Source: Alphaproteobacteria bacterium (GTDB lineage: Bacteria > Pseudomonadota > Alphaproteobacteria > Micavibrionales > UBA2020). Taken from it: a stretch of 64,000 bases of DNA. Positions 1-64,000 of the stretch are shown one piece after another. A program made the position numbers and the translations under genes. The stretch is taken from positions 4,614-68,613 of the forward strand of contig JBGGMV010000037.1 of the NCBI GenBank assembly GCA_041287865.1, in the 5' to 3' direction. Every line of letters begins with the position of its first letter. Positions within the stretch are counted from its first letter, which is position 1. The notes beneath the pieces are model-generated. The model saw only the letters and a list, made by a program, of their open reading frames with translations, did not search any database and was not told the DNA's origin.

Positions 1-333
1 AAAGCGCCCTTTTCCATAGCTTTATAGCGTGTTGTAAAGAGTGGCGTTCGGTCAACGAGTTTTGAGGTCTGGTTCGTTTTACCTCCTCCCCTCCGGATGC
101 TTTTCCGCTGGCGGCAGTACTAAACGGACAACGGTGATAACGAGACGACAAGCGATTTAAGTCTTTAAGCAGCGTCCACCCCCTCCCTTTGAGGACGCTC
201 TCTCCCGCAAGGCAGATGGGACGCTTGGTCTAGAACGGATCCGTGCAGGCCTTCTTCAAAACATCGGTGCGCCCTTGTTTCCCCTTTTGTCGCAGGGGGA
301 TGGCAAGGCGGCGCGCCCTATAAGGAATTAAAA
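1..333 (+). promoter_or_regulatory. Long 5' leader / promoter region of rne with predicted hairpins
   Basis: At least 333 nt of non-coding sequence upstream of the rne ATG. Hairpins AGCGTCC(171-177)/GGACGCT(193-199) and CCCCT(281-285)/AGGGG(295-299). RNase E genes are known to carry long autoregulatory leaders, but no specific Rfam family was recognised. Confidence 0.35.
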
Positions 334-3111
334 ATGACAAAGCGCATGCTGATTGATGCCACACATCCCGAGGAAACAAGGGTCGCGGTGGTGACGGGAA
401 GCCGTCTGGATGAATACGATTTTGAAACGGTTGTCAGGAAACAGCTTAAAGGCAACATCTACCTGGTAAAGGTAACAAGGGTCGAGCCCTCGCTGCAGGC
501 CGCCTTCGTCGACTTCGGCGGAAACCGCCACGGCTTCCTGCCCTTCCCCGAAATTCACCCCGATTATTACCGCATCCCGATCGCCGACCGCGAGGCCCTG
601 CTGGCCGAGGAACGCGCGCTGGCCGCAGAACAAGCCGCCCGCGAGGACGAGGAAGACGCAGCCGAGCTGGCAGCCCAAGGCCAGAGCATCGAGGATTTCG
701 ATGACGAGGAAGAAGACGGCACCGAAGACGAAGCCAATGCCGCGGCCGACGACTATGTGCCGAAGCACACCGGCTCGATCGCCGAGGAAATCGCGCGCGA
801 CGGCGTCATCTCCGAGCCCGAAGAAGACAACGACGAGGAAGAGGCTTCTTCCGAAACGTCATCTGAAGAACAGCATCCCGCCCCGCAGGAAAGCGCGCTC
901 AGCGAAGGCGCTGCACCGGCCTCCGAAGGCGGCGAACAGCCCGCACCCGAAAAAGACGATGTCGAAACCGTCGGCGGCGACGCTGTCGAACAGCCCGTCT
1001 ACCGCTCCAGCATCAAGCGCCGCTACAAGATCCAGGAAGTGATCAAGCGCAACCAGATCATGCTCATCCAGATCGCCAAGGAAGAGCGCGGCAACAAGGG
1101 AGCGGCCGTCACCTCTTATATCTCGCTCCCCGGCCGCTATTGCGTGCTGATGCCGAACAGCCCCCGTGGCGGCGGCGTGTCGCGCAAGGTTTCCAATGCA
1201 AAAGACCGCCAGCGCCTGAAGAAAATCCTGATCGAGCTGAACGTGCCGGAAGGCATGTCGGTGATCCTGCGCACCGCGGGCGTTTCCCGCTCGAAGGCCG
1301 AGATCAAGCGCGACCTCGACTACCTGCTGCGCCTCTGGGACCAGATCCGCGAACTCACCCTGCAATCGACCGCACCCGCGCTGATCTACGAAGAAGGCAA
1401 TCTGATCAAGCGTGCGATCCGCGACCTTTACCGCCGCGAGATCGACGAAGTGCATGTGGCCGGCGAAGAAGCCTACAAGACCGCGCATGATTTCATGCGC
1501 ACGCTGATGCCCAGCCACGCCTCGCGCATCCAGCACTATACCGACAATTCGATGCCGCTCTTCTTCCGCTATCAGGTGGAGAGCCAGATCGACGAGATCC
1601 ACAGCCCCACCGTGCACCTGAAATCGGGCGGCTATATCGTCATCAACCCGACCGAAGCCATGGTCTCCATCGACGTCAACTCGGGGCGCGCCACCAAGGG
1701 CAGGCACATCGAGGAAACGGCGCTGAAAACCAACCTTGAAGCGGCAGACGAAGTGGCCCGCCAGTTGCGCCTGCGCGACCAGGGCGGCCTGATCGTCATC
1801 GACTTCATCGACATGGAAGACAAGCGCAACAACCGCATTGTGGAGCGCCGTTTGCGCGACGCGATGCAGCATGACCGCGCGCGCATCCAGCTGGGCCGCA
1901 TTTCGGCCTTCGGCCTGCTTGAACTGTCACGCCAGCGCCTGCACCCGTCGCTGGTCGAAACCAACTTCGAGACCTGCAAGCACTGCAACGGCGCCGGCCT
2001 TGTCCGCACCGTGGAAACGACCGGCGTGATGATTTTGCGCTCGCTGGAAGAAGAATGCATGCGCGCGAAATCGTCGGAGATCCGCATCACGGCTCCGGCA
2101 GCCATCGCGCTCTATCTCTTCAACCACAAGCGCGAAATGCTCTCGGTCCTCGAGAAACGTTATAGCGTGAAGGTCTCGGTCAGCGTCGACGATACTCTCG
2201 TGAAGCCGAACTTCCAGATCGAGGGCGTGAAATCGCTGCATGAACGCGCGGACAACCGTCCGCGCCGTCCGGCACCGGTGCAGACCGTCGATATGTCGGA
2301 CCTGCCGGACATTCCCGAAGACCAGATCACCGACGATTCAACCGTCGCTGACGACAGCCGCTTTGAAGACGAAGGCGGCGACGCTGGAGATCGCGGCGAT
2401 CGCGGCGGACGTCACCACCATCACGGTGGTGGTGGCGGCGGCGGTGGTGGACGTGACCGCGGTGGCTTTGGCGACGACGGTGGCCGCAGACGCGGACGCC
2501 GTGGCGGCAAGCGCCGTGGCGGACGCCATCGTGACGGCGACCGCAACTTCGGCGATCGCGGCGGACGCCCCCATCATGGCGGCCAGGGTGGCGGCCAAGG
2601 CGGCCATCATCACGGCGGTGGTGAAGGCGGCGGCGAAGCTTTCCCGCAGGATGCAGAACAACCCGTCTTTGCAGGCGCCAGCGACCCTCAGGGCGAAGGC
2701 TTCCAGCCCTCCGCCGAAGGCCAGCCCGCTGAAGGCGGCCATCAGGGCGGTGGACATCATCAAGGTGGCGAACGTGGCGACCGTAACCGTGGCGGCAGAC
2801 GCCGCGGCGGACGTGGCCGCGGACGCGACCGTAACCGTGGCGGCGACCGCCATGGCGGCCAGCGTCACGGCCAGCACGGCGGCGGGCATCATCAGGGTGG
2901 CGGCGAAGGCGGCCAACCCTCGGGCGATACCGGCGGCGGCAACGAGAGCTTCAACAACGCGCCGCAGGGCGGTAACGATTCCCCTCCCCCGCGCCGCGAA
3001 TACAGCGCGCCGCAGGACAGCGGCAATTCCATGCCCGAAGCAGCCAACGAAGGCGGCGGCGACGGTGACGGAAAAAACCGCAAGGGCTGGTGGAAGCGTT
3101 TGACCGAGTAA
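334..3111 (+). CDS. rne: Ribonuclease E
   Basis: 925-aa ORF. The N-terminus MTKRMLIDATHPEETRVAVV and the S1/DNase-I-like catalytic core are typical of RNase E/G. There is an acidic insertion near aa 88-215. The C-terminal Arg/Gly/His-rich disordered tail ends in KGWWKRLTE. Confidence 0.95.
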   Translation: MTKRMLIDATHPEETRVAVVTGSRLDEYDFETVVRKQLKGNIYLVKVTRVEPSLQAAFVDFGGNRHGFLPFPEIHPDYYRIPIADREALLAEERALAAEQAAREDEEDAAELAAQGQSIEDFDDEEEDGTEDEANAAADDYVPKHTGSIAEEIARDGVISEPEEDNDEEEASSETSSEEQHPAPQESALSEGAAPASEGGEQPAPEKDDVETVGGDAVEQPVYRSSIKRRYKIQEVIKRNQIMLIQIAKEERGNKGAAVTSYISLPGRYCVLMPNSPRGGGVSRKVSNAKDRQRLKKILIELNVPEGMSVILRTAGVSRSKAEIKRDLDYLLRLWDQIRELTLQSTAPALIYEEGNLIKRAIRDLYRREIDEVHVAGEEAYKTAHDFMRTLMPSHASRIQHYTDNSMPLFFRYQVESQIDEIHSPTVHLKSGGYIVINPTEAMVSIDVNSGRATKGRHIEETALKTNLEAADEVARQLRLRDQGGLIVIDFIDMEDKRNNRIVERRLRDAMQHDRARIQLGRISAFGLLELSRQRLHPSLVETNFETCKHCNGAGLVRTVETTGVMILRSLEEECMRAKSSEIRITAPAAIALYLFNHKREMLSVLEKRYSVKVSVSVDDTLVKPNFQIEGVKSLHERADNRPRRPAPVQTVDMSDLPDIPEDQITDDSTVADDSRFEDEGGDAGDRGDRGGRHHHHGGGGGGGGGRDRGGFGDDGGRRRGRRGGKRRGGRHRDGDRNFGDRGGRPHHGGQGGGQGGHHHGGGEGGGEAFPQDAEQPVFAGASDPQGEGFQPSAEGQPAEGGHQGGGHHQGGERGDRNRGGRRRGGRGRGRDRNRGGDRHGGQRHGQHGGGHHQGGGEGGQPSGDTGGGNESFNNAPQGGNDSPPPRREYSAPQDSGNSMPEAANEGGGDGDGKNRKGWWKRLTE

Positions 3112-3130
3112 GTCAACAATCGCTCAACAA

Positions 3131-3167
3131 AAAACCGGAAGCGGCCAAAGCTCTTCCGGTTTTTTTG
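3131..3167. terminator. Bidirectional rho-independent terminator between convergent rne and the sensor kinase gene
   Basis: Stem CCGGAAG (3135-3141) / CTTCCGG (3153-3159), with an A-run on the left and a T-run (3160-3166) on the right. Confidence 0.7.
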
Positions 3168-3180
3168 TGCCTGTCTTTTC

Positions 3181-5556
3181 TTAGGTGCCCGTTTCGGTCT
3201 TCGCGGGCAGCGCGTCGGCTTTCGGCAGCGGCAGCTTGCAAATCACAAACGTACCCGCGCCCTCGCGGCTTTCGATGGCGACATCGCCGCCGTGCAGCTG
3301 GACGATGCTCTTCACCAATGCAAGGCCGAGGCCGGCGCCAGAGCGGCGTTGTGTCTTGCGCGATTGTATCTTCTCGAACGGCGTAAAGACGCGCGCGAGG
3401 TCTTCCGGCGGGATGCCCATGCCGGTGTCGCGCACGCCCAGCAGCACAAAATCGCCTGCGCGCTGCGCCGATATCGTCACGCGGCCGCCGTTGGGTGAAT
3501 AGTTGATGGCGTTGGAAATCAGGTTCAGCAGCACCTGTTTCATGCGCCGTTCGTCCGCCGTGATCGCAAGGCGGTCGTCGGGGCACTGGATGATGATGTC
3601 GAGCCGCTGCTTGCGCGCCCATTCTTCGGTCAGGTGCGCGACCTGTTCGATCAGGCCCTTGACGCGCACTTCGGACGGGTAAAGCTTCAGGTAGCCGGCC
3701 TCGATGGTGGAGAGGTCAAGAATGTCGTTGACGAGCGACACGAGCCGCTGGCCGGCCTCGATCATACTGGTGGTATATTCCAGCTGCCGTTCGTTCAGCT
3801 TGCCGAAGTATTGCTGGTTGAGCATTTCGGCGAAGCCCATGATGGCGTTGAGCGGCGTGCGCAGCTGGTACGAGACGTTGGCCAAAAAGTCTGTTTTCAG
3901 GCGTTCGGCTTCTTCCAGCGCGGCGTTCTTTTCCATCAGCGCCTGTTCGACCTTCACGGTGTCGGTGATGTCAAAATAGGCGTTCAAAATGTTTCCGTCG
4001 GGCAGAGGGACGATGGAATATTCCAGCACTGTGCCGTTGTTACGCTGGATGCGGCCCTTGCGCGGCTCGCGTTCCAGCGCGTTCGCCATGATGACCTGCT
4101 TCATTTCAGGCCAGTCATCGTTTGTGAAAAAGGCCTTGGTGCGCTCGATGATATGCATGATATGGGGCGTGCCCTGCATATCGGCGGCAGGGATGTTCCA
4201 CATCGCGGCGAAGGCCTGGTTTGACAGGCGCACGCGCCCGTCTTCGCCGAACACCGCGATGCCCTCGGCCAGATTGTCCATCGTTTCTTCCTGCACGGCG
4301 ATCAGGGTGTTGTACGATGTTTCCAGTTGCAGGCGCGAGGTGACGTCTTCCAGCGTCAGCAGCAACCCTCCCATGGGGCGCGGCACGACGATCAGGCGCA
4401 TGACCGTGCCGTCGGGCAGGTATTGCATTTCCTCGTAAGGTTCCAGCAATGATGTAAAGCGGTTGACCCAGGCCTGCTTGAACTGCTTGTAATCCGCCTG
4501 TTCTGGTAGCTTGCGCAATTCCCGCATTTTTTCGATGATTTCCGTCATCTTTGGCTTGGCGTCGAGCCAGCTGCCTGTCATGCCGGTCAATTGCTCGTAA
4601 GCGGAGTTGTAGAATTCGAGGCGCGTATCGGCATCGAACATGGCGATGGCCGTGCGCAGCTGTTCCAGCGATTCACGGTGGGAGGTGTTGAGGCGGTCGT
4701 AGGAGGCCGACAGTTCTTCCTCTTTCGTGACGTCGATCGCCACGCCCACCACGCGCTTTTCCTGCGGCAGCGGAATTTCGGTGATTTCGATCAGGCGACG
4801 CTGGCCCTCCACGATCATATGGCCGCGCATCGACTGGGCGGTCAGTTTCGCCAGCGCTTTTTGGGCGAGGACGCGCTGCGTCAGGTCCGCCTTGTTCGCG
4901 CCTGTCATGGGCAGTTCTTTCTGGTCGGCGACAACGGCGGCGCCGGTATCGTCGCAGATTTTCGCGTAAGCCTTGTTGCACCAGGTGATATCAAGCCTGT
5001 GGTTGCGTACCCAGACAGGGAAGGGCAGCGAATTCGCGTTGGTGCGCAATTCCTGTTCGCGCTTTTCCACGGCGGAAATGGCGTCGGAGGCGCGGGTAGC
5101 TGCCGTTGCGAAATCGGTGATATCCATCGCCCAGACGACGCTGAACACTTCCCCGCCCTGCTGCAGCACGCCGCGCTTGCCGAAGATTTTCAGCGCGCGC
5201 TTGCCCGTGGCGGTATGTACCGCAATCTCGAAATGCTCGCCATATTGCTGCAGGCGGTCGTAAAGCCCTTCCAGCGCGGCGGCGTCGCCGGGGGTCAGGC
5301 CCGTTTGCAGGTCGTGGATATCGTCGATGGTATTGACGCCGATCAGGGCCGCGAAGCCGGGCGACATGGCCTGCACGCCGTCCTGGTTCCAGCCGCAGTA
5401 TTCGATGGGGATGGCGCGTAAAAACGCCTCCAGCCGCTCGTTCTGGCGGGTCAGACGCTTCTTGTCCTTGCGGGCGGGGATCAGCGCGTCCAGCAGCCGG
5501 CTGAAAAGCGGCTGCGGTTTGGCGCTGTCCTGTTTTGCGTCGGTTGCGGTCACCAT
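3181..5556 (-). CDS. Multi-PAS sensor histidine kinase (no receiver domain)
   Basis: 791-aa ORF with several PAS-like segments. H-box FLANVSYQLRTPLNAIMGFAEML. C-terminal HATPase_c motifs NLISNAINYSP, RDTGMGI and GAGLGLALVKSIVQLHGG. Confidence 0.85.
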   Translation of the reverse strand: MVTATDAKQDSAKPQPLFSRLLDALIPARKDKKRLTRQNERLEAFLRAIPIEYCGWNQDGVQAMSPGFAALIGVNTIDDIHDLQTGLTPGDAAALEGLYDRLQQYGEHFEIAVHTATGKRALKIFGKRGVLQQGGEVFSVVWAMDITDFATAATRASDAISAVEKREQELRTNANSLPFPVWVRNHRLDITWCNKAYAKICDDTGAAVVADQKELPMTGANKADLTQRVLAQKALAKLTAQSMRGHMIVEGQRRLIEITEIPLPQEKRVVGVAIDVTKEEELSASYDRLNTSHRESLEQLRTAIAMFDADTRLEFYNSAYEQLTGMTGSWLDAKPKMTEIIEKMRELRKLPEQADYKQFKQAWVNRFTSLLEPYEEMQYLPDGTVMRLIVVPRPMGGLLLTLEDVTSRLQLETSYNTLIAVQEETMDNLAEGIAVFGEDGRVRLSNQAFAAMWNIPAADMQGTPHIMHIIERTKAFFTNDDWPEMKQVIMANALEREPRKGRIQRNNGTVLEYSIVPLPDGNILNAYFDITDTVKVEQALMEKNAALEEAERLKTDFLANVSYQLRTPLNAIMGFAEMLNQQYFGKLNERQLEYTTSMIEAGQRLVSLVNDILDLSTIEAGYLKLYPSEVRVKGLIEQVAHLTEEWARKQRLDIIIQCPDDRLAITADERRMKQVLLNLISNAINYSPNGGRVTISAQRAGDFVLLGVRDTGMGIPPEDLARVFTPFEKIQSRKTQRRSGAGLGLALVKSIVQLHGGDVAIESREGAGTFVICKLPLPKADALPAKTETGT

Positions 5557-5564
5557 TTTAATGT

Positions 5565-5600
5565 AAAACGCTTCCCCTGCGGTAACAAGGGAAGCGTTTT
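5565..5600 (-). terminator. Rho-independent terminator downstream of ahcY
   Basis: Perfect 12-bp stem AAAACGCTTCCC / GGGAAGCGTTTT with a 12-nt loop. It lies 9 nt upstream of the kinase start codon, so it may act as a partial terminator or as part of the kinase leader. Confidence 0.65.
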
Positions 5601-5622
5601 AAAATAAAGGCTTAATGCGAGG

Positions 5623-6936
5623 TTAGTAACGATAGTGTCCGGGCTTGAAGGGGCCTTCCTCGTCAATGTCGAGGTACTCGGCCTGCTTTTCCGTAAGCTT
5701 GGTCAGCTTCACGCCGAGTTTCTCGAGGTGCAGGCGCGCGACTTTCTCGTCGAGGTGCTTGGGCAGCACATAGACCTTGTTCTCGTACTTGGCATGATTG
5801 TTCCAGAGCTCGATCTGCGCCAAAACTTGGTTCGTAAAGGACGCCGACATCACAAAGCTCGGGTGGCCGGTGGCGCAGCCGAGGTTCACAAGGCGGCCCT
5901 TGGCCAGCACGATCAGGCGCTTGCCGTCGGGGAAGATGACTTCATCAACCTGCGGCTTCACTTCTTCCAATTTGTAGTTGGAAAGGGCTGCGATCTGGAT
6001 CTCGCTGTCAAAGTGGCCGATGTTGCAGACGATCGCGCGGTCTTTCATCTGGCGCATGTGGTCGAGCGTGATGACGTCGACGTTGCCGGTGGCGGTGACG
6101 AAGATATCGCCCAGCGGCGCGGCGTCTTCCATCGTCACGACCTGATAGCCTTCCATCGCGGCCTGCAGCGCGCAGATGGGGTCGACTTCCGTGACCATGA
6201 CGCGAGCACCTTGTGAGCGGAGCGAAGCGGCGGAGCCTTTGCCCACGTCGCCGTAACCGCAGACGACGCCGACCTTGCCGGCCAGCATCACGTCGGTTGC
6301 GCGCTTGATGCCGTCGACGAGGCTTTCGCGGCAGCCGTAGAGGTTGTCGAATTTCGACTTGGTGACGCTGTCGTTGACGTTGATGGCGGGAACCTTCAGC
6401 GTGCCTTTTTTCTCCATGTCATAGAGGCGATGCACGCCCGTGGTGGTTTCTTCCGACAGGCCCTTCACGTTCTTCATCATCTCGGGATATTTTTCGTGCA
6501 TGATTTTCGTGACGTCGCCGCCATCGTCGAGGATCATGTTGGGAACCCAGCCGTTGGGGCCGCGTAAGGTCTGTTCGATGCACCACCAGAATTCCTCCTC
6601 GTTCATGCCTTTCCAGGCGAAGACGGGAACGCCAGTTGCGGCGATAGCGGCGGCGGCCTGATCCTGCGTCGAGAAGATGTTGCAGGACGACCAGCGCACT
6701 TCGGCGCCGAGCGACGTCAGGGTTTCGATCAGCACAGCCGTTTGAATGGTCATGTGCAGGCAGCCGACGATGCGGGCGCCTTTCAGCGGGCTTTTGCCCT
6801 TGAATTCCGTGCGCAGCGCCATCAGGCCCGGCATTTCAGTTTCGGCGATGGCGATTTCCTTGCGGCCCCAGTCGGCGAGGCTCATGTCTTTTACCTTGAA
6901 GTCGCCCGAAGTTGTTTTTGCTTGTGCCACGGCCAT
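5623..6936 (-). CDS. ahcY: Adenosylhomocysteinase
   Basis: 437-aa ORF. NAD-binding [12 protein letters not shown], the [10 protein letters not shown] motif and the C-terminal KPGHYRY are typical of S-adenosyl-L-homocysteine hydrolase. Confidence 0.95.
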
Positions 6937-7007
6937 TGCCTGCTCCTGTTAGAGTGTTAATAAACTGGCCTTAAAATAGGCATAAAACAGGCGTTTTTCA
7001 AGCTGAT

Positions 7008-8759
7008 TCAGGGCCTGAATTGGGCCACAATCGCGATTATTTTGGCAGGTTCGTATTGGCTCATGACATGCCGCGCATGTTCTTCGGCCTGTTCTAGCGA
7101 TATGGCGCGGATTCGCTCCTTCACGCGCGGGAGAGAGGCGTAACCGATGGAGAATTCACGGATGCCAAGGCCCAGCAGCAGGGCCGTATATTTCGGGTCC
7201 GCCCCCATTTCACCGCAGATGCTGATGGGAATGCCCATGCGCTTCGCAGCCTCAATGGCGAACTCCATCAGGCGCAGCACGGCGGGGTTCAAAGGGTTAT
7301 AGAGCGCGGCCACCTGATCATTCCCGCGGTCGATAGCGACTGTGTACTGCGTCAGGTCGTTCGTGCCGAGCGCGAAGAAATCGGAGACAGCCGCAAGGCC
7401 ATCGGCCGAGAGCGCCGCCGCCGGTATCTCGATCATCGTGCCGAGCGGCGGGGTTTTGGCCGGAATGGCGGCTTTTTCGGTTTGCAATTCCTTGTAGCAG
7501 GTCTTGAGGATTTTCCGCGCCTGCTCCACCTCCTCCGCTGTCGTCACCATTGGCAGCAGGATTTTGACAGGGCCCAGCGCAGCCGCGCGTAAAATAGCGC
7601 GGAACTGGGTTTTCAGCAGATGCGGTTCTTTTAACTGCAACCGTATGGCGCGCAACCCCAGCGCGGGGTTCGCCGCATCGGCCAGATATTCGCCGACCGA
7701 TTTCGCCAGCTTATCGCCGCCGATGTCGAGCGTGCGGAAGGTGACGGGCTGCCCCTGCATCTGGCGCACGATATCGGCCATGGCCTCGAACTGTTCGTCC
7801 TCCGACGGCAGGGTCGAGCGGTTCATGAATAAAAATTCGGTGCGGTAAAGGCCGATGCCTTCCGCGCCCGAAGCTTTAATGGCTTCGGATTCACGCGGAA
7901 TTTCGAGGTTGGCGCGCAAGATCACCCGCGTGCCATCCTTTGTCACGGCGGCTTCGGCCGACAGCGCCTCCAGCGCCTCGCGGTCCTTCAGCAGCTGTGC
8001 GCGTTTGGCAGCGTAAATTTCCAGCGTGGCAGGCGTGGGATTGAGGATAAGCTTGCCTTCGATACCGTCGACAATCGCGGTATGGCCGTGCACGCCGCTT
8101 TCCAGCATCGCGGCATCGACCCCCAGCACGGCGGCAAGGCCAAGGCTGCGCGCCATCACCGCCGTATGGCCGGCAGCGCCGCCATGAACGGTCGCAAGGC
8201 CCGCAAAGCGACGCGGGTCGAGCAGCGCGGTATCAGCCGGCGAAATTTCACGCGCCAGCACGATACCTCCCGGCGGCACGGAATCAAGGGATATATAAGG
8301 AAGATCAAGCAGCGCCCGCATTAAACGATTACCCACCGCCTCGACATCGTCGATGCGCGTAGCGATATAATTGTCCTTCAGCGCGCGGAATTGTTCGGCC
8401 AGATCGCGCATGACCATGTCGAGCGCCCATTCGGCGTTGATACCCTCGTCCGCGATTTTCTTGAGCGCGCCGCGCACAAGGCGTGAGCCGGAGATCATGG
8501 CAAGGTGCGCATCCAGCAGCAGCGACACTTCCTCGACCGCCGTGTCGGGCAGGGAGAGCGATTTTTCCTTGAGGTCGATCAATTCCTGCCGCACGCGGGC
8601 GACGGCGGCCTCGAACCGTTTTTGCTCGGCGGGCGCGTCGGAAGGCTCTATCTTGCGCTGCGGAGCCTTGGGCTTTTCAAGCTGGACAAGGTAGGCGGGG
8701 CCCGACGCGATGCCATGCGAAACGCCGATGCCGGTGAAGATAACCTCGCCCTGCATCAT
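7008..8759 (-). CDS. ptsI: Phosphoenolpyruvate-protein phosphotransferase (PTS enzyme I, no GAF domain)
   Basis: 583-aa ORF. Phosphohistidine region GGAAGHTAVMARSLG and PEP-utilising C-terminal barrel (FFALGTNDLTQY). At this length there is no room for the N-terminal GAF domain of PtsP. Confidence 0.9.
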   Translation of the reverse strand: MMQGEVIFTGIGVSHGIASGPAYLVQLEKPKAPQRKIEPSDAPAEQKRFEAAVARVRQELIDLKEKSLSLPDTAVEEVSLLLDAHLAMISGSRLVRGALKKIADEGINAEWALDMVMRDLAEQFRALKDNYIATRIDDVEAVGNRLMRALLDLPYISLDSVPPGGIVLAREISPADTALLDPRRFAGLATVHGGAAGHTAVMARSLGLAAVLGVDAAMLESGVHGHTAIVDGIEGKLILNPTPATLEIYAAKRAQLLKDREALEALSAEAAVTKDGTRVILRANLEIPRESEAIKASGAEGIGLYRTEFLFMNRSTLPSEDEQFEAMADIVRQMQGQPVTFRTLDIGGDKLAKSVGEYLADAANPALGLRAIRLQLKEPHLLKTQFRAILRAAALGPVKILLPMVTTAEEVEQARKILKTCYKELQTEKAAIPAKTPPLGTMIEIPAAALSADGLAAVSDFFALGTNDLTQYTVAIDRGNDQVAALYNPLNPAVLRLMEFAIEAAKRMGIPISICGEMGADPKYTALLLGLGIREFSIGYASLPRVKERIRAISLEQAEEHARHVMSQYEPAKIIAIVAQFRP

Positions 8760-9031
8760 TCATCCTCGTCGAAGCGGCGTTCGATCAGGCCTGATAATTC
8801 GCTCAGGGCCGCATCAGCGCCCTCGCCCGACACGCGGATAACCACCGCGGTGTTCTGGCTGGCAGAGAGCATCAACAGGCCCATGATAGAGGTGCCGCAG
8901 ACGTCCATATCGTCTTTCAGCACGCGGATGTCGGCCTTATGCGTTTCGGCCAGCTTGACGAATTTCGCCGCCGCGCGGGCGTGAAGGCCGCGCTTGTTCA
9001 CAATCTTGACGGTTTTTTCGAGCGGCTGCAT
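8756..9031 (-). CDS. ptsH: HPr-family phosphocarrier protein
   Basis: 91 aa. VKIVNKRGLHARAAAKFV contains the active-site His. Its stop overlaps the ptsI start by 4 nt. Confidence 0.9.
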   Translation of the reverse strand: MQPLEKTVKIVNKRGLHARAAAKFVKLAETHKADIRVLKDDMDVCGTSIMGLLMLSASQNTAVVIRVSGEGADAALSELSGLIERRFDEDE

Positions 9032-9432
9032 CAGCCGGCTTGCAGCAGCGCCGAGGCGGCGTTGATGTATTTGCGGCCCGCTTCCTGACCCGAGAGCGCG
9101 GCCTGCGCCAGCGTTTCGGTCTGGCGCACGCTGGCCAGTTTGATCAGCATCGGCAGGTTGATGCCCGCCAGCGCCTCGACCTTCTTGTCCTCGGTGATCG
9201 AGATGGCGAGGTTGGAAGGCGTGCCGCCGAACATGTCGGTCAAAATTAAAACGCCCTTACCGCTGTCGACATCTTTCACCTTGGCGACAATTTCGAGCCG
9301 CTTTTTTTCCATGTCGTCGTCGGGGCCCATGCAGACGGCGGCCACCTGTTTTTGCGGGCCGACGATATGCTCCATCACGCTGATGAATTCTTCGGCCAGG
9401 CGGCCGTGGGTGACGAGAACTAAGCCGATCAT
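9031..9432 (-). CDS. PTS EIIA component, mannose/fructose family
   Basis: 133 aa. MIGLVLVTHGRLAEEF carries the phosphorylatable His, and LTDMFGGTPSN is also present. It overlaps neighbouring genes at both ends. Confidence 0.85.
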   Translation of the reverse strand: MIGLVLVTHGRLAEEFISVMEHIVGPQKQVAAVCMGPDDDMEKKRLEIVAKVKDVDSGKGVLILTDMFGGTPSNLAISITEDKKVEALAGINLPMLIKLASVRQTETLAQAALSGQEAGRKYINAASALLQAG

Positions 9433-10367
9433 GCTATTTTCCTTTGCTTTCTTCTTGAAATGGAATGGCCATGCGCTGTCTGCAAGCGCGCAGCGGGATC
9501 TTTTTCGAGGTCGCGATGGCGCACCGCCGTGCTGAATCCGCGCTTGCTAACCCAGCGATGCAATTCTTCCGCCACGCACACGGAGCGATGCCGCCCGCCG
9601 GTGCAGCCGACGGCGACAGTGAGATAATTTTTGCCTTCGTTGATATAACGCGGCAATAGCGGCGCGAGGAGTTTCGTTACGCCGGTATAGAAACCTTTAT
9701 AGGCCTTGTCCGATCGCACTTTTTTGGCAACGGCGGGATCAAGCCCCGAGAGCGGGCGCAGGTGTGCATCCCAATGCGGGTTATGCAGGAAACGCACGTC
9801 GAAAACCAGATCGGCCTCACGCGGGATGCCATTCTTGAATCCGAAGGAGGTCACGAAAACAAAGAGCCCTTTTTCCTGCTCCAGCTGGAAGTAACTCGCC
9901 ATGATGCGGCGAAGTTCAAACGCCTTGAGGTCGGAGGTGTCGATCACATGCCCTGCGGCGCGACGCAAGGGTGTCATCAATTGCCGCTCGCGGATCACGC
10001 CGTCCGATACGGGACGGTCGACCGCCAATGGATGCACACGGCGCGTTTCGGTATAGCGCTGCTGTAAAATACTGTCCTGACAGTTGATAAAGACCAGCTC
10101 GGCCTGCAGCGATTTGTCTTTTTTCAGCTTATCCATCTGCTTCAGCAGCGCGGCGGGCGTGAAATCCCATGTGCGGCTGTCGATGCCGATGGCGATAGGG
10201 GTTCCCTGCCCCTGTTTTTGCCTGAGCAGCGCATCTACCAGCCCGAGCGGCAGGTTGTCGATCGCCTTGTAGCCAAGGTCTTCGAGTGATTTGAGAGCAG
10301 TCGACAGCCCCGCACCGGACAGGCCCGTCACCACCAATACGCGGCGCTTTGCGGGCTTGCGGGCCAT
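9429..10367 (-). CDS. rapZ: RNase adapter protein RapZ (YhbJ family)
   Basis: 312 aa. Walker A VTGLSGAGLSTALK and the C-terminal GCTGGRHRSV motif. Confidence 0.9.
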   Translation of the reverse strand: MARKPAKRRVLVVTGLSGAGLSTALKSLEDLGYKAIDNLPLGLVDALLRQKQGQGTPIAIGIDSRTWDFTPAALLKQMDKLKKDKSLQAELVFINCQDSILQQRYTETRRVHPLAVDRPVSDGVIRERQLMTPLRRAAGHVIDTSDLKAFELRRIMASYFQLEQEKGLFVFVTSFGFKNGIPREADLVFDVRFLHNPHWDAHLRPLSGLDPAVAKKVRSDKAYKGFYTGVTKLLAPLLPRYINEGKNYLTVAVGCTGGRHRSVCVAEELHRWVSKRGFSTAVRHRDLEKDPAARLQTAHGHSISRRKQRKIA

Positions 10368-10849
10368 TACTTCACCACCAGCCCGGGTTTGTGCACGACA
10401 TCCATCGCTTTATAAATCTTCAGCGCGGTGGAAACATCAAAGGCATGGAGTTTCAGGAGCGGGATATCGACGCCCAGGATATTGACGAATTGCGGGTCGG
10501 GGAGGCGCGGGACTTCTTCGTGCTTCACAAGGTCGACCACAAGGCGCAGACGGGCGGGGTCGGCCACGGGATAGCGCAGCAGGCCGATGCCGCGCACTTC
10601 GATCAAGCCGCTGATGGCCTCGACCGCGCCGGCATAAATTTTATCCTGACGTTTCTCGAAACTGACCTGATCGTCGCAGATCAGCTCGCTGCCGTTCTCG
10701 ATCAGGCGGAAGGCAAGGTCGGACTTGCCGGAGCCGGAGCGGCCGCGCAGGAAGACGACGGAGGGCGAAAAATTGACGCTCTTCAGCAGCACGGCCGAGC
10801 CATGCAGCACCGTAGTCTTGGGAGGCGGTGGCGTCTTTGGGATGCCCAC
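10367..10849 (-). CDS. hprK: HPr kinase/phosphorylase, C-terminal-domain-only form
   Basis: 160 aa with P-loop LRGRSGSGKSDLAFRLI. Short HprK lacking the N-terminal domain is the usual alphaproteobacterial form. Confidence 0.8.
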   Translation of the reverse strand: MGIPKTPPPPKTTVLHGSAVLLKSVNFSPSVVFLRGRSGSGKSDLAFRLIENGSELICDDQVSFEKRQDKIYAGAVEAISGLIEVRGIGLLRYPVADPARLRLVVDLVKHEEVPRLPDPQFVNILGVDIPLLKLHAFDVSTALKIYKAMDVVHKPGLVVK

Positions 10850-10871
10850 GGCTGGATGAACCTTTTTTGGG

Positions 10872-12218
10872 TCAGCCGTTCAGTTTCAGGGCATGGCCGA
10901 CCAGGTAAAGAGAGCCCGTAATGATTATACGCTGCGGCGTCGTGAATTGTAAGGCAAGCGACCGGATCGCGCTTTCCAGATTATCGGCAGGCTGCGCATT
11001 GGCAAAGCCCATAGCCTTCAGGGAATCACATAATTCCTGCGGCGGCACCAGCGGCGCGTCGATGCGGGCATCCACGGCCTGAATGCTTTTGGGAATGCCG
11101 ACAAGGCGTTCGTAGAAACCGTCGGTATCTTTCTTTTTCTTGAAGCCGGTGATGATATGCAGCGGCTTTTCATCGCCCCAGGCCTTGGCCTGCGCCGCCA
11201 AAACTTCCGCGCCAGAATCGTTATGCGCGCCATCGGCCCAAAGCTCCCAACCCTTCGGCAGCAGATCGGCCAGATGGCCGCGGGTGAGTTGCTGGAAGCG
11301 GCCCGGCCATGTAACGGTTTCCATGGCGCGGGTGAGCGTGTCCTGCTTCAGCAGGCTGGCGAAGGGGCTGTTCTCCAGACCCGCAATCGCCGTGCCTGCG
11401 TTGATGACCTGATGCCCGCCCAGCAGTTTCGGCAGGGGTAGCGTGAATTTGTTTTTGCCCTGATAGGTGAAGGCATTGCCCCGCACCTCCGTGCTCCAGT
11501 CGCGGCCCGCAACGAACGTCGGCGCGCCCATTTCAGCGGCGCGGCGCAGGAAAACCTCGTTCACCTCGGGCGACTGGGGGGCCACGATGGCGGGGCATCC
11601 GCGCTTGATAATACCGGCCTTCTCGCCCGCAATGGCCGGCAGCGTATCGCCCAGCAGGCGGGTATGGTCATAGGAAATACGCGTCAGCAGCGCGATGCTT
11701 TTTTCGATCACGTTAGTGGCGTCATAATTGCCGCCAAGGCCGGTTTCGAGAAGTACGGCATCGGCGGGCGTGCGCGCGTAAATCAGGAACGCGAGCGCGG
11801 TGAAAAATTCGAAGAAGGAGATTTCATCGTCACCCGCCGCGCGCTTCACTTCGCCGATCAGTTCCAGCAGGTGATCGGGCTCGATCTGCTTGCCCGCCAC
11901 GACAATCCGTTCCTCGAAACGGACGAGGTGCGGGGAGATGAATTTATGGACGGTTAATCCGCCAGCCTCGAACATCGATTGCAGGAAGGCCAGCGTCGAG
12001 CCCTTGCCGTTGGTGCCCGCAACGTGAAAAACGGGCGGCATTTTGTGCTGCGGGTTGCCAAGTTTTGCCAGCATCTGCTTCGGCCTATCAAGGCCGTTCG
12101 GCAGCATCGGCGGGCTTTTCAGGCGGATTTCGTTGACGGCAAGCTCGACGGCGGGGACGGGCGAAAAGGTCCACTCGCGTTGCGGCTGCGGGGCGGCGGC
12201 CTCTTTTTTGTCAAGCAT
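10872..12218 (-). CDS. folC: Bifunctional folylpolyglutamate synthase / dihydrofolate synthase
   Basis: 448 aa. Mur-ligase P-loop HVAGTNGKGST and conserved accD-folC synteny. Confidence 0.9.
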   Translation of the reverse strand: MLDKKEAAAPQPQREWTFSPVPAVELAVNEIRLKSPPMLPNGLDRPKQMLAKLGNPQHKMPPVFHVAGTNGKGSTLAFLQSMFEAGGLTVHKFISPHLVRFEERIVVAGKQIEPDHLLELIGEVKRAAGDDEISFFEFFTALAFLIYARTPADAVLLETGLGGNYDATNVIEKSIALLTRISYDHTRLLGDTLPAIAGEKAGIIKRGCPAIVAPQSPEVNEVFLRRAAEMGAPTFVAGRDWSTEVRGNAFTYQGKNKFTLPLPKLLGGHQVINAGTAIAGLENSPFASLLKQDTLTRAMETVTWPGRFQQLTRGHLADLLPKGWELWADGAHNDSGAEVLAAQAKAWGDEKPLHIITGFKKKKDTDGFYERLVGIPKSIQAVDARIDAPLVPPQELCDSLKAMGFANAQPADNLESAIRSLALQFTTPQRIIITGSLYLVGHALKLNG

Positions 12219-12229
12219 GCGGGGCCCCC

Positions 12230-13120
12230 TTATTCGGCGTGGCCGTTGGCTTTTTTGGCGGCGGCGTCACGCGGCTGGGTCAGCAGCTGCAACAGGGTCG
12301 TGATTTTATCGCGCAGCTCGGCGCGCGGGATGACGAGGTCGACCATGCCATGTTCGCGCAAGTATTCGGCCGTCTGGAAACCGTCGGGCAGCGACGCGCG
12401 GATCGTTTCCTGAATGACGCGGCGGCCGGCGAAGCCCACCTGCGCGCCGGGTTCGGCAATGTGAATGTCGCCCAGCATGGCGAAGGAGGCCGAAACGCCG
12501 CCCGTGGTCGGGTTGGTCAGCAGCACGATATAGGGCAGGCCCGCTTCCTTCACCTGTTCGACGGCGATGACCGAGCGCGGCATCTGCATCAGCGACAGCA
12601 TGCCTTCCTGCATGCGCGCACCGCCGGAGGCGGGAATGACGATAAAGGGCGCTTTCTGCGCGACAGCAAGACGCGCGGCGGTGATAAGACCGTCGCCCAC
12701 GGCGGCACCCATCGATCCGCCCATGAAATCGAAATCGAAAGCGGCGATGACAACAGGCTTGCCGCCCATGTTCCCTTGCGCAACCACGATTGCATCCTTG
12801 CGGCCGGTTTCGGCCTGCGCGTCTTTCAGGCGGTCTGTGTATTTTTTACGGTCGCGGAATTTCAGCGGGTCGAGCGCGGCCTTGGGCAGTTCGGTGTCTT
12901 TCCACTGGCCGTCGTCAAAGAGCGTGGCAAGCCGGTCTTTCACGCCGATGCGCAGGTGGTGGCCGCAATTGTGGCAGACGTTCAAATTCTTGGTCAGCTC
13001 CTGATGGTGGAGCATAGTTTCGCAACCCGGGCATTTCTGCCAGAGGTTGTCGGGCACATCCTTTTTGGTGGGGATGAGCGCCTTGATCTTGGGGCGGACG
13101 AAGTTGGTTATCCAGTTCAT
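12230..13120 (-). CDS. accD: Acetyl-CoA carboxylase carboxyltransferase beta subunit
   Basis: 296 aa. N-terminal zinc ribbon CPGCETMLHHQELTKNLNVCHNCGHH followed by the carboxyltransferase domain (FDFDFMGGSMG). Confidence 0.95.
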   Translation of the reverse strand: MNWITNFVRPKIKALIPTKKDVPDNLWQKCPGCETMLHHQELTKNLNVCHNCGHHLRIGVKDRLATLFDDGQWKDTELPKAALDPLKFRDRKKYTDRLKDAQAETGRKDAIVVAQGNMGGKPVVIAAFDFDFMGGSMGAAVGDGLITAARLAVAQKAPFIVIPASGGARMQEGMLSLMQMPRSVIAVEQVKEAGLPYIVLLTNPTTGGVSASFAMLGDIHIAEPGAQVGFAGRRVIQETIRASLPDGFQTAEYLREHGMVDLVIPRAELRDKITTLLQLLTQPRDAAAKKANGHAE

Positions 13121-13231
13121 TCGGTTACATAACGCTTTTGGCGTCCTTTCGAGGATGAGTCTTTAACATGGGGCGCGGTTTACCGTCACCTGATTTATAA
13201 TTAACATAATTTGATTGTTAAGTACCTGAAA

Positions 13232-13933
13232 TCAAGCCGCTTGTTTGGCCAGCGTCGCCAGTATTTCGCGCGCGGCCAGCGCAGGATCGGCCGCCTGCGT
13301 AATCGGGCGGCCAATGACAAGGTAATCGGCCCCGAGGGTGGAGGCCTCCGCGGGCGTCATCACACGCTTCTGGTCGCCCGTTTCAGCGCCCGCAGGACGG
13401 ATGCCGGGGACAACCAGCAGCGTGTTAGGCGCGAGGAGTTTGCGCAGCATGACAATTTCCTTCGGCGAGCAGACAACACCGGCAAGACCGGATTTCTCGG
13501 CGAGAAGAGCAAGGCGCAGCACCTGCGGCGCGACATCAATCCCCTGCCCTACACTTTCAAGATTTTTTTCGTCAAGGCTGGTGAGGACGGTGACGCCCAG
13601 AATTCTGGTGGATGTATCTCTCGAGACATCGACGGCTGCCTGCATCATCTCCAACCCGCCTGAAGTATGGATGGTAAGAAAATCGGGGCGGCAGTTGAGC
13701 GCGGATTTCACCGCGCCCGCGACCGTATTCGGAATATCATGCAGCTTGAGGTCGAGAAAAATTTCGGCATCAGGCGCCAGCTTGCGGATGGCTTCAATGC
13801 CCTTGGGCCCTTCGGCGACGAAAAATTCAAGGCCCAGCTTGATGCCGACCTTCGTTCCCGCAAGGCGTTTTACAAGGGCGGCGGCGTCATCCAGCTTGTT
13901 CGCATCGATCGCGCAGAAAACCCTTGCCGCCAT
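13232..13933 (-). CDS. pyrF: Orotidine 5'-phosphate decarboxylase
   Basis: 233 aa with the DLKLHDIPNTV motif and a C-terminal GRPITQA. Confidence 0.9.
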   Translation of the reverse strand: MAARVFCAIDANKLDDAAALVKRLAGTKVGIKLGLEFFVAEGPKGIEAIRKLAPDAEIFLDLKLHDIPNTVAGAVKSALNCRPDFLTIHTSGGLEMMQAAVDVSRDTSTRILGVTVLTSLDEKNLESVGQGIDVAPQVLRLALLAEKSGLAGVVCSPKEIVMLRKLLAPNTLLVVPGIRPAGAETGDQKRVMTPAEASTLGADYLVIGRPITQAADPALAAREILATLAKQAA

Positions 13934-13943
13934 GTGCTTTTCC

Positions 13944-14405
13944 TCACTTTATTTCAAAGATGGCATCGACCTCGACCGCGGCGCCCAGCGGCAGCGCGGA
14001 AACGCCGACGGCGGCGCGCGCATGTTTTCCGGCATCGCCGAAAACCTCGACGATCAGGTCGGATGCGCCGTTGACCACTTTCGGATGGTCGGTGAATTCG
14101 GGCGTGGAGGCGACGAAGCCGCCGAGGCGCAGGCAGCGCGAAATTTTATCGAGGTCGCCCAGCGCGGCCTTCGCCTGCGCGACGATGTTGATAGCGCAAA
14201 CGCGCGCGGCTTTCTGGCCGTCTTCGAGCGAGACATCTTTTCCAAGATGGCCCTTGGTCATCTGACCGCCCGCACCGGGAAGCTGGCCCGAGATATAAAG
14301 AGTCTTGCCGGAAATGGTGAAGGGCACATAGTTCGCAACCGGCGGCGCGAGATCGGGGATGGTGATACCAAGCGCCGCAAGGCGCGCGTCGATTTTCGAG
14401 GTCAT
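13944..14405 (-). CDS. RidA/YjgF-family protein
   Basis: 153 aa with RidA-like length and C-terminal block ARAAVGVSALPLGAAVEVDAIFEI. Confidence 0.8.
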   Translation of the reverse strand: MTSKIDARLAALGITIPDLAPPVANYVPFTISGKTLYISGQLPGAGGQMTKGHLGKDVSLEDGQKAARVCAINIVAQAKAALGDLDKISRCLRLGGFVASTPEFTDHPKVVNGASDLIVEVFGDAGKHARAAVGVSALPLGAAVEVDAIFEIK

Positions 14406-14438
14406 TAAAAAGCTCCTTTAGCAGCAAACTAAAGGAGC
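14406..14438 (-). terminator. Rho-independent terminator after the 64-aa ORF
   Basis: 10-bp stem GCTCCTTTAG (14412-14421) / CTAAAGGAGC (14429-14438), followed on the minus strand by a T-run. Confidence 0.6.
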
Positions 14439-14465
14439 CTTATCCGTCGTGCAATTGCAATTCCG

Positions 14466-14660
14466 TTATTTGTTCACCAGCATTTCGAAGTCGAGCTCGA
14501 CGCAGGCGAACTCCTTGTACTCGGCATTAATGCCGGCAGGCTCGGGCGTGCCTTTCGCGCGGGGCGCGGATTTCGCAAACTGATCACGGACATCAAGCGC
14601 ATCGGCCCAGGCGTCCGCTTCAGGGAAATCAACAGCAGGGCTCATCATTAAGGACTCCAT
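14466..14660 (-). CDS. Small acidic hypothetical protein (64 aa)
   Basis: ORF with its own terminator and an AT-rich upstream region. No family recognised. Confidence 0.4.
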   Translation of the reverse strand: MESLMMSPAVDFPEADAWADALDVRDQFAKSAPRAKGTPEPAGINAEYKEFACVELDFEMLVNK

Positions 14661-14922
14661 CCTTGTTCAGGCCTTGATTCTGGCGATAGCCTTAGTATTG
14701 CATCTATATGTTAATTATATGCTAATATGGTTAATAGACTCCTAGCGCTTGAAAACATCATTATACATTTGATTTATAATGATTTTTATAGCCTCAAACC
14801 CCCTCTGAAATTACTTTACATAATTATTGCAATCCCACCCCTTTTGTATAATAATGTCCCAATGCCCAAAACAGCCGATTTAGCGCCTCTTTAGAAGGAC
14901 ATGGCCGGATGTGTGAAGGCAA
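14661..14922. promoter_or_regulatory. AT-rich divergent intergenic region upstream of the ankyrin operon
   Basis: About 260 nt that are visibly much more AT-rich than the flanks (for example ttaattatatgctaatatggttaatag and tttataatgatttttata). It separates divergent genes. No specific sites were assigned. Confidence 0.4.
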
Positions 14923-15750
14923 ATGGAGTGTGTGATGCCCGTCATGGATTTTTTCACCAAGGCCGCGACAAAAATGGCCCAGCCTGACCTCGACCGCCAC
15001 CTTGTGCTGGCGGCGCAGGAGGGCGATATCGAAAAAATGAAAACCCTGATCAAGCAAGGCGCCAGCATCGACGGCCGCGACGCCAGCGAAGACACTCCCC
15101 TGATCGGCGCAGCGCGCGAAGACAAGCTGGAGGCCGTGAAATTCCTGCTGAAGCAAGGCGCCGACCCGACCCTGCAAAACGGCATCGGCAAGACCGCGCT
15201 GCTGATCGCGCTTTGCGACCATGTGGCCGAAGAAATCTCGCTCACGCTGGTCAAGACCGGAAAAGCGCTCGATGCAGTCGACATGCACGGCAACCCCGCC
15301 GCCTTTTACGCCGCGCAATACGGCCACCCAAAAGTGCTGGAGGCCCTGGCCGAAGGCGGCGCCGATATGGCGAAGCCCGGCAAGTACGGCACCACGCCGC
15401 TGATGCGTGCTATCGAAGTCGGGCAGATTGATGCCGGCCGCACGCTGATCGGCGAGAAGCTGGTGCCTGCGGTTGGCATTGATATGCAGGATAATAACGG
15501 CTCGACCGTGCTGGCGCTGGCGGTCGAAAACAAGCGCGATATCTTCGTCATGTCCTTTATCGCGCTGGGCGCGAACGCGGACCTGAAAGACAAGCAGGGC
15601 CGCACGCCCTATTCCATCGCCGAGGAAACGGGACAGACCGCTATCTGCCGCGCCCTCGAAGAACAGCGCGCAAAAAAATACGCCGTGGCAGCATCGGCAA
15701 CGGTCAAGACCATGAAAACGATTTCGCTGCGGACGGGGGCCACGCCATGA
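14923..15750 (+). CDS. Ankyrin-repeat protein 1 (275 aa)
   Basis: Repeated ANK consensus (GASIDGRDASEDTPLIGAAREDKLEAVKFLLKQGADP, GNPAAFYAAQYGHPKVLEALAEGGAD, and others). An AAGG RBS precedes the ATG. Confidence 0.85.
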   Translation: MECVMPVMDFFTKAATKMAQPDLDRHLVLAAQEGDIEKMKTLIKQGASIDGRDASEDTPLIGAAREDKLEAVKFLLKQGADPTLQNGIGKTALLIALCDHVAEEISLTLVKTGKALDAVDMHGNPAAFYAAQYGHPKVLEALAEGGADMAKPGKYGTTPLMRAIEVGQIDAGRTLIGEKLVPAVGIDMQDNNGSTVLALAVENKRDIFVMSFIALGANADLKDKQGRTPYSIAEETGQTAICRALEEQRAKKYAVAASATVKTMKTISLRTGATP

Positions 15751-17774
15751 AAAGCCCGACGCCCGCAGACAAAGAAAAGCTGGACAAGGCAATCGCCGAC
15801 GCCGTGCGTCTCGGCAATATTTTCCGCGTCGAGGACCTGATCGACCAGTACAGCTGCAACCCCGACGCAAGTATTGCGGGCCACCCGCTGGTGACGCTCG
15901 CCGTCAAGCACAAGCAGCCGAAGATGCTGGCGCTGCTGCTGCAAAAGGGCGCAGCGGTCGATGCCGTCAACCCCGACGGAGATTCAGCGCTATTGCTGGC
16001 GACACGCGCCAGAAAGGGCGATTTTGTAAAGCTGCTGCTGGCGGCAGGCGCGCCACTGCTGCAACAGAACAACGCCGGCGACAGGTCGGCCGATATCGCG
16101 CTGCGCAGCACGCTGGCATCGCGCCGCGAGGAAGACGCCGCCCACCAGAACCGCAAGCATGAATTCCGCGCCGTGATCGACAAATGGGGCGAAGTGCTCG
16201 AAGCCTTCGTCACGCACCCCGCTTTCGACGCCACCACAGGCTGCGACGGCAAGCCTTATATCAATTTCGCCGTCGATGCCTCCACCCCCGGCGTCGTGTC
16301 TGCCTTGCTTGCACGCGGGGCCAGCATTGAATCGATCACGGCTGCGGGCGATACCCCGCTGTTGCAGGCTGCGCAGCACTGCCGTGAAGATTTCACAGAA
16401 CTGCTGCTAGGCAAAGGCGCAAACGTCAATGCCGTTAATAACGCCGGCGAAGACGCCGTCAGCACCCTGCTGAAAAAAGCCGCAAATATGTGCGCGGAAG
16501 AAGCTGACCTCTACGACTTCCAGCTGAAGGATCACCGTCCCGAAACCGCGCGGCGTGAAGCGCTGGCCACGCTGCTGATCAACCAGCAGGGCTTTAATGC
16601 GAAAGGTGCTGCGGGCGGGCAGCCCTACATCGCGCTGGCCGCCGCAGGTACGGGCATCGCGGTAGTCGAAGCGCTGCTGGCGAAGGGCGCGAATGTCGAC
16701 GCGCAGGATTCCGCAGGCGATACGCCGTTGTTCAAAGCGGCGCGCGCCGGAAACCAGGAGATGGCCGAATTCCTGCTGCAAAAGGGCGCGGATGCGCGTC
16801 ATATCAATGCGACCGGCGAAACGCTGGAATCGATCGTGCTGAAGGGGTTTGCCGACTTCGTGAACACCCCGTTGCGCACCGGCCACAAGCAGACAAGAGC
16901 AAAATGGGAAAAATTCTCCGCCTGGGCGATCGAGAAAGACGGCTATAACATCGAGGCCGCCGCAGGCGGCCTGACGCTGCTGGGCCTTGCCGCGCGGCTG
17001 GACGAGCCCGCGCTGGTGGAAGCACTGCTGAAAAAAGGCGCAGATATAAACGGCCAGCATGACAGCGGCTACACGCCCCTGATGGCGGCGGTGCAGGGCT
17101 GCAGGAAAGAATTCGCGCAGGCGCTGCTGTCAGGCGGCGCAAGGCTGGACATCACGACGAAAACGGGTGAAACCGTCATCGGCACCGCGCTGAAGGGCAC
17201 GTCGGATTTCATGGACCAGATGGATAACCCGCCCGAGCACTTCGACTTGAGGGAGGCCCCCGAACAGCTGGCACGCTGGGAAAGCCTGTTCGAAATGCTG
17301 GCCGCCGGGCAGGGTTACGATGCCAATGCAAAGGGCGGCGGCAAGCCGCTGGTGGCGCTGGCGGCGCGCTTTAATTCCGCGGCGACGCTTAAGTCATTGC
17401 TGGAGGCCGGCGCAACCCCCGACGCGCCCGCCGACAACGGCGACACCGCCCTGATGGTCGCAACCCGTCATTGCCATCCCGACCATGCCAAATTACTGCT
17501 GGAAAAAGGCGCCAGCCCCTATGCGCAGAACGCCGCCGGCATTACTGCCCAGAAAATCGCGGTCGATGCCGAAGACGCCTTCCTGCAGACCCGTCCCGGC
17601 AGCGGCACGACATGGGAACAGCACGAAGCAACCCGCAGGAAATGGGACAAGCTGGTCGACATGCTGTCGAGTCAGCAGGAAAACGTCGCCTCGGCGCTCA
17701 TCGCCCCGCCCACCGAAGCCGTTGCCGTGCGCAACAAGCCGCTCAGGCTGAAACTGAAGCTGGGGCAGCAATGA
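15747..17774 (+). CDS. Ankyrin-repeat protein 2 (675 aa, built of super-repeats)
   Basis: Many ANK units (for example GDTPLLQAAQHCREDFTELLLGKGANVNA). Its ATGA start overlaps the stop of ankyrin gene 1. Confidence 0.9.
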   Translation: MKSPTPADKEKLDKAIADAVRLGNIFRVEDLIDQYSCNPDASIAGHPLVTLAVKHKQPKMLALLLQKGAAVDAVNPDGDSALLLATRARKGDFVKLLLAAGAPLLQQNNAGDRSADIALRSTLASRREEDAAHQNRKHEFRAVIDKWGEVLEAFVTHPAFDATTGCDGKPYINFAVDASTPGVVSALLARGASIESITAAGDTPLLQAAQHCREDFTELLLGKGANVNAVNNAGEDAVSTLLKKAANMCAEEADLYDFQLKDHRPETARREALATLLINQQGFNAKGAAGGQPYIALAAAGTGIAVVEALLAKGANVDAQDSAGDTPLFKAARAGNQEMAEFLLQKGADARHINATGETLESIVLKGFADFVNTPLRTGHKQTRAKWEKFSAWAIEKDGYNIEAAAGGLTLLGLAARLDEPALVEALLKKGADINGQHDSGYTPLMAAVQGCRKEFAQALLSGGARLDITTKTGETVIGTALKGTSDFMDQMDNPPEHFDLREAPEQLARWESLFEMLAAGQGYDANAKGGGKPLVALAARFNSAATLKSLLEAGATPDAPADNGDTALMVATRHCHPDHAKLLLEKGASPYAQNAAGITAQKIAVDAEDAFLQTRPGSGTTWEQHEATRRKWDKLVDMLSSQQENVASALIAPPTEAVAVRNKPLRLKLKLGQQ

Positions 17775-18361
17775 AGGACGATTTTGACGATAAAGCCGCG
17801 CCGCATAATGGCAAGAACCTGCTCGGCGAACAGCTGATCACCGCGATCAATACCGGCGATCACGGCGAAGTCGTATCTCTGCTGGACAAATGGGCCGACC
17901 CCGCCGCCTATACCGACGCGGAAGGGCACGCCATCATCGCGGCCGTCAAGCAGCATAACCCCGAGATTTTAAAAACATTGGTCGAAGCCGGCGCGCCGCT
18001 GAACGTGCGCGACCGCGACGGCAAGACGCCGCTGCATGTGGCCGTCACCTACGGAAACGTCGACCATGTTAAAACGCTGGTGACGAAGGGCGCGATTGTC
18101 ACCATTCCCTGCCACGAGGGTCGCACGGCGCTGCAGCGCGCAGAAGAATCCTACGACTACGCCTATAAGATGCTGGAAAATGCCGCGCAGTCGGAAAGCG
18201 CGACCGATTTCGAGCAGGAAACGGTCAATCGCCTCGACAAGATCACCAGCCTGCTGAAACAGTATGTGAACAACGCTCCCGATACGACTTTCGACGACGG
18301 GCTGCTGGAAAACATCCACATCAAGTCGCCGCTGCGCCTGAAGAAGCCGGGGGCGACATGA
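17771..18361 (+). CDS. Ankyrin-repeat protein 3 (196 aa)
   Basis: The internal start MKDDFDDK of ORF 17471-18361 was chosen because its ATG overlaps the stop of gene 2 (ATGA) and the upstream part lies inside gene 2. ANK units include DGKTPLHVAVTYGNVDHVKTLVTKGA. Confidence 0.8.
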   Translation: MKDDFDDKAAPHNGKNLLGEQLITAINTGDHGEVVSLLDKWADPAAYTDAEGHAIIAAVKQHNPEILKTLVEAGAPLNVRDRDGKTPLHVAVTYGNVDHVKTLVTKGAIVTIPCHEGRTALQRAEESYDYAYKMLENAAQSESATDFEQETVNRLDKITSLLKQYVNNAPDTTFDDGLLENIHIKSPLRLKKPGAT

Positions 18362-18897
18362 GCATCGGCGACGAAGTGGAAACGCCGGGACGCGATATTC
18401 CCTGCGATGGCGACAATGCACTGATGTTCTACGCAAAGCGCGCAGGCAGCCATCGCAAGATATTCAGGCTGGCGTCTGAAGGCCATGACCTCAACGCACG
18501 CGACGACCTTGAACGCTGCTCGTTGATACTGGCGACAGTCAGCCACGATGTGCGCAACGTTCTGGTGCTCTTGCGCAAAGGCGCGGACCTGCATTCAACC
18601 GACGAGGGCGGCGATACGCCGCTGCACTGGGCGGTTTACCACAAGAACGCCGATGTCGCGCGCCTGTTGCTAAAAAAGGGCGCGGACATGGAGAAGCCCA
18701 ACCTGAAGGGCCAAACCCCGTTGCAGGCGGCGCTAGACGATTGCCATGCGCCGATGGTCGAAACCTTTATCACCGCTAAAACGGAACGCCTGACGGCCGC
18801 CTTCACCAAAGGCACGGCGGCACCGCTGACTGTGAGGCTTCCCCTGACCCTGGGCGCACGCGCCAAATTGAAACAAAAAGCTAGGAAGCCGCTTTAA
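18358..18897 (+). CDS. Ankyrin-repeat protein 4 (179 aa)
   Basis: ANK units (GGDTPLHWAVYHKNADVARLLLKKGADM). Its ATGA start overlaps the stop of gene 3. Confidence 0.85.
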   Translation: MSIGDEVETPGRDIPCDGDNALMFYAKRAGSHRKIFRLASEGHDLNARDDLERCSLILATVSHDVRNVLVLLRKGADLHSTDEGGDTPLHWAVYHKNADVARLLLKKGADMEKPNLKGQTPLQAALDDCHAPMVETFITAKTERLTAAFTKGTAAPLTVRLPLTLGARAKLKQKARKPL

Positions 18898-21436
18898 GCA
18901 GCTCGGGCACCGGCTGTGCGGCGCGTTTTTCCACACTGACGGGCGGCGCGAAAACCGGATAGAGCAGCGAACAGCCGTCACGGTACAGCCGCAAGCTTTT
19001 CACGCCATATTCCCATGCCTGCAGCGACAGTTTCGCCACGTCTTCGATAGCGGCGTGGTGCGGCAGCTCGACCGTATGGGCGACGGCGCCTGAAATAAAG
19101 CTTTCGATGCCGGCCTGCATCCGCACCTGCGCCTGCGGCGATACGCTGCGCACGCTGACATTTCCCGCCACGCAGTCGAAGACCGGCAGGTGCTTTTCCT
19201 TCAGGTGCGGCGCGCCCTGCAGCGTCATCGCGCCGCAGCAGTAGAGGTTCGCGGCGTCGATATCATCCTCGGAAAAGCCAAGGGCGGAGAGCATGTCAAA
19301 GGCGCTGTCCTCGATCGCGGCGGCGGGCAGGCCCAGCATATGGCGGCAGAAATCCGCGCCCAGCGTCCATTTGTTGAAGGCGTAGCGGATATGCTGCGCC
19401 GAATGCAGCGCGGCCTCCAGCGCATCCAGCGCTGCCTGATGGAACCCTTTTTCGCGCAAAGAGGCGTGGTTGATGGCGGGCGCGTCCAGCAGCGTGCCGT
19501 GGCCAGCGGCGTAGAAATGGATGTCTTCTTCCTGCTGCACGCTGTAGCCGAGCTTTTTCAGAGCGCGGGCGGCCATGGGGTTGATCTTCTTGCCATAGAT
19601 GGCGTCGCGCGAAATATCGCCGTAATAGCCTTCGAACCTGACCAAACTTGCTTCGGGCGCGATATCGCGCGTCTGCGCACCCAGCAGGTGCTGCGTTTCG
19701 ATAGATGTTCCCACCGCCGTCAGGTGTGCGTGGCGGAAACCGTGCTGGCGGCCCGCGGCATAGGCGGCCTCCCACGTGGCGCGCGCGGCTTCGGCAAGCG
19801 CCGTATCGGGGCAGAGCGAAGCCTTCATCTGCACGGGGCGGCGCGTCATGCCTTTTTGCATGGCGGATGCGCCGTTCAGCGCGGTGATTTTATCCTTCAC
19901 CGCCTGCAGGTGGTCTTTTTCAAGCAGGCGGTACATGTCATAAGGACCAGCCGCAGCGGCGATGTCGGCCGAAGTGAGCTGAGCCGCCGCCGACACAAGC
20001 GCGGCCACCAGCCCCGCCGTCGCACGGCCTTCGTCGCTGTCATAGGCAAGGGCGGAACCCATCAGCAGCGCCGCAAATCCGGTCATGCCGATATCAATCG
20101 GACGATAGGCGCGCGTTTTGTCGGAGACAGTCGCAAGGCCGAACGAGCCCTCCAGCGCGATGGCGATCAATTGCGTTGCGTGAACCAGCAGCGCGGCGTC
20201 AACAACGCCCTCGCCCTTCTGGAAGGCGGGAAGATTGAGCACAGCGCCCGGCGCTTCGGTGCCGGGCAGGAAGACAAGGCCGGATTCCAGACCCGGCCCC
20301 TGCGCGCCCCAGATTCCGGCGGCGCTGTCACGGAAGAACAATCCCGGCTCGCCCGATGACCACATGGCAGCGGTGATTTTTTCCCACAGCTTGTCGGCTG
20401 GATAATGCCGCTGCCCGCCCAGCAGGAAACCGTGGCCGGTCAGCGCGCGTTCGATAAATTCGTCCGGCAACGAGAGCACGGCAGAAAGCGAGGCGGGCGA
20501 CGGGTCTTCCTGCGTGCGCGGCAGGTCGATATCCTCGAACCCCTGTTCGGCGCGCGAAATCGCCATGCGGATCGCGGCCTCGGCCACGCCGGCGGCGCGG
20601 GCGGATTCCATCGCAAGGTAAAGGTCGCGGTTATAGACGGGATCAAAACCGCGCAGGTTGCCACGGTCGCAGGCGTCCATCACGCCATGCAGCGCCTGCC
20701 GCAGGGTGGAGGCGCCAAGGGCGCGGGAAATATCGTCGACGTCGCTGCGCAGTTTTTGTTCCGCGAAGCCGGGGCTGGACAGGTTTTCAACCGGCAGCAC
20801 CACGGCGGCCTTCGCATTATCCAGCGCGAACCTTGCGCCAAGGATGCCCACGCGCTTCAGGATATCGGCACGACTGTCGTCAGCCGCCACCATGGCGGAG
20901 ACGCCCGTCACCACTGGCATGTTTTCGCTGAAAGCCGCGATGCCGGCGGCGGGCACAAAGCCCGCTTCAAGGCCATAGGCCCAGTTCAATCCGGCCATAG
21001 CCAGCAACTGCGGCTCCGGCATCGCCATCTGGCAGGCAACAAGACGCTGGAATTCGTCGAAGAAGATGCGCGCGTCGTCCTCGCCGTCAAAAATACCCGC
21101 CTGCCATGCGTGATAGCAAAGCCCGCCCGCGACCCGATGCAGCACCTCGCGGAAGTCGCGCTCGTAGCGGTAGCGCGATTCGGCCGAAATACCGTCGAGG
21201 TCGTCATCGGCCACGCGGCGGCAGAGCCATTCCGGCACGCCCTCTTCCTGCACGGCGCGCGTCAGCGCGGGCAGCGATCCGCGGTAAAAAACCTTTTCAA
21301 TCAGCAGCTCAGCCGCCGCCGCGCCCCAGCTGGCCGGCACGATGTACTCCAGCCAGTCCTCGCCCTTGTGCACGCGCCATGACAGGCCCTCGAAGGGGCC
21401 CTGGTCGGCGCGTGTCTGCAGGCGGTTCAAGCGCAT
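18881..21436 (-). CDS. Class II (B12-dependent) ribonucleotide reductase homologue, apparently lacking catalytic motifs
   Basis: 851-aa intact ORF with several NrdJ-like blocks: HRVAGGLCYHAWQAGIFDGEDDARIFFDEF, YRPIDIGMTGFAALLMGSALAYDSDEGRA, YAFNKWTLGADFC, LYCCGAMTLQGAPHLKEKHLPVFDC and LRLYRDGCSL. I cannot find the SACF, GSGxG or NPC(S/G)E motifs, or the long C-terminal tail. Confidence 0.75.
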   Translation of the reverse strand: MRLNRLQTRADQGPFEGLSWRVHKGEDWLEYIVPASWGAAAAELLIEKVFYRGSLPALTRAVQEEGVPEWLCRRVADDDLDGISAESRYRYERDFREVLHRVAGGLCYHAWQAGIFDGEDDARIFFDEFQRLVACQMAMPEPQLLAMAGLNWAYGLEAGFVPAAGIAAFSENMPVVTGVSAMVAADDSRADILKRVGILGARFALDNAKAAVVLPVENLSSPGFAEQKLRSDVDDISRALGASTLRQALHGVMDACDRGNLRGFDPVYNRDLYLAMESARAAGVAEAAIRMAISRAEQGFEDIDLPRTQEDPSPASLSAVLSLPDEFIERALTGHGFLLGGQRHYPADKLWEKITAAMWSSGEPGLFFRDSAAGIWGAQGPGLESGLVFLPGTEAPGAVLNLPAFQKGEGVVDAALLVHATQLIAIALEGSFGLATVSDKTRAYRPIDIGMTGFAALLMGSALAYDSDEGRATAGLVAALVSAAAQLTSADIAAAAGPYDMYRLLEKDHLQAVKDKITALNGASAMQKGMTRRPVQMKASLCPDTALAEAARATWEAAYAAGRQHGFRHAHLTAVGTSIETQHLLGAQTRDIAPEASLVRFEGYYGDISRDAIYGKKINPMAARALKKLGYSVQQEEDIHFYAAGHGTLLDAPAINHASLREKGFHQAALDALEAALHSAQHIRYAFNKWTLGADFCRHMLGLPAAAIEDSAFDMLSALGFSEDDIDAANLYCCGAMTLQGAPHLKEKHLPVFDCVAGNVSVRSVSPQAQVRMQAGIESFISGAVAHTVELPHHAAIEDVAKLSLQAWEYGVKSLRLYRDGCSLLYPVFAPPVSVEKRAAQPVPELLKAAS

Positions 21437-21617
21437 TTCGTAACCCGCTGGAAAAACAGGGAAAACTTATAGATGTTCCGTAGTGGAATGGCTGTGACTG
21501 TGGCATAGGCGCACAGGCTGATCAACGAATGATTTTCCAGGGCGTTTTTGCCAAGAAAAACATTGCGCTTTCCCAAGGGTTAAGCGTATTTAGGATGTTA
21601 CGGAACGGTGAAAAACA

Positions 21618-22007
21618 ATGGCTAAATTTTTCATATTTAGCGTACTGAGCAATGTCTCCATGCTGCTGCATACCACCTTTTGCGGCAAGGCTGCGGGACA
21701 GGATCATCTCGGCAACCGCTATTATCGCGGCAAGCCCCGCTTCAAGGGCGGGCGCGAACGCCGCTGGGTGATTTACAAGAACGAGATCGAGGCTTCGCTG
21801 GTTCCGCCGGAATGGCACGGCTGGCTGCACCACCAGACGGACGTTGTGCCGCCGCGCGACAGCCGCCACCGCAAGGATTGGCAGAAACCGCACCAGCCCA
21901 ACGTCACCGGCACCGACGCGGCATACCTGCCGCCCGGCCATACCCTCAAGGGCGGCAAACGCGACGCCGCCACCGGCGACTACACCGCCTGGCAACCCCC
22001 GCAGTAA
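21618..22007 (+). CDS. NDUFA12-family (complex I 17.2-kDa subunit-like) protein
   Basis: 129 aa with GNRYYRGKPRF..RRWVIYKNEIEASLVPPEWHGWLHHQTD, the signature of bacterial NDUFA12 homologues. Confidence 0.85.
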   Translation: MAKFFIFSVLSNVSMLLHTTFCGKAAGQDHLGNRYYRGKPRFKGGRERRWVIYKNEIEASLVPPEWHGWLHHQTDVVPPRDSRHRKDWQKPHQPNVTGTDAAYLPPGHTLKGGKRDAATGDYTAWQPPQ

Positions 22008-22026
22008 ATAAAAGGCAAGTAAAGTA

Positions 22027-22518
22027 ATGCAACGCAATATCGTCGAAACAATTCTGGGCGCGGTCGTGCTGCTGGTGGCGGGGGCCTTCCTGCTCTTCTT
22101 CTACCGCTCGACCGATATCGCCCCCGCGACGGGCTATGAAATCCAGGCGCGCTTCGACAAGATCGACGGCCTTGAAGCCGGCAGCCCCGTGCGCATCAGC
22201 GGCGTGAAGGTCGGGCAGGTGATGGGCTTCGAGCTTGACCCCGAATCTTTCCGCGCCATCGTCCACATGAACCTCGACAATTCGATCAAGCTGCCGACCG
22301 ACACCGCTGCCGTGATTTCGAGCGCGGGTTTGCTGGATGGCAAGTTCCTCTCGCTCCAGCCCGGCAACGAGGATGAGATCCTGAAGGACCGCGGCGAGAT
22401 CACGCTGACGCAGTCCACCCCCAGCCTTGAACAGCTGCTGGGACAAGTCATCTTCAGCCTGACCAGCAAGAAGGATGACGGCGGCGGTGAAGAAACGCCC
22501 GCACCGGCCACGCCCTGA
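22027..22518 (+). CDS. mlaD: Outer-membrane lipid asymmetry maintenance protein MlaD
   Basis: 163 aa. N-terminal TM MQRNIVETILGAVVLLVAGAFLLFF followed by an MCE domain. The NDUFA12-mlaD-DUF2155 synteny is conserved. Confidence 0.85.
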   Translation: MQRNIVETILGAVVLLVAGAFLLFFYRSTDIAPATGYEIQARFDKIDGLEAGSPVRISGVKVGQVMGFELDPESFRAIVHMNLDNSIKLPTDTAAVISSAGLLDGKFLSLQPGNEDEILKDRGEITLTQSTPSLEQLLGQVIFSLTSKKDDGGGEETPAPATP

Positions 22519-23219
22519 TGCGCCTTTTAGCCGCCATTGTCTTGCTTGGCCTGATGATGCCTCTGCCCGCGCTGGCGCAGGAAGACGCTGCCGCCCCTGA
22601 CGTGGCGCCGATGCCCGCCCCTGCTGCGCCGGCACGCAAGATGGAAGACACCCCCACCGTCGTACTGCGCACCGTCGACAAGCTATCGGCGCGCACGCAT
22701 ACCTTCGACATCCCGGTCGACAAGACCGTCAAGTTCGGCAATTCGCTGTTTATCAAGGTCCGCGCCTGCCGCCGCGCCTCGCCGCTCGACAAGCCTGAAT
22801 CGGCCGCTTTCCTGCAGGTCTGGGAGCGCAAGCCGTCGGAAGATATCTCCAGCTGGATTTTCAGCGGCTGGATGTTCGCCTCCAACCCCTCCCTCTCCGC
22901 CATGGACCATCCGGTCTATGACGTCTGGGTGATCGAGTGCAAGAACGCCTCGACCTCGGCCAAGTCGCAGGAAACATTCTCGTCCGAAACCGCGCCCGCG
23001 CATGCGCCCGACAGCGCAGCCTCCGTGGCCAAGCTGCCCGTCGCAGGTGAAACGCCGATTGTCGAAGCCGCGCCCGCCGCAGCCAAGCCGGAAGACAAAA
23101 AGCCCGCCCCCGCTGCGCCCGCCGCCGCCGATGCGCCCCGCCCCGCTGGCGTGCCCGCTTTGGACGCCCTGCCGGGTTCTTTCGAGGGCGGCGAAGAGGC
23201 TCCCGTCACGGATGATTGA
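22518..23219 (+). CDS. DUF2155-domain periplasmic protein with Ala/Pro-rich tail
   Basis: 233 aa with a signal peptide. The block LRTVDKLSARTHTFDIPVDKTVKFGNSLFIKVRACRRASPLDKPESAAFLQVWE matches DUF2155 as I remember it. Confidence 0.75.
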   Translation: MRLLAAIVLLGLMMPLPALAQEDAAAPDVAPMPAPAAPARKMEDTPTVVLRTVDKLSARTHTFDIPVDKTVKFGNSLFIKVRACRRASPLDKPESAAFLQVWERKPSEDISSWIFSGWMFASNPSLSAMDHPVYDVWVIECKNASTSAKSQETFSSETAPAHAPDSAASVAKLPVAGETPIVEAAPAAAKPEDKKPAPAAPAAADAPRPAGVPALDALPGSFEGGEEAPVTDD

Positions 23220-23803
23220 GCATTAAAGGCAACGTCCTTCGTCAGCGCAGGCGCAAGGCGTTTCAGGTATTCCTCGCGCGTAATCTCCTCGATCCCGAAC
23301 TGCTTCAGGTGCTCGTTCACGAACTGCGTGTCGAAGAGCACATAGCCTAAAGCCTTCAGCCTTGCGCAAAGATGCACCAGCGCGATCTTGCTGGCGTCGG
23401 TGCGTACCGAAAACATGCTCTCGCCGAAAAACGCTCCGCCAATGGCAATACCATAGACACCACCCGCCAGCACCTCGCCGTCCCAGGCCTCGACGCTATG
23501 CGCATGCCCCTGGCCGTGCAGCGTGGTGTAAAGGCCGATGATTTCATCGTTGATCCATGTCTCGGGGCGTGTGTCAGCGCAGCCGCGGATCACGCCGTCG
23601 AAAGCGCGGTCAAAGGTAATCGGGTAAGGTTGCTGGCGAATACGGCGCACTAGGCGCTTCGGCACATGCAGCCGGTCGAGCGGCAGCACGCCACGCTTGC
23701 CTGCTTCGTACCATTTGATTTCCGGCGCATCGCGCGCCTCGGCCATCGGGAAGACGCCCATGCGATAGGCCTGCAGGACAAGCTCGGGCGTAATACGCGT
23801 CAT
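22916..23803 (-). CDS. aat: Leucyl/phenylalanyl-tRNA--protein transferase with an unusual C-terminal extension of about 95 aa
   Basis: 295-aa ORF. The Aat core runs from MTRITPELVLQAYRMGVFPMAE to about ..EYLKRLAPAL. The reading frame then continues without a stop, antisense to the tail of the DUF2155 gene. Confidence 0.8.
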   Translation of the reverse strand: MTRITPELVLQAYRMGVFPMAEARDAPEIKWYEAGKRGVLPLDRLHVPKRLVRRIRQQPYPITFDRAFDGVIRGCADTRPETWINDEIIGLYTTLHGQGHAHSVEAWDGEVLAGGVYGIAIGGAFFGESMFSVRTDASKIALVHLCARLKALGYVLFDTQFVNEHLKQFGIEEITREEYLKRLAPALTKDVAFNAQSSVTGASSPPSKEPGRASKAGTPAGRGASAAAGAAGAGFLSSGLAAAGAASTIGVSPATGSLATEAALSGACAGAVSDENVSCDLAEVEAFLHSITQTS

Positions 23804-24309
23804 AATTTTTTTGTCAGCTTCAGCGTCAGCATATCGTCGATGGGCTTAAGCTCGCCCATCGTCACGGGCACTTCGTCATAGGCCGCACCGGCGCCGTCGG
23901 GCATATAGCCGAGCCGCACGTAAAGTCGCTGCGCGGCGCCAAAGCGGCCGTGGAGCCCGACGCTGATGCCCATTTCGCCGCTGCCGCGCTGCCGTGCGAT
24001 CGCCTCGCAATGCGCCACCAGCGCCTCGCCCACGCCCTGTCGGCGAAAGCCGGGGATGACGTTGAGGTCCTGTATCTCGGGGATGCCGAGCCGGCGGAAC
24101 GGCGGGTAAAGCGGGTTGAGGTTCAACTGCACATAGCCGAAGGCGCGGCCGTCGCTTTCCGAGACGTAAATCAGCCGGCGGCCTTCGTCCTGCTCCAGCA
24201 TGCAGCGCTCGAAATAATGCGCTTCGTGCTGCGCCTTCATCTCGTTCGCGATGGCGTAGAGGGAGGGAATGTCGGCCTGTGTCGCCGCCTTGATCGTTGC
24301 CATTTTCAT
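23800..24309 (-). CDS. GNAT-family N-acetyltransferase
   Basis: 169 aa with acetyl-CoA binding motif A, FRRQGVGEALVAHCEAIARQRG. Overlaps the aat start by 4 nt. Confidence 0.8.
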   Translation of the reverse strand: MKMATIKAATQADIPSLYAIANEMKAQHEAHYFERCMLEQDEGRRLIYVSESDGRAFGYVQLNLNPLYPPFRRLGIPEIQDLNVIPGFRRQGVGEALVAHCEAIARQRGSGEMGISVGLHGRFGAAQRLYVRLGYMPDGAGAAYDEVPVTMGELKPIDDMLTLKLTKKL

Positions 24310-24402
24310 ATCGCTCGTTCGGTCTGCGGGTCAGGCCATGCTAGCCCTTTTTGCTGGCTTTGGCACCCCAAAAGGGGGAATACTTGAACAAGGAGTTGCC
24401 CC

Positions 24403-25371
24403 ATGGAAGAGACACGCGCCTGCCTGCTGAGCTATGCCTTCGACGGCGAAGGCGGCGGCCGCCTGCTTGATCTCGCGACAATTGCGGACGACGACCAGCG
24501 TTTTATCTGGATCCACCTCAACGGCCGCCATGCCGACGCGAAACGGTTCATCAAAGACCAGCTGAAGCTCGACCCGCTGCTGCAAAAGGCGCTGCTGGCC
24601 GAAGAAATGCGCCCGCGGCTGGAAGAACGCGGTGCCAACGCGCTGCTGCTGCTGCGCGGCATCAACTTCCATCCCGGCCCGACGCCGGAAGACCTTGTTT
24701 CTATCCGCCTCTGGATCAACGGCAACCGCATCATCAGCGTCAGCCGCCGCAAAAGCCGCGCCGTATCCGACATGGACGACCGCGTCAAGCAGGGCATCGG
24801 CCCCAAGCGCGTGGGCGAATTCATCGCCATGCTCTGCAGCAGCCTGAACGACGGCATCGAGCCCGCTATCCTCGACCTCGACGAAACCGTCGACCGGCTG
24901 GAGGAAATATCGCTGGAAAGCCCAGATACGAACCTGCGCAACGACATCGCCGCGATCCGCAAGCAGGCGACGCTGTTCAAGCGCCATATGTCGCCGCAGC
25001 GCGACGTTTATTCGCGCCTTTACATCTCGCAGCTGAACTGCCTGACGCCGGCCGACAAATGGCTGATGCAGGACAACAACGACCGCATGACGCGCTTCCT
25101 CGAAGACCTCGACGTCTTACGCGAACGCTCGCAGATTTTGCAGGACGAGCTCACCTCGGCCCTGTCGTCCAAGCTCAACAAGAACCTTTACATCCTCTCC
25201 ATCATCACCGCGCTGTTCATGCCGCTCAGCTTCTTCAGCGGGCTTCTGGGCATGAACCTTTCCGGCATCCCGGGCGCGTCGCACCCGATGTCGTTTGGCA
25301 TCGCCTGCGGCATCGCCGTGATGATCGCGCTCTGCGAAGTTCTCATCTTCAAGAAGCTGAAGTGGTTCTAG
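24403..25371 (+). CDS. CorA/ZntB-family divalent metal transporter
   Basis: 322 aa with two C-terminal TM helices flanking the GLLGMNLSGIPG (GMN-type) motif. Confidence 0.85.
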   Translation: MEETRACLLSYAFDGEGGGRLLDLATIADDDQRFIWIHLNGRHADAKRFIKDQLKLDPLLQKALLAEEMRPRLEERGANALLLLRGINFHPGPTPEDLVSIRLWINGNRIISVSRRKSRAVSDMDDRVKQGIGPKRVGEFIAMLCSSLNDGIEPAILDLDETVDRLEEISLESPDTNLRNDIAAIRKQATLFKRHMSPQRDVYSRLYISQLNCLTPADKWLMQDNNDRMTRFLEDLDVLRERSQILQDELTSALSSKLNKNLYILSIITALFMPLSFFSGLLGMNLSGIPGASHPMSFGIACGIAVMIALCEVLIFKKLKWF

Positions 25372-25421
25372 GATTGCCATAATGCCCCTGTAGCCGGCTA
25401 TTTCTGTTGCAATAGACGAAC

Positions 25422-25967
25422 GTGGCAAGCAAGATAATTCATTCCATATTTGCAAAGGATGAGCGCGTGGGCGCCAGGAAAAAATATGCTGTGCTGGTCA
25501 TGCTGCTGGTCATGCTGGCGGCGGCGATCGCCAATTTCCTGATGGTCAACGAGGCCTATGACACATCCATGAAACGGCTGTCGGCGCCTGCGGGCGACAG
25601 TGCTGCGGCTTCGTCCCCCGGCGCGCGGCATCAACGGCTCAACAGGGAAGATTCCCAGACGATTGTTTATCGGGGCCGCAGCTGGCGCGGCGATGTTTCG
25701 CTGAACAAATTAGACAACGGCAGCTATGAAATTACCGTGCGGGCGAGCAACAAAAAGAATGAAACTGTTCCCCTGACATCTTTTGAAATCGACGTGCGCC
25801 GGCCCGATAGCGACCGGCCCATCCTGATGCCGGTTTTCAACCAGAAGGGCGACGGGTATTTCACCGCGACCGTCACGTTTCCGGGACCGGGCGACTGGGA
25901 AGTGCGCATGCGGATGCACCGCGGCAACCAGACGCTTGAATTCGCGCGCCGCTTCCGCATCAAGTGA
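25422..25967 (+). CDS. Membrane-anchored FixH/YtkA-like Ig-fold protein (start uncertain)
   Basis: 181 aa with one N-terminal TM (AVLVMLLVMLAAAIANFLMV). The C-terminal domain YEITVRASNKKNETVPLTSFEIDVRRPD...FTATVTFPGPGDWEVRMRM resembles FixH-like domains. Confidence 0.5.
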   Translation: MASKIIHSIFAKDERVGARKKYAVLVMLLVMLAAAIANFLMVNEAYDTSMKRLSAPAGDSAAASSPGARHQRLNREDSQTIVYRGRSWRGDVSLNKLDNGSYEITVRASNKKNETVPLTSFEIDVRRPDSDRPILMPVFNQKGDGYFTATVTFPGPGDWEVRMRMHRGNQTLEFARRFRIK

Positions 25968-25970
25968 TTT

Positions 25971-26486
25971 TTATTTAACCGGCAGCTCGTAGAAAAACTC
26001 GGTTTCTTTTTCGCCGTTGTACCAGACCGTTTCCTTCGCGCCCGTGAACTTGAAGCCGAAGCGCTGGTTGGCGCGTTTCGATACCGCATTGCTCTTGCGG
26101 TGCGAGACGACGAGTTTCTTGATCGTCGGATGCGCCCTGGCCCAGGCGATGCGGGCTTCGTACATCTTGCGCGACAGGCCTTTGTTGCGCCACGCGGGCT
26201 CCAGCCACGAACCCCAGAGTTTGCCGGTCTGAGCCGCATCATCGTTACGGTCAACAGCGACGCCCGTCATGCCGATGGGCTGGCCGTCGTTGAAGACGCC
26301 GAGGACGAGGAATTTCGGATCGCTGAGGCGTTCCTGCCAGTGGTTGTCGGCCAGCACCTTTTCCTCGTCATAGCGCGAGCCGAAAAATTTCGGATCGCTT
26401 TCCAGCGCGCGCAGGCGGGTTTCTTTATAAATCTGCCATTCGTCGGGGCGAAAAGCACGGACCTCGATGCCGGGATATTCTGCCAT
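25971..26486 (-). CDS. GNAT-family N-acetyltransferase
   Basis: 171 aa with a GNAT core (WRNKGLSRKMYEARIAWA). Last gene of a three-gene minus-strand operon. Confidence 0.8.
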   Translation of the reverse strand: MAEYPGIEVRAFRPDEWQIYKETRLRALESDPKFFGSRYDEEKVLADNHWQERLSDPKFLVLGVFNDGQPIGMTGVAVDRNDDAAQTGKLWGSWLEPAWRNKGLSRKMYEARIAWARAHPTIKKLVVSHRKSNAVSKRANQRFGFKFTGAKETVWYNGEKETEFFYELPVK

Positions 26487-26489
26487 GTC

Positions 26490-27593
26490 TCACCCCGCTT
26501 TTTTCTTCGCCAGCGCGTATTTGTCGGCTTCGTAGCCACGCAGGTATTGCGCGGGGATCGGGGGTTCCGCCCCCAGTTCCAGCGCGGCGTGGATCGGCCA
26601 ATAGGCGTCGCTGAGCAGTTTGCGCGCAAGGAAGACCATGTCGGCTTCGCCCTTCGCAATGATGTCGTTCGACTGCTGCGCCTGCGTGATCATGCCGACA
26701 GCGGCGGTGGCGATGCCCGCTTTTTCGCGGATTTCCTTGGCAAAAGGCACCTGGAAGCCGGGCGCGAAGGGAACCTTGGCGTCGCCTGTGACAAAGCCCG
26801 AAGAACAATCGATGAAATCAACGCCGATCGCTTTCAATTGCTGCGACAGCCTTGTGGTATCGGCGATGGTCAACCCGCCCTCCACCCAGTCGGTGCAGGA
26901 AAGGCGTACGCCCATGACGATATTCGCGGGAATGGCGGCGCGCACCATTTTTGCGATTTCAAGCGTCAGGCGGAAACGGTTTTCTTCCGACCCGCCGTAT
27001 TTGTCATCGCGCTTGTTGCTGAGCGGCGAGAGGAACTGGTGCAACAAGTATCCATGCGCACCATGCAGCTCGATGACTTGAAAGCCCGCCTTTACGGCGC
27101 GCAGCGCGCCCGCAACGAAAGCCTCTTTCAGTTTTTCGATTTCATCCAGCGTCAGCGCATGCGGCGCCGGATCGGTCGCGGTAAAGGGAATGGCGGAGGG
27201 TGCGACGGGCAGCCATCCGCCCTGACCGGGCAGCAGCGTCTTGTTGCTATCCCAAGGCCGCGCCTTCGAGGCCTTGCGGCCCGCATGGGCGATTTGAATA
27301 CCGGCGACAGCGCCGTTCGAGCGGATCACATCGGTCACGCGCTTCAGCGGTTCGATATGCGCATCCAGCCAGATGCCATTGCAACCGGGCGAAATACGCC
27401 CCTCGGGCGTCACATCGGTCATTTCCATGATGACCAGCCCCGCCCCGCCCGCCGCGCGCGATCCCAGGTGCACCACATGCCAGTCGGTGGCGAAACCGTC
27501 TTCCGACGAATACTGGCACATTGGCGACACGCCGATGCGGTTGCGGAATTCGAGCCCGCGCAAAGTGATGGGGGTGAAAAGGGGCGCTGTCAT
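26490..27593 (-). CDS. NADH:flavin oxidoreductase, Old Yellow Enzyme family (YqjM/NamA-like)
   Basis: 367 aa with LFTPITLRGLEFRNRIGVSPMCQYSS and ELHGAHGYLLHQFLSPLSN. Confidence 0.9.
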   Translation of the reverse strand: MTAPLFTPITLRGLEFRNRIGVSPMCQYSSEDGFATDWHVVHLGSRAAGGAGLVIMEMTDVTPEGRISPGCNGIWLDAHIEPLKRVTDVIRSNGAVAGIQIAHAGRKASKARPWDSNKTLLPGQGGWLPVAPSAIPFTATDPAPHALTLDEIEKLKEAFVAGALRAVKAGFQVIELHGAHGYLLHQFLSPLSNKRDDKYGGSEENRFRLTLEIAKMVRAAIPANIVMGVRLSCTDWVEGGLTIADTTRLSQQLKAIGVDFIDCSSGFVTGDAKVPFAPGFQVPFAKEIREKAGIATAAVGMITQAQQSNDIIAKGEADMVFLARKLLSDAYWPIHAALELGAEPPIPAQYLRGYEADKYALAKKKAG

Positions 27594-28135
27594 GCGGTTT
27601 TCTCCAATGATATCAGGAATTCTTCCGTCGCCTTGGGCGACTGCAGCCGAATATAGCGGACGGAAGGGTTTTTTCCAGCCCCGGCAAAATGTTCTTCATA
27701 CCTTTTTTCCAGCCGCCAGTAGCTCTGGAACAGCCAGACAATGATGCTTTTTTTCGAAAACATCAGCCGCCAGCTTTCGGTATTGCCGTTGCAAACGGGA
27801 TTCTTGTCGACCGCGCGCATGATTGACCTGCGCAACAGCTGCCAGAGCACGCGCGGGAAAGAATAATTGATCCAGATAAAGGCATCGGCGCGCGGCCAGA
27901 TGGCGTCTTTGACCTTGGAATAATTTCCCATGATGATCCACTTGTCTTCCGCCGCGGCCGCTTGCGCCAATACCAGCATTTCCTCGGGTGTGCGGTTCAG
28001 CCACGCGCCTTCTGAGGCCGGTTTCCAGTGCAGGTCGTCAAGGTCGACGGGCTTCAGGCCCAGCTTTTCCGCAAGCCTGAATCCCAAAGTCGTTTTGCCG
28101 GAGCCGGTGGGGCCGAGGATGACGATGCGCTTCAT
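27590..28135 (-). CDS. P-loop NTPase, adenylate-kinase/topology-modulation-protein-like
   Basis: The internal start MKRIVILGPTGSGKTTLG of ORF 27590-28426 was chosen because the upstream 97 codons are antisense to the MFS gene. Overlaps the OYE start by 4 nt. Confidence 0.7.
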   Translation of the reverse strand: MKRIVILGPTGSGKTTLGFRLAEKLGLKPVDLDDLHWKPASEGAWLNRTPEEMLVLAQAAAAEDKWIIMGNYSKVKDAIWPRADAFIWINYSFPRVLWQLLRRSIMRAVDKNPVCNGNTESWRLMFSKKSIIVWLFQSYWRLEKRYEEHFAGAGKNPSVRYIRLQSPKATEEFLISLEKTA

Positions 28136-28202
28136 AATGCCGCCGAGTATAGCCTTTCCCTCGCCGCTTAAAAAGCCTAACATATCCGGACAGGTGGACG
28201 TT

Positions 28203-29378
28203 ATGTCACTGAAAAAAATGCCAAAAGGGATTATCGCGCTCGGTTTTGTATCCATGTTCATGGATATATCGTCGGAGATGATCCACAGCATCCTGCCCGT
28301 CTTCATGATGACGGTGCTGCATACATCTGCCCTGTGGGTCGGCATCGTCGAGGGCATCGCTGAATCGACCGCCGCGATCGTCAAAATATTCTCCGGCGCA
28401 ATCAGCGACTGGATCGGCAAGCGCAAGCCGCTGCTGCTGCTGGGCTATGGCCTTGCGACCGTCACACGCCCCCTCTTCCCCATCGCCGAAACCATCCACA
28501 TGGTGCTACTGGCGCGCTTTACCGACCGCATCGGCAAGGGCATACGCGTCGCACCGCGCGACGCTTTCGTGGCCGACCTCACCACGCCGGAAAATCGCGG
28601 CGCGGCTTATGGGCTGCGGCAGACGATGGATACCATCGGCGCCTTTCTGGGCCCGCTGATCGCCATTCTGCTGATGCTTTGGACGGCGAATGATTTTAGG
28701 TTCGTCTTCTGGGCGGCGATGATACCGGCAGTCATGGTTTTGCTGATTATCATCTTTGCGGTCAAGGAACCGCCGCGCGCGAAAGAGACGGAGAAAAAAC
28801 CCTTCCCGCTGAAGAAAAGCCAGTTGAAACTGCTGGGCCGCGCCTTCTGGTTCGTGACCATCCTCGGCTCTGTCCTGACGCTGGCGCGGTTTTCGGATGC
28901 CTTTCTGATCCTGCGCGGCGACAGCCTTGGTCTTTCCGCCGCCTATGCGCCGGCGATTTTAATTGCGATGAATGTCGTCTATTCGCTGTCGGCATGGCCG
29001 GCGGGCGTGCTTTCTGACCGTATCGGGAGGACGGGGATGCTGGCCGCCGGCATCATTGTATTGATTGCGGCCGACCTTGTGCTGGCGCAGGCGGCGGGGC
29101 CGGTATTGCTGTTTCTGGGCGCTGGATTATGGGGACTGCATATGGGGCTGACGCAGGGCATTTTAACCGCCCTCGTCGCCGACGCCGCGCCCGCCCACCT
29201 GCGCGGCACCGCCTTTGGCATGTACAACCTGATGACAGGCGTGGCATTGTTATTGGCAAGCGTCCTTGCGGGGGCACTGTGGAAATTCCACGGGCCGGCG
29301 CATGCCTTTATCGCCGGCGCGGGTTTTTCGGCGCTGTCGCTGGTGGGTTTCCTGCTGCTGAAAGGGAAGAAAGCATGA
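28203..29378 (+). CDS. MFS transporter
   Basis: The internal start MSLKKMPKGIIALGFVSMFMD of ORF 27930-29378 was chosen. About 12 predicted TM helices and an MFS loop motif, DRIGKGIR. Confidence 0.85.
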   Translation: MSLKKMPKGIIALGFVSMFMDISSEMIHSILPVFMMTVLHTSALWVGIVEGIAESTAAIVKIFSGAISDWIGKRKPLLLLGYGLATVTRPLFPIAETIHMVLLARFTDRIGKGIRVAPRDAFVADLTTPENRGAAYGLRQTMDTIGAFLGPLIAILLMLWTANDFRFVFWAAMIPAVMVLLIIIFAVKEPPRAKETEKKPFPLKKSQLKLLGRAFWFVTILGSVLTLARFSDAFLILRGDSLGLSAAYAPAILIAMNVVYSLSAWPAGVLSDRIGRTGMLAAGIIVLIAADLVLAQAAGPVLLFLGAGLWGLHMGLTQGILTALVADAAPAHLRGTAFGMYNLMTGVALLLASVLAGALWKFHGPAHAFIAGAGFSALSLVGFLLLKGKKA

Positions 29379-29848
29379 ACGAGCATACATTGCAGGTCTG
29401 GGAACTGGCGAGCTATGTCGTGACCGTGATCGGCCTGCCCTATGCCATCGCCATGTTCGCGTTCGACAGCTACAAGGAGCGCCAGCTGGAGAACGAGGAG
29501 CTCTATCAGGCGCTGGCCGAGGAATACGCCAAGTTCGGCAACCTGATGATCGAAAACGCCGATTTGCAGCTGATGACCGGCGGCGTGCCCGACGAGAAAC
29601 TCAATACCGAGCAGAAAGAGCGCAAGACCGTGATTTTCGACATGCTGGTCGCGCTGTTCGAACGCGCCTACATCCTTGTCTACGAGGAAAAGATGGACAA
29701 GCAGACGAAACGCCTTTGGGCGACCTGGGAAGACTATATAAAATTCTGGTGCCAGCGCGAGGATTTCAAGCGCGCGCTGCCCGGCCTGCTGGTGGGCGAG
29801 GATGCCGATTTTTCGGGCTATATCCGCAAAACCGCGGGAATCAATTAA
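29375..29848 (+). CDS. Hypothetical protein with N-terminal TM helix (157 aa)
   Basis: The start MNEHTLQVWELASYVVTVIGLPYAIAMFAF overlaps the MFS stop (ATGA). No family recognised. Confidence 0.5.
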   Translation: MNEHTLQVWELASYVVTVIGLPYAIAMFAFDSYKERQLENEELYQALAEEYAKFGNLMIENADLQLMTGGVPDEKLNTEQKERKTVIFDMLVALFERAYILVYEEKMDKQTKRLWATWEDYIKFWCQREDFKRALPGLLVGEDADFSGYIRKTAGIN

Positions 29849-29868
29849 TTTTTTAAGGAGTAAAAATC

Positions 29869-30285
29869 ATGACATTGCTTTACACAGCACGCGCAACCGT
29901 CACCGGCGGCAGGGATGGCAAGGCGGAAACCGACGATGGCAAGCTGGCGATCACCCTCTCCCGCCCGGGCGGCGGCGGCACGGGCACGAACCCCGAACAA
30001 TTATTCGCGGCAGGCTATGCCGCCTGCTTCGGCGGCGCATTGTCTTACGTCGCGGGCCAGCGAAAGCTGGAAACCGGCGCGATCACCATCCATTCCGAAG
30101 TGACGCTGAACCAGAACGAACAAGGATTTTTCATCGCAGCCCAGCTGAACGTGCAGATGGCCGGCATCGACGAAAAAACCGGCGCGGTGCTGGTGCAGGA
30201 CGCGCACAAGGTCTGCCCCTATTCCAAGGCGACGAAGGGCAACATCACCGTGACGCTGAAGCTGAACGGCAAGCCCGTCACCTAG
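29869..30285 (+). CDS. ohr: Organic hydroperoxide resistance protein (Ohr/OsmC family)
   Basis: 138 aa with TNPEQLFAAGYAACFGGAL and AHKVCPYSKAT, which carry the two catalytic Cys. Confidence 0.9.
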   Translation: MTLLYTARATVTGGRDGKAETDDGKLAITLSRPGGGGTGTNPEQLFAAGYAACFGGALSYVAGQRKLETGAITIHSEVTLNQNEQGFFIAAQLNVQMAGIDEKTGAVLVQDAHKVCPYSKATKGNITVTLKLNGKPVT

Positions 30286-30411
30286 GCCTGATTCCGTCAA
30301 TCTATATTGACATATAATTTTTCACGCGCGATGGCCCTTCGCATCTGCCGCTGGCTTATCCCCTGCGTTGGGATAAGATATTGGCAGGGTTTATCCGGGG
30401 GTATCGCCATC

Positions 30412-31386
30412 ATGCTGAAAATATCTTTTGCCGCTCTGTGCCTGTCATTGCTGATGCTGGCCCGCCCCGCTTGCGCCGAGCCGCCGGCGCAGGCCGTTAT
30501 CGGCACGGTGATGGAGGTGGAGGGGCAGGCCTGGATATCCTCTCCCGTCACCAAGACGAAAACGGCGGCGAAGGTCGAAACCCCACTGCATATCAACGAC
30601 GTCATCGACACCGGCCCCAAGTCGCGCGTCTTTATCCTCTTCATCGACAACACGCAGATCACCCTGTCGGCCAATACCAAGTTCCGCGCCGAGGACTATG
30701 TCTTCGACGAAAGCGCGCCCGCGTACAACAAGGCGCGGTATAACGTGATGAGCGGGACGTTCCAGTATCTGAGCGGCGCGCTGGGCAAGACCAAGGATCC
30801 GGATGTCGAGATCGAGACGCCCTATGGCGCGATCGGCATCCGCGGCACGAAATTCTGGGCCGGCGAAATCGAAAACGCCTATGGCGTCAACGTGCAGGAA
30901 GGCCGCGTGCGCGTGCGCAACGAGGGTGGCGAAGTCTTCGTCGACAAAGGCAAGGGCACATCGCTCAAAAGCCGCAAGCAAAAACCCTCCGCCGCCGTTC
31001 CATGGCCCGCGAAACAACTCCAGCTGATTGCGGCCACCGTCTTGCTGTCGCGGCAGGACGACGTGCTGAAGCGCGTCATGGGTTTCCAGGGCAAAAACAA
31101 CATGCTGCGCGGCCAGTTCAAGGATTTCCTGAAGATCAACGGCGGAATACCCGGCATGAACAATGTGCCCGGCAACATGGTGCCCGGCCAGATAGTCCCG
31201 GGCCAGAAGGGCGGCATGCTGTTTGATATTCCGGGAGGCACCGCGCCGGTCAAGAACAGGGCGACCGTCGCCCCCGGCACCAGAACAAAAGCCGGCAATC
31301 GCACTGCGCCTGCAGAGGCAGTGCCGTCCACGCCAAGCCCCCGGGCTCCCTCGCCCTTTAAAATGTTCAAGGTTCCGGGCCTATGA
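30412..31386 (+). CDS. Secreted FecR-domain protein with Pro/Gly-rich C-terminus
   Basis: The internal start MLKISFAALCLSLLMLARPACA-EP (signal peptide) of ORF 30307-31386 was chosen. FecR-like block: GTVMEVEGQAWISS..PLHINDVIDTGPKSRVFILFIDNTQITLSANTKF. The tail has PGNMVPGQIVPGQ repeats. Confidence 0.7.
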   Translation: MLKISFAALCLSLLMLARPACAEPPAQAVIGTVMEVEGQAWISSPVTKTKTAAKVETPLHINDVIDTGPKSRVFILFIDNTQITLSANTKFRAEDYVFDESAPAYNKARYNVMSGTFQYLSGALGKTKDPDVEIETPYGAIGIRGTKFWAGEIENAYGVNVQEGRVRVRNEGGEVFVDKGKGTSLKSRKQKPSAAVPWPAKQLQLIAATVLLSRQDDVLKRVMGFQGKNNMLRGQFKDFLKINGGIPGMNNVPGNMVPGQIVPGQKGGMLFDIPGGTAPVKNRATVAPGTRTKAGNRTAPAEAVPSTPSPRAPSPFKMFKVPGL

Positions 31387-32546
31387 CGCAGCAAAACGTC
31401 TCCCTGCGCAAATGGCTCGGCGATAAATTTTCCACGCGGTCGGGCACCCGAGCGCTGATCAGCCCGGGGATGGATTTCCTGCTGGTGGGCGGGCTTTCCT
31501 GCATCACGCTGGCGATCTATTTCCTGATCAGCGACGGTTTCAAGATCGAGGTCAAGGACGAAACCTATATCGTCGCCGCCTGGCTTTCCTTCGTCATCAA
31601 CTACCCGCATTTCGCCTATTCCTACATGCTGTTCTACAAGGGTTTCGTCGCGCGCCTCTTCGCGCCGGAAACAGAATTCTGGAGCCGCGTGAGGATGTCC
31701 ATCGCCGGGCTTTTCGTACCCGCGCTGATGCTCGCCTATTTCGTCCGCGCCTATGTGACGCAAAACCCCGAATACATCATGTGGGCGCTGTTCACGATGA
31801 TCTTTACCGTCGGCTGGCACTACGTGAAGCAGGCCTACGGCGTACTGATCACCATGTCCGTCTACCGCAATATTTTCTATGCGACCTGGGAAAAGCGGAT
31901 TTTGTGGATCAATGCCTATGCCGTCTGGGCCTATTCGTGGTGCCGCACCAACAGCACCGGCAACGACATCCCCTATCGCCATATCCAGATGAAATCCTTC
32001 AAGTTCCCGCTGGAAGTGATAGACGGCAGTTTCTATTTCGCCTGCTTCACCACCGCCGCCTGCATCGCCATCGTGCTGAACCGCTGGCTGTCGGAGAACA
32101 GGGGAATATCGGTGAACGCCGTCATCGGCTATGCCTGCGGGATTTACATGTGGGTGATGATACCCTTCATGAACATGGCTTTCTATATCCTGATCCCGAT
32201 GTTCCATTCCCTGCAATACCTGCCCTTCGTCTACAAATTCAAGAAATCGGAGCTGGTGCGGGAGCTGGAACGCCCGCTTGGCGACTACAAGCGCTCGCGC
32301 CGCAACTTCATCATCCATGCGCTGCTGTTTACCGTCACGGGCGGCGTGCTGGGGCTGTTGTTCTTTGAAACCATCCCCAACCTGCTGGACGATCATTACA
32401 GCACGAAGCTTGAATACGCGGGGCTGGACCCGCTGTTCTTCTTCTTCGCCTTTACCGTCTTCATCAACGTCCACCATTTCTTCATCGACAGCGCCTTCTG
32501 GCGCCGCGACAACAGGGACGCGCAGAAGAACCTGTTCAGGGCGTGA
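31383..32546 (+). CDS. Polytopic membrane protein with four conserved His motifs (paralogue A)
   Basis: 387 aa with about 9-10 hydrophobic helices. Motifs YPHFAYSYMLFY, GWHYVKQAYGVLIT, PMFHSLQYLPFVYKFK and NVHHFFIDSAFWRRDN. The ATG overlaps the FecR-like stop (ATGA). Family not recognised. Confidence 0.75.
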   Translation: MTQQNVSLRKWLGDKFSTRSGTRALISPGMDFLLVGGLSCITLAIYFLISDGFKIEVKDETYIVAAWLSFVINYPHFAYSYMLFYKGFVARLFAPETEFWSRVRMSIAGLFVPALMLAYFVRAYVTQNPEYIMWALFTMIFTVGWHYVKQAYGVLITMSVYRNIFYATWEKRILWINAYAVWAYSWCRTNSTGNDIPYRHIQMKSFKFPLEVIDGSFYFACFTTAACIAIVLNRWLSENRGISVNAVIGYACGIYMWVMIPFMNMAFYILIPMFHSLQYLPFVYKFKKSELVRELERPLGDYKRSRRNFIIHALLFTVTGGVLGLLFFETIPNLLDDHYSTKLEYAGLDPLFFFFAFTVFINVHHFFIDSAFWRRDNRDAQKNLFRA

Positions 32547-32550
32547 GTAA

Positions 32551-33639
32551 ATGACCGAGGCTGCCGTCCGCACCCGCGCGCTGATTTCTCCGCAGGCCGA
32601 TTTCTGGCTGCTGGGCGGGGCCTCGCTGCTCAGCTTTTTTCTTTATCTGACCGTGCTGCCCTATGTGGACCGCGAATTCCGCAAGGCGCTGCCGGTCATC
32701 ATCATCACGCTGTCCTTCGTGATGTCGTATCCGCACTTCGCCTATTCATACCTGCTGTTCTATCGCGGCTTTACCGGGCGCCTGTTTGGCGAGGGCACGG
32801 AATTTTTTAGCCGCATCCGCCATGCCCTGGCAGGCATCATCGTGCCGGCAGCGCTGGCGGCCTATTTCGCCGTGACATTCCACGAGCGTGATACATCAAT
32901 GGTGGGCTGGGGCTATTTCGTCATGCTGTTCACCGTCGGCTGGCACTACGTCAAGCAGGGCTACGGCGTGCTGATAACACTGTCGCTCTACAAGGGCGTT
33001 TTCTACGGCGTGTGGGAAAAACGCGCGCTCTGGATCAATGCCTATGCCGTCTGGCTCTGGTCATGGGCGGCGGCCAACAACGCGCTGGCGGCGCAGGTGG
33101 TGGATAAAAACTATCCGCCGGGACTTTACCCATCAATCCCCCTGCCCGACTGGGTCGTGACCTATGGCGGCGTTTTCGCCTGCATTACCACGCTCGCGGC
33201 GGCAGCCGTCGTGCTGGCGCCGTGGCTGGAAGGAGAAAAGAAAATATCGGTTAACGCCGTGGTGGGTTATGTGTCGGCTATCTACATGTGGGTGCTGATG
33301 CCGCGCATCGACATGATGTTCTATGCCATCGTACCGCTGTTCCACGGCCTTCAATACCTGCCCTTCGTCTATAAATTCAAGCGCGAGGAATTCAGGAAGA
33401 TGACAAGCGCGCGCGGTGCGGCGGCTTTCACGCTGCTGGGCCTGTTTGCGGGGGCGGTGCTGATGGAGTTTTTCCCAAAGGCGCTCGACCGCAACTTCGG
33501 CATCACGGGCCTCTCTTACGAGCCGAAATTTTACCTGACGTCCTTTATCATTTTTATCAACGTGCATCATTTCTTCATCGACGCCGCTTTCTGGCGGCGC
33601 GACAATAAAGACGTGCAGAATTACCTGTTTAAGGCTTAA
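32551..33639 (+). CDS. Polytopic membrane protein with four conserved His motifs (paralogue B)
   Basis: 362 aa, collinear with paralogue A. It carries the same motifs: YPHFAYSYLLFY, GWHYVKQGYGVLIT, PLFHGLQYLPFVYKFK and NVHHFFIDAAFWRRDN. Confidence 0.75.
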   Translation: MTEAAVRTRALISPQADFWLLGGASLLSFFLYLTVLPYVDREFRKALPVIIITLSFVMSYPHFAYSYLLFYRGFTGRLFGEGTEFFSRIRHALAGIIVPAALAAYFAVTFHERDTSMVGWGYFVMLFTVGWHYVKQGYGVLITLSLYKGVFYGVWEKRALWINAYAVWLWSWAAANNALAAQVVDKNYPPGLYPSIPLPDWVVTYGGVFACITTLAAAAVVLAPWLEGEKKISVNAVVGYVSAIYMWVLMPRIDMMFYAIVPLFHGLQYLPFVYKFKREEFRKMTSARGAAAFTLLGLFAGAVLMEFFPKALDRNFGITGLSYEPKFYLTSFIIFINVHHFFIDAAFWRRDNKDVQNYLFKA

Positions 33640-34061
33640 GAGATTTTTTTCAGCAGGGCGTCGAAATCGTAAGACAGGCCCGCCTCTTCCTTATCCGCCC
33701 AGTAGAGATCGAAGGCAACCGGCGTTTTGTCTTCGCCCGAAGGAGTCATTTCCCAGTGCCGCCATTTTTCAGGCGCAGGGTTGGCGCATTGCAGGTGGAA
33801 GAAATGACGTTCATGCACTTCGCCGCCGCGGCCCACTTTCGCTGCGTCAAAATCTTCGGCACCCAGATACTTCACCAACTGCAGGCCTTTAAGGCCGGTT
33901 TCTTCCTCGGCTTCGCGCAAAACAGCTTCCGGCAGTTCTTCTTCGGCTTCGACGGTGCCGGCGGGAACCTGCACGCCTGCCTCAGGATAATCGCGGTGGT
34001 TGAAGACCAGCAGCTTGTCGCCCAGCGTGATATAGGCAACGACTTTGCGAACGCGGCTCAT
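33636..34061 (-). CDS. NUDIX hydrolase
   Basis: 141 aa with Nudix box GTVEAEEELPEAVLREAEEETGL. Confidence 0.85.
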   Translation of the reverse strand: MSRVRKVVAYITLGDKLLVFNHRDYPEAGVQVPAGTVEAEEELPEAVLREAEEETGLKGLQLVKYLGAEDFDAAKVGRGGEVHERHFFHLQCANPAPEKWRHWEMTPSGEDKTPVAFDLYWADKEEAGLSYDFDALLKKIS

Positions 34062-34070
34062 GGATAATCC

Positions 34071-34394
34071 TTAAGGTACGATAGCGGGAACGGTTGTCGG
34101 GGTGGCCGCAGTTTCCGGTTTCTGGCGCAAGGAGTCGAGTTCTTTTTCCAGCCGCGCGGTCTTGCGGCTTTCCTGCCAGAGTTTCAGGCGGATTTTCTGG
34201 TACTGGATCCAGACAAACAGCGCCCCCAGCAAAAACCCGATGCCGAGCATCGCAAGGCCGAAAATATTGACCCCGAAATCTACTTTGTTTTCAAAGGGCC
34301 AGAGCCCAAGCGTGACGATGCCGGTATTCGACAGCGAAAAAAGCCCAGCGAAAATGGTGAGCGGAATGGTGATAAGGAGCGTGATATAGGCCAT
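34071..34394 (-). CDS. LapA/DUF1049-family inner-membrane protein
   Basis: 107 aa with two TM helices followed by a coiled-coil. Its position directly downstream of ihfB is conserved in alphaproteobacteria. Confidence 0.7.
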   Translation of the reverse strand: MAYITLLITIPLTIFAGLFSLSNTGIVTLGLWPFENKVDFGVNIFGLAMLGIGFLLGALFVWIQYQKIRLKLWQESRKTARLEKELDSLRQKPETAATPTTVPAIVP

Positions 34395-34437
34395 TTATCC
34401 CCCTTTATAATCAGCGGTTTAAGGGGCGTAAGGACGC

Positions 34438-34749
34438 TTAGTCCTTCATATCGTCTTCGTCATCGGAGACGATGCCGTTCAGGCGCTCGTGCATTTTCTT
34501 GCCGATTTTGAAGAAGGGCACGCGCTTGTTCTCGACCTTCACGGTCTCGCCGGTGCGCGGGTTGCGGCCCATGCGGGCCTTGCGCTGCTTCACCGAGAAA
34601 GCCCCGAAACCGCGCAGTTCAACGCGGCTGCCGTTCGCCAATGCCTTTGTAATCTCTTCAAAAATCGTGTCCACGATCTGCTCCGCATGGCTCTGGTAGA
34701 GGTGCGGGTTCAGCTCGGCGAGCTTGAGGATCAGTTCAGATTTTGTCAT
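34438..34749 (-). CDS. ihfB: Integration host factor beta subunit
   Basis: 103 aa. [12 protein letters not shown]...[29 protein letters not shown]. Acidic C-terminal tail. Confidence 0.9.
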
Positions 34750-34864
34750 GGCGACAGGGTCCTTGATTGAAAATCAACGCTATCAGAGTCTTAGCGTGCC
34801 AAGCTTTCGGTTCCCCGTCAAGCAAAAACCAGAAAAAAACACGTGAAATCAAATGAATAAAAGG

Positions 34865-36118
34865 TTAAAGCCGCCCGTCCCGTAAAATCCGGGGCGGATT
34901 GCCGCCCAAACCCATCGCCTGGCGGGCAAAAAAGGCCTTCAGGGGGGGTATTTTGTCAACGATGCCAATCCCGAGGTCTCGAATCGTGGCGACCGAGACG
35001 AGGTTATTCGAGAAGAGCCGATTAAGCAGGTCGGTGAAACCCGCCATCAATAATGTATCGGTGCGCCGCCATTGTTCATAATCAGCCAAAAGTGCGCCCG
35101 AGCCGATATCGATTCCCAGTTTCAGACGGTCGACCACCAGTTCGGACAGCACGGCCACGTCGCGCATCGACAGGTTCAGCCCCTGCCCCGCAATCGGGTG
35201 GATCACATGCGCGGCTTCGGCCATCAGCGCGCAGCGTTTGCCTGTATATGATGTCGCGTGCATGAGCGAGAGCGGATAGCCCATCGGCTTCGACACTGCG
35301 CGCACATTGCCCAGATGCTCGCCGAAAAGCTTTTGCAGCTCGTCATTAAAATCATCCGGCGACAGCGCGAGGAATTTCTTCGCGTCCTTTTCCTCGACCG
35401 TCCAGACGACGGAGGAACGATGGTTTCCATCGGCATCATCCGCCATCGGCAGCACAGCGAAGGGGCCCGCGGGCAGGAAATGCTCCAGCGCCACGTTTTC
35501 ATGGTCTATTTCATGGGCGGCGTTGCAGACGATCGCAATCTGCCCGTAAGACCACTGTTTTACATCGATGCCCAGCCAGTCACGCGTGGCGGACCCACGG
35601 CCATCCGCACCGATCAGCAGCGAGGCGGAAACGCTGCGGCCGTCTTTCAATTTCACGCCCGCCACCGCGTCATCGGCGAAGAAAGACGCAATTTCAACAG
35701 GCGCGAGGTGCTTAACGTTTTTAAAGCGCGAGAGGTTCTTGAACAGCGCACGGCGCAGCAGCAGGTTCTCGATGATCCAGCCGAAGGGCTCGCCATTGCC
35801 GTCCTGATCGGTCGCAAAATGCAGGAACAGCGGCGATGCGCCGTCGGCCACGCGGATGTCGAGGATGGGCGAGCAGTTATCTTCCATCGCAGCCCAGACA
35901 CCGGCCGCCTGCAACACCTTGTGCGAGGCATATGATATGGCGGTGGTGCGGCCATCGTAATTGTCGTTGAGGTGGACGGAGGGCGGCGCGCGGTCGATGA
36001 TGATCGTCTCCACCCCCGCTTCGCCCAAGACACCCGCCAGCGACAGGCCCGCAAGGCCGCCGCCGATAATCAGCACGTCGCAGCGCAGTGTATTTTTAGG
36101 GGTCTTTTCTTTCGCCAT
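34865..36118 (-). CDS. UbiH/UbiF/VisC/COQ6-family FAD-dependent ubiquinone hydroxylase
   Basis: 417 aa with the FAD fingerprint DVLIIGGGLAGLSLAGVLGEAG and AHVIHPIAGQGLNLSMRD. Confidence 0.9.
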   Translation of the reverse strand: MAKEKTPKNTLRCDVLIIGGGLAGLSLAGVLGEAGVETIIIDRAPPSVHLNDNYDGRTTAISYASHKVLQAAGVWAAMEDNCSPILDIRVADGASPLFLHFATDQDGNGEPFGWIIENLLLRRALFKNLSRFKNVKHLAPVEIASFFADDAVAGVKLKDGRSVSASLLIGADGRGSATRDWLGIDVKQWSYGQIAIVCNAAHEIDHENVALEHFLPAGPFAVLPMADDADGNHRSSVVWTVEEKDAKKFLALSPDDFNDELQKLFGEHLGNVRAVSKPMGYPLSLMHATSYTGKRCALMAEAAHVIHPIAGQGLNLSMRDVAVLSELVVDRLKLGIDIGSGALLADYEQWRRTDTLLMAGFTDLLNRLFSNNLVSVATIRDLGIGIVDKIPPLKAFFARQAMGLGGNPPRILRDGRL

Positions 36119-36226
36119 TTGGCACCTTTTCTGCCGGGAGACTAGCCGATTTAAACCCTTGCTGCATCAGGAAAAACAGCCCCCAAGTTGACAGGCGTGC
36201 GATGATACCGCAAACTTGTCTTACCA

Positions 36227-36934
36227 ATGGAAAAACCCAAGCGAAAGCGATCGCTTACAAGGAAATTCACCATGGCCGTGCTGGGCCTGACGGCCACGGC
36301 AGCCTGCCTTTACGGCGCATGGTTCGGGGCCTTCTATGCCGGACGCGGCGATACGCTGACGCCAAGCGAGACATCCGCCGTCACCTCCATCTTCGGCGAT
36401 GAAATCAACGCCAATGCGATCCGCAAGCACGAACGCTCCGAGGCCAGCGCGACGCATCTTTTCCGCTGGGTCGACGGCATGGTGCCGCCGCCCTTCAGCC
36501 ATATCGATTTCTTCGGCCCCGATGCGCATGCGCGCGATTACACGCGCGAAGATAAACGGCTTTTCTCGCTGTTTATGCACGAAGTTACGCATGCATGGCA
36601 GGGCCAGAACTTCAACTTCTCGCGCCACAATGTGGGCCAGTATGCCTATAGCCTGAAAGAAGGCTCCAAATTCTCCGACTTCGGCACCGAGCAGCAGGCC
36701 GATATCATCAGCGATTACGCCGGCACCTTCATGCATCAATCCAGCATCGGGAAGGAGCGCAGCCCAGAAGATATATTGTTAAGGGATGTCGTCGAAACCC
36801 GCTTCCCCAGTGCGCGTGACACCCGCCTGTCGATGGAGGCGGGCCGTATGGCCGCCTTCCGCAACGAGGCCCAGCCTGTCCGCGTGGCCCAGCCCACGCC
36901 CACCCCCCCGCCCTCCATCCCCAAAACCGCCTGA
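36227..36934 (+). CDS. Membrane-anchored HExxHxxQ (DUF4157-like zincin motif) protein, paralogue 1
   Basis: 235 aa with an N-terminal TM (FTMAVLGLTATAACLYGAWFGAFYA). Motifs IFGDEINANAIRKH ... IDFFGPDAHARDY ... LFMHEVTHAWQGQN. Confidence 0.7.
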   Translation: MEKPKRKRSLTRKFTMAVLGLTATAACLYGAWFGAFYAGRGDTLTPSETSAVTSIFGDEINANAIRKHERSEASATHLFRWVDGMVPPPFSHIDFFGPDAHARDYTREDKRLFSLFMHEVTHAWQGQNFNFSRHNVGQYAYSLKEGSKFSDFGTEQQADIISDYAGTFMHQSSIGKERSPEDILLRDVVETRFPSARDTRLSMEAGRMAAFRNEAQPVRVAQPTPTPPPSIPKTA

Positions 36935-37037
36935 CCCCCCCTTTTCGGCCCCCTATCCGGCCTTTTTTCGACTTAATCGTTGACATTATGAATAATAATT
37001 CGCTATCCTGAAGCCTTCAAAAAACAAGGACGTCCTG

Positions 37038-37691
37038 ATGGCGGAACGCCAGAAGAAATCGTTGATTCGCAAATTTGCGACAGCTGCGGCGAAAACCGTC
37101 GCCGTGGCGGCGCTCGCCTATGGCGCGTGGTTCGGCGCGTTTTACGCAGGCCGCGGCGAGACGCTGACGAAGGGCGAGACGCAGGCGGTCGAAGGCATTT
37201 TCGGCGACCAGCTGGATGCTTCCATGATCCGCAAGCACTTCCGCAACCAGAGCAGCGTCACGCATGTGATGGGCAATACGCGCGGCATGGTGATGCCGCC
37301 CTTCAGCCATATCGACTTCTTCGGGCCCGACGCGCAGTCGAAAGACTACAGCAAAGAAGGCATCGGCAAATTCGGCCTCTTCATGCATGAAGTCACGCAT
37401 ACATGGCAGGGCCAGAACCTGAAATTTTCCACGAAAGCCTTCCGCCGCTACGACTACGATTACATGCTGCGCCCCACGTCGCAGTTCAGGGATTTCGGCA
37501 CGGAACAGCAGGCGGAGATTGTCGAGAATTACGCCGAGCGCTGGATACACCGCGACGGCATCATAGAGCCGCGCACGGCGAAAGACACGCTGGTCATGAA
37601 TGTGGTCGAAAGACAATTCCCGCGCGCAAAGGCAACGCGCGACAGCGTCTGGCGCGCAAACGCGCCAAAAGCGAATACCCTCAAAACCTGA
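37038..37691 (+). CDS. Membrane-anchored HExxHxxQ (DUF4157-like zincin motif) protein, paralogue 2
   Basis: 217 aa, collinear with paralogue 1: IFGDQLDASMIRKH ... IDFFGPDAQSKDY ... LFMHEVTHTWQGQN. Confidence 0.7.
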   Translation: MAERQKKSLIRKFATAAAKTVAVAALAYGAWFGAFYAGRGETLTKGETQAVEGIFGDQLDASMIRKHFRNQSSVTHVMGNTRGMVMPPFSHIDFFGPDAQSKDYSKEGIGKFGLFMHEVTHTWQGQNLKFSTKAFRRYDYDYMLRPTSQFRDFGTEQQAEIVENYAERWIHRDGIIEPRTAKDTLVMNVVERQFPRAKATRDSVWRANAPKANTLKT

Positions 37692-37694
37692 GAA

Positions 37695-38372
37695 TTAATA
37701 GTTCGGCTTAATTTTCTTGACCGGCAGGTCGGCGGCGACGGGTTCGTCGTCGATCATCTCGATCATGCCGTTTTCGGTCATCGAGAAGCGCGCGGAGAAA
37801 AGCGCGTTGCCGTAGAGAACCATGGCCGACGCCTCGTGCGCACCTTCGGCCGAGCGGCCTTCGAAAGCGGCGGGGCGGATCGCGTCCTCGATCACCTTGC
37901 GGGTGTTCGGGTCCAGTTTCGCCTGGTCGATCGCGGGGTGGTTGATGTCTTCCACGATCAGGAAGGGCCCTTCGTCGCCATGGACGAAGTAGCAGAAGAA
38001 ACGCAGGTATTCGAGGTTGTTGGCGTCGGTCACCTTGATCGGATCGGCTTCGTTCGCGTCATGGATGGGAGCAGACGAACCGTCGAGCAGGAACATGCGG
38101 CCCTGTTTGGCCAAAAACCAGAAGGGGCCGGTGCCGGCGGACCAGGCGCTGTCGTTCACGCGCACAAGGCCGATCGAGGTGTAGAAGGGCAGCTGGCACC
38201 ACTCGGCGGTGCCGGTGGCGGCGGAGGCGTTATGCTTGCCCTGGATGGGGTTGACCAGCTTGAGGAAGGGCTCGAGCTGAGCGCCGCTGACCTTTTGCCA
38301 GTTATACTGATCGAACATCGTATTTGGAGCCTTTCCAGAAGGTTGCTGTGCAGCCTGTGTTGATGTTGTCAT
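37695..38372 (-). CDS. Hypothetical protein (225 aa)
   Basis: Intact ORF with normal GC and no overlapping better-supported gene. It is convergent with the HExxH pair, and the stops are 3 nt apart. No family recognised. Confidence 0.55.
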   Translation of the reverse strand: MTTSTQAAQQPSGKAPNTMFDQYNWQKVSGAQLEPFLKLVNPIQGKHNASAATGTAEWCQLPFYTSIGLVRVNDSAWSAGTGPFWFLAKQGRMFLLDGSSAPIHDANEADPIKVTDANNLEYLRFFCYFVHGDEGPFLIVEDINHPAIDQAKLDPNTRKVIEDAIRPAAFEGRSAEGAHEASAMVLYGNALFSARFSMTENGMIEMIDDEPVAADLPVKKIKPNY

Positions 38373-38416
38373 GACTTCCCCGCTATTGCAAGAGTTTGAA
38401 ATTCAAGCCTTTAATA

Positions 38417-39586
38417 TTATGCTGCCGTGCGCAATTTGTCCAGTAGTCTATCCATAAAGTTCTCGCACTTCACGATTTGTTCCTTGGCAATGAACTCGTT
38501 GGGCTTGTGCGCCTGGGCGATAGAACCGGGGCCGCAGACGACCGTCGGGATGCCTTTATTGTGGAAGATGCCGGCCTCGGTGGCGAAGCTGACCTTTTCC
38601 GTGGCGTTTGAACCGGACAGGGACAGGACGAAATCGACCATCGGGTTGTCGTTGGCGATATCGAAGGATTTGACGCCGGCGGTGTATTTGAAATCGAAGC
38701 CCGTCTTGGGGTCGATGTCCTTCATGCGGGGTTCAAGGTGCTTGAAGGCATACTGGCGGATTTCTTCCAGAATGTCCTCGGAATTGACCTCGGGGATGTT
38801 GCGCACCTCGATGGCGAATTCGCAGTGGTTGGGCACGATGTTCAGCGCCGTACCGCCCTTGATGATGCCGACGTGGACGGTGGTGAAGGGCGGATCGAAC
38901 TGGCGGTTGAAGGGGCCTTCGTTCTGGATGCGGCGCGCGATCGATTTCGTATGCGCGATCAGCTCGGCTGCATATTCGACAGCGTTGACGGAGTAAGGTG
39001 CCAGCGAGGAATGCGATTCCTTGCCGTGCACCGTGCATTCCAGATCGCAAATGCCTTTGTGGCCGGTAATCGTCTTCATCAGCGTGGGTTCGCCCACGAC
39101 GCAAAGCTTGGGTTTTACGCCTGCCTGCACGATATGGTCGGCAAGGCTATGCGCGCCAAGGCAGCCAAGCTCTTCGTCATACGAGAGCGCGAAGTGGATG
39201 GGGCTGTTCAGCGGACGCTTCACCATCTCGGGAAGCTTGGCGAGGGCGACGGCGATAAAACCCTTCATGTCGCAGGTGCCGCGCGCGAAAAGATGTTCGT
39301 TCTGGTCGCGGAGCACAAAGGGATCGCTGTCCCATGCCTGACCCTCGACCGGCACCACATCGGTATGGCCGGAGAGGACAACACCGGCTTTGTCAGCGGG
39401 GCCGACGATGGCGTGGAGGTTGGCTTTTTTCTTCGTCTCGTCGTAGACGAGCTGCGACTTGATCCCGTAGCCTTCGAGGTAGTTCTGCACCCAGTGGATG
39501 AGCTCGAGGTTGCTCTTGACCGAGGTCGTGTCGAAGGAGACCAGCCTGGCCAGCATCTCCTGGCTTGAAAGAACGGTTTTCGTCAT
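38417..39586 (-). CDS. argE: Acetylornithine deacetylase (M20 peptidase family)
   Basis: The internal start MTKTVLSSQEMLARLVSFDTTSVKSN of ORF 38417-39745 was chosen. M20 motifs LSGHTDVVP and GTCDMKG are present. Confidence 0.85.
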   Translation of the reverse strand: MTKTVLSSQEMLARLVSFDTTSVKSNLELIHWVQNYLEGYGIKSQLVYDETKKKANLHAIVGPADKAGVVLSGHTDVVPVEGQAWDSDPFVLRDQNEHLFARGTCDMKGFIAVALAKLPEMVKRPLNSPIHFALSYDEELGCLGAHSLADHIVQAGVKPKLCVVGEPTLMKTITGHKGICDLECTVHGKESHSSLAPYSVNAVEYAAELIAHTKSIARRIQNEGPFNRQFDPPFTTVHVGIIKGGTALNIVPNHCEFAIEVRNIPEVNSEDILEEIRQYAFKHLEPRMKDIDPKTGFDFKYTAGVKSFDIANDNPMVDFVLSLSGSNATEKVSFATEAGIFHNKGIPTVVCGPGSIAQAHKPNEFIAKEQIVKCENFMDRLLDKLRTAA

Positions 39587-39658
39587 GGTGGCGCTGCCTT
39601 CCTGCACGGTATATAATGGGTTCAAAATAAGCTTTTTTGGGCATTTTTCAACGCCCAA

Positions 39659-40531
39659 ATGAATCAGGAAGATAGCGTGCAGGACGTCCTTATTTGTCAA
39701 AAACCGCCCAAACAGGCCGCCCCGCTGGTGCTGGACAGCCCGCATAGCGGCAATGTTTACCCTAAGGACTTCAAATACGACTGCCCCAAGGCCTGGCTGG
39801 CCGAAACCGAGGACGCCTTCGTCGACGAGATTTTCGGGCAGGCCCCGCAGCTGGGCGTGCCGCTGCTGGCGGCCCTTTTCCCGCGCTGCTATATCGACGC
39901 CAACCGGGCTGAGGACGATATCGACCCGCTGCTGCTGGAGGGCACATGGCCCGGCACCGCCAACCCGACGGCAAGATCCGCGATGGGCGTGGGGCTGATA
40001 CGCCGCTTGTTCAAGCAGAACGACCCGCAGCCCATCTACAGCCGCCCGCTGACGGTTTCAGAGATTGAACACCGCATAAACGCCTATTACAGGCCCTATC
40101 ACAAGGCTTTGAGCGAATTGCTGGACGCGACGCACCGCGATTTCGGCGCGGTCTATCACATCAACTGCCATTCGATGCCCTGTTCACCGGGCGGGGCCAC
40201 GCGCCATATGCCGGATATCGTGCTGGGCGACCGCGACGGCACGACCTGCGATGCCAGCTTCACGCAGTTCGCGGCAAAAAGTTTGAAAGAGATGGGATAT
40301 CGCGTCGCCATCAACAAGCCTTACAAGGGCGTCGAGATTTTGCGCCGCCATGCCGCGCCCGCCCAGAATCGCCACAGCCTGCAGATCGAGCTCAGGCGCG
40401 GGCTCTACATGGACGAGGCCTCCCGCCGCAAGACGCCGGGCTTTGCGCGGATGCGCAAAAACATGACCCTGTTCGTGACCCAGATGATTGATTTTACACG
40501 GAAAAATTCGATCGATCTGGCCGCCGATTAA
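39659..40531 (+). CDS. N-formylglutamate amidohydrolase family protein
   Basis: 290 aa with LVLDSPHSGNVYP, YIDANR and HINCHSMP, all typical of the FGase family. Confidence 0.85.
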   Translation: MNQEDSVQDVLICQKPPKQAAPLVLDSPHSGNVYPKDFKYDCPKAWLAETEDAFVDEIFGQAPQLGVPLLAALFPRCYIDANRAEDDIDPLLLEGTWPGTANPTARSAMGVGLIRRLFKQNDPQPIYSRPLTVSEIEHRINAYYRPYHKALSELLDATHRDFGAVYHINCHSMPCSPGGATRHMPDIVLGDRDGTTCDASFTQFAAKSLKEMGYRVAINKPYKGVEILRRHAAPAQNRHSLQIELRRGLYMDEASRRKTPGFARMRKNMTLFVTQMIDFTRKNSIDLAAD

Positions 40532-40555
40532 CCGGCTTTCTATTCACATAGTATA

Positions 40556-40584
40556 TTGACATAAACAAACCGCAGGTGCTAGAA
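40556..40584 (+). promoter_or_regulatory. Candidate sigma-70-type promoter upstream of the 437-aa gene
   Basis: TTGACA (40556-40561), a 17-nt spacer, then CTAGAA. The -35 sits inside the 12-mer TATATTGACATA, which also occurs at 30303-30314. Confidence 0.3.
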
Positions 40585-40647
40585 CGGGGACACCTTTTCA
40601 AGCAACTGCGGGCGGTTTAACGCCTGCCATTCACAGCGGGTGATCCC

Positions 40648-41961
40648 ATGGCCGACATCAAAGACCTCGAATTCAAAGACACAGGCCTGCCCAACGATCC
40701 CGCCGTTTTCCGCGCCTACCGTCTCTACCAGAAAAACGCCGAAAGCTATGCGGATGAATCCGGCCTGCCGCAGGATTTCCCGCTGAAGGTCGCGCGCGCC
40801 GTGCGCGCCGCTTCGGGCGACGCCAACACGACCGCGCTGGCGCTGCTGATGTCCATCCCCGCCCCCGCCTATAGCGCGGTTGAAAAACAATTCGGCGCCG
40901 ACACCGTGAAGCAGCTGGACACAGCATGGAGCCATGAGCGCACCGGCTTCGCCTATATCGAGGACGCGCCGCCCGCGATCAAGGCGCTTGCCGCGGCTTC
41001 CGCCGCCGTCGCCTTCGACAATTTCATCGAAGCCGCTGCAACAGTTTCCGAGAAATTATTGCGCGTACCCGCAAAAGCAGATTTGAAAAAAGCAGCCCCG
41101 CAGCTGGTGCTGCCCGAACCCCGCGTCTATGAAATGCTGGCCGGCCGCCTTGAGGGCGAGGCTGCCGTGGCCTACGACCAGAAATTCGCCGCATATCAAA
41201 ACGCTTACGAAAGCTACCGTCAGGAGCTGGATTTCGTCGGCATCGTCGTGCCCAAGAAAGACGCGGCAAAGCCTGAAAATCCGGCCTTCGATGAAACCGG
41301 CCTGATGGAAGACCCGACGGTGAAGGCGGCTTACGAGCTGGTGACGCGTCACCCCGGCGCAAGCCCGCGCACCGTGAACGACGCCGTGCTTTTTGGCAAG
41401 CTGCTGGGCAGCTTCGCGCCCGAAGAAAACCCCTCGGTCATCGCCGCCGGCATCATGCAGGCAGGGCTACAGGGCATCACGCGCGACGATATCGGCTTTT
41501 TGCAAAAACGTCTGGGCGGCGAAGTCGGCCAGATCATGGAAACCTTCAACGTGCGCGACGCGCTGATGCGCGACCGCTCCGCCCTCGACAAATGCCCCGA
41601 CGAATTCCGCCAGATGGCGCTGGCCTATGGCATCGTGATGATGGACAACGCCAAGCAAAGCGGCGAACGCGTGCTGAAGCAATTGAAGGAAGGCGCCGAC
41701 GTCATCCCCGAAGACGCCTACAAGGAAATCAAGCTGATCGGCTTCAAGCCGCTCTTCGCGCTTGCCATGGCCATGCCGATGATCATGGAACCGCTCCGTG
41801 GCCGCACCGGCGCACCCGCGCTGGAAAAAGCGTTCGAGGAAGAACATTCCCGCCTGCAACATTTCGTGCAGCAGAACATGCCCGAAATGCCCGACCTGAA
41901 GGCGCTGCCGACGCAAGTGATGGCGGCAGGACCGCGCCGCCGCCCGCGCATCGGGATGTAA
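40648..41961 (+). CDS. Hypothetical internally duplicated protein (437 aa), paralogue of 42368-43711
   Basis: Two repeats, each starting (D/E)TGL..DP.V..AY. The repeats faintly resemble a RelA/SpoT HD domain whose H and D residues are replaced (ALALLMSIP..VEKQFGADTVKQL). The C-terminus is basic. Confidence 0.7.
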   Translation: MADIKDLEFKDTGLPNDPAVFRAYRLYQKNAESYADESGLPQDFPLKVARAVRAASGDANTTALALLMSIPAPAYSAVEKQFGADTVKQLDTAWSHERTGFAYIEDAPPAIKALAAASAAVAFDNFIEAAATVSEKLLRVPAKADLKKAAPQLVLPEPRVYEMLAGRLEGEAAVAYDQKFAAYQNAYESYRQELDFVGIVVPKKDAAKPENPAFDETGLMEDPTVKAAYELVTRHPGASPRTVNDAVLFGKLLGSFAPEENPSVIAAGIMQAGLQGITRDDIGFLQKRLGGEVGQIMETFNVRDALMRDRSALDKCPDEFRQMALAYGIVMMDNAKQSGERVLKQLKEGADVIPEDAYKEIKLIGFKPLFALAMAMPMIMEPLRGRTGAPALEKAFEEEHSRLQHFVQQNMPEMPDLKALPTQVMAAGPRRRPRIGM

Positions 41962-41998
41962 TTCGGACTTAAATTGCCATAATCATATTCCCATAGCA

Positions 41999-42027
41999 TT
42001 GACGCTCCCTGTAGGGGGTGCTAAAAA
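41999..42027 (+). promoter_or_regulatory. Candidate promoter upstream of the small ORF
   Basis: TTGACG (41999-42004), a 17-nt spacer, then TAAAAA (42022-42027). Confidence 0.3.
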
Positions 42028-42058
42028 CGATTCCACTCATTTTTATGGAATCGCAACT

Positions 42059-42355
42059 ATGTCGCTCAAAGAAGACCTTATGAATTCCCCCAAGCTGGAC
42101 GCGCGCCTCAGGGCGAGCCTCGCCTTCCTTGATGATGCGACCGATCCGGCGGCTCCCCTCTTCAGCCTTTTCGTGAAGGTGAGCGGCACGGGCGCGCTCG
42201 ATACGAAACAAGTCCATGTGAACATCATCGCCGGCGATATCGGCACGGCGCATAACGTCTCGCTGAACGGCCTCAAGGAACTGGTCGACAATCCTCGCGT
42301 CAATTACCTGCAGGGCAGCACCAAGATGCGTCCCAACAACGGCCCCCGCTTTTAA
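42059..42355 (+). CDS. Small hypothetical protein (98 aa; start uncertain)
   Basis: In-frame part of ORF 41999-42355, starting at MSLKEDLM downstream of the candidate promoter. It lies between the two paralogues. No family recognised. Confidence 0.45.
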   Translation: MSLKEDLMNSPKLDARLRASLAFLDDATDPAAPLFSLFVKVSGTGALDTKQVHVNIIAGDIGTAHNVSLNGLKELVDNPRVNYLQGSTKMRPNNGPRF

Positions 42356-42367
42356 GGAGCAATCCCC

Positions 42368-43711
42368 ATGACCGATTACCGCGAAACAGGCCTGCCGCAG
42401 GACCCGACCGTTTTCAGGGCCTTCAAGACCTACGAGAAAAACGCGAAAGACGCCGCCGCCGAACTGGGCCTGTCGGAAGATTTCCCCGTGCGCGTGGCGC
42501 AGGCGATCAATACGACCATGGCAGCCGACAGCACGCTGCTATCTGCCGCGCTTCTTTCCGTCGTGCCGCGCCCGTCGTGGGATATCATCGAGAAAAACTT
42601 CGGCAAGGCCACGACCGCCCTGATGGAAGAAGCCGACCTGCACAATCGCACCGGATACGCCTATATCGACCAGGCGTCGGAGCCCGTGAAGGCGATCGCG
42701 CTGGCATCGGCCATCGCTGCTTTCAGCGAATTCAAGACGATTTCCGAAGGCATCGAGCAGGCGGTGACGAAAGTCATCAGCGGGCAGGCGCCGATGGAAT
42801 CGCTGCAGCAGAAAATGATGATGATGCCGAACGTGGAGGTCTATGCGCACCTGCAAAAGGCCCTCTCGGACAAGAGCGGCTCGCCCGCACTGGAAGCGCT
42901 GTTCCAGGAACGTTTCGACGCTTTCCGCGAAGCGCGCGAAGCACATAACGAAAAACTGGCCGAGATGGGCATCGTCTTCACCATGCCGGGCCAGCCGATG
43001 CCGGGCATGGCATCCGCCGAACTCCGCTTCCCCGCGTTTGAGGACACCGGCCTGCTGGACGACGCCAAGGTGCGCGCCGTTTACGAGGTCATCACCAACC
43101 ACCCCCGCGTTCAGCCCGATGATTTCGAGGGCGCGCTGGCGGCCGCGAAAATGCTGTCGGAACTGCCCGCATCGAAAAACCCGACCGCGATTGCCGGCGC
43201 TTTGCTTGATGTCGGCCTGCGTTCGCTCGGCCCCGACGACCATCAGTTCCTGAAAACGAAAATCGACTGGGATGTGCTGGAACTGCTCTCCGCCCATAGC
43301 GTGCGCGACCCGCTCACCCCTGCCGCGCTGAAAGCAGCGCCGGAGGAATTCCAGCAGATCGTGATCGCCAATGCGACAGCTGCCCTCGGCCACGCCAAGG
43401 AAGGCATCAAGGGCGCTCTTGAATCACTCGACCAGCAGGATTTTGCCATGCCGGAAGAAATGACCATGCCGCCCGAGCTGAAAATGATGATGAAGATGCA
43501 GGCCTTGCAGCAGCTCGATATGCTGGCCGCAATGTCGCGCCACATGATCGGCCCGGTGCTGGGCCACACGGCTGCGCCCGAGCTTGAAAAAGCCTACGAG
43601 CAGAGCCTGAAAGACGCGCAGCAATTCATCCGCGACAACGCGCCGAAGCAGCAAAAACTGCTGCCCCCGCCGCCCCGCAAAAAGCCCGGCAACGATTTCA
43701 CGTTTGACTGA
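42368..43711 (+). CDS. Hypothetical internally duplicated protein (447 aa), paralogue of 40648-41961
   Basis: Collinear with the 437-aa protein: ETGLPQDPTVFRAFKTYEKNA...; FEDTGLLDDAKVRAVYEVITNHP... Met-rich stretches (KMMMMP, LKMMMKMQ). Basic C-terminus PPPPRKKPGNDFTFD. Confidence 0.7.
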   Translation: MTDYRETGLPQDPTVFRAFKTYEKNAKDAAAELGLSEDFPVRVAQAINTTMAADSTLLSAALLSVVPRPSWDIIEKNFGKATTALMEEADLHNRTGYAYIDQASEPVKAIALASAIAAFSEFKTISEGIEQAVTKVISGQAPMESLQQKMMMMPNVEVYAHLQKALSDKSGSPALEALFQERFDAFREAREAHNEKLAEMGIVFTMPGQPMPGMASAELRFPAFEDTGLLDDAKVRAVYEVITNHPRVQPDDFEGALAAAKMLSELPASKNPTAIAGALLDVGLRSLGPDDHQFLKTKIDWDVLELLSAHSVRDPLTPAALKAAPEEFQQIVIANATAALGHAKEGIKGALESLDQQDFAMPEEMTMPPELKMMMKMQALQQLDMLAAMSRHMIGPVLGHTAAPELEKAYEQSLKDAQQFIRDNAPKQQKLLPPPPRKKPGNDFTFD

Positions 43712-44248
43712 TTAGTCGAGCTTCTTGAGGTTTTGTTCCGAGAAGGCGCAAGTGATCGACGCGCCGCGCACCAGTTCGGGCACATCGAAGGTGCGCTTCA
43801 GCCCCGCCGCCAGGTCGTCGTCCAGCGCGTAAAGGCTGGTGCAGGCGATACGCGCATCAGGCGGGCCTTCCACCACCGGGCAGAAGATGATTTTTTGCCC
43901 TTCCTTGTCGAACAATCCCTGCATCTGCGTGACGCCGCGCCGGTTGTTCTCGCGCGTCAGGGTGATATTTACGCGGCTGCCCGCAGGGATCGAGAATCCG
44001 GTTTCTTCAAAAGGTGCCCAGGCTTTGCCGAAAAGCGCCGTGCCGCGGCCCGCGCGGCAGATCAGGCGCGGGGCCGCGCCCGTAGGGGCCGCCAGCGCCG
44101 CCACTTCGCTATCCAGCGGGTGAAATTGCTGCTGGGTGCCGCCCGGCCACGACAGGCTGGGCATGCTCCAGCCGCCGCCCGCGCAGGCCGACAGCAGCAG
44201 GCAGGCCACAAGGGGGGCGAAAGGGGATATTTTACGTGCGAAAGACAT
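43712..44248 (-). CDS. Hypothetical lipoprotein (178 aa)
   Basis: Lipobox LLLSAC at the N-terminus. The stop directly abuts the stop of the 447-aa gene. Confidence 0.6.
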   Translation of the reverse strand: MSFARKISPFAPLVACLLLSACAGGGWSMPSLSWPGGTQQQFHPLDSEVAALAAPTGAAPRLICRAGRGTALFGKAWAPFEETGFSIPAGSRVNITLTRENNRRGVTQMQGLFDKEGQKIIFCPVVEGPPDARIACTSLYALDDDLAAGLKRTFDVPELVRGASITCAFSEQNLKKLD

Positions 44249-44361
44249 GACTTGTTTTTCCGGTATAAGTTATATCTTAATAGAAACCGGACACGGGCGC
44301 AAATCTATCCGGCATCCTGTCCGTTTCACGAAATGCGACTTCAGGTAAAGGAAGCATCCCC

Positions 44362-45513
44362 TTGTTCCGCCGCGCGACACTGTTCCACTTCTTCGGCTTT
44401 CCGGTCAAGGCGGATGCCAGCTGGGTGTTTTTATCCGTGCTGCTGATGTGGACACTGTCCACCAAAATCTTCCCCTACTCGCTGCCGAAACTCGACCTGC
44501 AGACCTACCAGATCATGGGCTTCGCGGCGCTGGTGGGGATTTTCGTTTCCATCATCGCGCACGAAGTCGCCCATGCGGTGATCGCCGAATATTATCATAT
44601 GCCGATCGAGAGCATCACGCTCTTCATCTTCGGCGGCGTGGCCGAAATGCGCGGCGACCCCAGTCACCCCAAGGGCGAATTCCTGATGGCCATCGCGGGG
44701 CCGGTGATGAGCGGGCTGATGGGCCTGTTTTTCTGGGCGGCGGCGGAACTGTACCAGCTGTACTTCCGGCCTGGCCCCACGACGGAAGTTTTAATCTACC
44801 TTGGCAATATCAACCTGCTGATCGCGGTCTTCAACATGGTGCCGGCCTTCCCGCTCGACGGCGGCCGCGCGCTCCGCGCCGTGATCTGGAAGATGAAGAA
44901 CAATCTGGTTCTTGCGACGCGCATCGCCTCGAACCTCGGCGCTGCCTTCGCCTACGGGCTGATGGCCTATGCGTGCTATAAAGTCGTCTGGTGGAACCAG
45001 CTGGGCGCGGCCTTCTGGTGGGGGATGCTGGGCTATTTCGTGCTGGCCGCCGGCTCCTACGCGGTGAAGCAGACGGAAAACCGCTCGCTGCTGGGCGCCG
45101 AAACGGTGTCACGCTTTATGCACGACCAGATCGTGCCCGTCTCCCCCGACCTTGTGCTGAACGACCTTGTCGAAAATTTCGTCTCGAAACATTACCAGCG
45201 CGTCTATCCCGTGGTGGACAGGGGCCAGCTGGTGGGCGTTATCACGCTGCAGTCCCTGCTGTCGATGGACAGGTCGAAATGGCTCTGGCTGCATGTCAGC
45301 AGCGTGATGGAGCCGGTGACCGCAGACAATACCGTGTCGTCATCCTATAACGCCGCCGAAGCGCTCGACCTGATGCAGCGCCACCAGCGCGACCAGTTGC
45401 TCATCGCCGACGACGGCAAATTCATGGGGGCGGTCGCGCTCCGCGACCTCGCGGCTTTCCTGTCGATCACCAAGAAGATCGATTACAACAAGCCTGTCGT
45501 TCACAGTAAATAA
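44362..45513 (+). CDS. Site-2 protease (M50) family metalloprotease with C-terminal CBS pair
   Basis: 383 aa with the HEVAHAVIA zinc motif in a TM helix, NMVPAFPLDGGR, and then CBS-like repeats. Confidence 0.85.
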   Translation: MFRRATLFHFFGFPVKADASWVFLSVLLMWTLSTKIFPYSLPKLDLQTYQIMGFAALVGIFVSIIAHEVAHAVIAEYYHMPIESITLFIFGGVAEMRGDPSHPKGEFLMAIAGPVMSGLMGLFFWAAAELYQLYFRPGPTTEVLIYLGNINLLIAVFNMVPAFPLDGGRALRAVIWKMKNNLVLATRIASNLGAAFAYGLMAYACYKVVWWNQLGAAFWWGMLGYFVLAAGSYAVKQTENRSLLGAETVSRFMHDQIVPVSPDLVLNDLVENFVSKHYQRVYPVVDRGQLVGVITLQSLLSMDRSKWLWLHVSSVMEPVTADNTVSSSYNAAEALDLMQRHQRDQLLIADDGKFMGAVALRDLAAFLSITKKIDYNKPVVHSK

Positions 45514-46203
45514 TTACGCCGTAGCCTTACGCTCGAAAGCGCCGCCGTGGTCGCGCGACCATTCGGCGGGGGCGGCGAGGAATTTTTCGACCTCGACGAA
45601 GACTTCCTCCGGATAGCGCTTGCGTGCCTTGGCTTCGGCCAGCACGTCTTTCCATGTGGCCAGCGCATGCAGTTTCAGACCCGCATCGCCGAAGATTTTC
45701 GGGCTTTCGGTATAGATGCCGTAGAAGAAAACCGAGAATACATCGGTGACGACAGCGCCGCCGTCACGAAGCGCATTGGCAAAGGCGACTTTCGATGCGC
45801 CGTCGGTCGCGAGGTCTTCGACCAGCAGCACGCGGGCGCCTTCGGGCATATGGCCTTCGATCTGCGCGCCACGGCCGAAGCCTTTCGGCTTCTTGCGCAC
45901 GTAGAGCATCGGTTTATCCAGTTCTTCGGACATCCAGGCTGCGTAGGAGATACCAGCCGTTTCACCGCCCGCGATATAATCGACCTTCGAAATATCGCAG
46001 CTTGATGCCAGCAACTCGCAGCCCATGTTGGTGATTTCACGGCGGGCGTTTAAAAACGAGATCACCTTGCGGCAGTCGATATAGACCGGGCTCGCCCAGC
46101 CGGAGGTGAAGATATAGGGTTTATCCGAATTGAAATGGACGGCTTCGATATCCAGCAGCAGTTGCGCGGTGCGTCTTGCCGCTTTTTGCGTATCGAAGGC
46201 CAT
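45514..46203 (-). CDS. pyrE: Orotate phosphoribosyltransferase
   Basis: 229 aa with PRPP-binding motif VLLVEDLATDGASK. Confidence 0.9.
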   Translation of the reverse strand: MAFDTQKAARRTAQLLLDIEAVHFNSDKPYIFTSGWASPVYIDCRKVISFLNARREITNMGCELLASSCDISKVDYIAGGETAGISYAAWMSEELDKPMLYVRKKPKGFGRGAQIEGHMPEGARVLLVEDLATDGASKVAFANALRDGGAVVTDVFSVFFYGIYTESPKIFGDAGLKLHALATWKDVLAEAKARKRYPEEVFVEVEKFLAAPAEWSRDHGGAFERKATA

Positions 46204-46204
46204 C

Positions 46205-46519
46205 TTACCAGCTCCCCGGCCTGCGCGGCGGCTTGAAGATCCAGAAATTGCGGAGCAGGAACATGACGGTCAGGAAAGTGATTTCGATGCCGAGACCGGC
46301 GATGGCGATCAGCGGCAGGCGCCATTTTTCGTAGGCGGCGGGGCCGAAGATGACCTTGACGTTGAAGGCAGCCGCTGCCGAGACCATCAGGCAGGCCGCC
46401 ATCACCGACCAGTTGAAGATCGACAGCGCGCGCTTGTTCGCCCATTCGGGCTGGAAGGAAAAGAAGGCCCAGGCCACAAAGACGCCAAGACAGATGAGCA
46501 GCCCTACAAGCGGACCCAT
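46205..46519 (-). CDS. Small membrane protein (104 aa, 3 TM helices)
   Basis: Hydrophobic ORF packed tightly upstream of pyrE. No family recognised. Confidence 0.5.
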   Translation of the reverse strand: MGPLVGLLICLGVFVAWAFFSFQPEWANKRALSIFNWSVMAACLMVSAAAAFNVKVIFGPAAYEKWRLPLIAIAGLGIEITFLTVMFLLRNFWIFKPPRRPGSW

Positions 46520-46573
46520 GGATTCCCCTTAGATGGTTAAAAACGTCGCTATTTTATAACTTTTTTCCGGCCG

Positions 46574-46966
46574 TCAGGCAACTACCTGGCTTTCGAGGAA
46601 GCGCTGGGCGTGCAGCCCGTCCAGCACGCGCTCGAACTTGCGGCGCGCCTCGGGCGACAGCGGCAGGAATTCGGCCGCCATGCCGCGCTGCGCGGCCCTG
46701 ACAACGCGGCCTACCTGCCGGATGCTGACGATTTCATGCGCCAGCTTGAATTTCAATGTGAGCTGTATTTTGTCGCCGACCGACATGCCGGCATAGGGGC
46801 TGGTTTCGAACGACACGCCGCCCAGGCTCCAGTCCTTGACCCCGTAGGCCTTGCTGCCCACCTCGACCTCGGCCTTCACGCCATCGTGGCGGATATGCTT
46901 GCGGCGCGTGCCGATATCGTCGTTGCCGGTGCGCAGGCCGATGAGCTCTAGGACGCGATTAATCAT
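46574..46966 (-). CDS. PilZ-domain protein
   Basis: 130 aa with the c-di-GMP binding motifs RRKHIR and DWSLGG. Confidence 0.75.
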   Translation of the reverse strand: MINRVLELIGLRTGNDDIGTRRKHIRHDGVKAEVEVGSKAYGVKDWSLGGVSFETSPYAGMSVGDKIQLTLKFKLAHEIVSIRQVGRVVRAAQRGMAAEFLPLSPEARRKFERVLDGLHAQRFLESQVVA

Positions 46967-47113
46967 GTGTTTTTCCCCCGATGCTGAAACTTATCCCCAA
47001 GCCGATTCTATCTGTTTTGGGGGTAAAAGTTCAAGTTTTTCAACATTCTGGCCCCTGTTTTGCACGTAAAATCAGGGTAATATCAGGTGCTTATGACAAA
47101 ATAGGCGTCTTGC

Positions 47114-47141
47114 TTGACTCAACAAGCCCCCAAAGTATATA
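47114..47141 (+). promoter_or_regulatory. Candidate sigma-70 promoter of rpmI-rplT
   Basis: TTGACT (47114-47119), a 16-nt spacer, then TATATA (47136-47141), about 90 nt upstream of the rpmI ATG. Confidence 0.45.
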
Positions 47142-47230
47142 AATTCTCTCCATAACAGCGGCTAAACCCGCACCCGTCCTCTGGCTCGAATTGGCTGCCT
47201 CGTTGGCGGGATTTTTGAAAGGAAAACAAA

Positions 47231-47488
47231 ATGCCAAAGATGAAGACCCACAAGGGCGCTGCAAAGCGTTTCCGTGTGACGCGCCGCGGCAAGGTTAAGT
47301 CCCGCCCCGCGCACAAGCGCCACCGCCTCACCAGCAAATCCAGCCGCATGAAGAGAGAAGGACGCTCGACGCTCATCGTTCGCGATGAAGACGCCAAGAT
47401 CATTCTCGACAACTTCCTGCCCTACCAGCTGAAGTACACGCGCAAGAAAAAGCGTTACGTCGCTAAGAACAAGAAGGAGGCCGCATAA
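47231..47488 (+). CDS. rpmI: 50S ribosomal protein L35 (with basic C-terminal extension)
   Basis: [23 protein letters not shown]. At 85 aa it is about 18 aa longer than the L35 proteins I remember. Confidence 0.9.
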
Positions 47489-47859
47489 TGGCACGCGTCA
47501 AAGGGGGCACAGCCTCCATCAACCGCCACAAGAAAGTCCTGAAGCTCGCAAAAGGCTATCGCGGCCGCAGCAGCAAATGCTTCCGCTCCGCGCTGGGACG
47601 TCTTGAAAAGGCTCTCCGTTACGCTTACCGCGACCGTCGCAACAAGAAGCGCGACTTCCGCGGTCTCTGGATCCAGCGCATCAACGCAGGCGCGCGCCTG
47701 CACGGCCTGACGTATTCGACGCTGATGCACGGCCTGAAACTGGCCGGCATTACGCTCGACCGTAAAGTGCTGTCCGACATCGCCATTCGCGATGCCGCCG
47801 GCTTCGGCAAGATCGCCGAGCAGGCGAAAGCAAAGCTGCCCAAGAAGAAAGCAGCTTAA
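47488..47859 (+). CDS. rplT: 50S ribosomal protein L20
   Basis: [27 protein letters not shown]. Its start overlaps the rpmI stop by 1 nt. Confidence 0.95.
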
Positions 47860-47875
47860 GCTTTACGATTGATGA

Positions 47876-48265
47876 TTAAGGTTTGGGCGTCGGGCTTGCG
47901 GTAGCGGGTCCGACGCCAATCTTTTTATTGAGCAGCGCGTTGCCCACTTTCGCCACGCCATCGGTCAGCGCGGCGACTGTCGTGGCCGCGACCTTGACCA
48001 CGCAAAGACCCAGTACAATCCCGCCCGATGTCACGGCGGCGCCCGGCAGTATCGCCGTCATGGCGGCGCCGGTGCCGAAAATAAGACCCGCCACGCCAAT
48101 GCCCGTCAGGGCGCGATCGATGATGCGCGCGGCGCGGCCGAACTTGAAGCCGCCGTATTCGGGATTGCCGGCGATGCGGTTGAATTCGTTGCCCAGGGTA
48201 AAGGGACGCTCTGGCGGCGTTGCAGCCCAGTTGAAAGCTTCGCTGACCCAAGACACGATAGACAC
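47876..48265 (-). CDS. Hypothetical Gly/Ala-rich membrane protein (129 aa)
   Basis: ORF with two Gly-rich hydrophobic stretches (GIGVAGLIFGTGAAMTAILPGAAVTSGGIVLGLCVV). No family recognised. A longer ORF on the opposite strand overlaps it, so the coding call is tentative. Confidence 0.4.
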   Translation of the reverse strand: MSIVSWVSEAFNWAATPPERPFTLGNEFNRIAGNPEYGGFKFGRAARIIDRALTGIGVAGLIFGTGAAMTAILPGAAVTSGGIVLGLCVVKVAATTVAALTDGVAKVGNALLNKKIGVGPATASPTPKP

Positions 48266-48417
48266 CCCGTTTTACACGTTATTACAGACAATTAGATTAT
48301 ATCGGGGGCGTAAGTTTATGTCAAATAATAATATTACCCGATCCGGCCAAACGGATAGAACATATAATGAATCTTGGTGTTTGCAACGGCCTGTCTATCT
48401 GGTCTATTGGTAACATT

Positions 48418-49782
48418 ATGGCGCGTCCGGCTACATTATATGTCTGTCAATCCTGCGGCTCCTCCCACAACCGGTGGTCGGGGAAATGCGAGGCCTGCGG
48501 CGAATGGAATTCCATCGTCGAGGAAGCGCAGAAAGAACGCCCGCCCCAGGGTCTCGGCCGCGCGCGCGGCAAGGCCATCGACTTCACGCCCCTCTCGGCT
48601 GCCACCGAAGCCGTAGTCCGCCGCACCACCGGCATCGGCGAATTCGACCGCGTGACCGGCGGCGGGCTTGTGCCCGGCTCGGCGCTGCTGATCGGCGGCG
48701 ACCCCGGCATCGGCAAATCGACGTTGTTGTTACAGGCAACCGCGTTGCTCTCCAAGGGCGCGAAATGCGCCTATATCTCGGGCGAGGAATCGCTGGAGCA
48801 GGTTCGCCTGCGCGCAGGGCGCCTAGGCGTGACACAGGCGCCGGTAGAGCTTGCCTCCGCCACCAACGTGCGCGACATCATTGAAACAATCGACAAGCAC
48901 CGCTTTGACGCCATCGTCATCGATTCAATCCAGACCATGTATCTCGACAACCTCGATTCAGCCCCCGGCACAGTTGCGCAGGTACGCGCCTCTGCGGCTG
49001 AACTGATCCGCGCGGCCAAGCGTCGCGGCACCTGCCTGCTGCTGGTCGGCCATGTCACCAAGGAAGGCCAGATCGCGGGCCCTCGTGTTTTAGAACACAT
49101 GGTGGATACCGTTTTGTATTTCGAGGGCGACCGCGGCCACAGCTTCCGTATCTTGCGCGCCGTGAAAAACCGCTTCGGCCCCACCGATGAAATCGGCGTG
49201 TTCGAAATGGCGGAACAGGGGCTGATCGAAGTCACCAACCCGTCGGAGCTTTTCCTCGCGCAGCGCCAGCAGGAAATTTCCGGCTCCGCCGTCTTTGCGG
49301 GCATGGAAGGCACGCGCCCCGTGCTGGTGGAGATTCAGGCGCTTGTCGCGCCCTCGCCGCTGGGCACGCCGCGCCGCGCGGTGATTGGCTGGGATCAGGG
49401 GCGTCTGTCGATGGTGCTGGCGGTGCTGGAGGCACGCTGCGGCGTCGTCATCGGCCCGAACGATGTTTACCTGAACGTCGCCGGTGGCCTGAAAATTTCC
49501 GAACCCGCCGCCGACCTTGCCGTTGCCGCTGCGCTTGTCAGCTCGCTGACCGGCACGCCCGTGCCGCAGGATATGATCGTCTTTGGCGAAATCGGCCTGT
49601 CGGGCGAAGTGCGTAGCGTCGGCCAGATGGACAACCGGCTGAAGGAAGCATCGAAACTCGGTTTCAAATCCGCGCTGGTGCCCGGCCTTGCCGGCAAGAA
49701 GCCGCTGAACCCCGGCAACCTGAAACTGACGCAAGCCATGCAATTAAAAGATATCCTGCCCCTGTTTTCAGAGGAGAATTAA
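48418..49782 (+). CDS. radA: DNA repair protein RadA (Sms)
   Basis: The start MARPATLYVCQSCGSSHNRWSGKCEACGEWNS (zinc finger) was chosen. Walker A GGDPGIGKSTLLLQ, a KNRFG motif and a Lon-like C-terminal domain are present. Confidence 0.95.
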   Translation: MARPATLYVCQSCGSSHNRWSGKCEACGEWNSIVEEAQKERPPQGLGRARGKAIDFTPLSAATEAVVRRTTGIGEFDRVTGGGLVPGSALLIGGDPGIGKSTLLLQATALLSKGAKCAYISGEESLEQVRLRAGRLGVTQAPVELASATNVRDIIETIDKHRFDAIVIDSIQTMYLDNLDSAPGTVAQVRASAAELIRAAKRRGTCLLLVGHVTKEGQIAGPRVLEHMVDTVLYFEGDRGHSFRILRAVKNRFGPTDEIGVFEMAEQGLIEVTNPSELFLAQRQQEISGSAVFAGMEGTRPVLVEIQALVAPSPLGTPRRAVIGWDQGRLSMVLAVLEARCGVVIGPNDVYLNVAGGLKISEPAADLAVAAALVSSLTGTPVPQDMIVFGEIGLSGEVRSVGQMDNRLKEASKLGFKSALVPGLAGKKPLNPGNLKLTQAMQLKDILPLFSEEN

Positions 49783-49785
49783 AAC

Positions 49786-50586
49786 ATGACCCCCGACGCG
49801 CTCGATATCATCGTCGCCATCCTGCTGGTTTTATCAGGCCTGATGGCCTGGTTCCGCGGTCTCATCAAAGAGGTCTTTACCATCGTGGCGCTCTTCTCCG
49901 CCTCCGCAGCCTCGTATTTCGGCGGGCAGCTGATGATCGGGCCGTTCGAGCGCTGGTTGAAGGTCGACAAGGTCGCGGGCGAACAGGCGGCCAATGCCGT
50001 ATCGAAGGCCGCCGCCGCCGGCACAGATGCCACCGTCGCCAAAACGAACCTGTTTATGGGCGTCGCCAGCCCCGAGATCGTGGCCAAAGTCGCGGCCTAT
50101 GGCTCTGTCTTCCTGTTTATCTATTTCGTCATGAGCCTGATCGGCTTTTTCCTGTCGCGCACAGTCAATGAGTCAGGTCTCGGCATCCTCGACAAGCTGG
50201 GCGGCGCAGGCTTCGGCTTTGCGCGCGGCTTCCTCGTCGTGTTCCTGCTTTACCTGCCCGTGTCCTTCATGATCGAGCATGAGAGCATGCCGCTCTGGGC
50301 GAAAAATTCGGTGACCGTGCCCGTGCTCGACAAGGCCGTCGCCTTCGCCGACACCCAGTTCGGCCTGCATGACATGATCGTGGATCGCGGCGGAGAGATC
50401 GCCGTGAAGATCGGCAAGAAAATCAATCCCGATGAAATCGGCAAGGACGACATCGAAACGGCGGCAGGCGACGTGACCGTCACGCAAGGCAACAAGTTCG
50501 AGCTCGGCCCCGCCCACCTGCAGGCTGAATTGCAGCAGGAACTGACCGCCGAGGAGAAAGGCATCCCGCATGAGCCGCTCCCATAA
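49786..50586 (+). CDS. cvpA: CvpA-family membrane protein
   Basis: 266 aa with N-terminal LDIIVAILLVLSGLMAWFRGLIKEVF. The radA-cvpA synteny is conserved. Confidence 0.8.
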   Translation: MTPDALDIIVAILLVLSGLMAWFRGLIKEVFTIVALFSASAASYFGGQLMIGPFERWLKVDKVAGEQAANAVSKAAAAGTDATVAKTNLFMGVASPEIVAKVAAYGSVFLFIYFVMSLIGFFLSRTVNESGLGILDKLGGAGFGFARGFLVVFLLYLPVSFMIEHESMPLWAKNSVTVPVLDKAVAFADTQFGLHDMIVDRGGEIAVKIGKKINPDEIGKDDIETAAGDVTVTQGNKFELGPAHLQAELQQELTAEEKGIPHEPLP

Positions 50587-50887
50587 GCACGCAGCGCCCA
50601 AAAGCAAAAAGCGCCTTTACCTGATGGCGGGTGGCGTCTTCGTCGCCGCCTGCGCCCTGTTTATCGCCATCGACCGCCAGCAATTGCCGGCGGGCGTAAG
50701 ATCGAACCCCTATGTTATCGGCGCTTACGAAACGCGTGACGCCGCGCTTGAAAAAGGCGAAGCGCTGCTGGGCCGCAAGGCCGCAGAAGTCGAGCCCGCC
50801 GCAGGAAATGACGACGGCGCAGGGTATAAGCGCGAAGACCGCGCCCGCCTTGAACGCCTGATACGCGAAGGAGCAGAGGATGAGTAA
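50570..50887 (+). CDS. Hypothetical single-TM protein (105 aa)
   Basis: ORF overlapping the cvpA end by 17 nt and the SDR start by 8 nt. One TM helix (LYLMAGGVFVAACALFIAI). No family recognised. Confidence 0.4.
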   Translation: MSRSHKHAAPKSKKRLYLMAGGVFVAACALFIAIDRQQLPAGVRSNPYVIGAYETRDAALEKGEALLGRKAAEVEPAAGNDDGAGYKREDRARLERLIREGAEDE

Positions 50888-51596
50888 TTCGAACAAACGG
50901 CTGGACGGGCGCGTCGCGCTTGTGACCGGCGCGTCGCGCGGCATCGGCGCGGCTGTGGCCAAGGCTTTCGCAGCCGAAGGCGCGCATGTGATTTTGCTGG
51001 CCCGCACGCAGGGCGCGCTGGAAGAAACCGACGACGCGATAAAAGCCCTCGGCGGCAAGGCGACGCTGCTGCCCTTCGACCTCAATGAGAGCAAGAAAAT
51101 CGCCGCCATCGGCCCGACCATCGCCGATCGTTTCAAGCGCCTTGATATCCTTGTCGGCAATGCCGCGATGCTGGGCAACCTCAGCCCCGTCGCCATGTCT
51201 GACCCGAAAGTTTACGAAGAAACATTCCGCGTGAACTTCCTTGCCAATTACCACCTGATCCGCGCGCTCGATCCGCTGCTGCGCGGCTCCGACGCCGGAC
51301 GCGCCATCTTCGTCACCTCCGGCGCCGCGCATATGGGCAGCCCCTTCTGGAGCGCCTATGCAGCCTCCAAGGCTGCGCTCGAGGAAATGGTGGCGTCTTA
51401 CGCCGCCGAAACGGCCTATAGCCCGCTGAAGGTCAACATCCTTGATCCCGGCGTGGTGCGCACCGAAATGCGCGCCGAGGCCTTCCCGGCCGAAGACGCG
51501 AAAACGCTGCCGCTGCCCGAGACCATCACGGGCCGCTTTATCGAACTCGCCCTGCCCGCCTGTGAAAAAAACGGAAAAGTGGTCAAGGCCGCGTGA
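50880..51596 (+). CDS. SDR-family oxidoreductase
   Basis: 238 aa with cofactor motif VALVTGASRGIGAAVA and catalytic YAASKAALE. Confidence 0.85.
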   Translation: MSNSNKRLDGRVALVTGASRGIGAAVAKAFAAEGAHVILLARTQGALEETDDAIKALGGKATLLPFDLNESKKIAAIGPTIADRFKRLDILVGNAAMLGNLSPVAMSDPKVYEETFRVNFLANYHLIRALDPLLRGSDAGRAIFVTSGAAHMGSPFWSAYAASKAALEEMVASYAAETAYSPLKVNILDPGVVRTEMRAEAFPAEDAKTLPLPETITGRFIELALPACEKNGKVVKAA

Positions 51597-52543
51597 GTAT
51601 CGCCAACCCCCACCTGCACGGAATATCGGATGGCTCGCCGCCCACCAGCCTGAAACGCTGGGCGGCTGTGGCTTCGCTGTCAGTCGCGACAGTGCTGGTG
51701 GCGGTCAAGTTCATGGCCTTCCTGATGACGGATTCGGTGAGCTTGCTGTCGTCGCTGATGGATTCGTCGTTTGACGCCTTCGCCTCGCTGATCACCATGC
51801 TCTCGGTCATCCATGCCGCGACGCCCGCCGACGAAGAACACCGTTTCGGCCATGGCAAGCTGGAGGCGTTATCCGCGCTGGGGCAAGCCGTGTTTATCTT
51901 CGGCTCCGCGATCTTCCTGCTGTTCGAATGCGCGCGGCGTTTCGTAACACCCATCCAGATCCACGAACCCACGATTGCGATTGCCGTGATGGTGCTGTCG
52001 ATCGTGCTGACGGCTTTCCTGCTGGTCTTCCAGATTTACGTGATCAAGAAAACAAAATCCGTCGCTATCTCCGCCGATTACCTGCATTACAAGGGCGACT
52101 TGCTGGCGAACCTCAGCGTCTTCGCGGCCCTCGCCCTCAGCTACTACACGAAAATGAAATACGTCGACCCGGCTTTCGCCAGCATCATCGCGCTGACGCT
52201 GCTCTGGGGCGCTTTCTCGATCACGCGGCAGTCCTTCGACATTTTAATGGACAAGGAGATCAGTACCGCCGACCGCGACAAGATCATGGCGCTGGTGACC
52301 GCGCACAAGGACGTGGTGGCCGTGCACGACCTGCGCACCCGCAACACCGGCGACAGGATTTTTATAGAATTCCACATGGAAGTCGACGGCACGCTCTCGC
52401 TCAACCGCGCCCATGCGATTACCGAGGATATCGAGAAAACGCTTTTCGACGCCTTCCCCACCTCGGAAGTCCTGATCCACCAGGAACCCGCCGGCATTGA
52501 CGATCACCGGCTGGATAATATTATCCCCATAAAAAATACCTGA
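51593..52543 (+). CDS. Cation diffusion facilitator (CDF) family transporter
   Basis: 316 aa with six TM helices. The SLLSSLMDSSFDAFAS and HYKGDLLAN metal-site motifs are followed by a cytoplasmic domain. Confidence 0.85.
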   Translation: MSIANPHLHGISDGSPPTSLKRWAAVASLSVATVLVAVKFMAFLMTDSVSLLSSLMDSSFDAFASLITMLSVIHAATPADEEHRFGHGKLEALSALGQAVFIFGSAIFLLFECARRFVTPIQIHEPTIAIAVMVLSIVLTAFLLVFQIYVIKKTKSVAISADYLHYKGDLLANLSVFAALALSYYTKMKYVDPAFASIIALTLLWGAFSITRQSFDILMDKEISTADRDKIMALVTAHKDVVAVHDLRTRNTGDRIFIEFHMEVDGTLSLNRAHAITEDIEKTLFDAFPTSEVLIHQEPAGIDDHRLDNIIPIKNT

Positions 52544-52554
52544 CCGCCTTTACA

Positions 52555-52610
52555 CCTCCCCCTCGGGGGAGGGAGGGGCCCGCGCCCTTGCGCGGGAGGG
52601 TGAGGGGAAC
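52555..52610. repeat. Left inverted repeat (double-hairpin REP-like element)
   Basis: CCTCCCCCTCGGGGGAGG and CCCGCGCCCTTGCGCGGG hairpins. The reverse complement matches 53181-53235 at about 46 of 55 positions in my hand alignment. Confidence 0.8.
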
Positions 52611-52621
52611 TCCGTGACGTA

Positions 52622-53137
52622 TTACTTTTTGACCCACGATGCTATAGGGATCGCGCCTTTTTGATTTGCCAAAATATTCAGCGTATCGAAAGCTCGCGAG
52701 AGTGCGATGTCTTCACAAGCGCCACAATCTGACAGCCACAAAAGCCATTTTTGTGTAGCTTCACATTCCTTCGGGCTTAACTGAGGCCAACGTTTTGCAA
52801 AGAAATCATCCCAAGAGTTAGGGGCATTGCCACGGTCAAGGCAACTTACAAGTGAGCTATTAACTATCAAATTAGGCTGATTCTCCCTAATCCCGGCACA
52901 ATAAATGCCCGGCAAAAAATATCGAAAAGCTTCGGGGGAGAAACCAAATATTGCGTCGTAATATTGCTGTAATTCAGCACACGTTATTTGCTGCCATGCT
53001 TTACCAGTAAACTCTTGAGCATCTTCGTATAAATCAGAATCCGGACTTTCTGCCTTGATGACCGTTTCGGGCATGGCTCGATCTTTGAAAGCCTCCGCGA
53101 TAAAAGTCAGCAATGCTTCAATATCTTCTTGCATCAT
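52622..53137 (-). CDS. Hypothetical cytoplasmic protein in an AT-rich cassette (about 171 aa)
   Basis: The start MMQEDIEALL of ORF 52622-53242 was chosen because the upstream 35 codons only translate the flanking repeat. The codon and GC composition are visibly foreign. It is small, Trp/Cys-containing and has no TM helix. Confidence 0.55.
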   Translation of the reverse strand: MMQEDIEALLTFIAEAFKDRAMPETVIKAESPDSDLYEDAQEFTGKAWQQITCAELQQYYDAIFGFSPEAFRYFLPGIYCAGIRENQPNLIVNSSLVSCLDRGNAPNSWDDFFAKRWPQLSPKECEATQKWLLWLSDCGACEDIALSRAFDTLNILANQKGAIPIASWVKK

Positions 53138-53180
53138 CAATTCATCAAATTTGAACAGGACAAGGTTCGCGCCTTCCAAA

Positions 53181-53235
53181 GTTCCCCTCACCTTCCCATG
53201 CTTCGCATGGGCCCCTTCCTCCCCCGAGGGGGAGG
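53181..53235. repeat. Right inverted repeat (double-hairpin REP-like element)
   Basis: GTTCCCCTCACC..CCCATGCTTCGCATGGG..CCTCCCCCGAGGGGGAGG. Base changes relative to the left copy are compensatory in the central stem. Confidence 0.8.
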
Positions 53236-53245
53236 CGGGCAAGGA

Positions 53246-54664
53246 TCAATCCGTATAAGGGTTCTTCGCGGCCTTCAGCACCATGCGAATCGGCACGGCG
53301 GGCAGGCCGAAATCGCGGCGCAGGCCGTTCACGATGAAGCGTTCATGCGTGTCGGGGTACTGGTCGGGGCGCGACAGCCACAAGGCAAAGGTCGGCGGGC
53401 GGGCCTTCAGCTGCGTAATGTAACGCAGGCGGTTCTGGCGGCCGTTGACCAGCGGCGCGGGGTTCTGCGATTCCATGGCGCGGAGCCAGCGGTTCAGCTT
53501 GTTGGTCGGCACGCGGCAGTTCCAGAGCTTGTAGGCGTCGAGCACGCCCTGCAAAACGCTTTCGACGCGCTGGCCCTTCAGCGCCGAAATCGTCACCAGC
53601 GGCACGCCTTTGACCTGCGGCAGGGATTTATCCAGCTGGTATTGAAGTTCCTCCAGCTTCGCGGCGCGGTCTTTCACGGCGTCCCATTTATTGACGGCGA
53701 TCACCAGCGCGCGGCCTTCCCGCGTGACCAGATCGCCGATCATCAGGTCTTGTTTTTCGAATTCGTTCTCGGCGTCGATCACCAGCACGACGACCTGCGC
53801 AAGACGGATGGCGCGAAGGCTGTCTTCCACCGCCATGCGCTCGATCTCGTTCACGATTTTCGATTTACGGCGGAGACCTGCGGTATCGACAAGGCGAATC
53901 TTGCGGCCGCCGAAGGCCCAGTCCACATGCACAGCGTCGCGCGTCAGGCCCGCTTCGGGCCCTGTCATCGAGCGTTCTTCGCCCACCATCGCGTTCAGCA
54001 GCGTCGATTTGCCGACGTTGGGGCGGCCGACGATGGCGATCTTGATCGGGTTGCTGAGGTCTTCTGCTTCTTCTTCCTCGTCGCCGAAGCCTTTTTCGTC
54101 GCCTTCGTGGTATTTCTGGAAGTAAATCTCGAGGTCTTCTTCCTGTTCTTCGGTCAGCGGCGGGTTGGCGGCGTCGACATGCGGGCGCAGCAGGTCGTAA
54201 AGATCATTCATGCCCATGCCATGCTCGGCGGAAACGGGGATCGGCTCGCCAAGGCCCAGTTCATAGGCCTCCAGCAGTCCCTGCGCCGAGGCCTTGGTGT
54301 CGCATTTATTGACGACCAGCGCCGATTTCACCTTCTGCTTGCGCAGCCACAGGGCGAAGTGCCTGTCCATCGGCGTGATGCCGGTGCGGCCATCGACGAC
54401 CAGAATGGCCATATCGGCCTTTTCCAGCGCGCGTTCGGTCTGCTGGCGCATCCGCGCCTCGATCGAGGCGTCGAAATGTTCTTCCAGCCCAGCCGTGTCG
54501 ATGACGCGGAATTGCAGGCCCATCAGGTTGGCATCCGCCGCGCGCCAGTCGCGCGTCAGGCCGGGGCTGTCATGCACCAGCGCCAGTTTCTTGCCGACAA
54601 GGCGGTTGAACAGCGTCGACTTGCCGACGTTGGGGCGCCCGATGATTGCTAAGGTGAATGTCAT
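53246..54664 (-). CDS. der: Ribosome biogenesis GTPase Der (EngA)
   Basis: 472 aa with two GTPase domains (GRPNVGKSTLFN and GRPNVGKSTLLN) and a KH-like C-terminus. Confidence 0.95.
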   Translation of the reverse strand: MTFTLAIIGRPNVGKSTLFNRLVGKKLALVHDSPGLTRDWRAADANLMGLQFRVIDTAGLEEHFDASIEARMRQQTERALEKADMAILVVDGRTGITPMDRHFALWLRKQKVKSALVVNKCDTKASAQGLLEAYELGLGEPIPVSAEHGMGMNDLYDLLRPHVDAANPPLTEEQEEDLEIYFQKYHEGDEKGFGDEEEEAEDLSNPIKIAIVGRPNVGKSTLLNAMVGEERSMTGPEAGLTRDAVHVDWAFGGRKIRLVDTAGLRRKSKIVNEIERMAVEDSLRAIRLAQVVVLVIDAENEFEKQDLMIGDLVTREGRALVIAVNKWDAVKDRAAKLEELQYQLDKSLPQVKGVPLVTISALKGQRVESVLQGVLDAYKLWNCRVPTNKLNRWLRAMESQNPAPLVNGRQNRLRYITQLKARPPTFALWLSRPDQYPDTHERFIVNGLRRDFGLPAVPIRMVLKAAKNPYTD

Positions 54665-54665
54665 T

Positions 54666-62991: not shown

Positions 62992-63813
62992 TTAAATCTC
63001 GTAATCCGGATTAAACGGCGGCGCGGCCGGTGGCGGCGGCGGTGTTTGCGTGTTCGTCGGCTTCAGCGTCAGGCGCTGCGGCGGCGCGTTTTGCTTCAGC
63101 GTGTCGCGGCGCGCTTCGGCCAGTGCCGCGGCGAAGTCGAATTTCTTCTTGAGCCGTGCCGGCACGTCTTCCCAGAGCTTTTCCATGTCTTCGGTCTTGC
63201 CGGTCCAGCTCTTGGGGTTGAAGATATCCTTGAGGTTATCTTCGCGGAAGGTGATCTTGGGCGCTGCGGGCGCGGCAGTAGCGCCGCCTTCGGCTGCATC
63301 CGACATCGCGCCGAAGCTCTGGGGCGACGCGGGTTTTTTCGCGGCGGCCTTTTTCGGCGCGGCTTTTTTCTTTTTCGGCTTCACATCGTCGTCATCGTCG
63401 AAGCCGAAATCATCGTCATCCCAGCCACCGCCGCCGCGCGTGGCGCGTTTCGAGGTTCCGCCGCCTCTGCGGCTGCTGCCGTGCATCCAGTCGTCATCAT
63501 CATCCCACGATGGCGTGGAGGGCGAGACGCCTTCGTCTTCCAGGTATTTCGCAATTTTCACGTAGCCGTAGCTGTTCGCAGCGTCGAGCGCGTTGTTGCC
63601 GGTGTAATTCGTGCGGTGCGGATCCGCGCCGCCGTCGATGAGCGCCTTCACGATGGGCAGGTGGCCCTGACGCGCGGCCGCGAGCAGCGGCGTATCGCCG
63701 TAAGTGTCGTCGAAATCGGGATCGACGCCTTTTTTCAGGAGCGCCTTCACGCGGCGCGTGTTGCCATCAAAGATGGCATCCATCAGCGATTCCTGGTCTT
63801 TGGTCAATTTCAT
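62992..63813 (-). CDS. Ankyrin-repeat protein 6 (273 aa) with charged low-complexity C-terminal half
   Basis: N-terminal ANK units (YGDTPLLAAARQGHLPIVKALIDGGADP). These are followed by DDDDDW..GGGGWDDDDFGFDDDDD and KPKKKKAAPKKAAAKKP tracts and a Pro-rich end. Confidence 0.85.
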   Translation of the reverse strand: MKLTKDQESLMDAIFDGNTRRVKALLKKGVDPDFDDTYGDTPLLAAARQGHLPIVKALIDGGADPHRTNYTGNNALDAANSYGYVKIAKYLEDEGVSPSTPSWDDDDDWMHGSSRRGGGTSKRATRGGGGWDDDDFGFDDDDDVKPKKKKAAPKKAAAKKPASPQSFGAMSDAAEGGATAAPAAPKITFREDNLKDIFNPKSWTGKTEDMEKLWEDVPARLKKKFDFAAALAEARRDTLKQNAPPQRLTLKPTNTQTPPPPPAAPPFNPDYEI

Positions 63814-64000
63814 GACTCCAAGCCTGCCAACGATTCTAGATATTGAACATAAAGGTTTATGCTAGAGGGCGCGCACAGCTTTGGCAATCCGTCCCGCGAA
63901 ATATAGTTAAGACATTGATATTATATAACTTTATTACCGGCACCGCCTTTATCCTCCTTTAACACATTTGTCGTAAAATATAGGCAGTTTCAAAGGGGTG

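Follow-up and report, generated by a model that had tools for sequence, protein, structure and literature searches.

The tandem genes A and B belong to an unannotated, lineage-restricted family of pseudoenzymes, and do not represent a new type of system. We consider it probable that both encode cytoplasmic, non-catalytic descendants of the HD_4 domain, fused twice, duplicated in tandem early on and retained since, with a role most likely exerted by binding. The features concerned are listed below; they lie in a 64-kb window (the whole stretch of DNA analysed, 64,000 nucleotides), and the open reading frames of A and B have exactly the coordinates given.

40556-40585, + strand: putative promoter of gene A, of the extended -10 type (TTGACA, 18 nt, TG-C-TAGAAC)
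40608-40627, + strand: GC-rich hairpin in the leader of A (GCGGGCG-GTTTAA-CGCCTGC)
40648-41961, + strand: gene A, 437 aa
40648-41247, + strand: N-module of A, about aa 1-200
41272-41892, + strand: C-module of A, about aa 209-415
41999-42027, + strand: putative promoter of gene B, here also of the inserted small ORF (TTGACG, 17 nt, TAAAAA, with TGC before it)
42028-42053, no strand assigned: perfect palindrome and candidate operator, CGATTCCA-N10-TGGAATCG, abutting the -10 element of the B promoter
42059-42355, + strand: small ORF S, 98 aa, pI 8.1 (ATG at 42059, stop at 42355)
42368-43711, + strand: gene B, 447 aa
42368-42979, + strand: N-module of B, aa 1-204
42980-43021, + strand: disordered linker of B, aa 205-218
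43022-43651, + strand: C-module of B, aa 219-428
43652-43708, + strand: tail of B, aa 429-447, predicted to be disordered (AlphaFold), with the conserved motif PPRKKPGNDF(S/T)FD
43712-44248, - strand: lipoprotein-like gene, convergent, 178 aa, lipobox LLSAC

A first, sequence-only reading of this DNA had described A and B as paralogues, each with a second copy of the same module in mid-protein. Both claims are borne out. The two proteins align end to end in BLASTP (32% identity, 55% positives, E 3e-67), A being the upstream and faster-evolving copy, and the mid-protein motifs quoted at the time are present, at F214-DETGLMEDPTVKAAY in A and F224-EDTGLLDDAKVRAVY in B. When each protein was compared with itself, BLASTP matched the N-half to the C-half with E-values of 1e-5 to 1e-3; comparison of the N-half and C-half profiles (hhalign; 19 homologues) gave a probability of 96.9% and an E-value of 1.3e-10 over 184 columns. 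A conserved F-x-x-T-G-L-P-x-D motif opens each module. The C-terminal tails are basic or Pro-rich, as had been noticed: that of A reads GPRRRPRIGM, and the conserved tail peptide is PPRKKPGNDFSFD. The pI of A and B is 5.0 to 5.3; neither protein contains a strongly hydrophobic segment or RTX/GGXGXD repeats, and inspection by eye shows no signal peptide. GC3 of A, B and the small ORF (0.70 to 0.78) is typical for coding sequence of the window.

A relation to RelA/SpoT-type HD domains had been suggested as well, and Pfam HD_4 matches both proteins in the very region then named, at 19.7 bits for B (E 7.7e-4) and 13.2 bits for A (E 0.075), the gathering score of 27.2 bits being reached by neither. 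In a Pfam scan of relatives, 23 of the 65 family members match HD_4 (best E 3.3e-8), which is the sole recurrent family, no other being matched by more than two members. The single matches share one stretch, profile positions 11-84; among the relatives scanned one by one, P0047 comes highest, at 26.3 bits. Against a Mesh1/Rel profile, hhalign gave E-values of 8.6e-7 for the N-module and 2.1e-6 for the C-module, reversed or shuffled controls giving 0.12 to 0.8. AlphaFold models were obtained for full-length B (pLDDT 83.8, pTM 0.75) and for its C-module (pLDDT 88.6, pTM 0.85), and the Foldseek check that had been proposed returned small alarmone hydrolases (SAHs) as the only high-probability matches. 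For the C-module model, the top 13 matches in the PDB are all SAH/Mesh1 (probability 0.97-1.00, about 200 columns, target TM 0.46-0.65), beyond which the probability falls below 0.35; the full-length model returned the same set. The E-values of these matches are weak (0.05-0.2), with an rmsd of 6-8 Å. The predicted structure is thus all-helical and Mesh1/SAH-like, and with the profile matches in consistent register, the modules of A and B can be assigned, at the level of profiles and models, a Mesh1/SAH-like fold remotely homologous to HD_4.

PDB sequence searches, with the family profile and with P0047, gave nothing useful; their only match, to V-ATPase subunit G (E 0.73), was taken as chance. 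P0047 is, incidentally, the least degenerate member of the family. An NCBIfam WXG100/ESAT-6 match of A was dismissed as a coiled-helix artefact (E 0.0057, 16.8 bits against a cut-off of 44.85, 35 residues). That no family could be named still holds: no Pfam, NCBIfam or PADLOC model provides one and the source names all read 'hypothetical protein', nor does PADLOC find a defence-system match for A, B, the small ORF or the lipoprotein.

The metal-binding tetrad H..HD..D was judged by Mesh1 positions H35, H61, D62 and D122, and the ED dyad by E65 and D66. At the four ligand positions, A has F44, M68, S69 and S118 in its N-module and A246, Q271, A272 and Y327 in its C-module; B has F39, S64, V65 and S114, then A256, D281, V282 and N335. 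The residue map agrees with the ligand loss described earlier, with FP for HP, AALLSV for AALLHD, and the FG motif kept. The full tetrad is found in none of the 65 members, in either module, and the ED dyad is deleted in the N-module alignment and occupied by R285/S286 in the C-module of B and by Q275/G276 in that of A. Because the tetrad is incomplete in A, B and all 65 relatives, and the dyad replaced or deleted in A and B, both proteins are predicted to be pseudo-hydrolases, in which this loss of residues would rule out (p)ppGpp hydrolysis by the known mechanism. The catalytic positions are not only substituted but variable, the former active-site lining being among the most variable positions of the family. 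Conservation concerns mainly hydrophobic or small residues, together with the TGLP motif, a tail proline (98%) and the helices flanking the cleft (ALL and FG motifs, A of the KLAD helix). Two former ligand positions of the B C-module, D281 and N335, are still polar, and a residual metal or ligand site may persist there.

Other explanations have to be considered. The likeness to HD_4 could be a matter of chance between helical bundles, A and B then forming an unrelated all-alpha family; both indeed stay below the Pfam threshold, the Foldseek E-values exceed 0.01 with a high rmsd, and the PDB sequence searches were empty. However, three independent lines converge on one register, in which HP, ALLHD, FG and KLAD follow each other in that order, a vestigial HD or HP persists in some family members, the controls fail, and no competing family or fold emerged; we regard chance as extremely improbable. 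Very little credence can be given to the idea that A and B are still enzymes, with a new active site or another chemistry on the old fold. Mesh1 also acts on NADPH, and such a role would fit D281 and N335 in the B C-module, an Asp at the H61 position in 35 of the 65 members, and His92 of the HxRTGFAYI motif, which is 71% conserved. Yet no polar set is conserved family-wide (A has Q271 and Y327 at the positions in question), and the catalytic dyad is gone.

Alternatively, A and B may be non-catalytic receptors or buffers for (p)ppGpp or a related alarmone, whose dead cleft binds the nucleotide and which would relay starvation or prey signals, for example for a switch between attack and attachment phases. 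The origin from an alarmone-hydrolase domain, the conserved helices around the cleft, and the upkeep of both copies and all four domains over a long evolutionary time speak for it. The former active-site lining is highly variable across the family, however, and among positions conserved at 60% or more no basic cluster suited to holding phosphates stands out. A literature search on Micavibrio and ppGpp, and on pseudo-hydrolase SAHs, found nothing relevant and no link of Micavibrio to alarmone biology, and we judge the receptor role unlikely. Finally, the sequence-only reading had thought of an effector or a regulatory module. The latter may still apply. As for effectors, secreted or prey-directed proteins, with the conserved C-terminal tails as export signals, would suit a family confined to the lineage of Micavibrio-like bacteria, such as the obligate epibiotic predator M. 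aeruginosavorus (PMC3189940), and the conserved motif in the disordered tails could be seen in that light. The suggestion is left without support by the lack of any evident signal peptide or of RTX/GGXGXD repeats, by the stable housekeeping neighbourhood, by a GC content like that of the surroundings and by the housekeeping-type promoters, and it is very unlikely.

Under our preferred explanation, that of non-catalytic HD_4 descendants, the ancestral gene would have consisted of two fused copies of a Mesh1/SAH-like helical domain of about 200 residues, and this two-module gene would then have been duplicated in tandem, early in the Micavibrio-like alphaproteobacterial lineage. Both copies would have stayed adjacent, each served by a separate near-consensus promoter of housekeeping type, and the four domains would have lost the Mn2+-binding tetrad and the ED dyad while keeping the helical core, the F-x-x-T-G-L-P-x-D motif and the short Pro/basic motif of the disordered tail. 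Because the catalytic residues are lost and the helical core and motifs conserved, the proteins would most likely work through binding, whether as scaffold, adaptor or regulator. We infer a cytoplasmic location, a non-catalytic binding role and a complex of A with B; conjecturally, this hetero-complex would mimic the dimers of real SAHs, and the former substrate cleft may still serve a nucleotide or a partner protein. A bolder proposal, which seems to us quite improbable, is that the four dead domains of the hetero-complex form an alarmone or nucleotide receptor, or a regulator of SpoT/Rel, that controls the switch between attack and feeding. If true, it would mark the first case of a pseudo-SAH acting as a signalling protein on its own.

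Pseudoenzymes that descend from hydrolases of second messengers could plausibly act as sensors or regulators. The modules of A and B resemble SAHs (Mesh1, PaSAH, Leptospira SAH, TdActApo2) in being all-helical domains of about 180-200 residues with a collinear order of motifs, x-P-x-x-V-A, A-L-L-x-x, F-G and the L-A of KLAD. SAHs are small proteins with a single domain (PMC3153485), and the H..HD..D Mn2+ site and the ED dyad are present in them. A and B, by contrast, combine two fused domains in a duplicated gene (437 and 447 aa), have lost both sites in four domains, and have about 10 extra residues at the N-terminus of each module (FxxTGLPxD) as well as a conserved disordered protein tail. 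A precedent for an HD_4 domain retained without hydrolysis exists in the hydrolase domain of RelA (RelA[hS]), a protein to which the RSH classification ascribes 'an inactive HD domain' (PMC3153485), and in some plant and rickettsial RSHs, where the retained inactive domain of RelA-type proteins presumably has a structural or regulatory role. Those pseudo-domains are joined to SYNTH and TGS/ACT, whereas A and B have neither a synthetase nor C-terminal regulatory domains: no RelA_SpoT, TGS or ACT match was found in A, B or the 65 relatives, and there is no neighbouring synthetase gene at the loci examined. A toxSAS-type pair with an SAH antitoxin would need an adjacent gene for a small alarmone synthetase toxin, which A and B lack, as they lack a PADLOC match. 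A further parallel is rickSpo of the Rickettsiales, likewise an alphaproteobacterial, host- or prey-dependent lineage, in which divergent RSH paralogues consisting of HD only have proliferated (PMC3153485). By its description, rickSpo is single-domain, numerous and spread with transposable elements, whereas A and B, both two-domain proteins, are encoded by a single tandem pair that is fixed and syntenic.

The family comprises 81 clusters at 50% identity among 1.84 billion proteins, all of them unannotated. An exhaustive search restricts it to Micavibrio-like Alphaproteobacteria, in keeping with the lineage-specific distribution first suspected. One apparent giant relative with seven matched stretches, P0097 (2458 aa), turned out to be a Big_9/cadherin adhesin and a false positive. 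The A/B tandem stems from an ancient duplication retained in the Micavibrio-like Alphaproteobacteria, as shown by two clades, one of upstream and one of downstream copies, that mirror each other. This lineage consists of obligate predators with streamlined genomes, where long retention without catalytic residues argues for a selected, non-enzymatic function. In the RSH classification of 2011, inactive HD domains occur only within long RSH proteins and never stand alone (PMC3153485); here the predicted Mesh1/SAH fold is fused, duplicated and long retained without catalytic residues in four copies. RSH specialists gain a defined, small and testable family, and annotators a basis to name about 80 clusters that are now all 'hypothetical protein'.

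The locus is not a genomic island: its GC is like that of the surroundings, and its neighbourhood is stable and of housekeeping type (HU, FAD monooxygenase, M20 peptidase, FGase, M50 protease, rpmI-rplT, radA). The immediate neighbours are the M20 peptidase, the FGase, the lipoprotein and an M50/CBS protease; the window contains no tRNA genes and no Rfam family at gathering score. The lipoprotein gene said to adjoin the far end is present, and every longer locus has a homologue of it downstream of B, separated from B by a two-component system in locus L003 and by extra DNA in L004. It is a syntenic neighbour, any functional link with A and B being hypothetical.

The small ORF S had been credited with a candidate promoter of its own, and conservation of the large-small-large arrangement had been put up for checking; neither is supported. 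S sits between the promoter and palindrome of B and the ribosome-binding site of B. The same promoter precedes B in relatives that lack S, and is therefore the ancestral promoter of B. Three homologues of S are known (58-88% identity), at the same position in L017 and L019 and in a different context in L018; L006, L001 and every more distant locus lack it. Most relatives are without S, among them one with a 93%-identical B. The gap between A and B measures 122-217 nt and contains no ORF in L006, L001, L003 and L004, which rules out a conserved three-gene unit. S matches no Pfam or PADLOC model. It is a real but accessory gene, a recent insertion into the B leader that varies by presence and absence.

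As predicted from sequence, A and B each have one conserved, near-consensus promoter of housekeeping type. The A promoter contains GCTAGAAC, which fits the alphaproteobacterial housekeeping consensus, GCTANAWC. The pattern TTGAC-N15-20-TG[CG]TA occurs only twice in the window, before A and before B. The promoter motif precedes the A-type gene in 9 of 11 loci examined, and all 14 loci examined have the B promoter conserved, whether or not they contain S. The palindrome has a single exact match in the window; with three mismatches allowed, at least one chance match arose in 33 of 100 shuffles, and the case for it therefore rests on conservation. Its arms are conserved in L006, L001, L017 and L019 and absent from distant loci. 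An RNA hairpin was discarded: as the left arm abuts the -10 element, most of the palindrome would precede the point where transcription is expected to begin, and it would more likely serve as an operator. The hairpin in the A leader is kept in L006, and in L001 it has changed stem bases and is followed by a T-run.

Genes A and B align with each other from end to end (32% identity, 55% positives, E 3e-67), as expected of the paralogue pair proposed in the sequence-only reading, whose coordinates and motifs agree exactly with the ORF list and the sequence. The locus is composed as follows.

40648-41961, + strand: gene A, 437 aa
42059-42355, + strand: small ORF between A and B (ATG at 42059, stop at 42355), 98 aa
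42368-43711, + strand: gene B, 447 aa
43712-44248, - strand: lipoprotein gene, convergent, with an N-terminal signal peptide and the lipobox LLSAC

The GC3 of these four genes (0.70 to 0.79) is typical for genes of the window (GC 60%), and local GC content at the A/B region is like that of its surroundings. Within each protein, the N-half and C-half give a weak BLASTP match (E 1e-5 to 1e-3), and half-protein profiles built from 19 homologues match with an hhalign probability of 96.9% (E 1.3e-10, 184 aligned columns), which bears out the internal duplication also claimed for both. The AlphaFold model of B (pLDDT 83.8, pTM 0.75) is all-helical, with two similar helix series separated by a disordered linker (205-218) and followed by a disordered tail (429-447).

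Pfam HD_4 (PF13328) matches B (E 7.7e-4, residues 41-90 on profile positions 25-75) and A (E 0.075) below threshold, exactly where a RelA/SpoT-like hydrolase layout had been proposed from the sequence. An exhaustive profile search among 1.84 billion proteins collected the family as 81 clusters at 50% identity. When 65 members were scanned individually, 23 matched HD_4 (best E 3.3e-8), all individually inspected matches falling on one common stretch, and each other Pfam family was matched by at most two members. Against a profile of hydrolase-domain sequences from human MESH1, fly Mesh1 and Thermus Rel, taken from the PDB sequence library, the N-module scored E 8.6e-7 over 90 columns and the C-module E 2.1e-6 over 110, compared with 0.12 to 0.8 for reversed or column-shuffled control templates. 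In Foldseek searches of the PDB, the full-length model had high-probability matches only to Mesh1, small alarmone hydrolases (SAHs), the RelSeq N-terminal domain and YpgQ. For the C-module modelled alone (pLDDT 88.6, pTM 0.85), the top 13 matches were 13 SAH/Mesh1 chains (probability 0.97-1.00, target TM 0.46-0.65, about 200 aligned columns), and probability fell below 0.35 thereafter. Foldseek E-values of 0.05-0.2 and rmsd of 6-8 Å are weak on their own; we accept the relation because independent lines (Pfam, family scan, profile alignment, Foldseek) concur in one register. At the level of profiles and models, A and B are thus shown to descend from alarmone hydrolases, without the catalytic apparatus.

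This loss was mapped from the profile alignments, using the four metal ligands and the ED dyad of Mesh1, a (p)ppGpp hydrolase.

Residues of A and B at the catalytic positions of Mesh1 (order: B N-module; B C-module; A N-module; A C-module)
H35: F39; A256; F44; A246
H61: S64; D281; M68; Q271
D62: V65; V282; S69; A272
E65: deleted; R285; not mapped; Q275
D66: deleted; S286; not mapped; G276
D122: S114; N335; S118; Y327

The His and Asp ligands are substituted in all modules of A and B, as had been argued, and the ligand and dyad columns are among the most variable in the family (65 members), none of which has a complete metal tetrad in either module. Vestiges are left in a few members (AALLHD in P0047; HP in P0039, P0041 and P0045). 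Most positions conserved family-wide are small or hydrophobic residues of the core; apart from these, each module opens with a conserved F-x-x-T-G-L-P-x-D motif, and a proline in the C-terminal tail is retained (98%). This pattern is that of a putative pseudoenzyme family, retained for fold and surfaces, not for chemistry.

The closest known proteins are the SAHs (Mesh1, PaSAH and others), with which A and B share fold and motif order. The catalytic features that define active HD hydrolases are missing; SAHs are single-domain proteins, a definition that leaves A and B outside, and long RSHs have synthetase and regulatory domains, both absent here. Conceptually, the nearest precedent is the HD domain of RelA, which is inactive (PMC3153485). 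By profile and model, A and B are HD_4-superfamily homologues outside every described functional class, new in their tandem, doubly dead, duplicated arrangement. The interpretation as a degenerate HD-domain-like paralogue pair is therefore supported, except for its small-ORF part.

How might such proteins work? A and B would act by binding, most likely as scaffolds or regulators, and a hetero-complex of the two is possible, since both paralogues are co-retained in tandem. The leading specific version, that they are alarmone receptors, fits the descent from alarmone hydrolases; however, cleft-lining positions are variable in the family and no basic cluster stands out as conserved, and we consider this version improbable. 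Residual or novel enzymatic activity is less likely than binding. Secretion as effectors is also less likely. A and B are acidic (pI 5.0-5.3), soluble proteins; inspection by eye reveals no signal peptide, and neither has a strongly hydrophobic segment.

All named relatives are annotated 'hypothetical protein', and the records they come from are MAGs under the labels Alphaproteobacteria bacterium and Micavibrio sp. Genome phylogeny places Micavibrio, which preys as an obligate epibiont, deep in the Alphaproteobacteria (PMC3189940); NCBI taxonomy still has it under Bdellovibrionota. Twelve loci are long enough for both genes (the window, L001, L003, L004, L006 and L010-L016), and 11 have two tandem copies, L014 having only the downstream copy nearby. 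The 11 share one neighbourhood: HU, FAD monooxygenase, M20 peptidase (-), FGase (+), A, B, lipoprotein (-), M50/CBS protease, PilZ, rpmI-rplT and radA. In a neighbour-joining tree, upstream and downstream copies form two clades of mirrored topology, the upstream (A-type) copies on longer branches; the tandem duplication is therefore old, with both copies maintained. More divergent two-module members, P0047 and P0083, are single-copy in other genomic contexts, so that the two-module architecture predates the A/B duplication. P0047 (L020) adjoins dnaN and its N-module keeps the HD dyad; P0083 (L021/L022) lies beside genes for malic enzyme and NAD salvage, and a BrnT toxin and a Y1 transposase are encoded in the vicinity. 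L016 (DASPMW010000180.1), labelled 'Patescibacteria group bacterium', has the A/B/lipoprotein synteny of Micavibrio-like loci and is probably mis-binned. Five conserved neighbours of A/B are without a Pfam family:

36227-36934, + strand
37038-37691, + strand
37695-38372, - strand
46205-46519, - strand
47876-48265, - strand

Their counterparts are called at matching positions in relatives, which suggests that the lineage holds an unannotated core-gene cluster around A/B. A very large ORF (57471-62249, - strand, 1592 aa) is situated in a segment whose GC (0.66) exceeds that of the rest of the window.

A promoter-like site, TTGAC(A/G)-N15-20-TG[CG]TA, precedes A (40556-40585) and B (41999-42027). 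The pattern TTGAC-N15-20-TG[CG]TA has just these two occurrences in the 64-kb window, and is likewise restricted to upstream of A- and B-type genes in six related loci. Across loci, the site precedes the A-type gene in 9/11 and the B-type gene in 14/14. The -10 region of A, GCTAGAAC, matches GCTANAWC, the Caulobacter-type housekeeping consensus. In most loci, both genes share a CA(C/T)ATA(A/G) box, located a few bases 5' to the -35 element. The uniqueness of the site and the common box suggest that the promoter was duplicated together with the gene, or that A and B are under a common regulator. A perfect palindrome, CGATTCCA-N10-TGGAATCG (42028-42053), directly follows the -10 element of B; because it overlaps the expected transcription start, it looks like a candidate operator for a dimeric regulator. 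Its arms are kept in close relatives (L006, L001, L017, L019) and not in distant loci. The leaders of both A (40608-40627) and B hold GC-rich hairpins, which match no Rfam family at gathering score. Such hairpins recur in A-type and B-type leaders (for B, noted in L003, L004 and L010-L016), their sequences differing between lineages; a T-run comes after the hairpin in L001, L006 and L003, an attenuator-like arrangement.

Comparison shows the small ORF to be a real gene, with three homologues 58-88% identical over its whole length, one of them in an unrelated context; it has no Pfam or PADLOC match. In L006, the small ORF is absent (A-B gap 122 nt) despite a 93% identical B, so that large-small-large is not a conserved unit. 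Alignment with L006 reveals that about 290 nt with the ORF are cleanly inserted between the B promoter/palindrome and the B Shine-Dalgarno; the ORF would thus use the promoter of B, and not one of its own as had been thought. It occupies the same site in L017 (585-887) and L019 (101-403), there showing lower identity (75% and 85%) than the flanking B (91% and 86%). It behaves as an accessory, fast-evolving gene. Relatives with A/B 86-93% identical differ in whether they have it, and its tail, STKMRPxxxPR, is loosely reminiscent of the Pro/basic tails of A and B. In L018, a copy (436-732) lies ahead of an unrelated small gene.

Follow-up and report, generated by a model that had tools for sequence, protein, structure and literature searches.

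A candidate orphan immunity gene of the DUF6714 family lodged between the arms of a REP/BIME-type palindromic doublet in an alphaproteobacterial genome

In the 64-kb stretch of DNA that was analysed (the window) a single AT-rich gene of the DUF6714 family was found between the convergent genes fieF and der, bracketed by two inverted double-hairpin repeats. The reading favoured here, at a probability of roughly 0.68, is a composite one: a horizontally acquired orphan immunity gene would have become lodged in the middle of a palindromic doublet of the REP/BIME type. The two parts of this reading, the immunity function and the REP-type doublet, are each held with more confidence than the composite, and the mechanism of capture with much less. 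Each component is of a known kind and it is the combination that is unusual.

The inserted segment covers positions 52544–53245 of the window (Table 1) and has a GC content of 0.44, compared with 0.60 for the whole window, and a GC3 of 0.40, compared with 0.80 in the neighbouring genes. When analysed in 200-nt windows the GC content drops from ~0.60–0.67 to 0.43–0.475 across about 52600–53200, and in the entire 64 kb just one further 400-nt stretch falls below 0.50 (at 14401–15100). These GC windows, together with the list of ORFs, confirm the initial annotation in its description of an AT-rich stretch of about 570 nt carrying one ORF of 171 aa, and the composition of the ORF itself (52622–53137; GC 0.44 and GC3 0.40, with a GC3 of 0.80 in both der and the CDF gene) is foreign to its surroundings.

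Table 1. Location of the inserted segment's features and of the flanking genes in the window
Feature	Position	Strand	Basis or remark
fieF-like CDF transporter gene, left neighbour	51593–52543	+	ORF; stop codon 11 nt ahead of left arm
CDF-side arm, Y-like	52549–52616 (core 52555–52611)	+	Model R1, 87.3 bits; fold; arm typing
AT-rich cargo between arm cores: putative immunity gene and toxin-gene remnant	52612–53179	-	GC 0.43–0.47; present in L024
DUF6714-family gene, 171 aa from ATG	52622–53137	-	Pfam PF20461; candidate orphan immunity gene for Ntox16-like Rhs toxin
Putative remnant of cognate toxin gene 3' end	53137–53178	-	Toxin-frame reading LWKARTLSCSNLMN followed by stop; TGA overlaps immunity ATG
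der-side arm, Z-like	53175–53241 (core 53180–53235)	-	Model R1, 89.0 bits; inner hairpin also in Azospirillum arms
der (engA) GTPase gene, right neighbour	53246–54664	-	ORF; stop codon 10 nt from right arm

The site was compared with the loci of the closest homologues found by a search with the CDF protein of the window. The gene order radA-cvpA-x-SDR-CDF/der-bamB(-TPR-Ank) is kept in five relatives, and in the loci of relatives CDF and der converge with almost no gap. The Pfam domains Cation_efflux and ZT_dimer were seen on P0036, a protein identical to the CDF protein of the window, and on its homologues, and the GTPase and KH_dom-like domains on der genes at syntenic positions in relatives. 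Between CDF and der there are 66 unrelated nt in L018 (CDF 91% identical to the window), 3 nt in L019 (78%) and 1 nt in L021 (75%), while the two genes overlap by 4 nt in L078 (75%) and a NUDIX gene lies between them in L022, named Micavibrio sp. (72%). Five related genomes hold 0–66 nt at the fieF/der site, the AT-rich cargo is missing from L018, L019, L020, L021 and L078–L080, and a scan with the arm model R1 (described below) detected no arms at the site in L018, L019, L021, L078 or L022. A short contig, L024, harbours the order der-arm-ORF-arm-CDF at a site identical to that of the window. The DNA lying between the fieF and der stop codons is an insertion that only the lineage of the window and L024 carries, and the empty sites in the cvpA..der region of relatives bear out the proposal in the initial annotation that a gene had been inserted here. 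Since the distances among L018, L024 and the window are nearly equal (der and CDF are 86–88% identical as DNA), that between L024 and the window being marginally the smallest, the simplest account is that the segment was inserted once, in an ancestor shared by L024 and the window. Neither the window, which has CCGCCTTTACA and CGGGCAAGGA as its outer flanks, nor L024 shows a target-site duplication outside the repeats. A direct repeat, GGATCGCGCCTT / GGTTCGCGCCTT at 52648 and 53164, was taken as chance.

The two repeats (52555–52611 on the plus strand and 53180–53235 on the minus strand) match in 47 out of 57 aligned columns, in agreement with the 46 of 55 positions reported initially, and make up the best inverted repeat of the entire window. 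Their sub-motifs occur at these two places only in the 64 kb, a count that was equalled in none of 100 shuffles, and as for dispersed copies in the genome of the window, the 64 kb examined contains these two arms. Both are sense-oriented, 10–11 nt past the stop codon of the respective neighbour. The CDF-side arm consists of a first hairpin (CCTCCCC/GGGGAGG), the linker GAGGGG, a second hairpin (CCCGCGC/GCGCGGG) and a purine-rich tail, GGGAGGGTGAGGGGAAC, and the der-side arm has the linker AAGGGG, the second hairpin CCCATGC/GCATGGG and the tail GGGAAGGTGAGGGGAAC, which ends 4 nt before an in-frame TTG (53179) in the window and 6 nt before an ATG in L024.

Folding gave two hairpins for each arm. 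For single arms the energy z-scores are only weakly negative (-0.9 to -1.7) and the structure is therefore supported by covariation and not by folding energy: among eight copies from five loci, standard pairs occupy all 104 pair cells, each of the 13 pairs is 100% paired and four pairs show changes on both sides. The two hairpins per repeat that were described in the initial annotation are thereby confirmed, and the same eight arm copies were used to build the covariance model R1. A scan for intrinsic terminators reported none at either arm, the tail being purine-rich and devoid of a T-run, and since no T-run follows the hairpins the arms are not classical terminators. The der-side arm is identical in 58 out of 58 positions between the window and L024, for which the neighbouring genes are 87–88% identical with a pS of 0.37–0.61, and the arms are by this comparison evidently conserved far past neutrality. 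In the Y arm of L024, conversion to the Z form has affected the inner hairpin alone.

Searches for the arms in other genomes revealed a dispersed family. When 185,579 species genomes were scanned for exact matches to 21-mers, the full element was confined to a single MAG, which is labelled uncultured Micavibrio sp. (CAZNRN01), the other matches (Prevotellaceae, Streptomyces and others) having only the outer hairpin in common with the arms; an exact-match scan of metagenomes with a 27-mer of the arm gave no matches. The CAZNRN01 MAG contains at least three doublets and in every occurrence the arms are inverted, tail-to-tail, with 12–31 nt between them, as located with R1. Empty doublets are situated between co-directional genes in L011 (phage tail genes), L015 and L081, and between convergent genes in L016 and L082, those of L081 and L082 again being tail-to-tail. 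A 310-aa ORF in L015 was considered as a CDF orthologue and ruled out, as tblastn finds no protein of the window in those loci. Two empty doublets of one MAG agree in both spacer and arms, and the doublet therefore behaves as a repeated unit. A BLAST search against 72,556 plasmids and chromids located the arm in Azospirillum only, at 61 places on 27 replicons and with 81–91% identity, and p4 of A. lipoferum 4B (L083) has four doublets, all intergenic, in the first 50 kb of a 645-kb replicon. All doublet copies detected with R1 are intergenic.

Two types of arm can be recognised in these copies. The Z-like type has the linker AAGGGG, the hairpin CCCATGC..GCATGGG and the tail GGGAAGG(G)TGAGGGG, and the Y-like type the linker GAGGG(G), the hairpin CCCGCG/CCCGCC and the tail GGGAGGGTGAGGGG. 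A Y-like arm (GAGGGG..CCCGCG..GGGAGGGTG) is paired with a Z-like arm (AAGGGG..CCCATGC..GGGAAGGTG) in the window, in L015, L081 and L082 and in three of the L083 doublets. The arms of the window, one Y-like and one Z-like, have the usual relative orientation but lie 558 nt apart instead of 12–31 nt. From the comparison of copies, the repeats of the window can be assigned as one arm of each type from a dispersed tail-to-tail doublet of the REP/BIME type and not as ends specific to a cassette, in disagreement with the initial annotation, where they were taken as the boundaries of the cassette itself. The difference in the inner stem (GCGC versus ATGC) had also been interpreted there as compensatory changes between the two copies. 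It is no private change but the standing difference between Y and Z, common to the doublets of Azospirillum and linked to two further G/A differences; what holds of the argument is that covariation within the family supports the hairpins. No strong match to the arms was found around other DUF6714 genes in 7 + 52 loci (weak matches of 12–18 bits), and an arm-like pair near the homologue in L036 belongs to an unrelated palindrome family.

BIMEs and REPINs are inverted pairs of REP elements, with Y and Z types in E. coli, and REPINs are mobilised by RAYTs. The doublets described here resemble them as extragenic imperfect palindromes forming a stable stem-loop, with two arm types in alternating inverted orientation, a short spacer and a strongly conserved sequence, and also in their location at gene ends and within operons and in being many per genome (Azospirillum). 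They differ in that each arm has two hairpins and a purine-rich tail, in total ~57 nt, in that the arm family is common to genera of different orders and is not known to be linked to a RAYT, a literature search on RAYTs in Azospirillum having given nothing relevant, and in that the spacer in the window holds a gene of ~570 nt. A gene of ~170 codons bracketed by two inverted arms also recalls RAYT genes flanked by inverted REPs, but the ORF is neither a RAYT nor another transposase, as it has no match to Pfam Y1_Tnp and contains no histidine, and therefore no HUH motif. Neither is the segment a MITE or a composite transposon, the inverted arms of the window and L024 lacking a target-site duplication, nor an integron gene cassette, which would have a single 3' attC instead of two inverted arms, and here the neighbours are fieF and der.

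A further resemblance was found in Rfam. The arms of the window align over their full length to whalefall-1 (RF01762) with 22.4 bits for the CDF-side and 14.9 bits for the der-side arm, and arms in L011, L024 and L016 with 25.8, 21.2 and 20.2 bits, all of them below the gathering score of 37; since this threshold is not reached the arms are referred to as whalefall-1-like. The published motif is composed of two hairpins and a purine-rich, Shine-Dalgarno-like tail, often with a CUUG loop (PMC2864571), and the arms share the two hairpins followed by a Shine-Dalgarno-like tail (AGGGUGAGG...) and a CUUG-type loop on hairpin 2. In contrast to the arms, whalefall-1 is filed as an sRNA, and in its seed sequences a second copy lies inverted and head to head at a distance of ~50 nt upstream, whereas doublets of the window type are tail to tail.

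The gene between the arms could be assigned to a family, although none had been recognised in the initial annotation: the protein matches Pfam PF20461 (DUF6714) with 28.6 bits against a gathering cut-off of 27 (E = 1.6e-6), all 16 invariant residues of the family are present, and close homologues carry the DUF6714 name in their source records. Starting from the in-frame TTG at 53179 the protein would be 185 aa, which is the version of the existing gene call. Searches retrieved 35 homologues with 42–82% identity and, using a profile, 1274 clusters (50% identity) at E ≤ 1e-3. No match to the ORF was found in NCBIfam, PADLOC or PHROGs, and a role as a defence, anti-defence or phage protein was dropped on the lack of such matches. 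An AlphaFold2 model is all-alpha (pLDDT 90.7, pTM 0.85) but has no relative in the PDB (best Foldseek E 0.32), and a profile search of PDB sequences with the ORF gave none either (best E 0.44); with no PDB neighbour, the fold gives the immunity reading no independent support. A literature search found no mention of DUF6714, a family with no tested member.

When comparing the window with L024 the dN/dS of the ORF is 0.078, close to that of der and CDF (0.058–0.078), which argues that the gene has been maintained by purifying selection since the two lineages split. Its dS of 1.28 is about twice that of the neighbours (0.50–0.63), which could reflect weak codon bias or two alleles that are not strictly orthologous. 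In the first five homologue loci (L024, L006, L001, L003 and L025) the gene has a GC content 9–16 points under that of its own locus, while in many of 52 metagenome loci this gap is small or absent. Horizontal acquisition of the window gene is supported by its composition.

The proposed function comes from the genes next to the homologues. P0003 (69% identical) begins 4 nt past the gene of a 1715-aa RHS-repeat protein, P0006 overlaps the end of an RHS protein, P0005 is located between a 318-aa RHS-tip fragment before it and another RHS fragment after it, and in Burkholderia multivorans the homologue sits in an array of small ORFs 2 kb downstream of an Rhs gene. In the proteins encoded upstream of P0003, P0006 and P0005, the ~85 residues at the C-terminal end match Ntox16 (PF15523) with 19.6, 21.2 and 22.7 bits, all under the cut-off of 25, and as this threshold is not reached the domain is called Ntox16-like. 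Using an HMM built from these three C-termini only, this domain was seen, in 21 out of 56 loci with backgrounds of 40–67% GC, to end no more than ~15 nt from the DUF6714 homologue; in the remaining 35 loci no toxin was recognisable by this three-sequence HMM. In many independent loci of differing GC content the start codon of the homologue overlaps or abuts the stop codon of the toxin. Members of the family thus repeatedly lie directly downstream of a toxin-tip gene, on the same strand, and because homologues directly follow an Rhs gene with an Ntox16-like tip in 21 out of 56 loci the ORF is regarded as a polymorphic-toxin immunity gene, most likely guarding against the Rhs toxin of a rival bacterium. 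Of the two functions suggested by the initial annotation, immunity or anti-defence, the former is therefore favoured by the toxin linkage of the homologues and the latter is left without support. In the 2012 catalogue of polymorphic toxins Ntox16 is described as alpha-helical and RHS-linked, with no immunity protein listed, and the pairing of DUF6714 with an Ntox16-like toxin is new in relation to that catalogue (PMC3482391).

Neither an Rhs gene nor a toxin tip was found in the 64-kb window. What appears to remain of the toxin gene is a stub of 42 nt, its last ~14 codons, between the der-side arm and the ATG, and the window copy is therefore designated an orphan. The clear part of the stub is its last 21 nt (53137–53157, reading CSNLMN and stop), and in 17 loci the toxins end in ...W..VG.C..LM. 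and a stop codon right before the immunity start. A loose form of this motif, chosen post hoc, arises by chance in 155 out of 300000 random sequences of the composition of the cargo. L024 is without the 42-nt stub. As the stub ends on the start codon of the immunity gene, the cargo may be regarded as a fragment of a toxin-immunity locus that was cut within the toxin gene. A report on Vibrio cholerae describes similar stubs of effector genes beside orphan immunity genes (PMC5361080), and Rhs orphan immunity is described in a report on Serratia (PMC10539506). With the orphan immunity genes of Rhs, T6SS and CDI systems the window gene shares the missing toxin, a 3' toxin stub and purifying selection, and it is likewise small and AT-rich, with homologues placed right after Rhs toxin tips. 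It differs from them in standing alone between housekeeping genes, inside a REP doublet and outside any Rhs, T6SS or immunity-island array.

Taken as a mechanism, a random fragment of a toxin-immunity locus, made up of the tip of the toxin and the immunity gene, would have been captured at the centre of the doublet. Repair of a break at the tip of a hairpin or cruciform is one conceivable route, and alternatively the doublet may have come already loaded with the fragment. The gene would be expressed by read-through from der, and the purine-rich tail of the der-side arm could serve as its Shine-Dalgarno sequence and ribosome binding site. The protein would bind and neutralise an Ntox16-like toxin that competitors or prey inject by Rhs/T6SS-type delivery, the outcome being immunity without the weapon. 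The near-invariance of the arms might be due to sequence-specific recognition or to conversion against other copies of the family.

A different origin of the segment, which we regard as unlikely, is that arms and cargo together form a non-autonomous, REPIN-like mobile unit, inserted whole by a RAYT or a similar single-strand transposase acting in trans. HUH/Y1 transposition leaves no target-site duplication, in line with the flanks found here. Arms and gene are also jointly present (the window and L024) or jointly absent (five relatives), conservation of the arms far exceeds that of neutral DNA, with 85–90% identity to copies in another genus, Azospirillum, and the common spacer and arms of two empty doublets in one MAG speak for a repeated unit. 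Against this stands that the loaded doublet is known from one chromosomal site only, in two related lineages whose divergence is compatible with vertical descent, that no arms are present at the other homologue loci (7 + 52) and that nine out of nine other doublets examined are empty. The cargo moreover starts with a truncated toxin gene, which points to an arbitrary break and not to the defined end of a cassette, and no transposase was noticed in an unsystematic look. The initial annotation, which suggested insertion together with or between REP/MITE-like elements, was thus right as regards the insertion and the REP-like nature of the repeats, whereas the movement of a MITE-like cassette finds no backing (no target-site duplication, no second site and no arms in more than 56 homologue loci).

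The arms could on the other hand be younger than the insertion. If the gene had been inserted on its own, they would have joined it afterwards, each on its own, as elements of the 3' ends of der and fieF, a history that fits their sense orientation just past the two stop codons, the convergent pairs in L016 and L082 being placed likewise, and the general tendency of REP elements to accumulate at gene ends. This is improbable when the other copies are considered: the doublets of L011, L015 and L081 are located between co-directional genes, which leaves one arm antisense to the two genes, every other occurrence is a compact doublet of one Y and one Z, and the window has one of each in equal relative orientation. 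Furthermore, no gene-less relative has an arm after fieF or der. A doubt of another kind concerns the function, as the ORF might be a decaying hitch-hiker or have an unrelated cytoplasmic role, its linkage to toxins then merely reflecting common residence in variable islands. The family has neither a tested member nor a relative in the PDB by sequence or fold, it was not met with in the literature, and the three-sequence HMM sees the toxin in a minority of the homologue loci (21/56). Decay is however difficult to reconcile with an intact frame, a dN/dS of 0.078 and 16 out of 16 invariant residues, and the placing of the start codon on or beside the stop codon of the toxin, found in many independent loci, is canonical for toxin-immunity pairs, which makes a function other than immunity still more improbable than a late arrival of the arms. 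The preferred reading accordingly remains that of an orphan immunity gene in the middle of a REP-type doublet.

What is new in these results is, besides the pairing of DUF6714 with Ntox16-like toxins, the whalefall-1 architecture as an arm of REP doublets across distant genera and the presence of a gene in the middle of such a doublet. The results indicate that the whalefall-1 architecture is that of a REP/BIME-type doublet arm, from a family common to Azospirillum and Micavibrio-like bacteria, and for this reason the whalefall-1 entry in Rfam may need re-reading. A gene at the exact centre of a doublet, combined with an empty site that can be dated, offers a clean natural case for asking if long palindromes take up foreign DNA or if REP doublets can carry cargo. 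It is a long shot that the Y/Z double-hairpin doublet is itself a non-autonomous mobile element able to carry a passenger, the window then showing a REPIN-like vehicle with an immunity gene on board. If that were true, single defence genes would be acquired and moved without integrases or IS elements, here in a relative of the predatory Micavibrio, and the near-identical arms in Micavibrio-like genomes and Azospirillum would represent horizontal spread of a REP system. For the DUF6714 family the results provide a proposed function that can be tested, as the immunity partner of Ntox16-like Rhs toxins. Speculatively, the retention of a solitary immunity gene by selection, in a lineage that takes its name from an obligate predator, would be in keeping with a defence against the weapons of its prey.

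Outside the window the arms recur in Azospirillum, where doublets of the Y-like and Z-like double-hairpin types are dense and intergenic, at approximately four per 50 kb in the first 50,000 nt (positions 1-50000) of plasmid AZO_p4 of Azospirillum lipoferum 4B (L083). Among 72,556 plasmid records the element was confined to Azospirillum, and its copies there are 81-91% identical to the window arm though the records assign the organisms to different orders. The same stretch of AZO_p4 carries, according to the annotation table, an HTH regulator gene followed by a gene for a "reverse transcriptase family protein" (45979-47215), which could be a defence-type reverse transcriptase, for instance a retron-like one.

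One empty doublet of the 'Micavibrio' MAG (L011, 1729-1878) separates the gene for tail-completion protein gp17 from a tail-tube gene, which places it within an operon of prophage or gene-transfer-agent-like type. In the closest cassette-free relative (L018) two shorter relatives of the arm that have one hairpin each, with the sequence CCTCTCCC..GGGAGAGG followed by GCTAGGGTGAGGGTAC, stand head to head on either side of a 67-nt AT-rich spacer 3' of an ankyrin-repeat gene; these repeats score weakly, 16-18 bits, with the covariance model built from eight arm copies (R1).

The paired arrangement recurs in whalefall-1 (Rfam RF01762), the family that the arms resemble. In the supplementary alignment (file 53) of Weinberg et al. 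2010 (PMC2864571) several seeds, wf2_Contig168 and wf2_Contig5173 among them, have an inverted second copy approximately 50 nt upstream, reading hairpin-hairpin-AGGGTGAGGAC on the opposite strand, and are therefore head-to-head doublets. Judged from the alignment, the whalefall-1 seeds look more like REP-type repeats than like a stand-alone sRNA.

Features identified at the loci compared
Feature	Locus	Position	Strand	Organism or replicon
Y/Z doublet	L083	7477-7608		Azospirillum lipoferum 4B AZO_p4
Y/Z doublet	L083	10873-11027		Azospirillum lipoferum 4B AZO_p4
Y/Z doublet	L083	14925-15086		Azospirillum lipoferum 4B AZO_p4
Y/Z doublet	L083	18819-18978		Azospirillum lipoferum 4B AZO_p4
Y/Z doublet	L081	1413-1562		Azospirillum
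Y/Z doublet	L082	1402-1567		Azospirillum
Single-hairpin arm relative	L018	10241-10287	-
Single-hairpin arm relative	L018	10355-10402	+
NUDIX hydrolase gene	L022	5954-6499	+	Micavibrio sp. MAG GCA_028283745
NUDIX hydrolase gene	L023	5237-5782	+	Micavibrio sp. MAG GCA_028283745

For the DUF6714 gene, one homologue, in an organism of 66% GC, has immediately 5' of it a large palindromic repeat (L036, 5760-5910; ..CCTGTCATTCCGGGCCGAGCG.. / ..CGCCGGGGATGACA..) that is unrelated to the window arms. A 36%-identical homologue in Burkholderia multivorans (L084, NZ_CP143551.1, 1857557-1870045; gene at 5920-6492 of the locus) belongs to a small-ORF array located 2 kb 3' of an Rhs-like ORF; PLSDB gives just three features for the entire 2.4-Mb record, and this stretch therefore has no listed gene. 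Unusual architectures were seen in P0156, P0158 and P0222 (325-333 aa) and in P0264 and P0275 (542-630 aa), some being tandem duplications with two matched stretches while in others the DUF6714 domain is C-terminal in a much longer protein.

Apart from the cassette, the sole strongly AT-rich stretch of the window is 14401-15100 (GC 0.43, core at approximately 14660-14920), which appears to be non-coding, with a minus-strand ORF of 64 aa on one side and, on the other, an ankyrin-repeat-like gene beginning at 14923. A milder dip (GC 0.475-0.48) at 56600-56900, downstream of a bamB-like gene, probably matches the stretch that separates the TPR_21 gene from the ankyrin gene, as suggested by synteny with L018.

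When the junction between the CDF transporter gene and der was compared among relatives, that of Micavibrio sp. MAG GCA_028283745 (L022, L023) was found to be occupied by a NUDIX hydrolase gene, with no arms at the junction. A different extra gene is thus present at the same place, and insertions have therefore been accepted at the CDF/der junction more than once.
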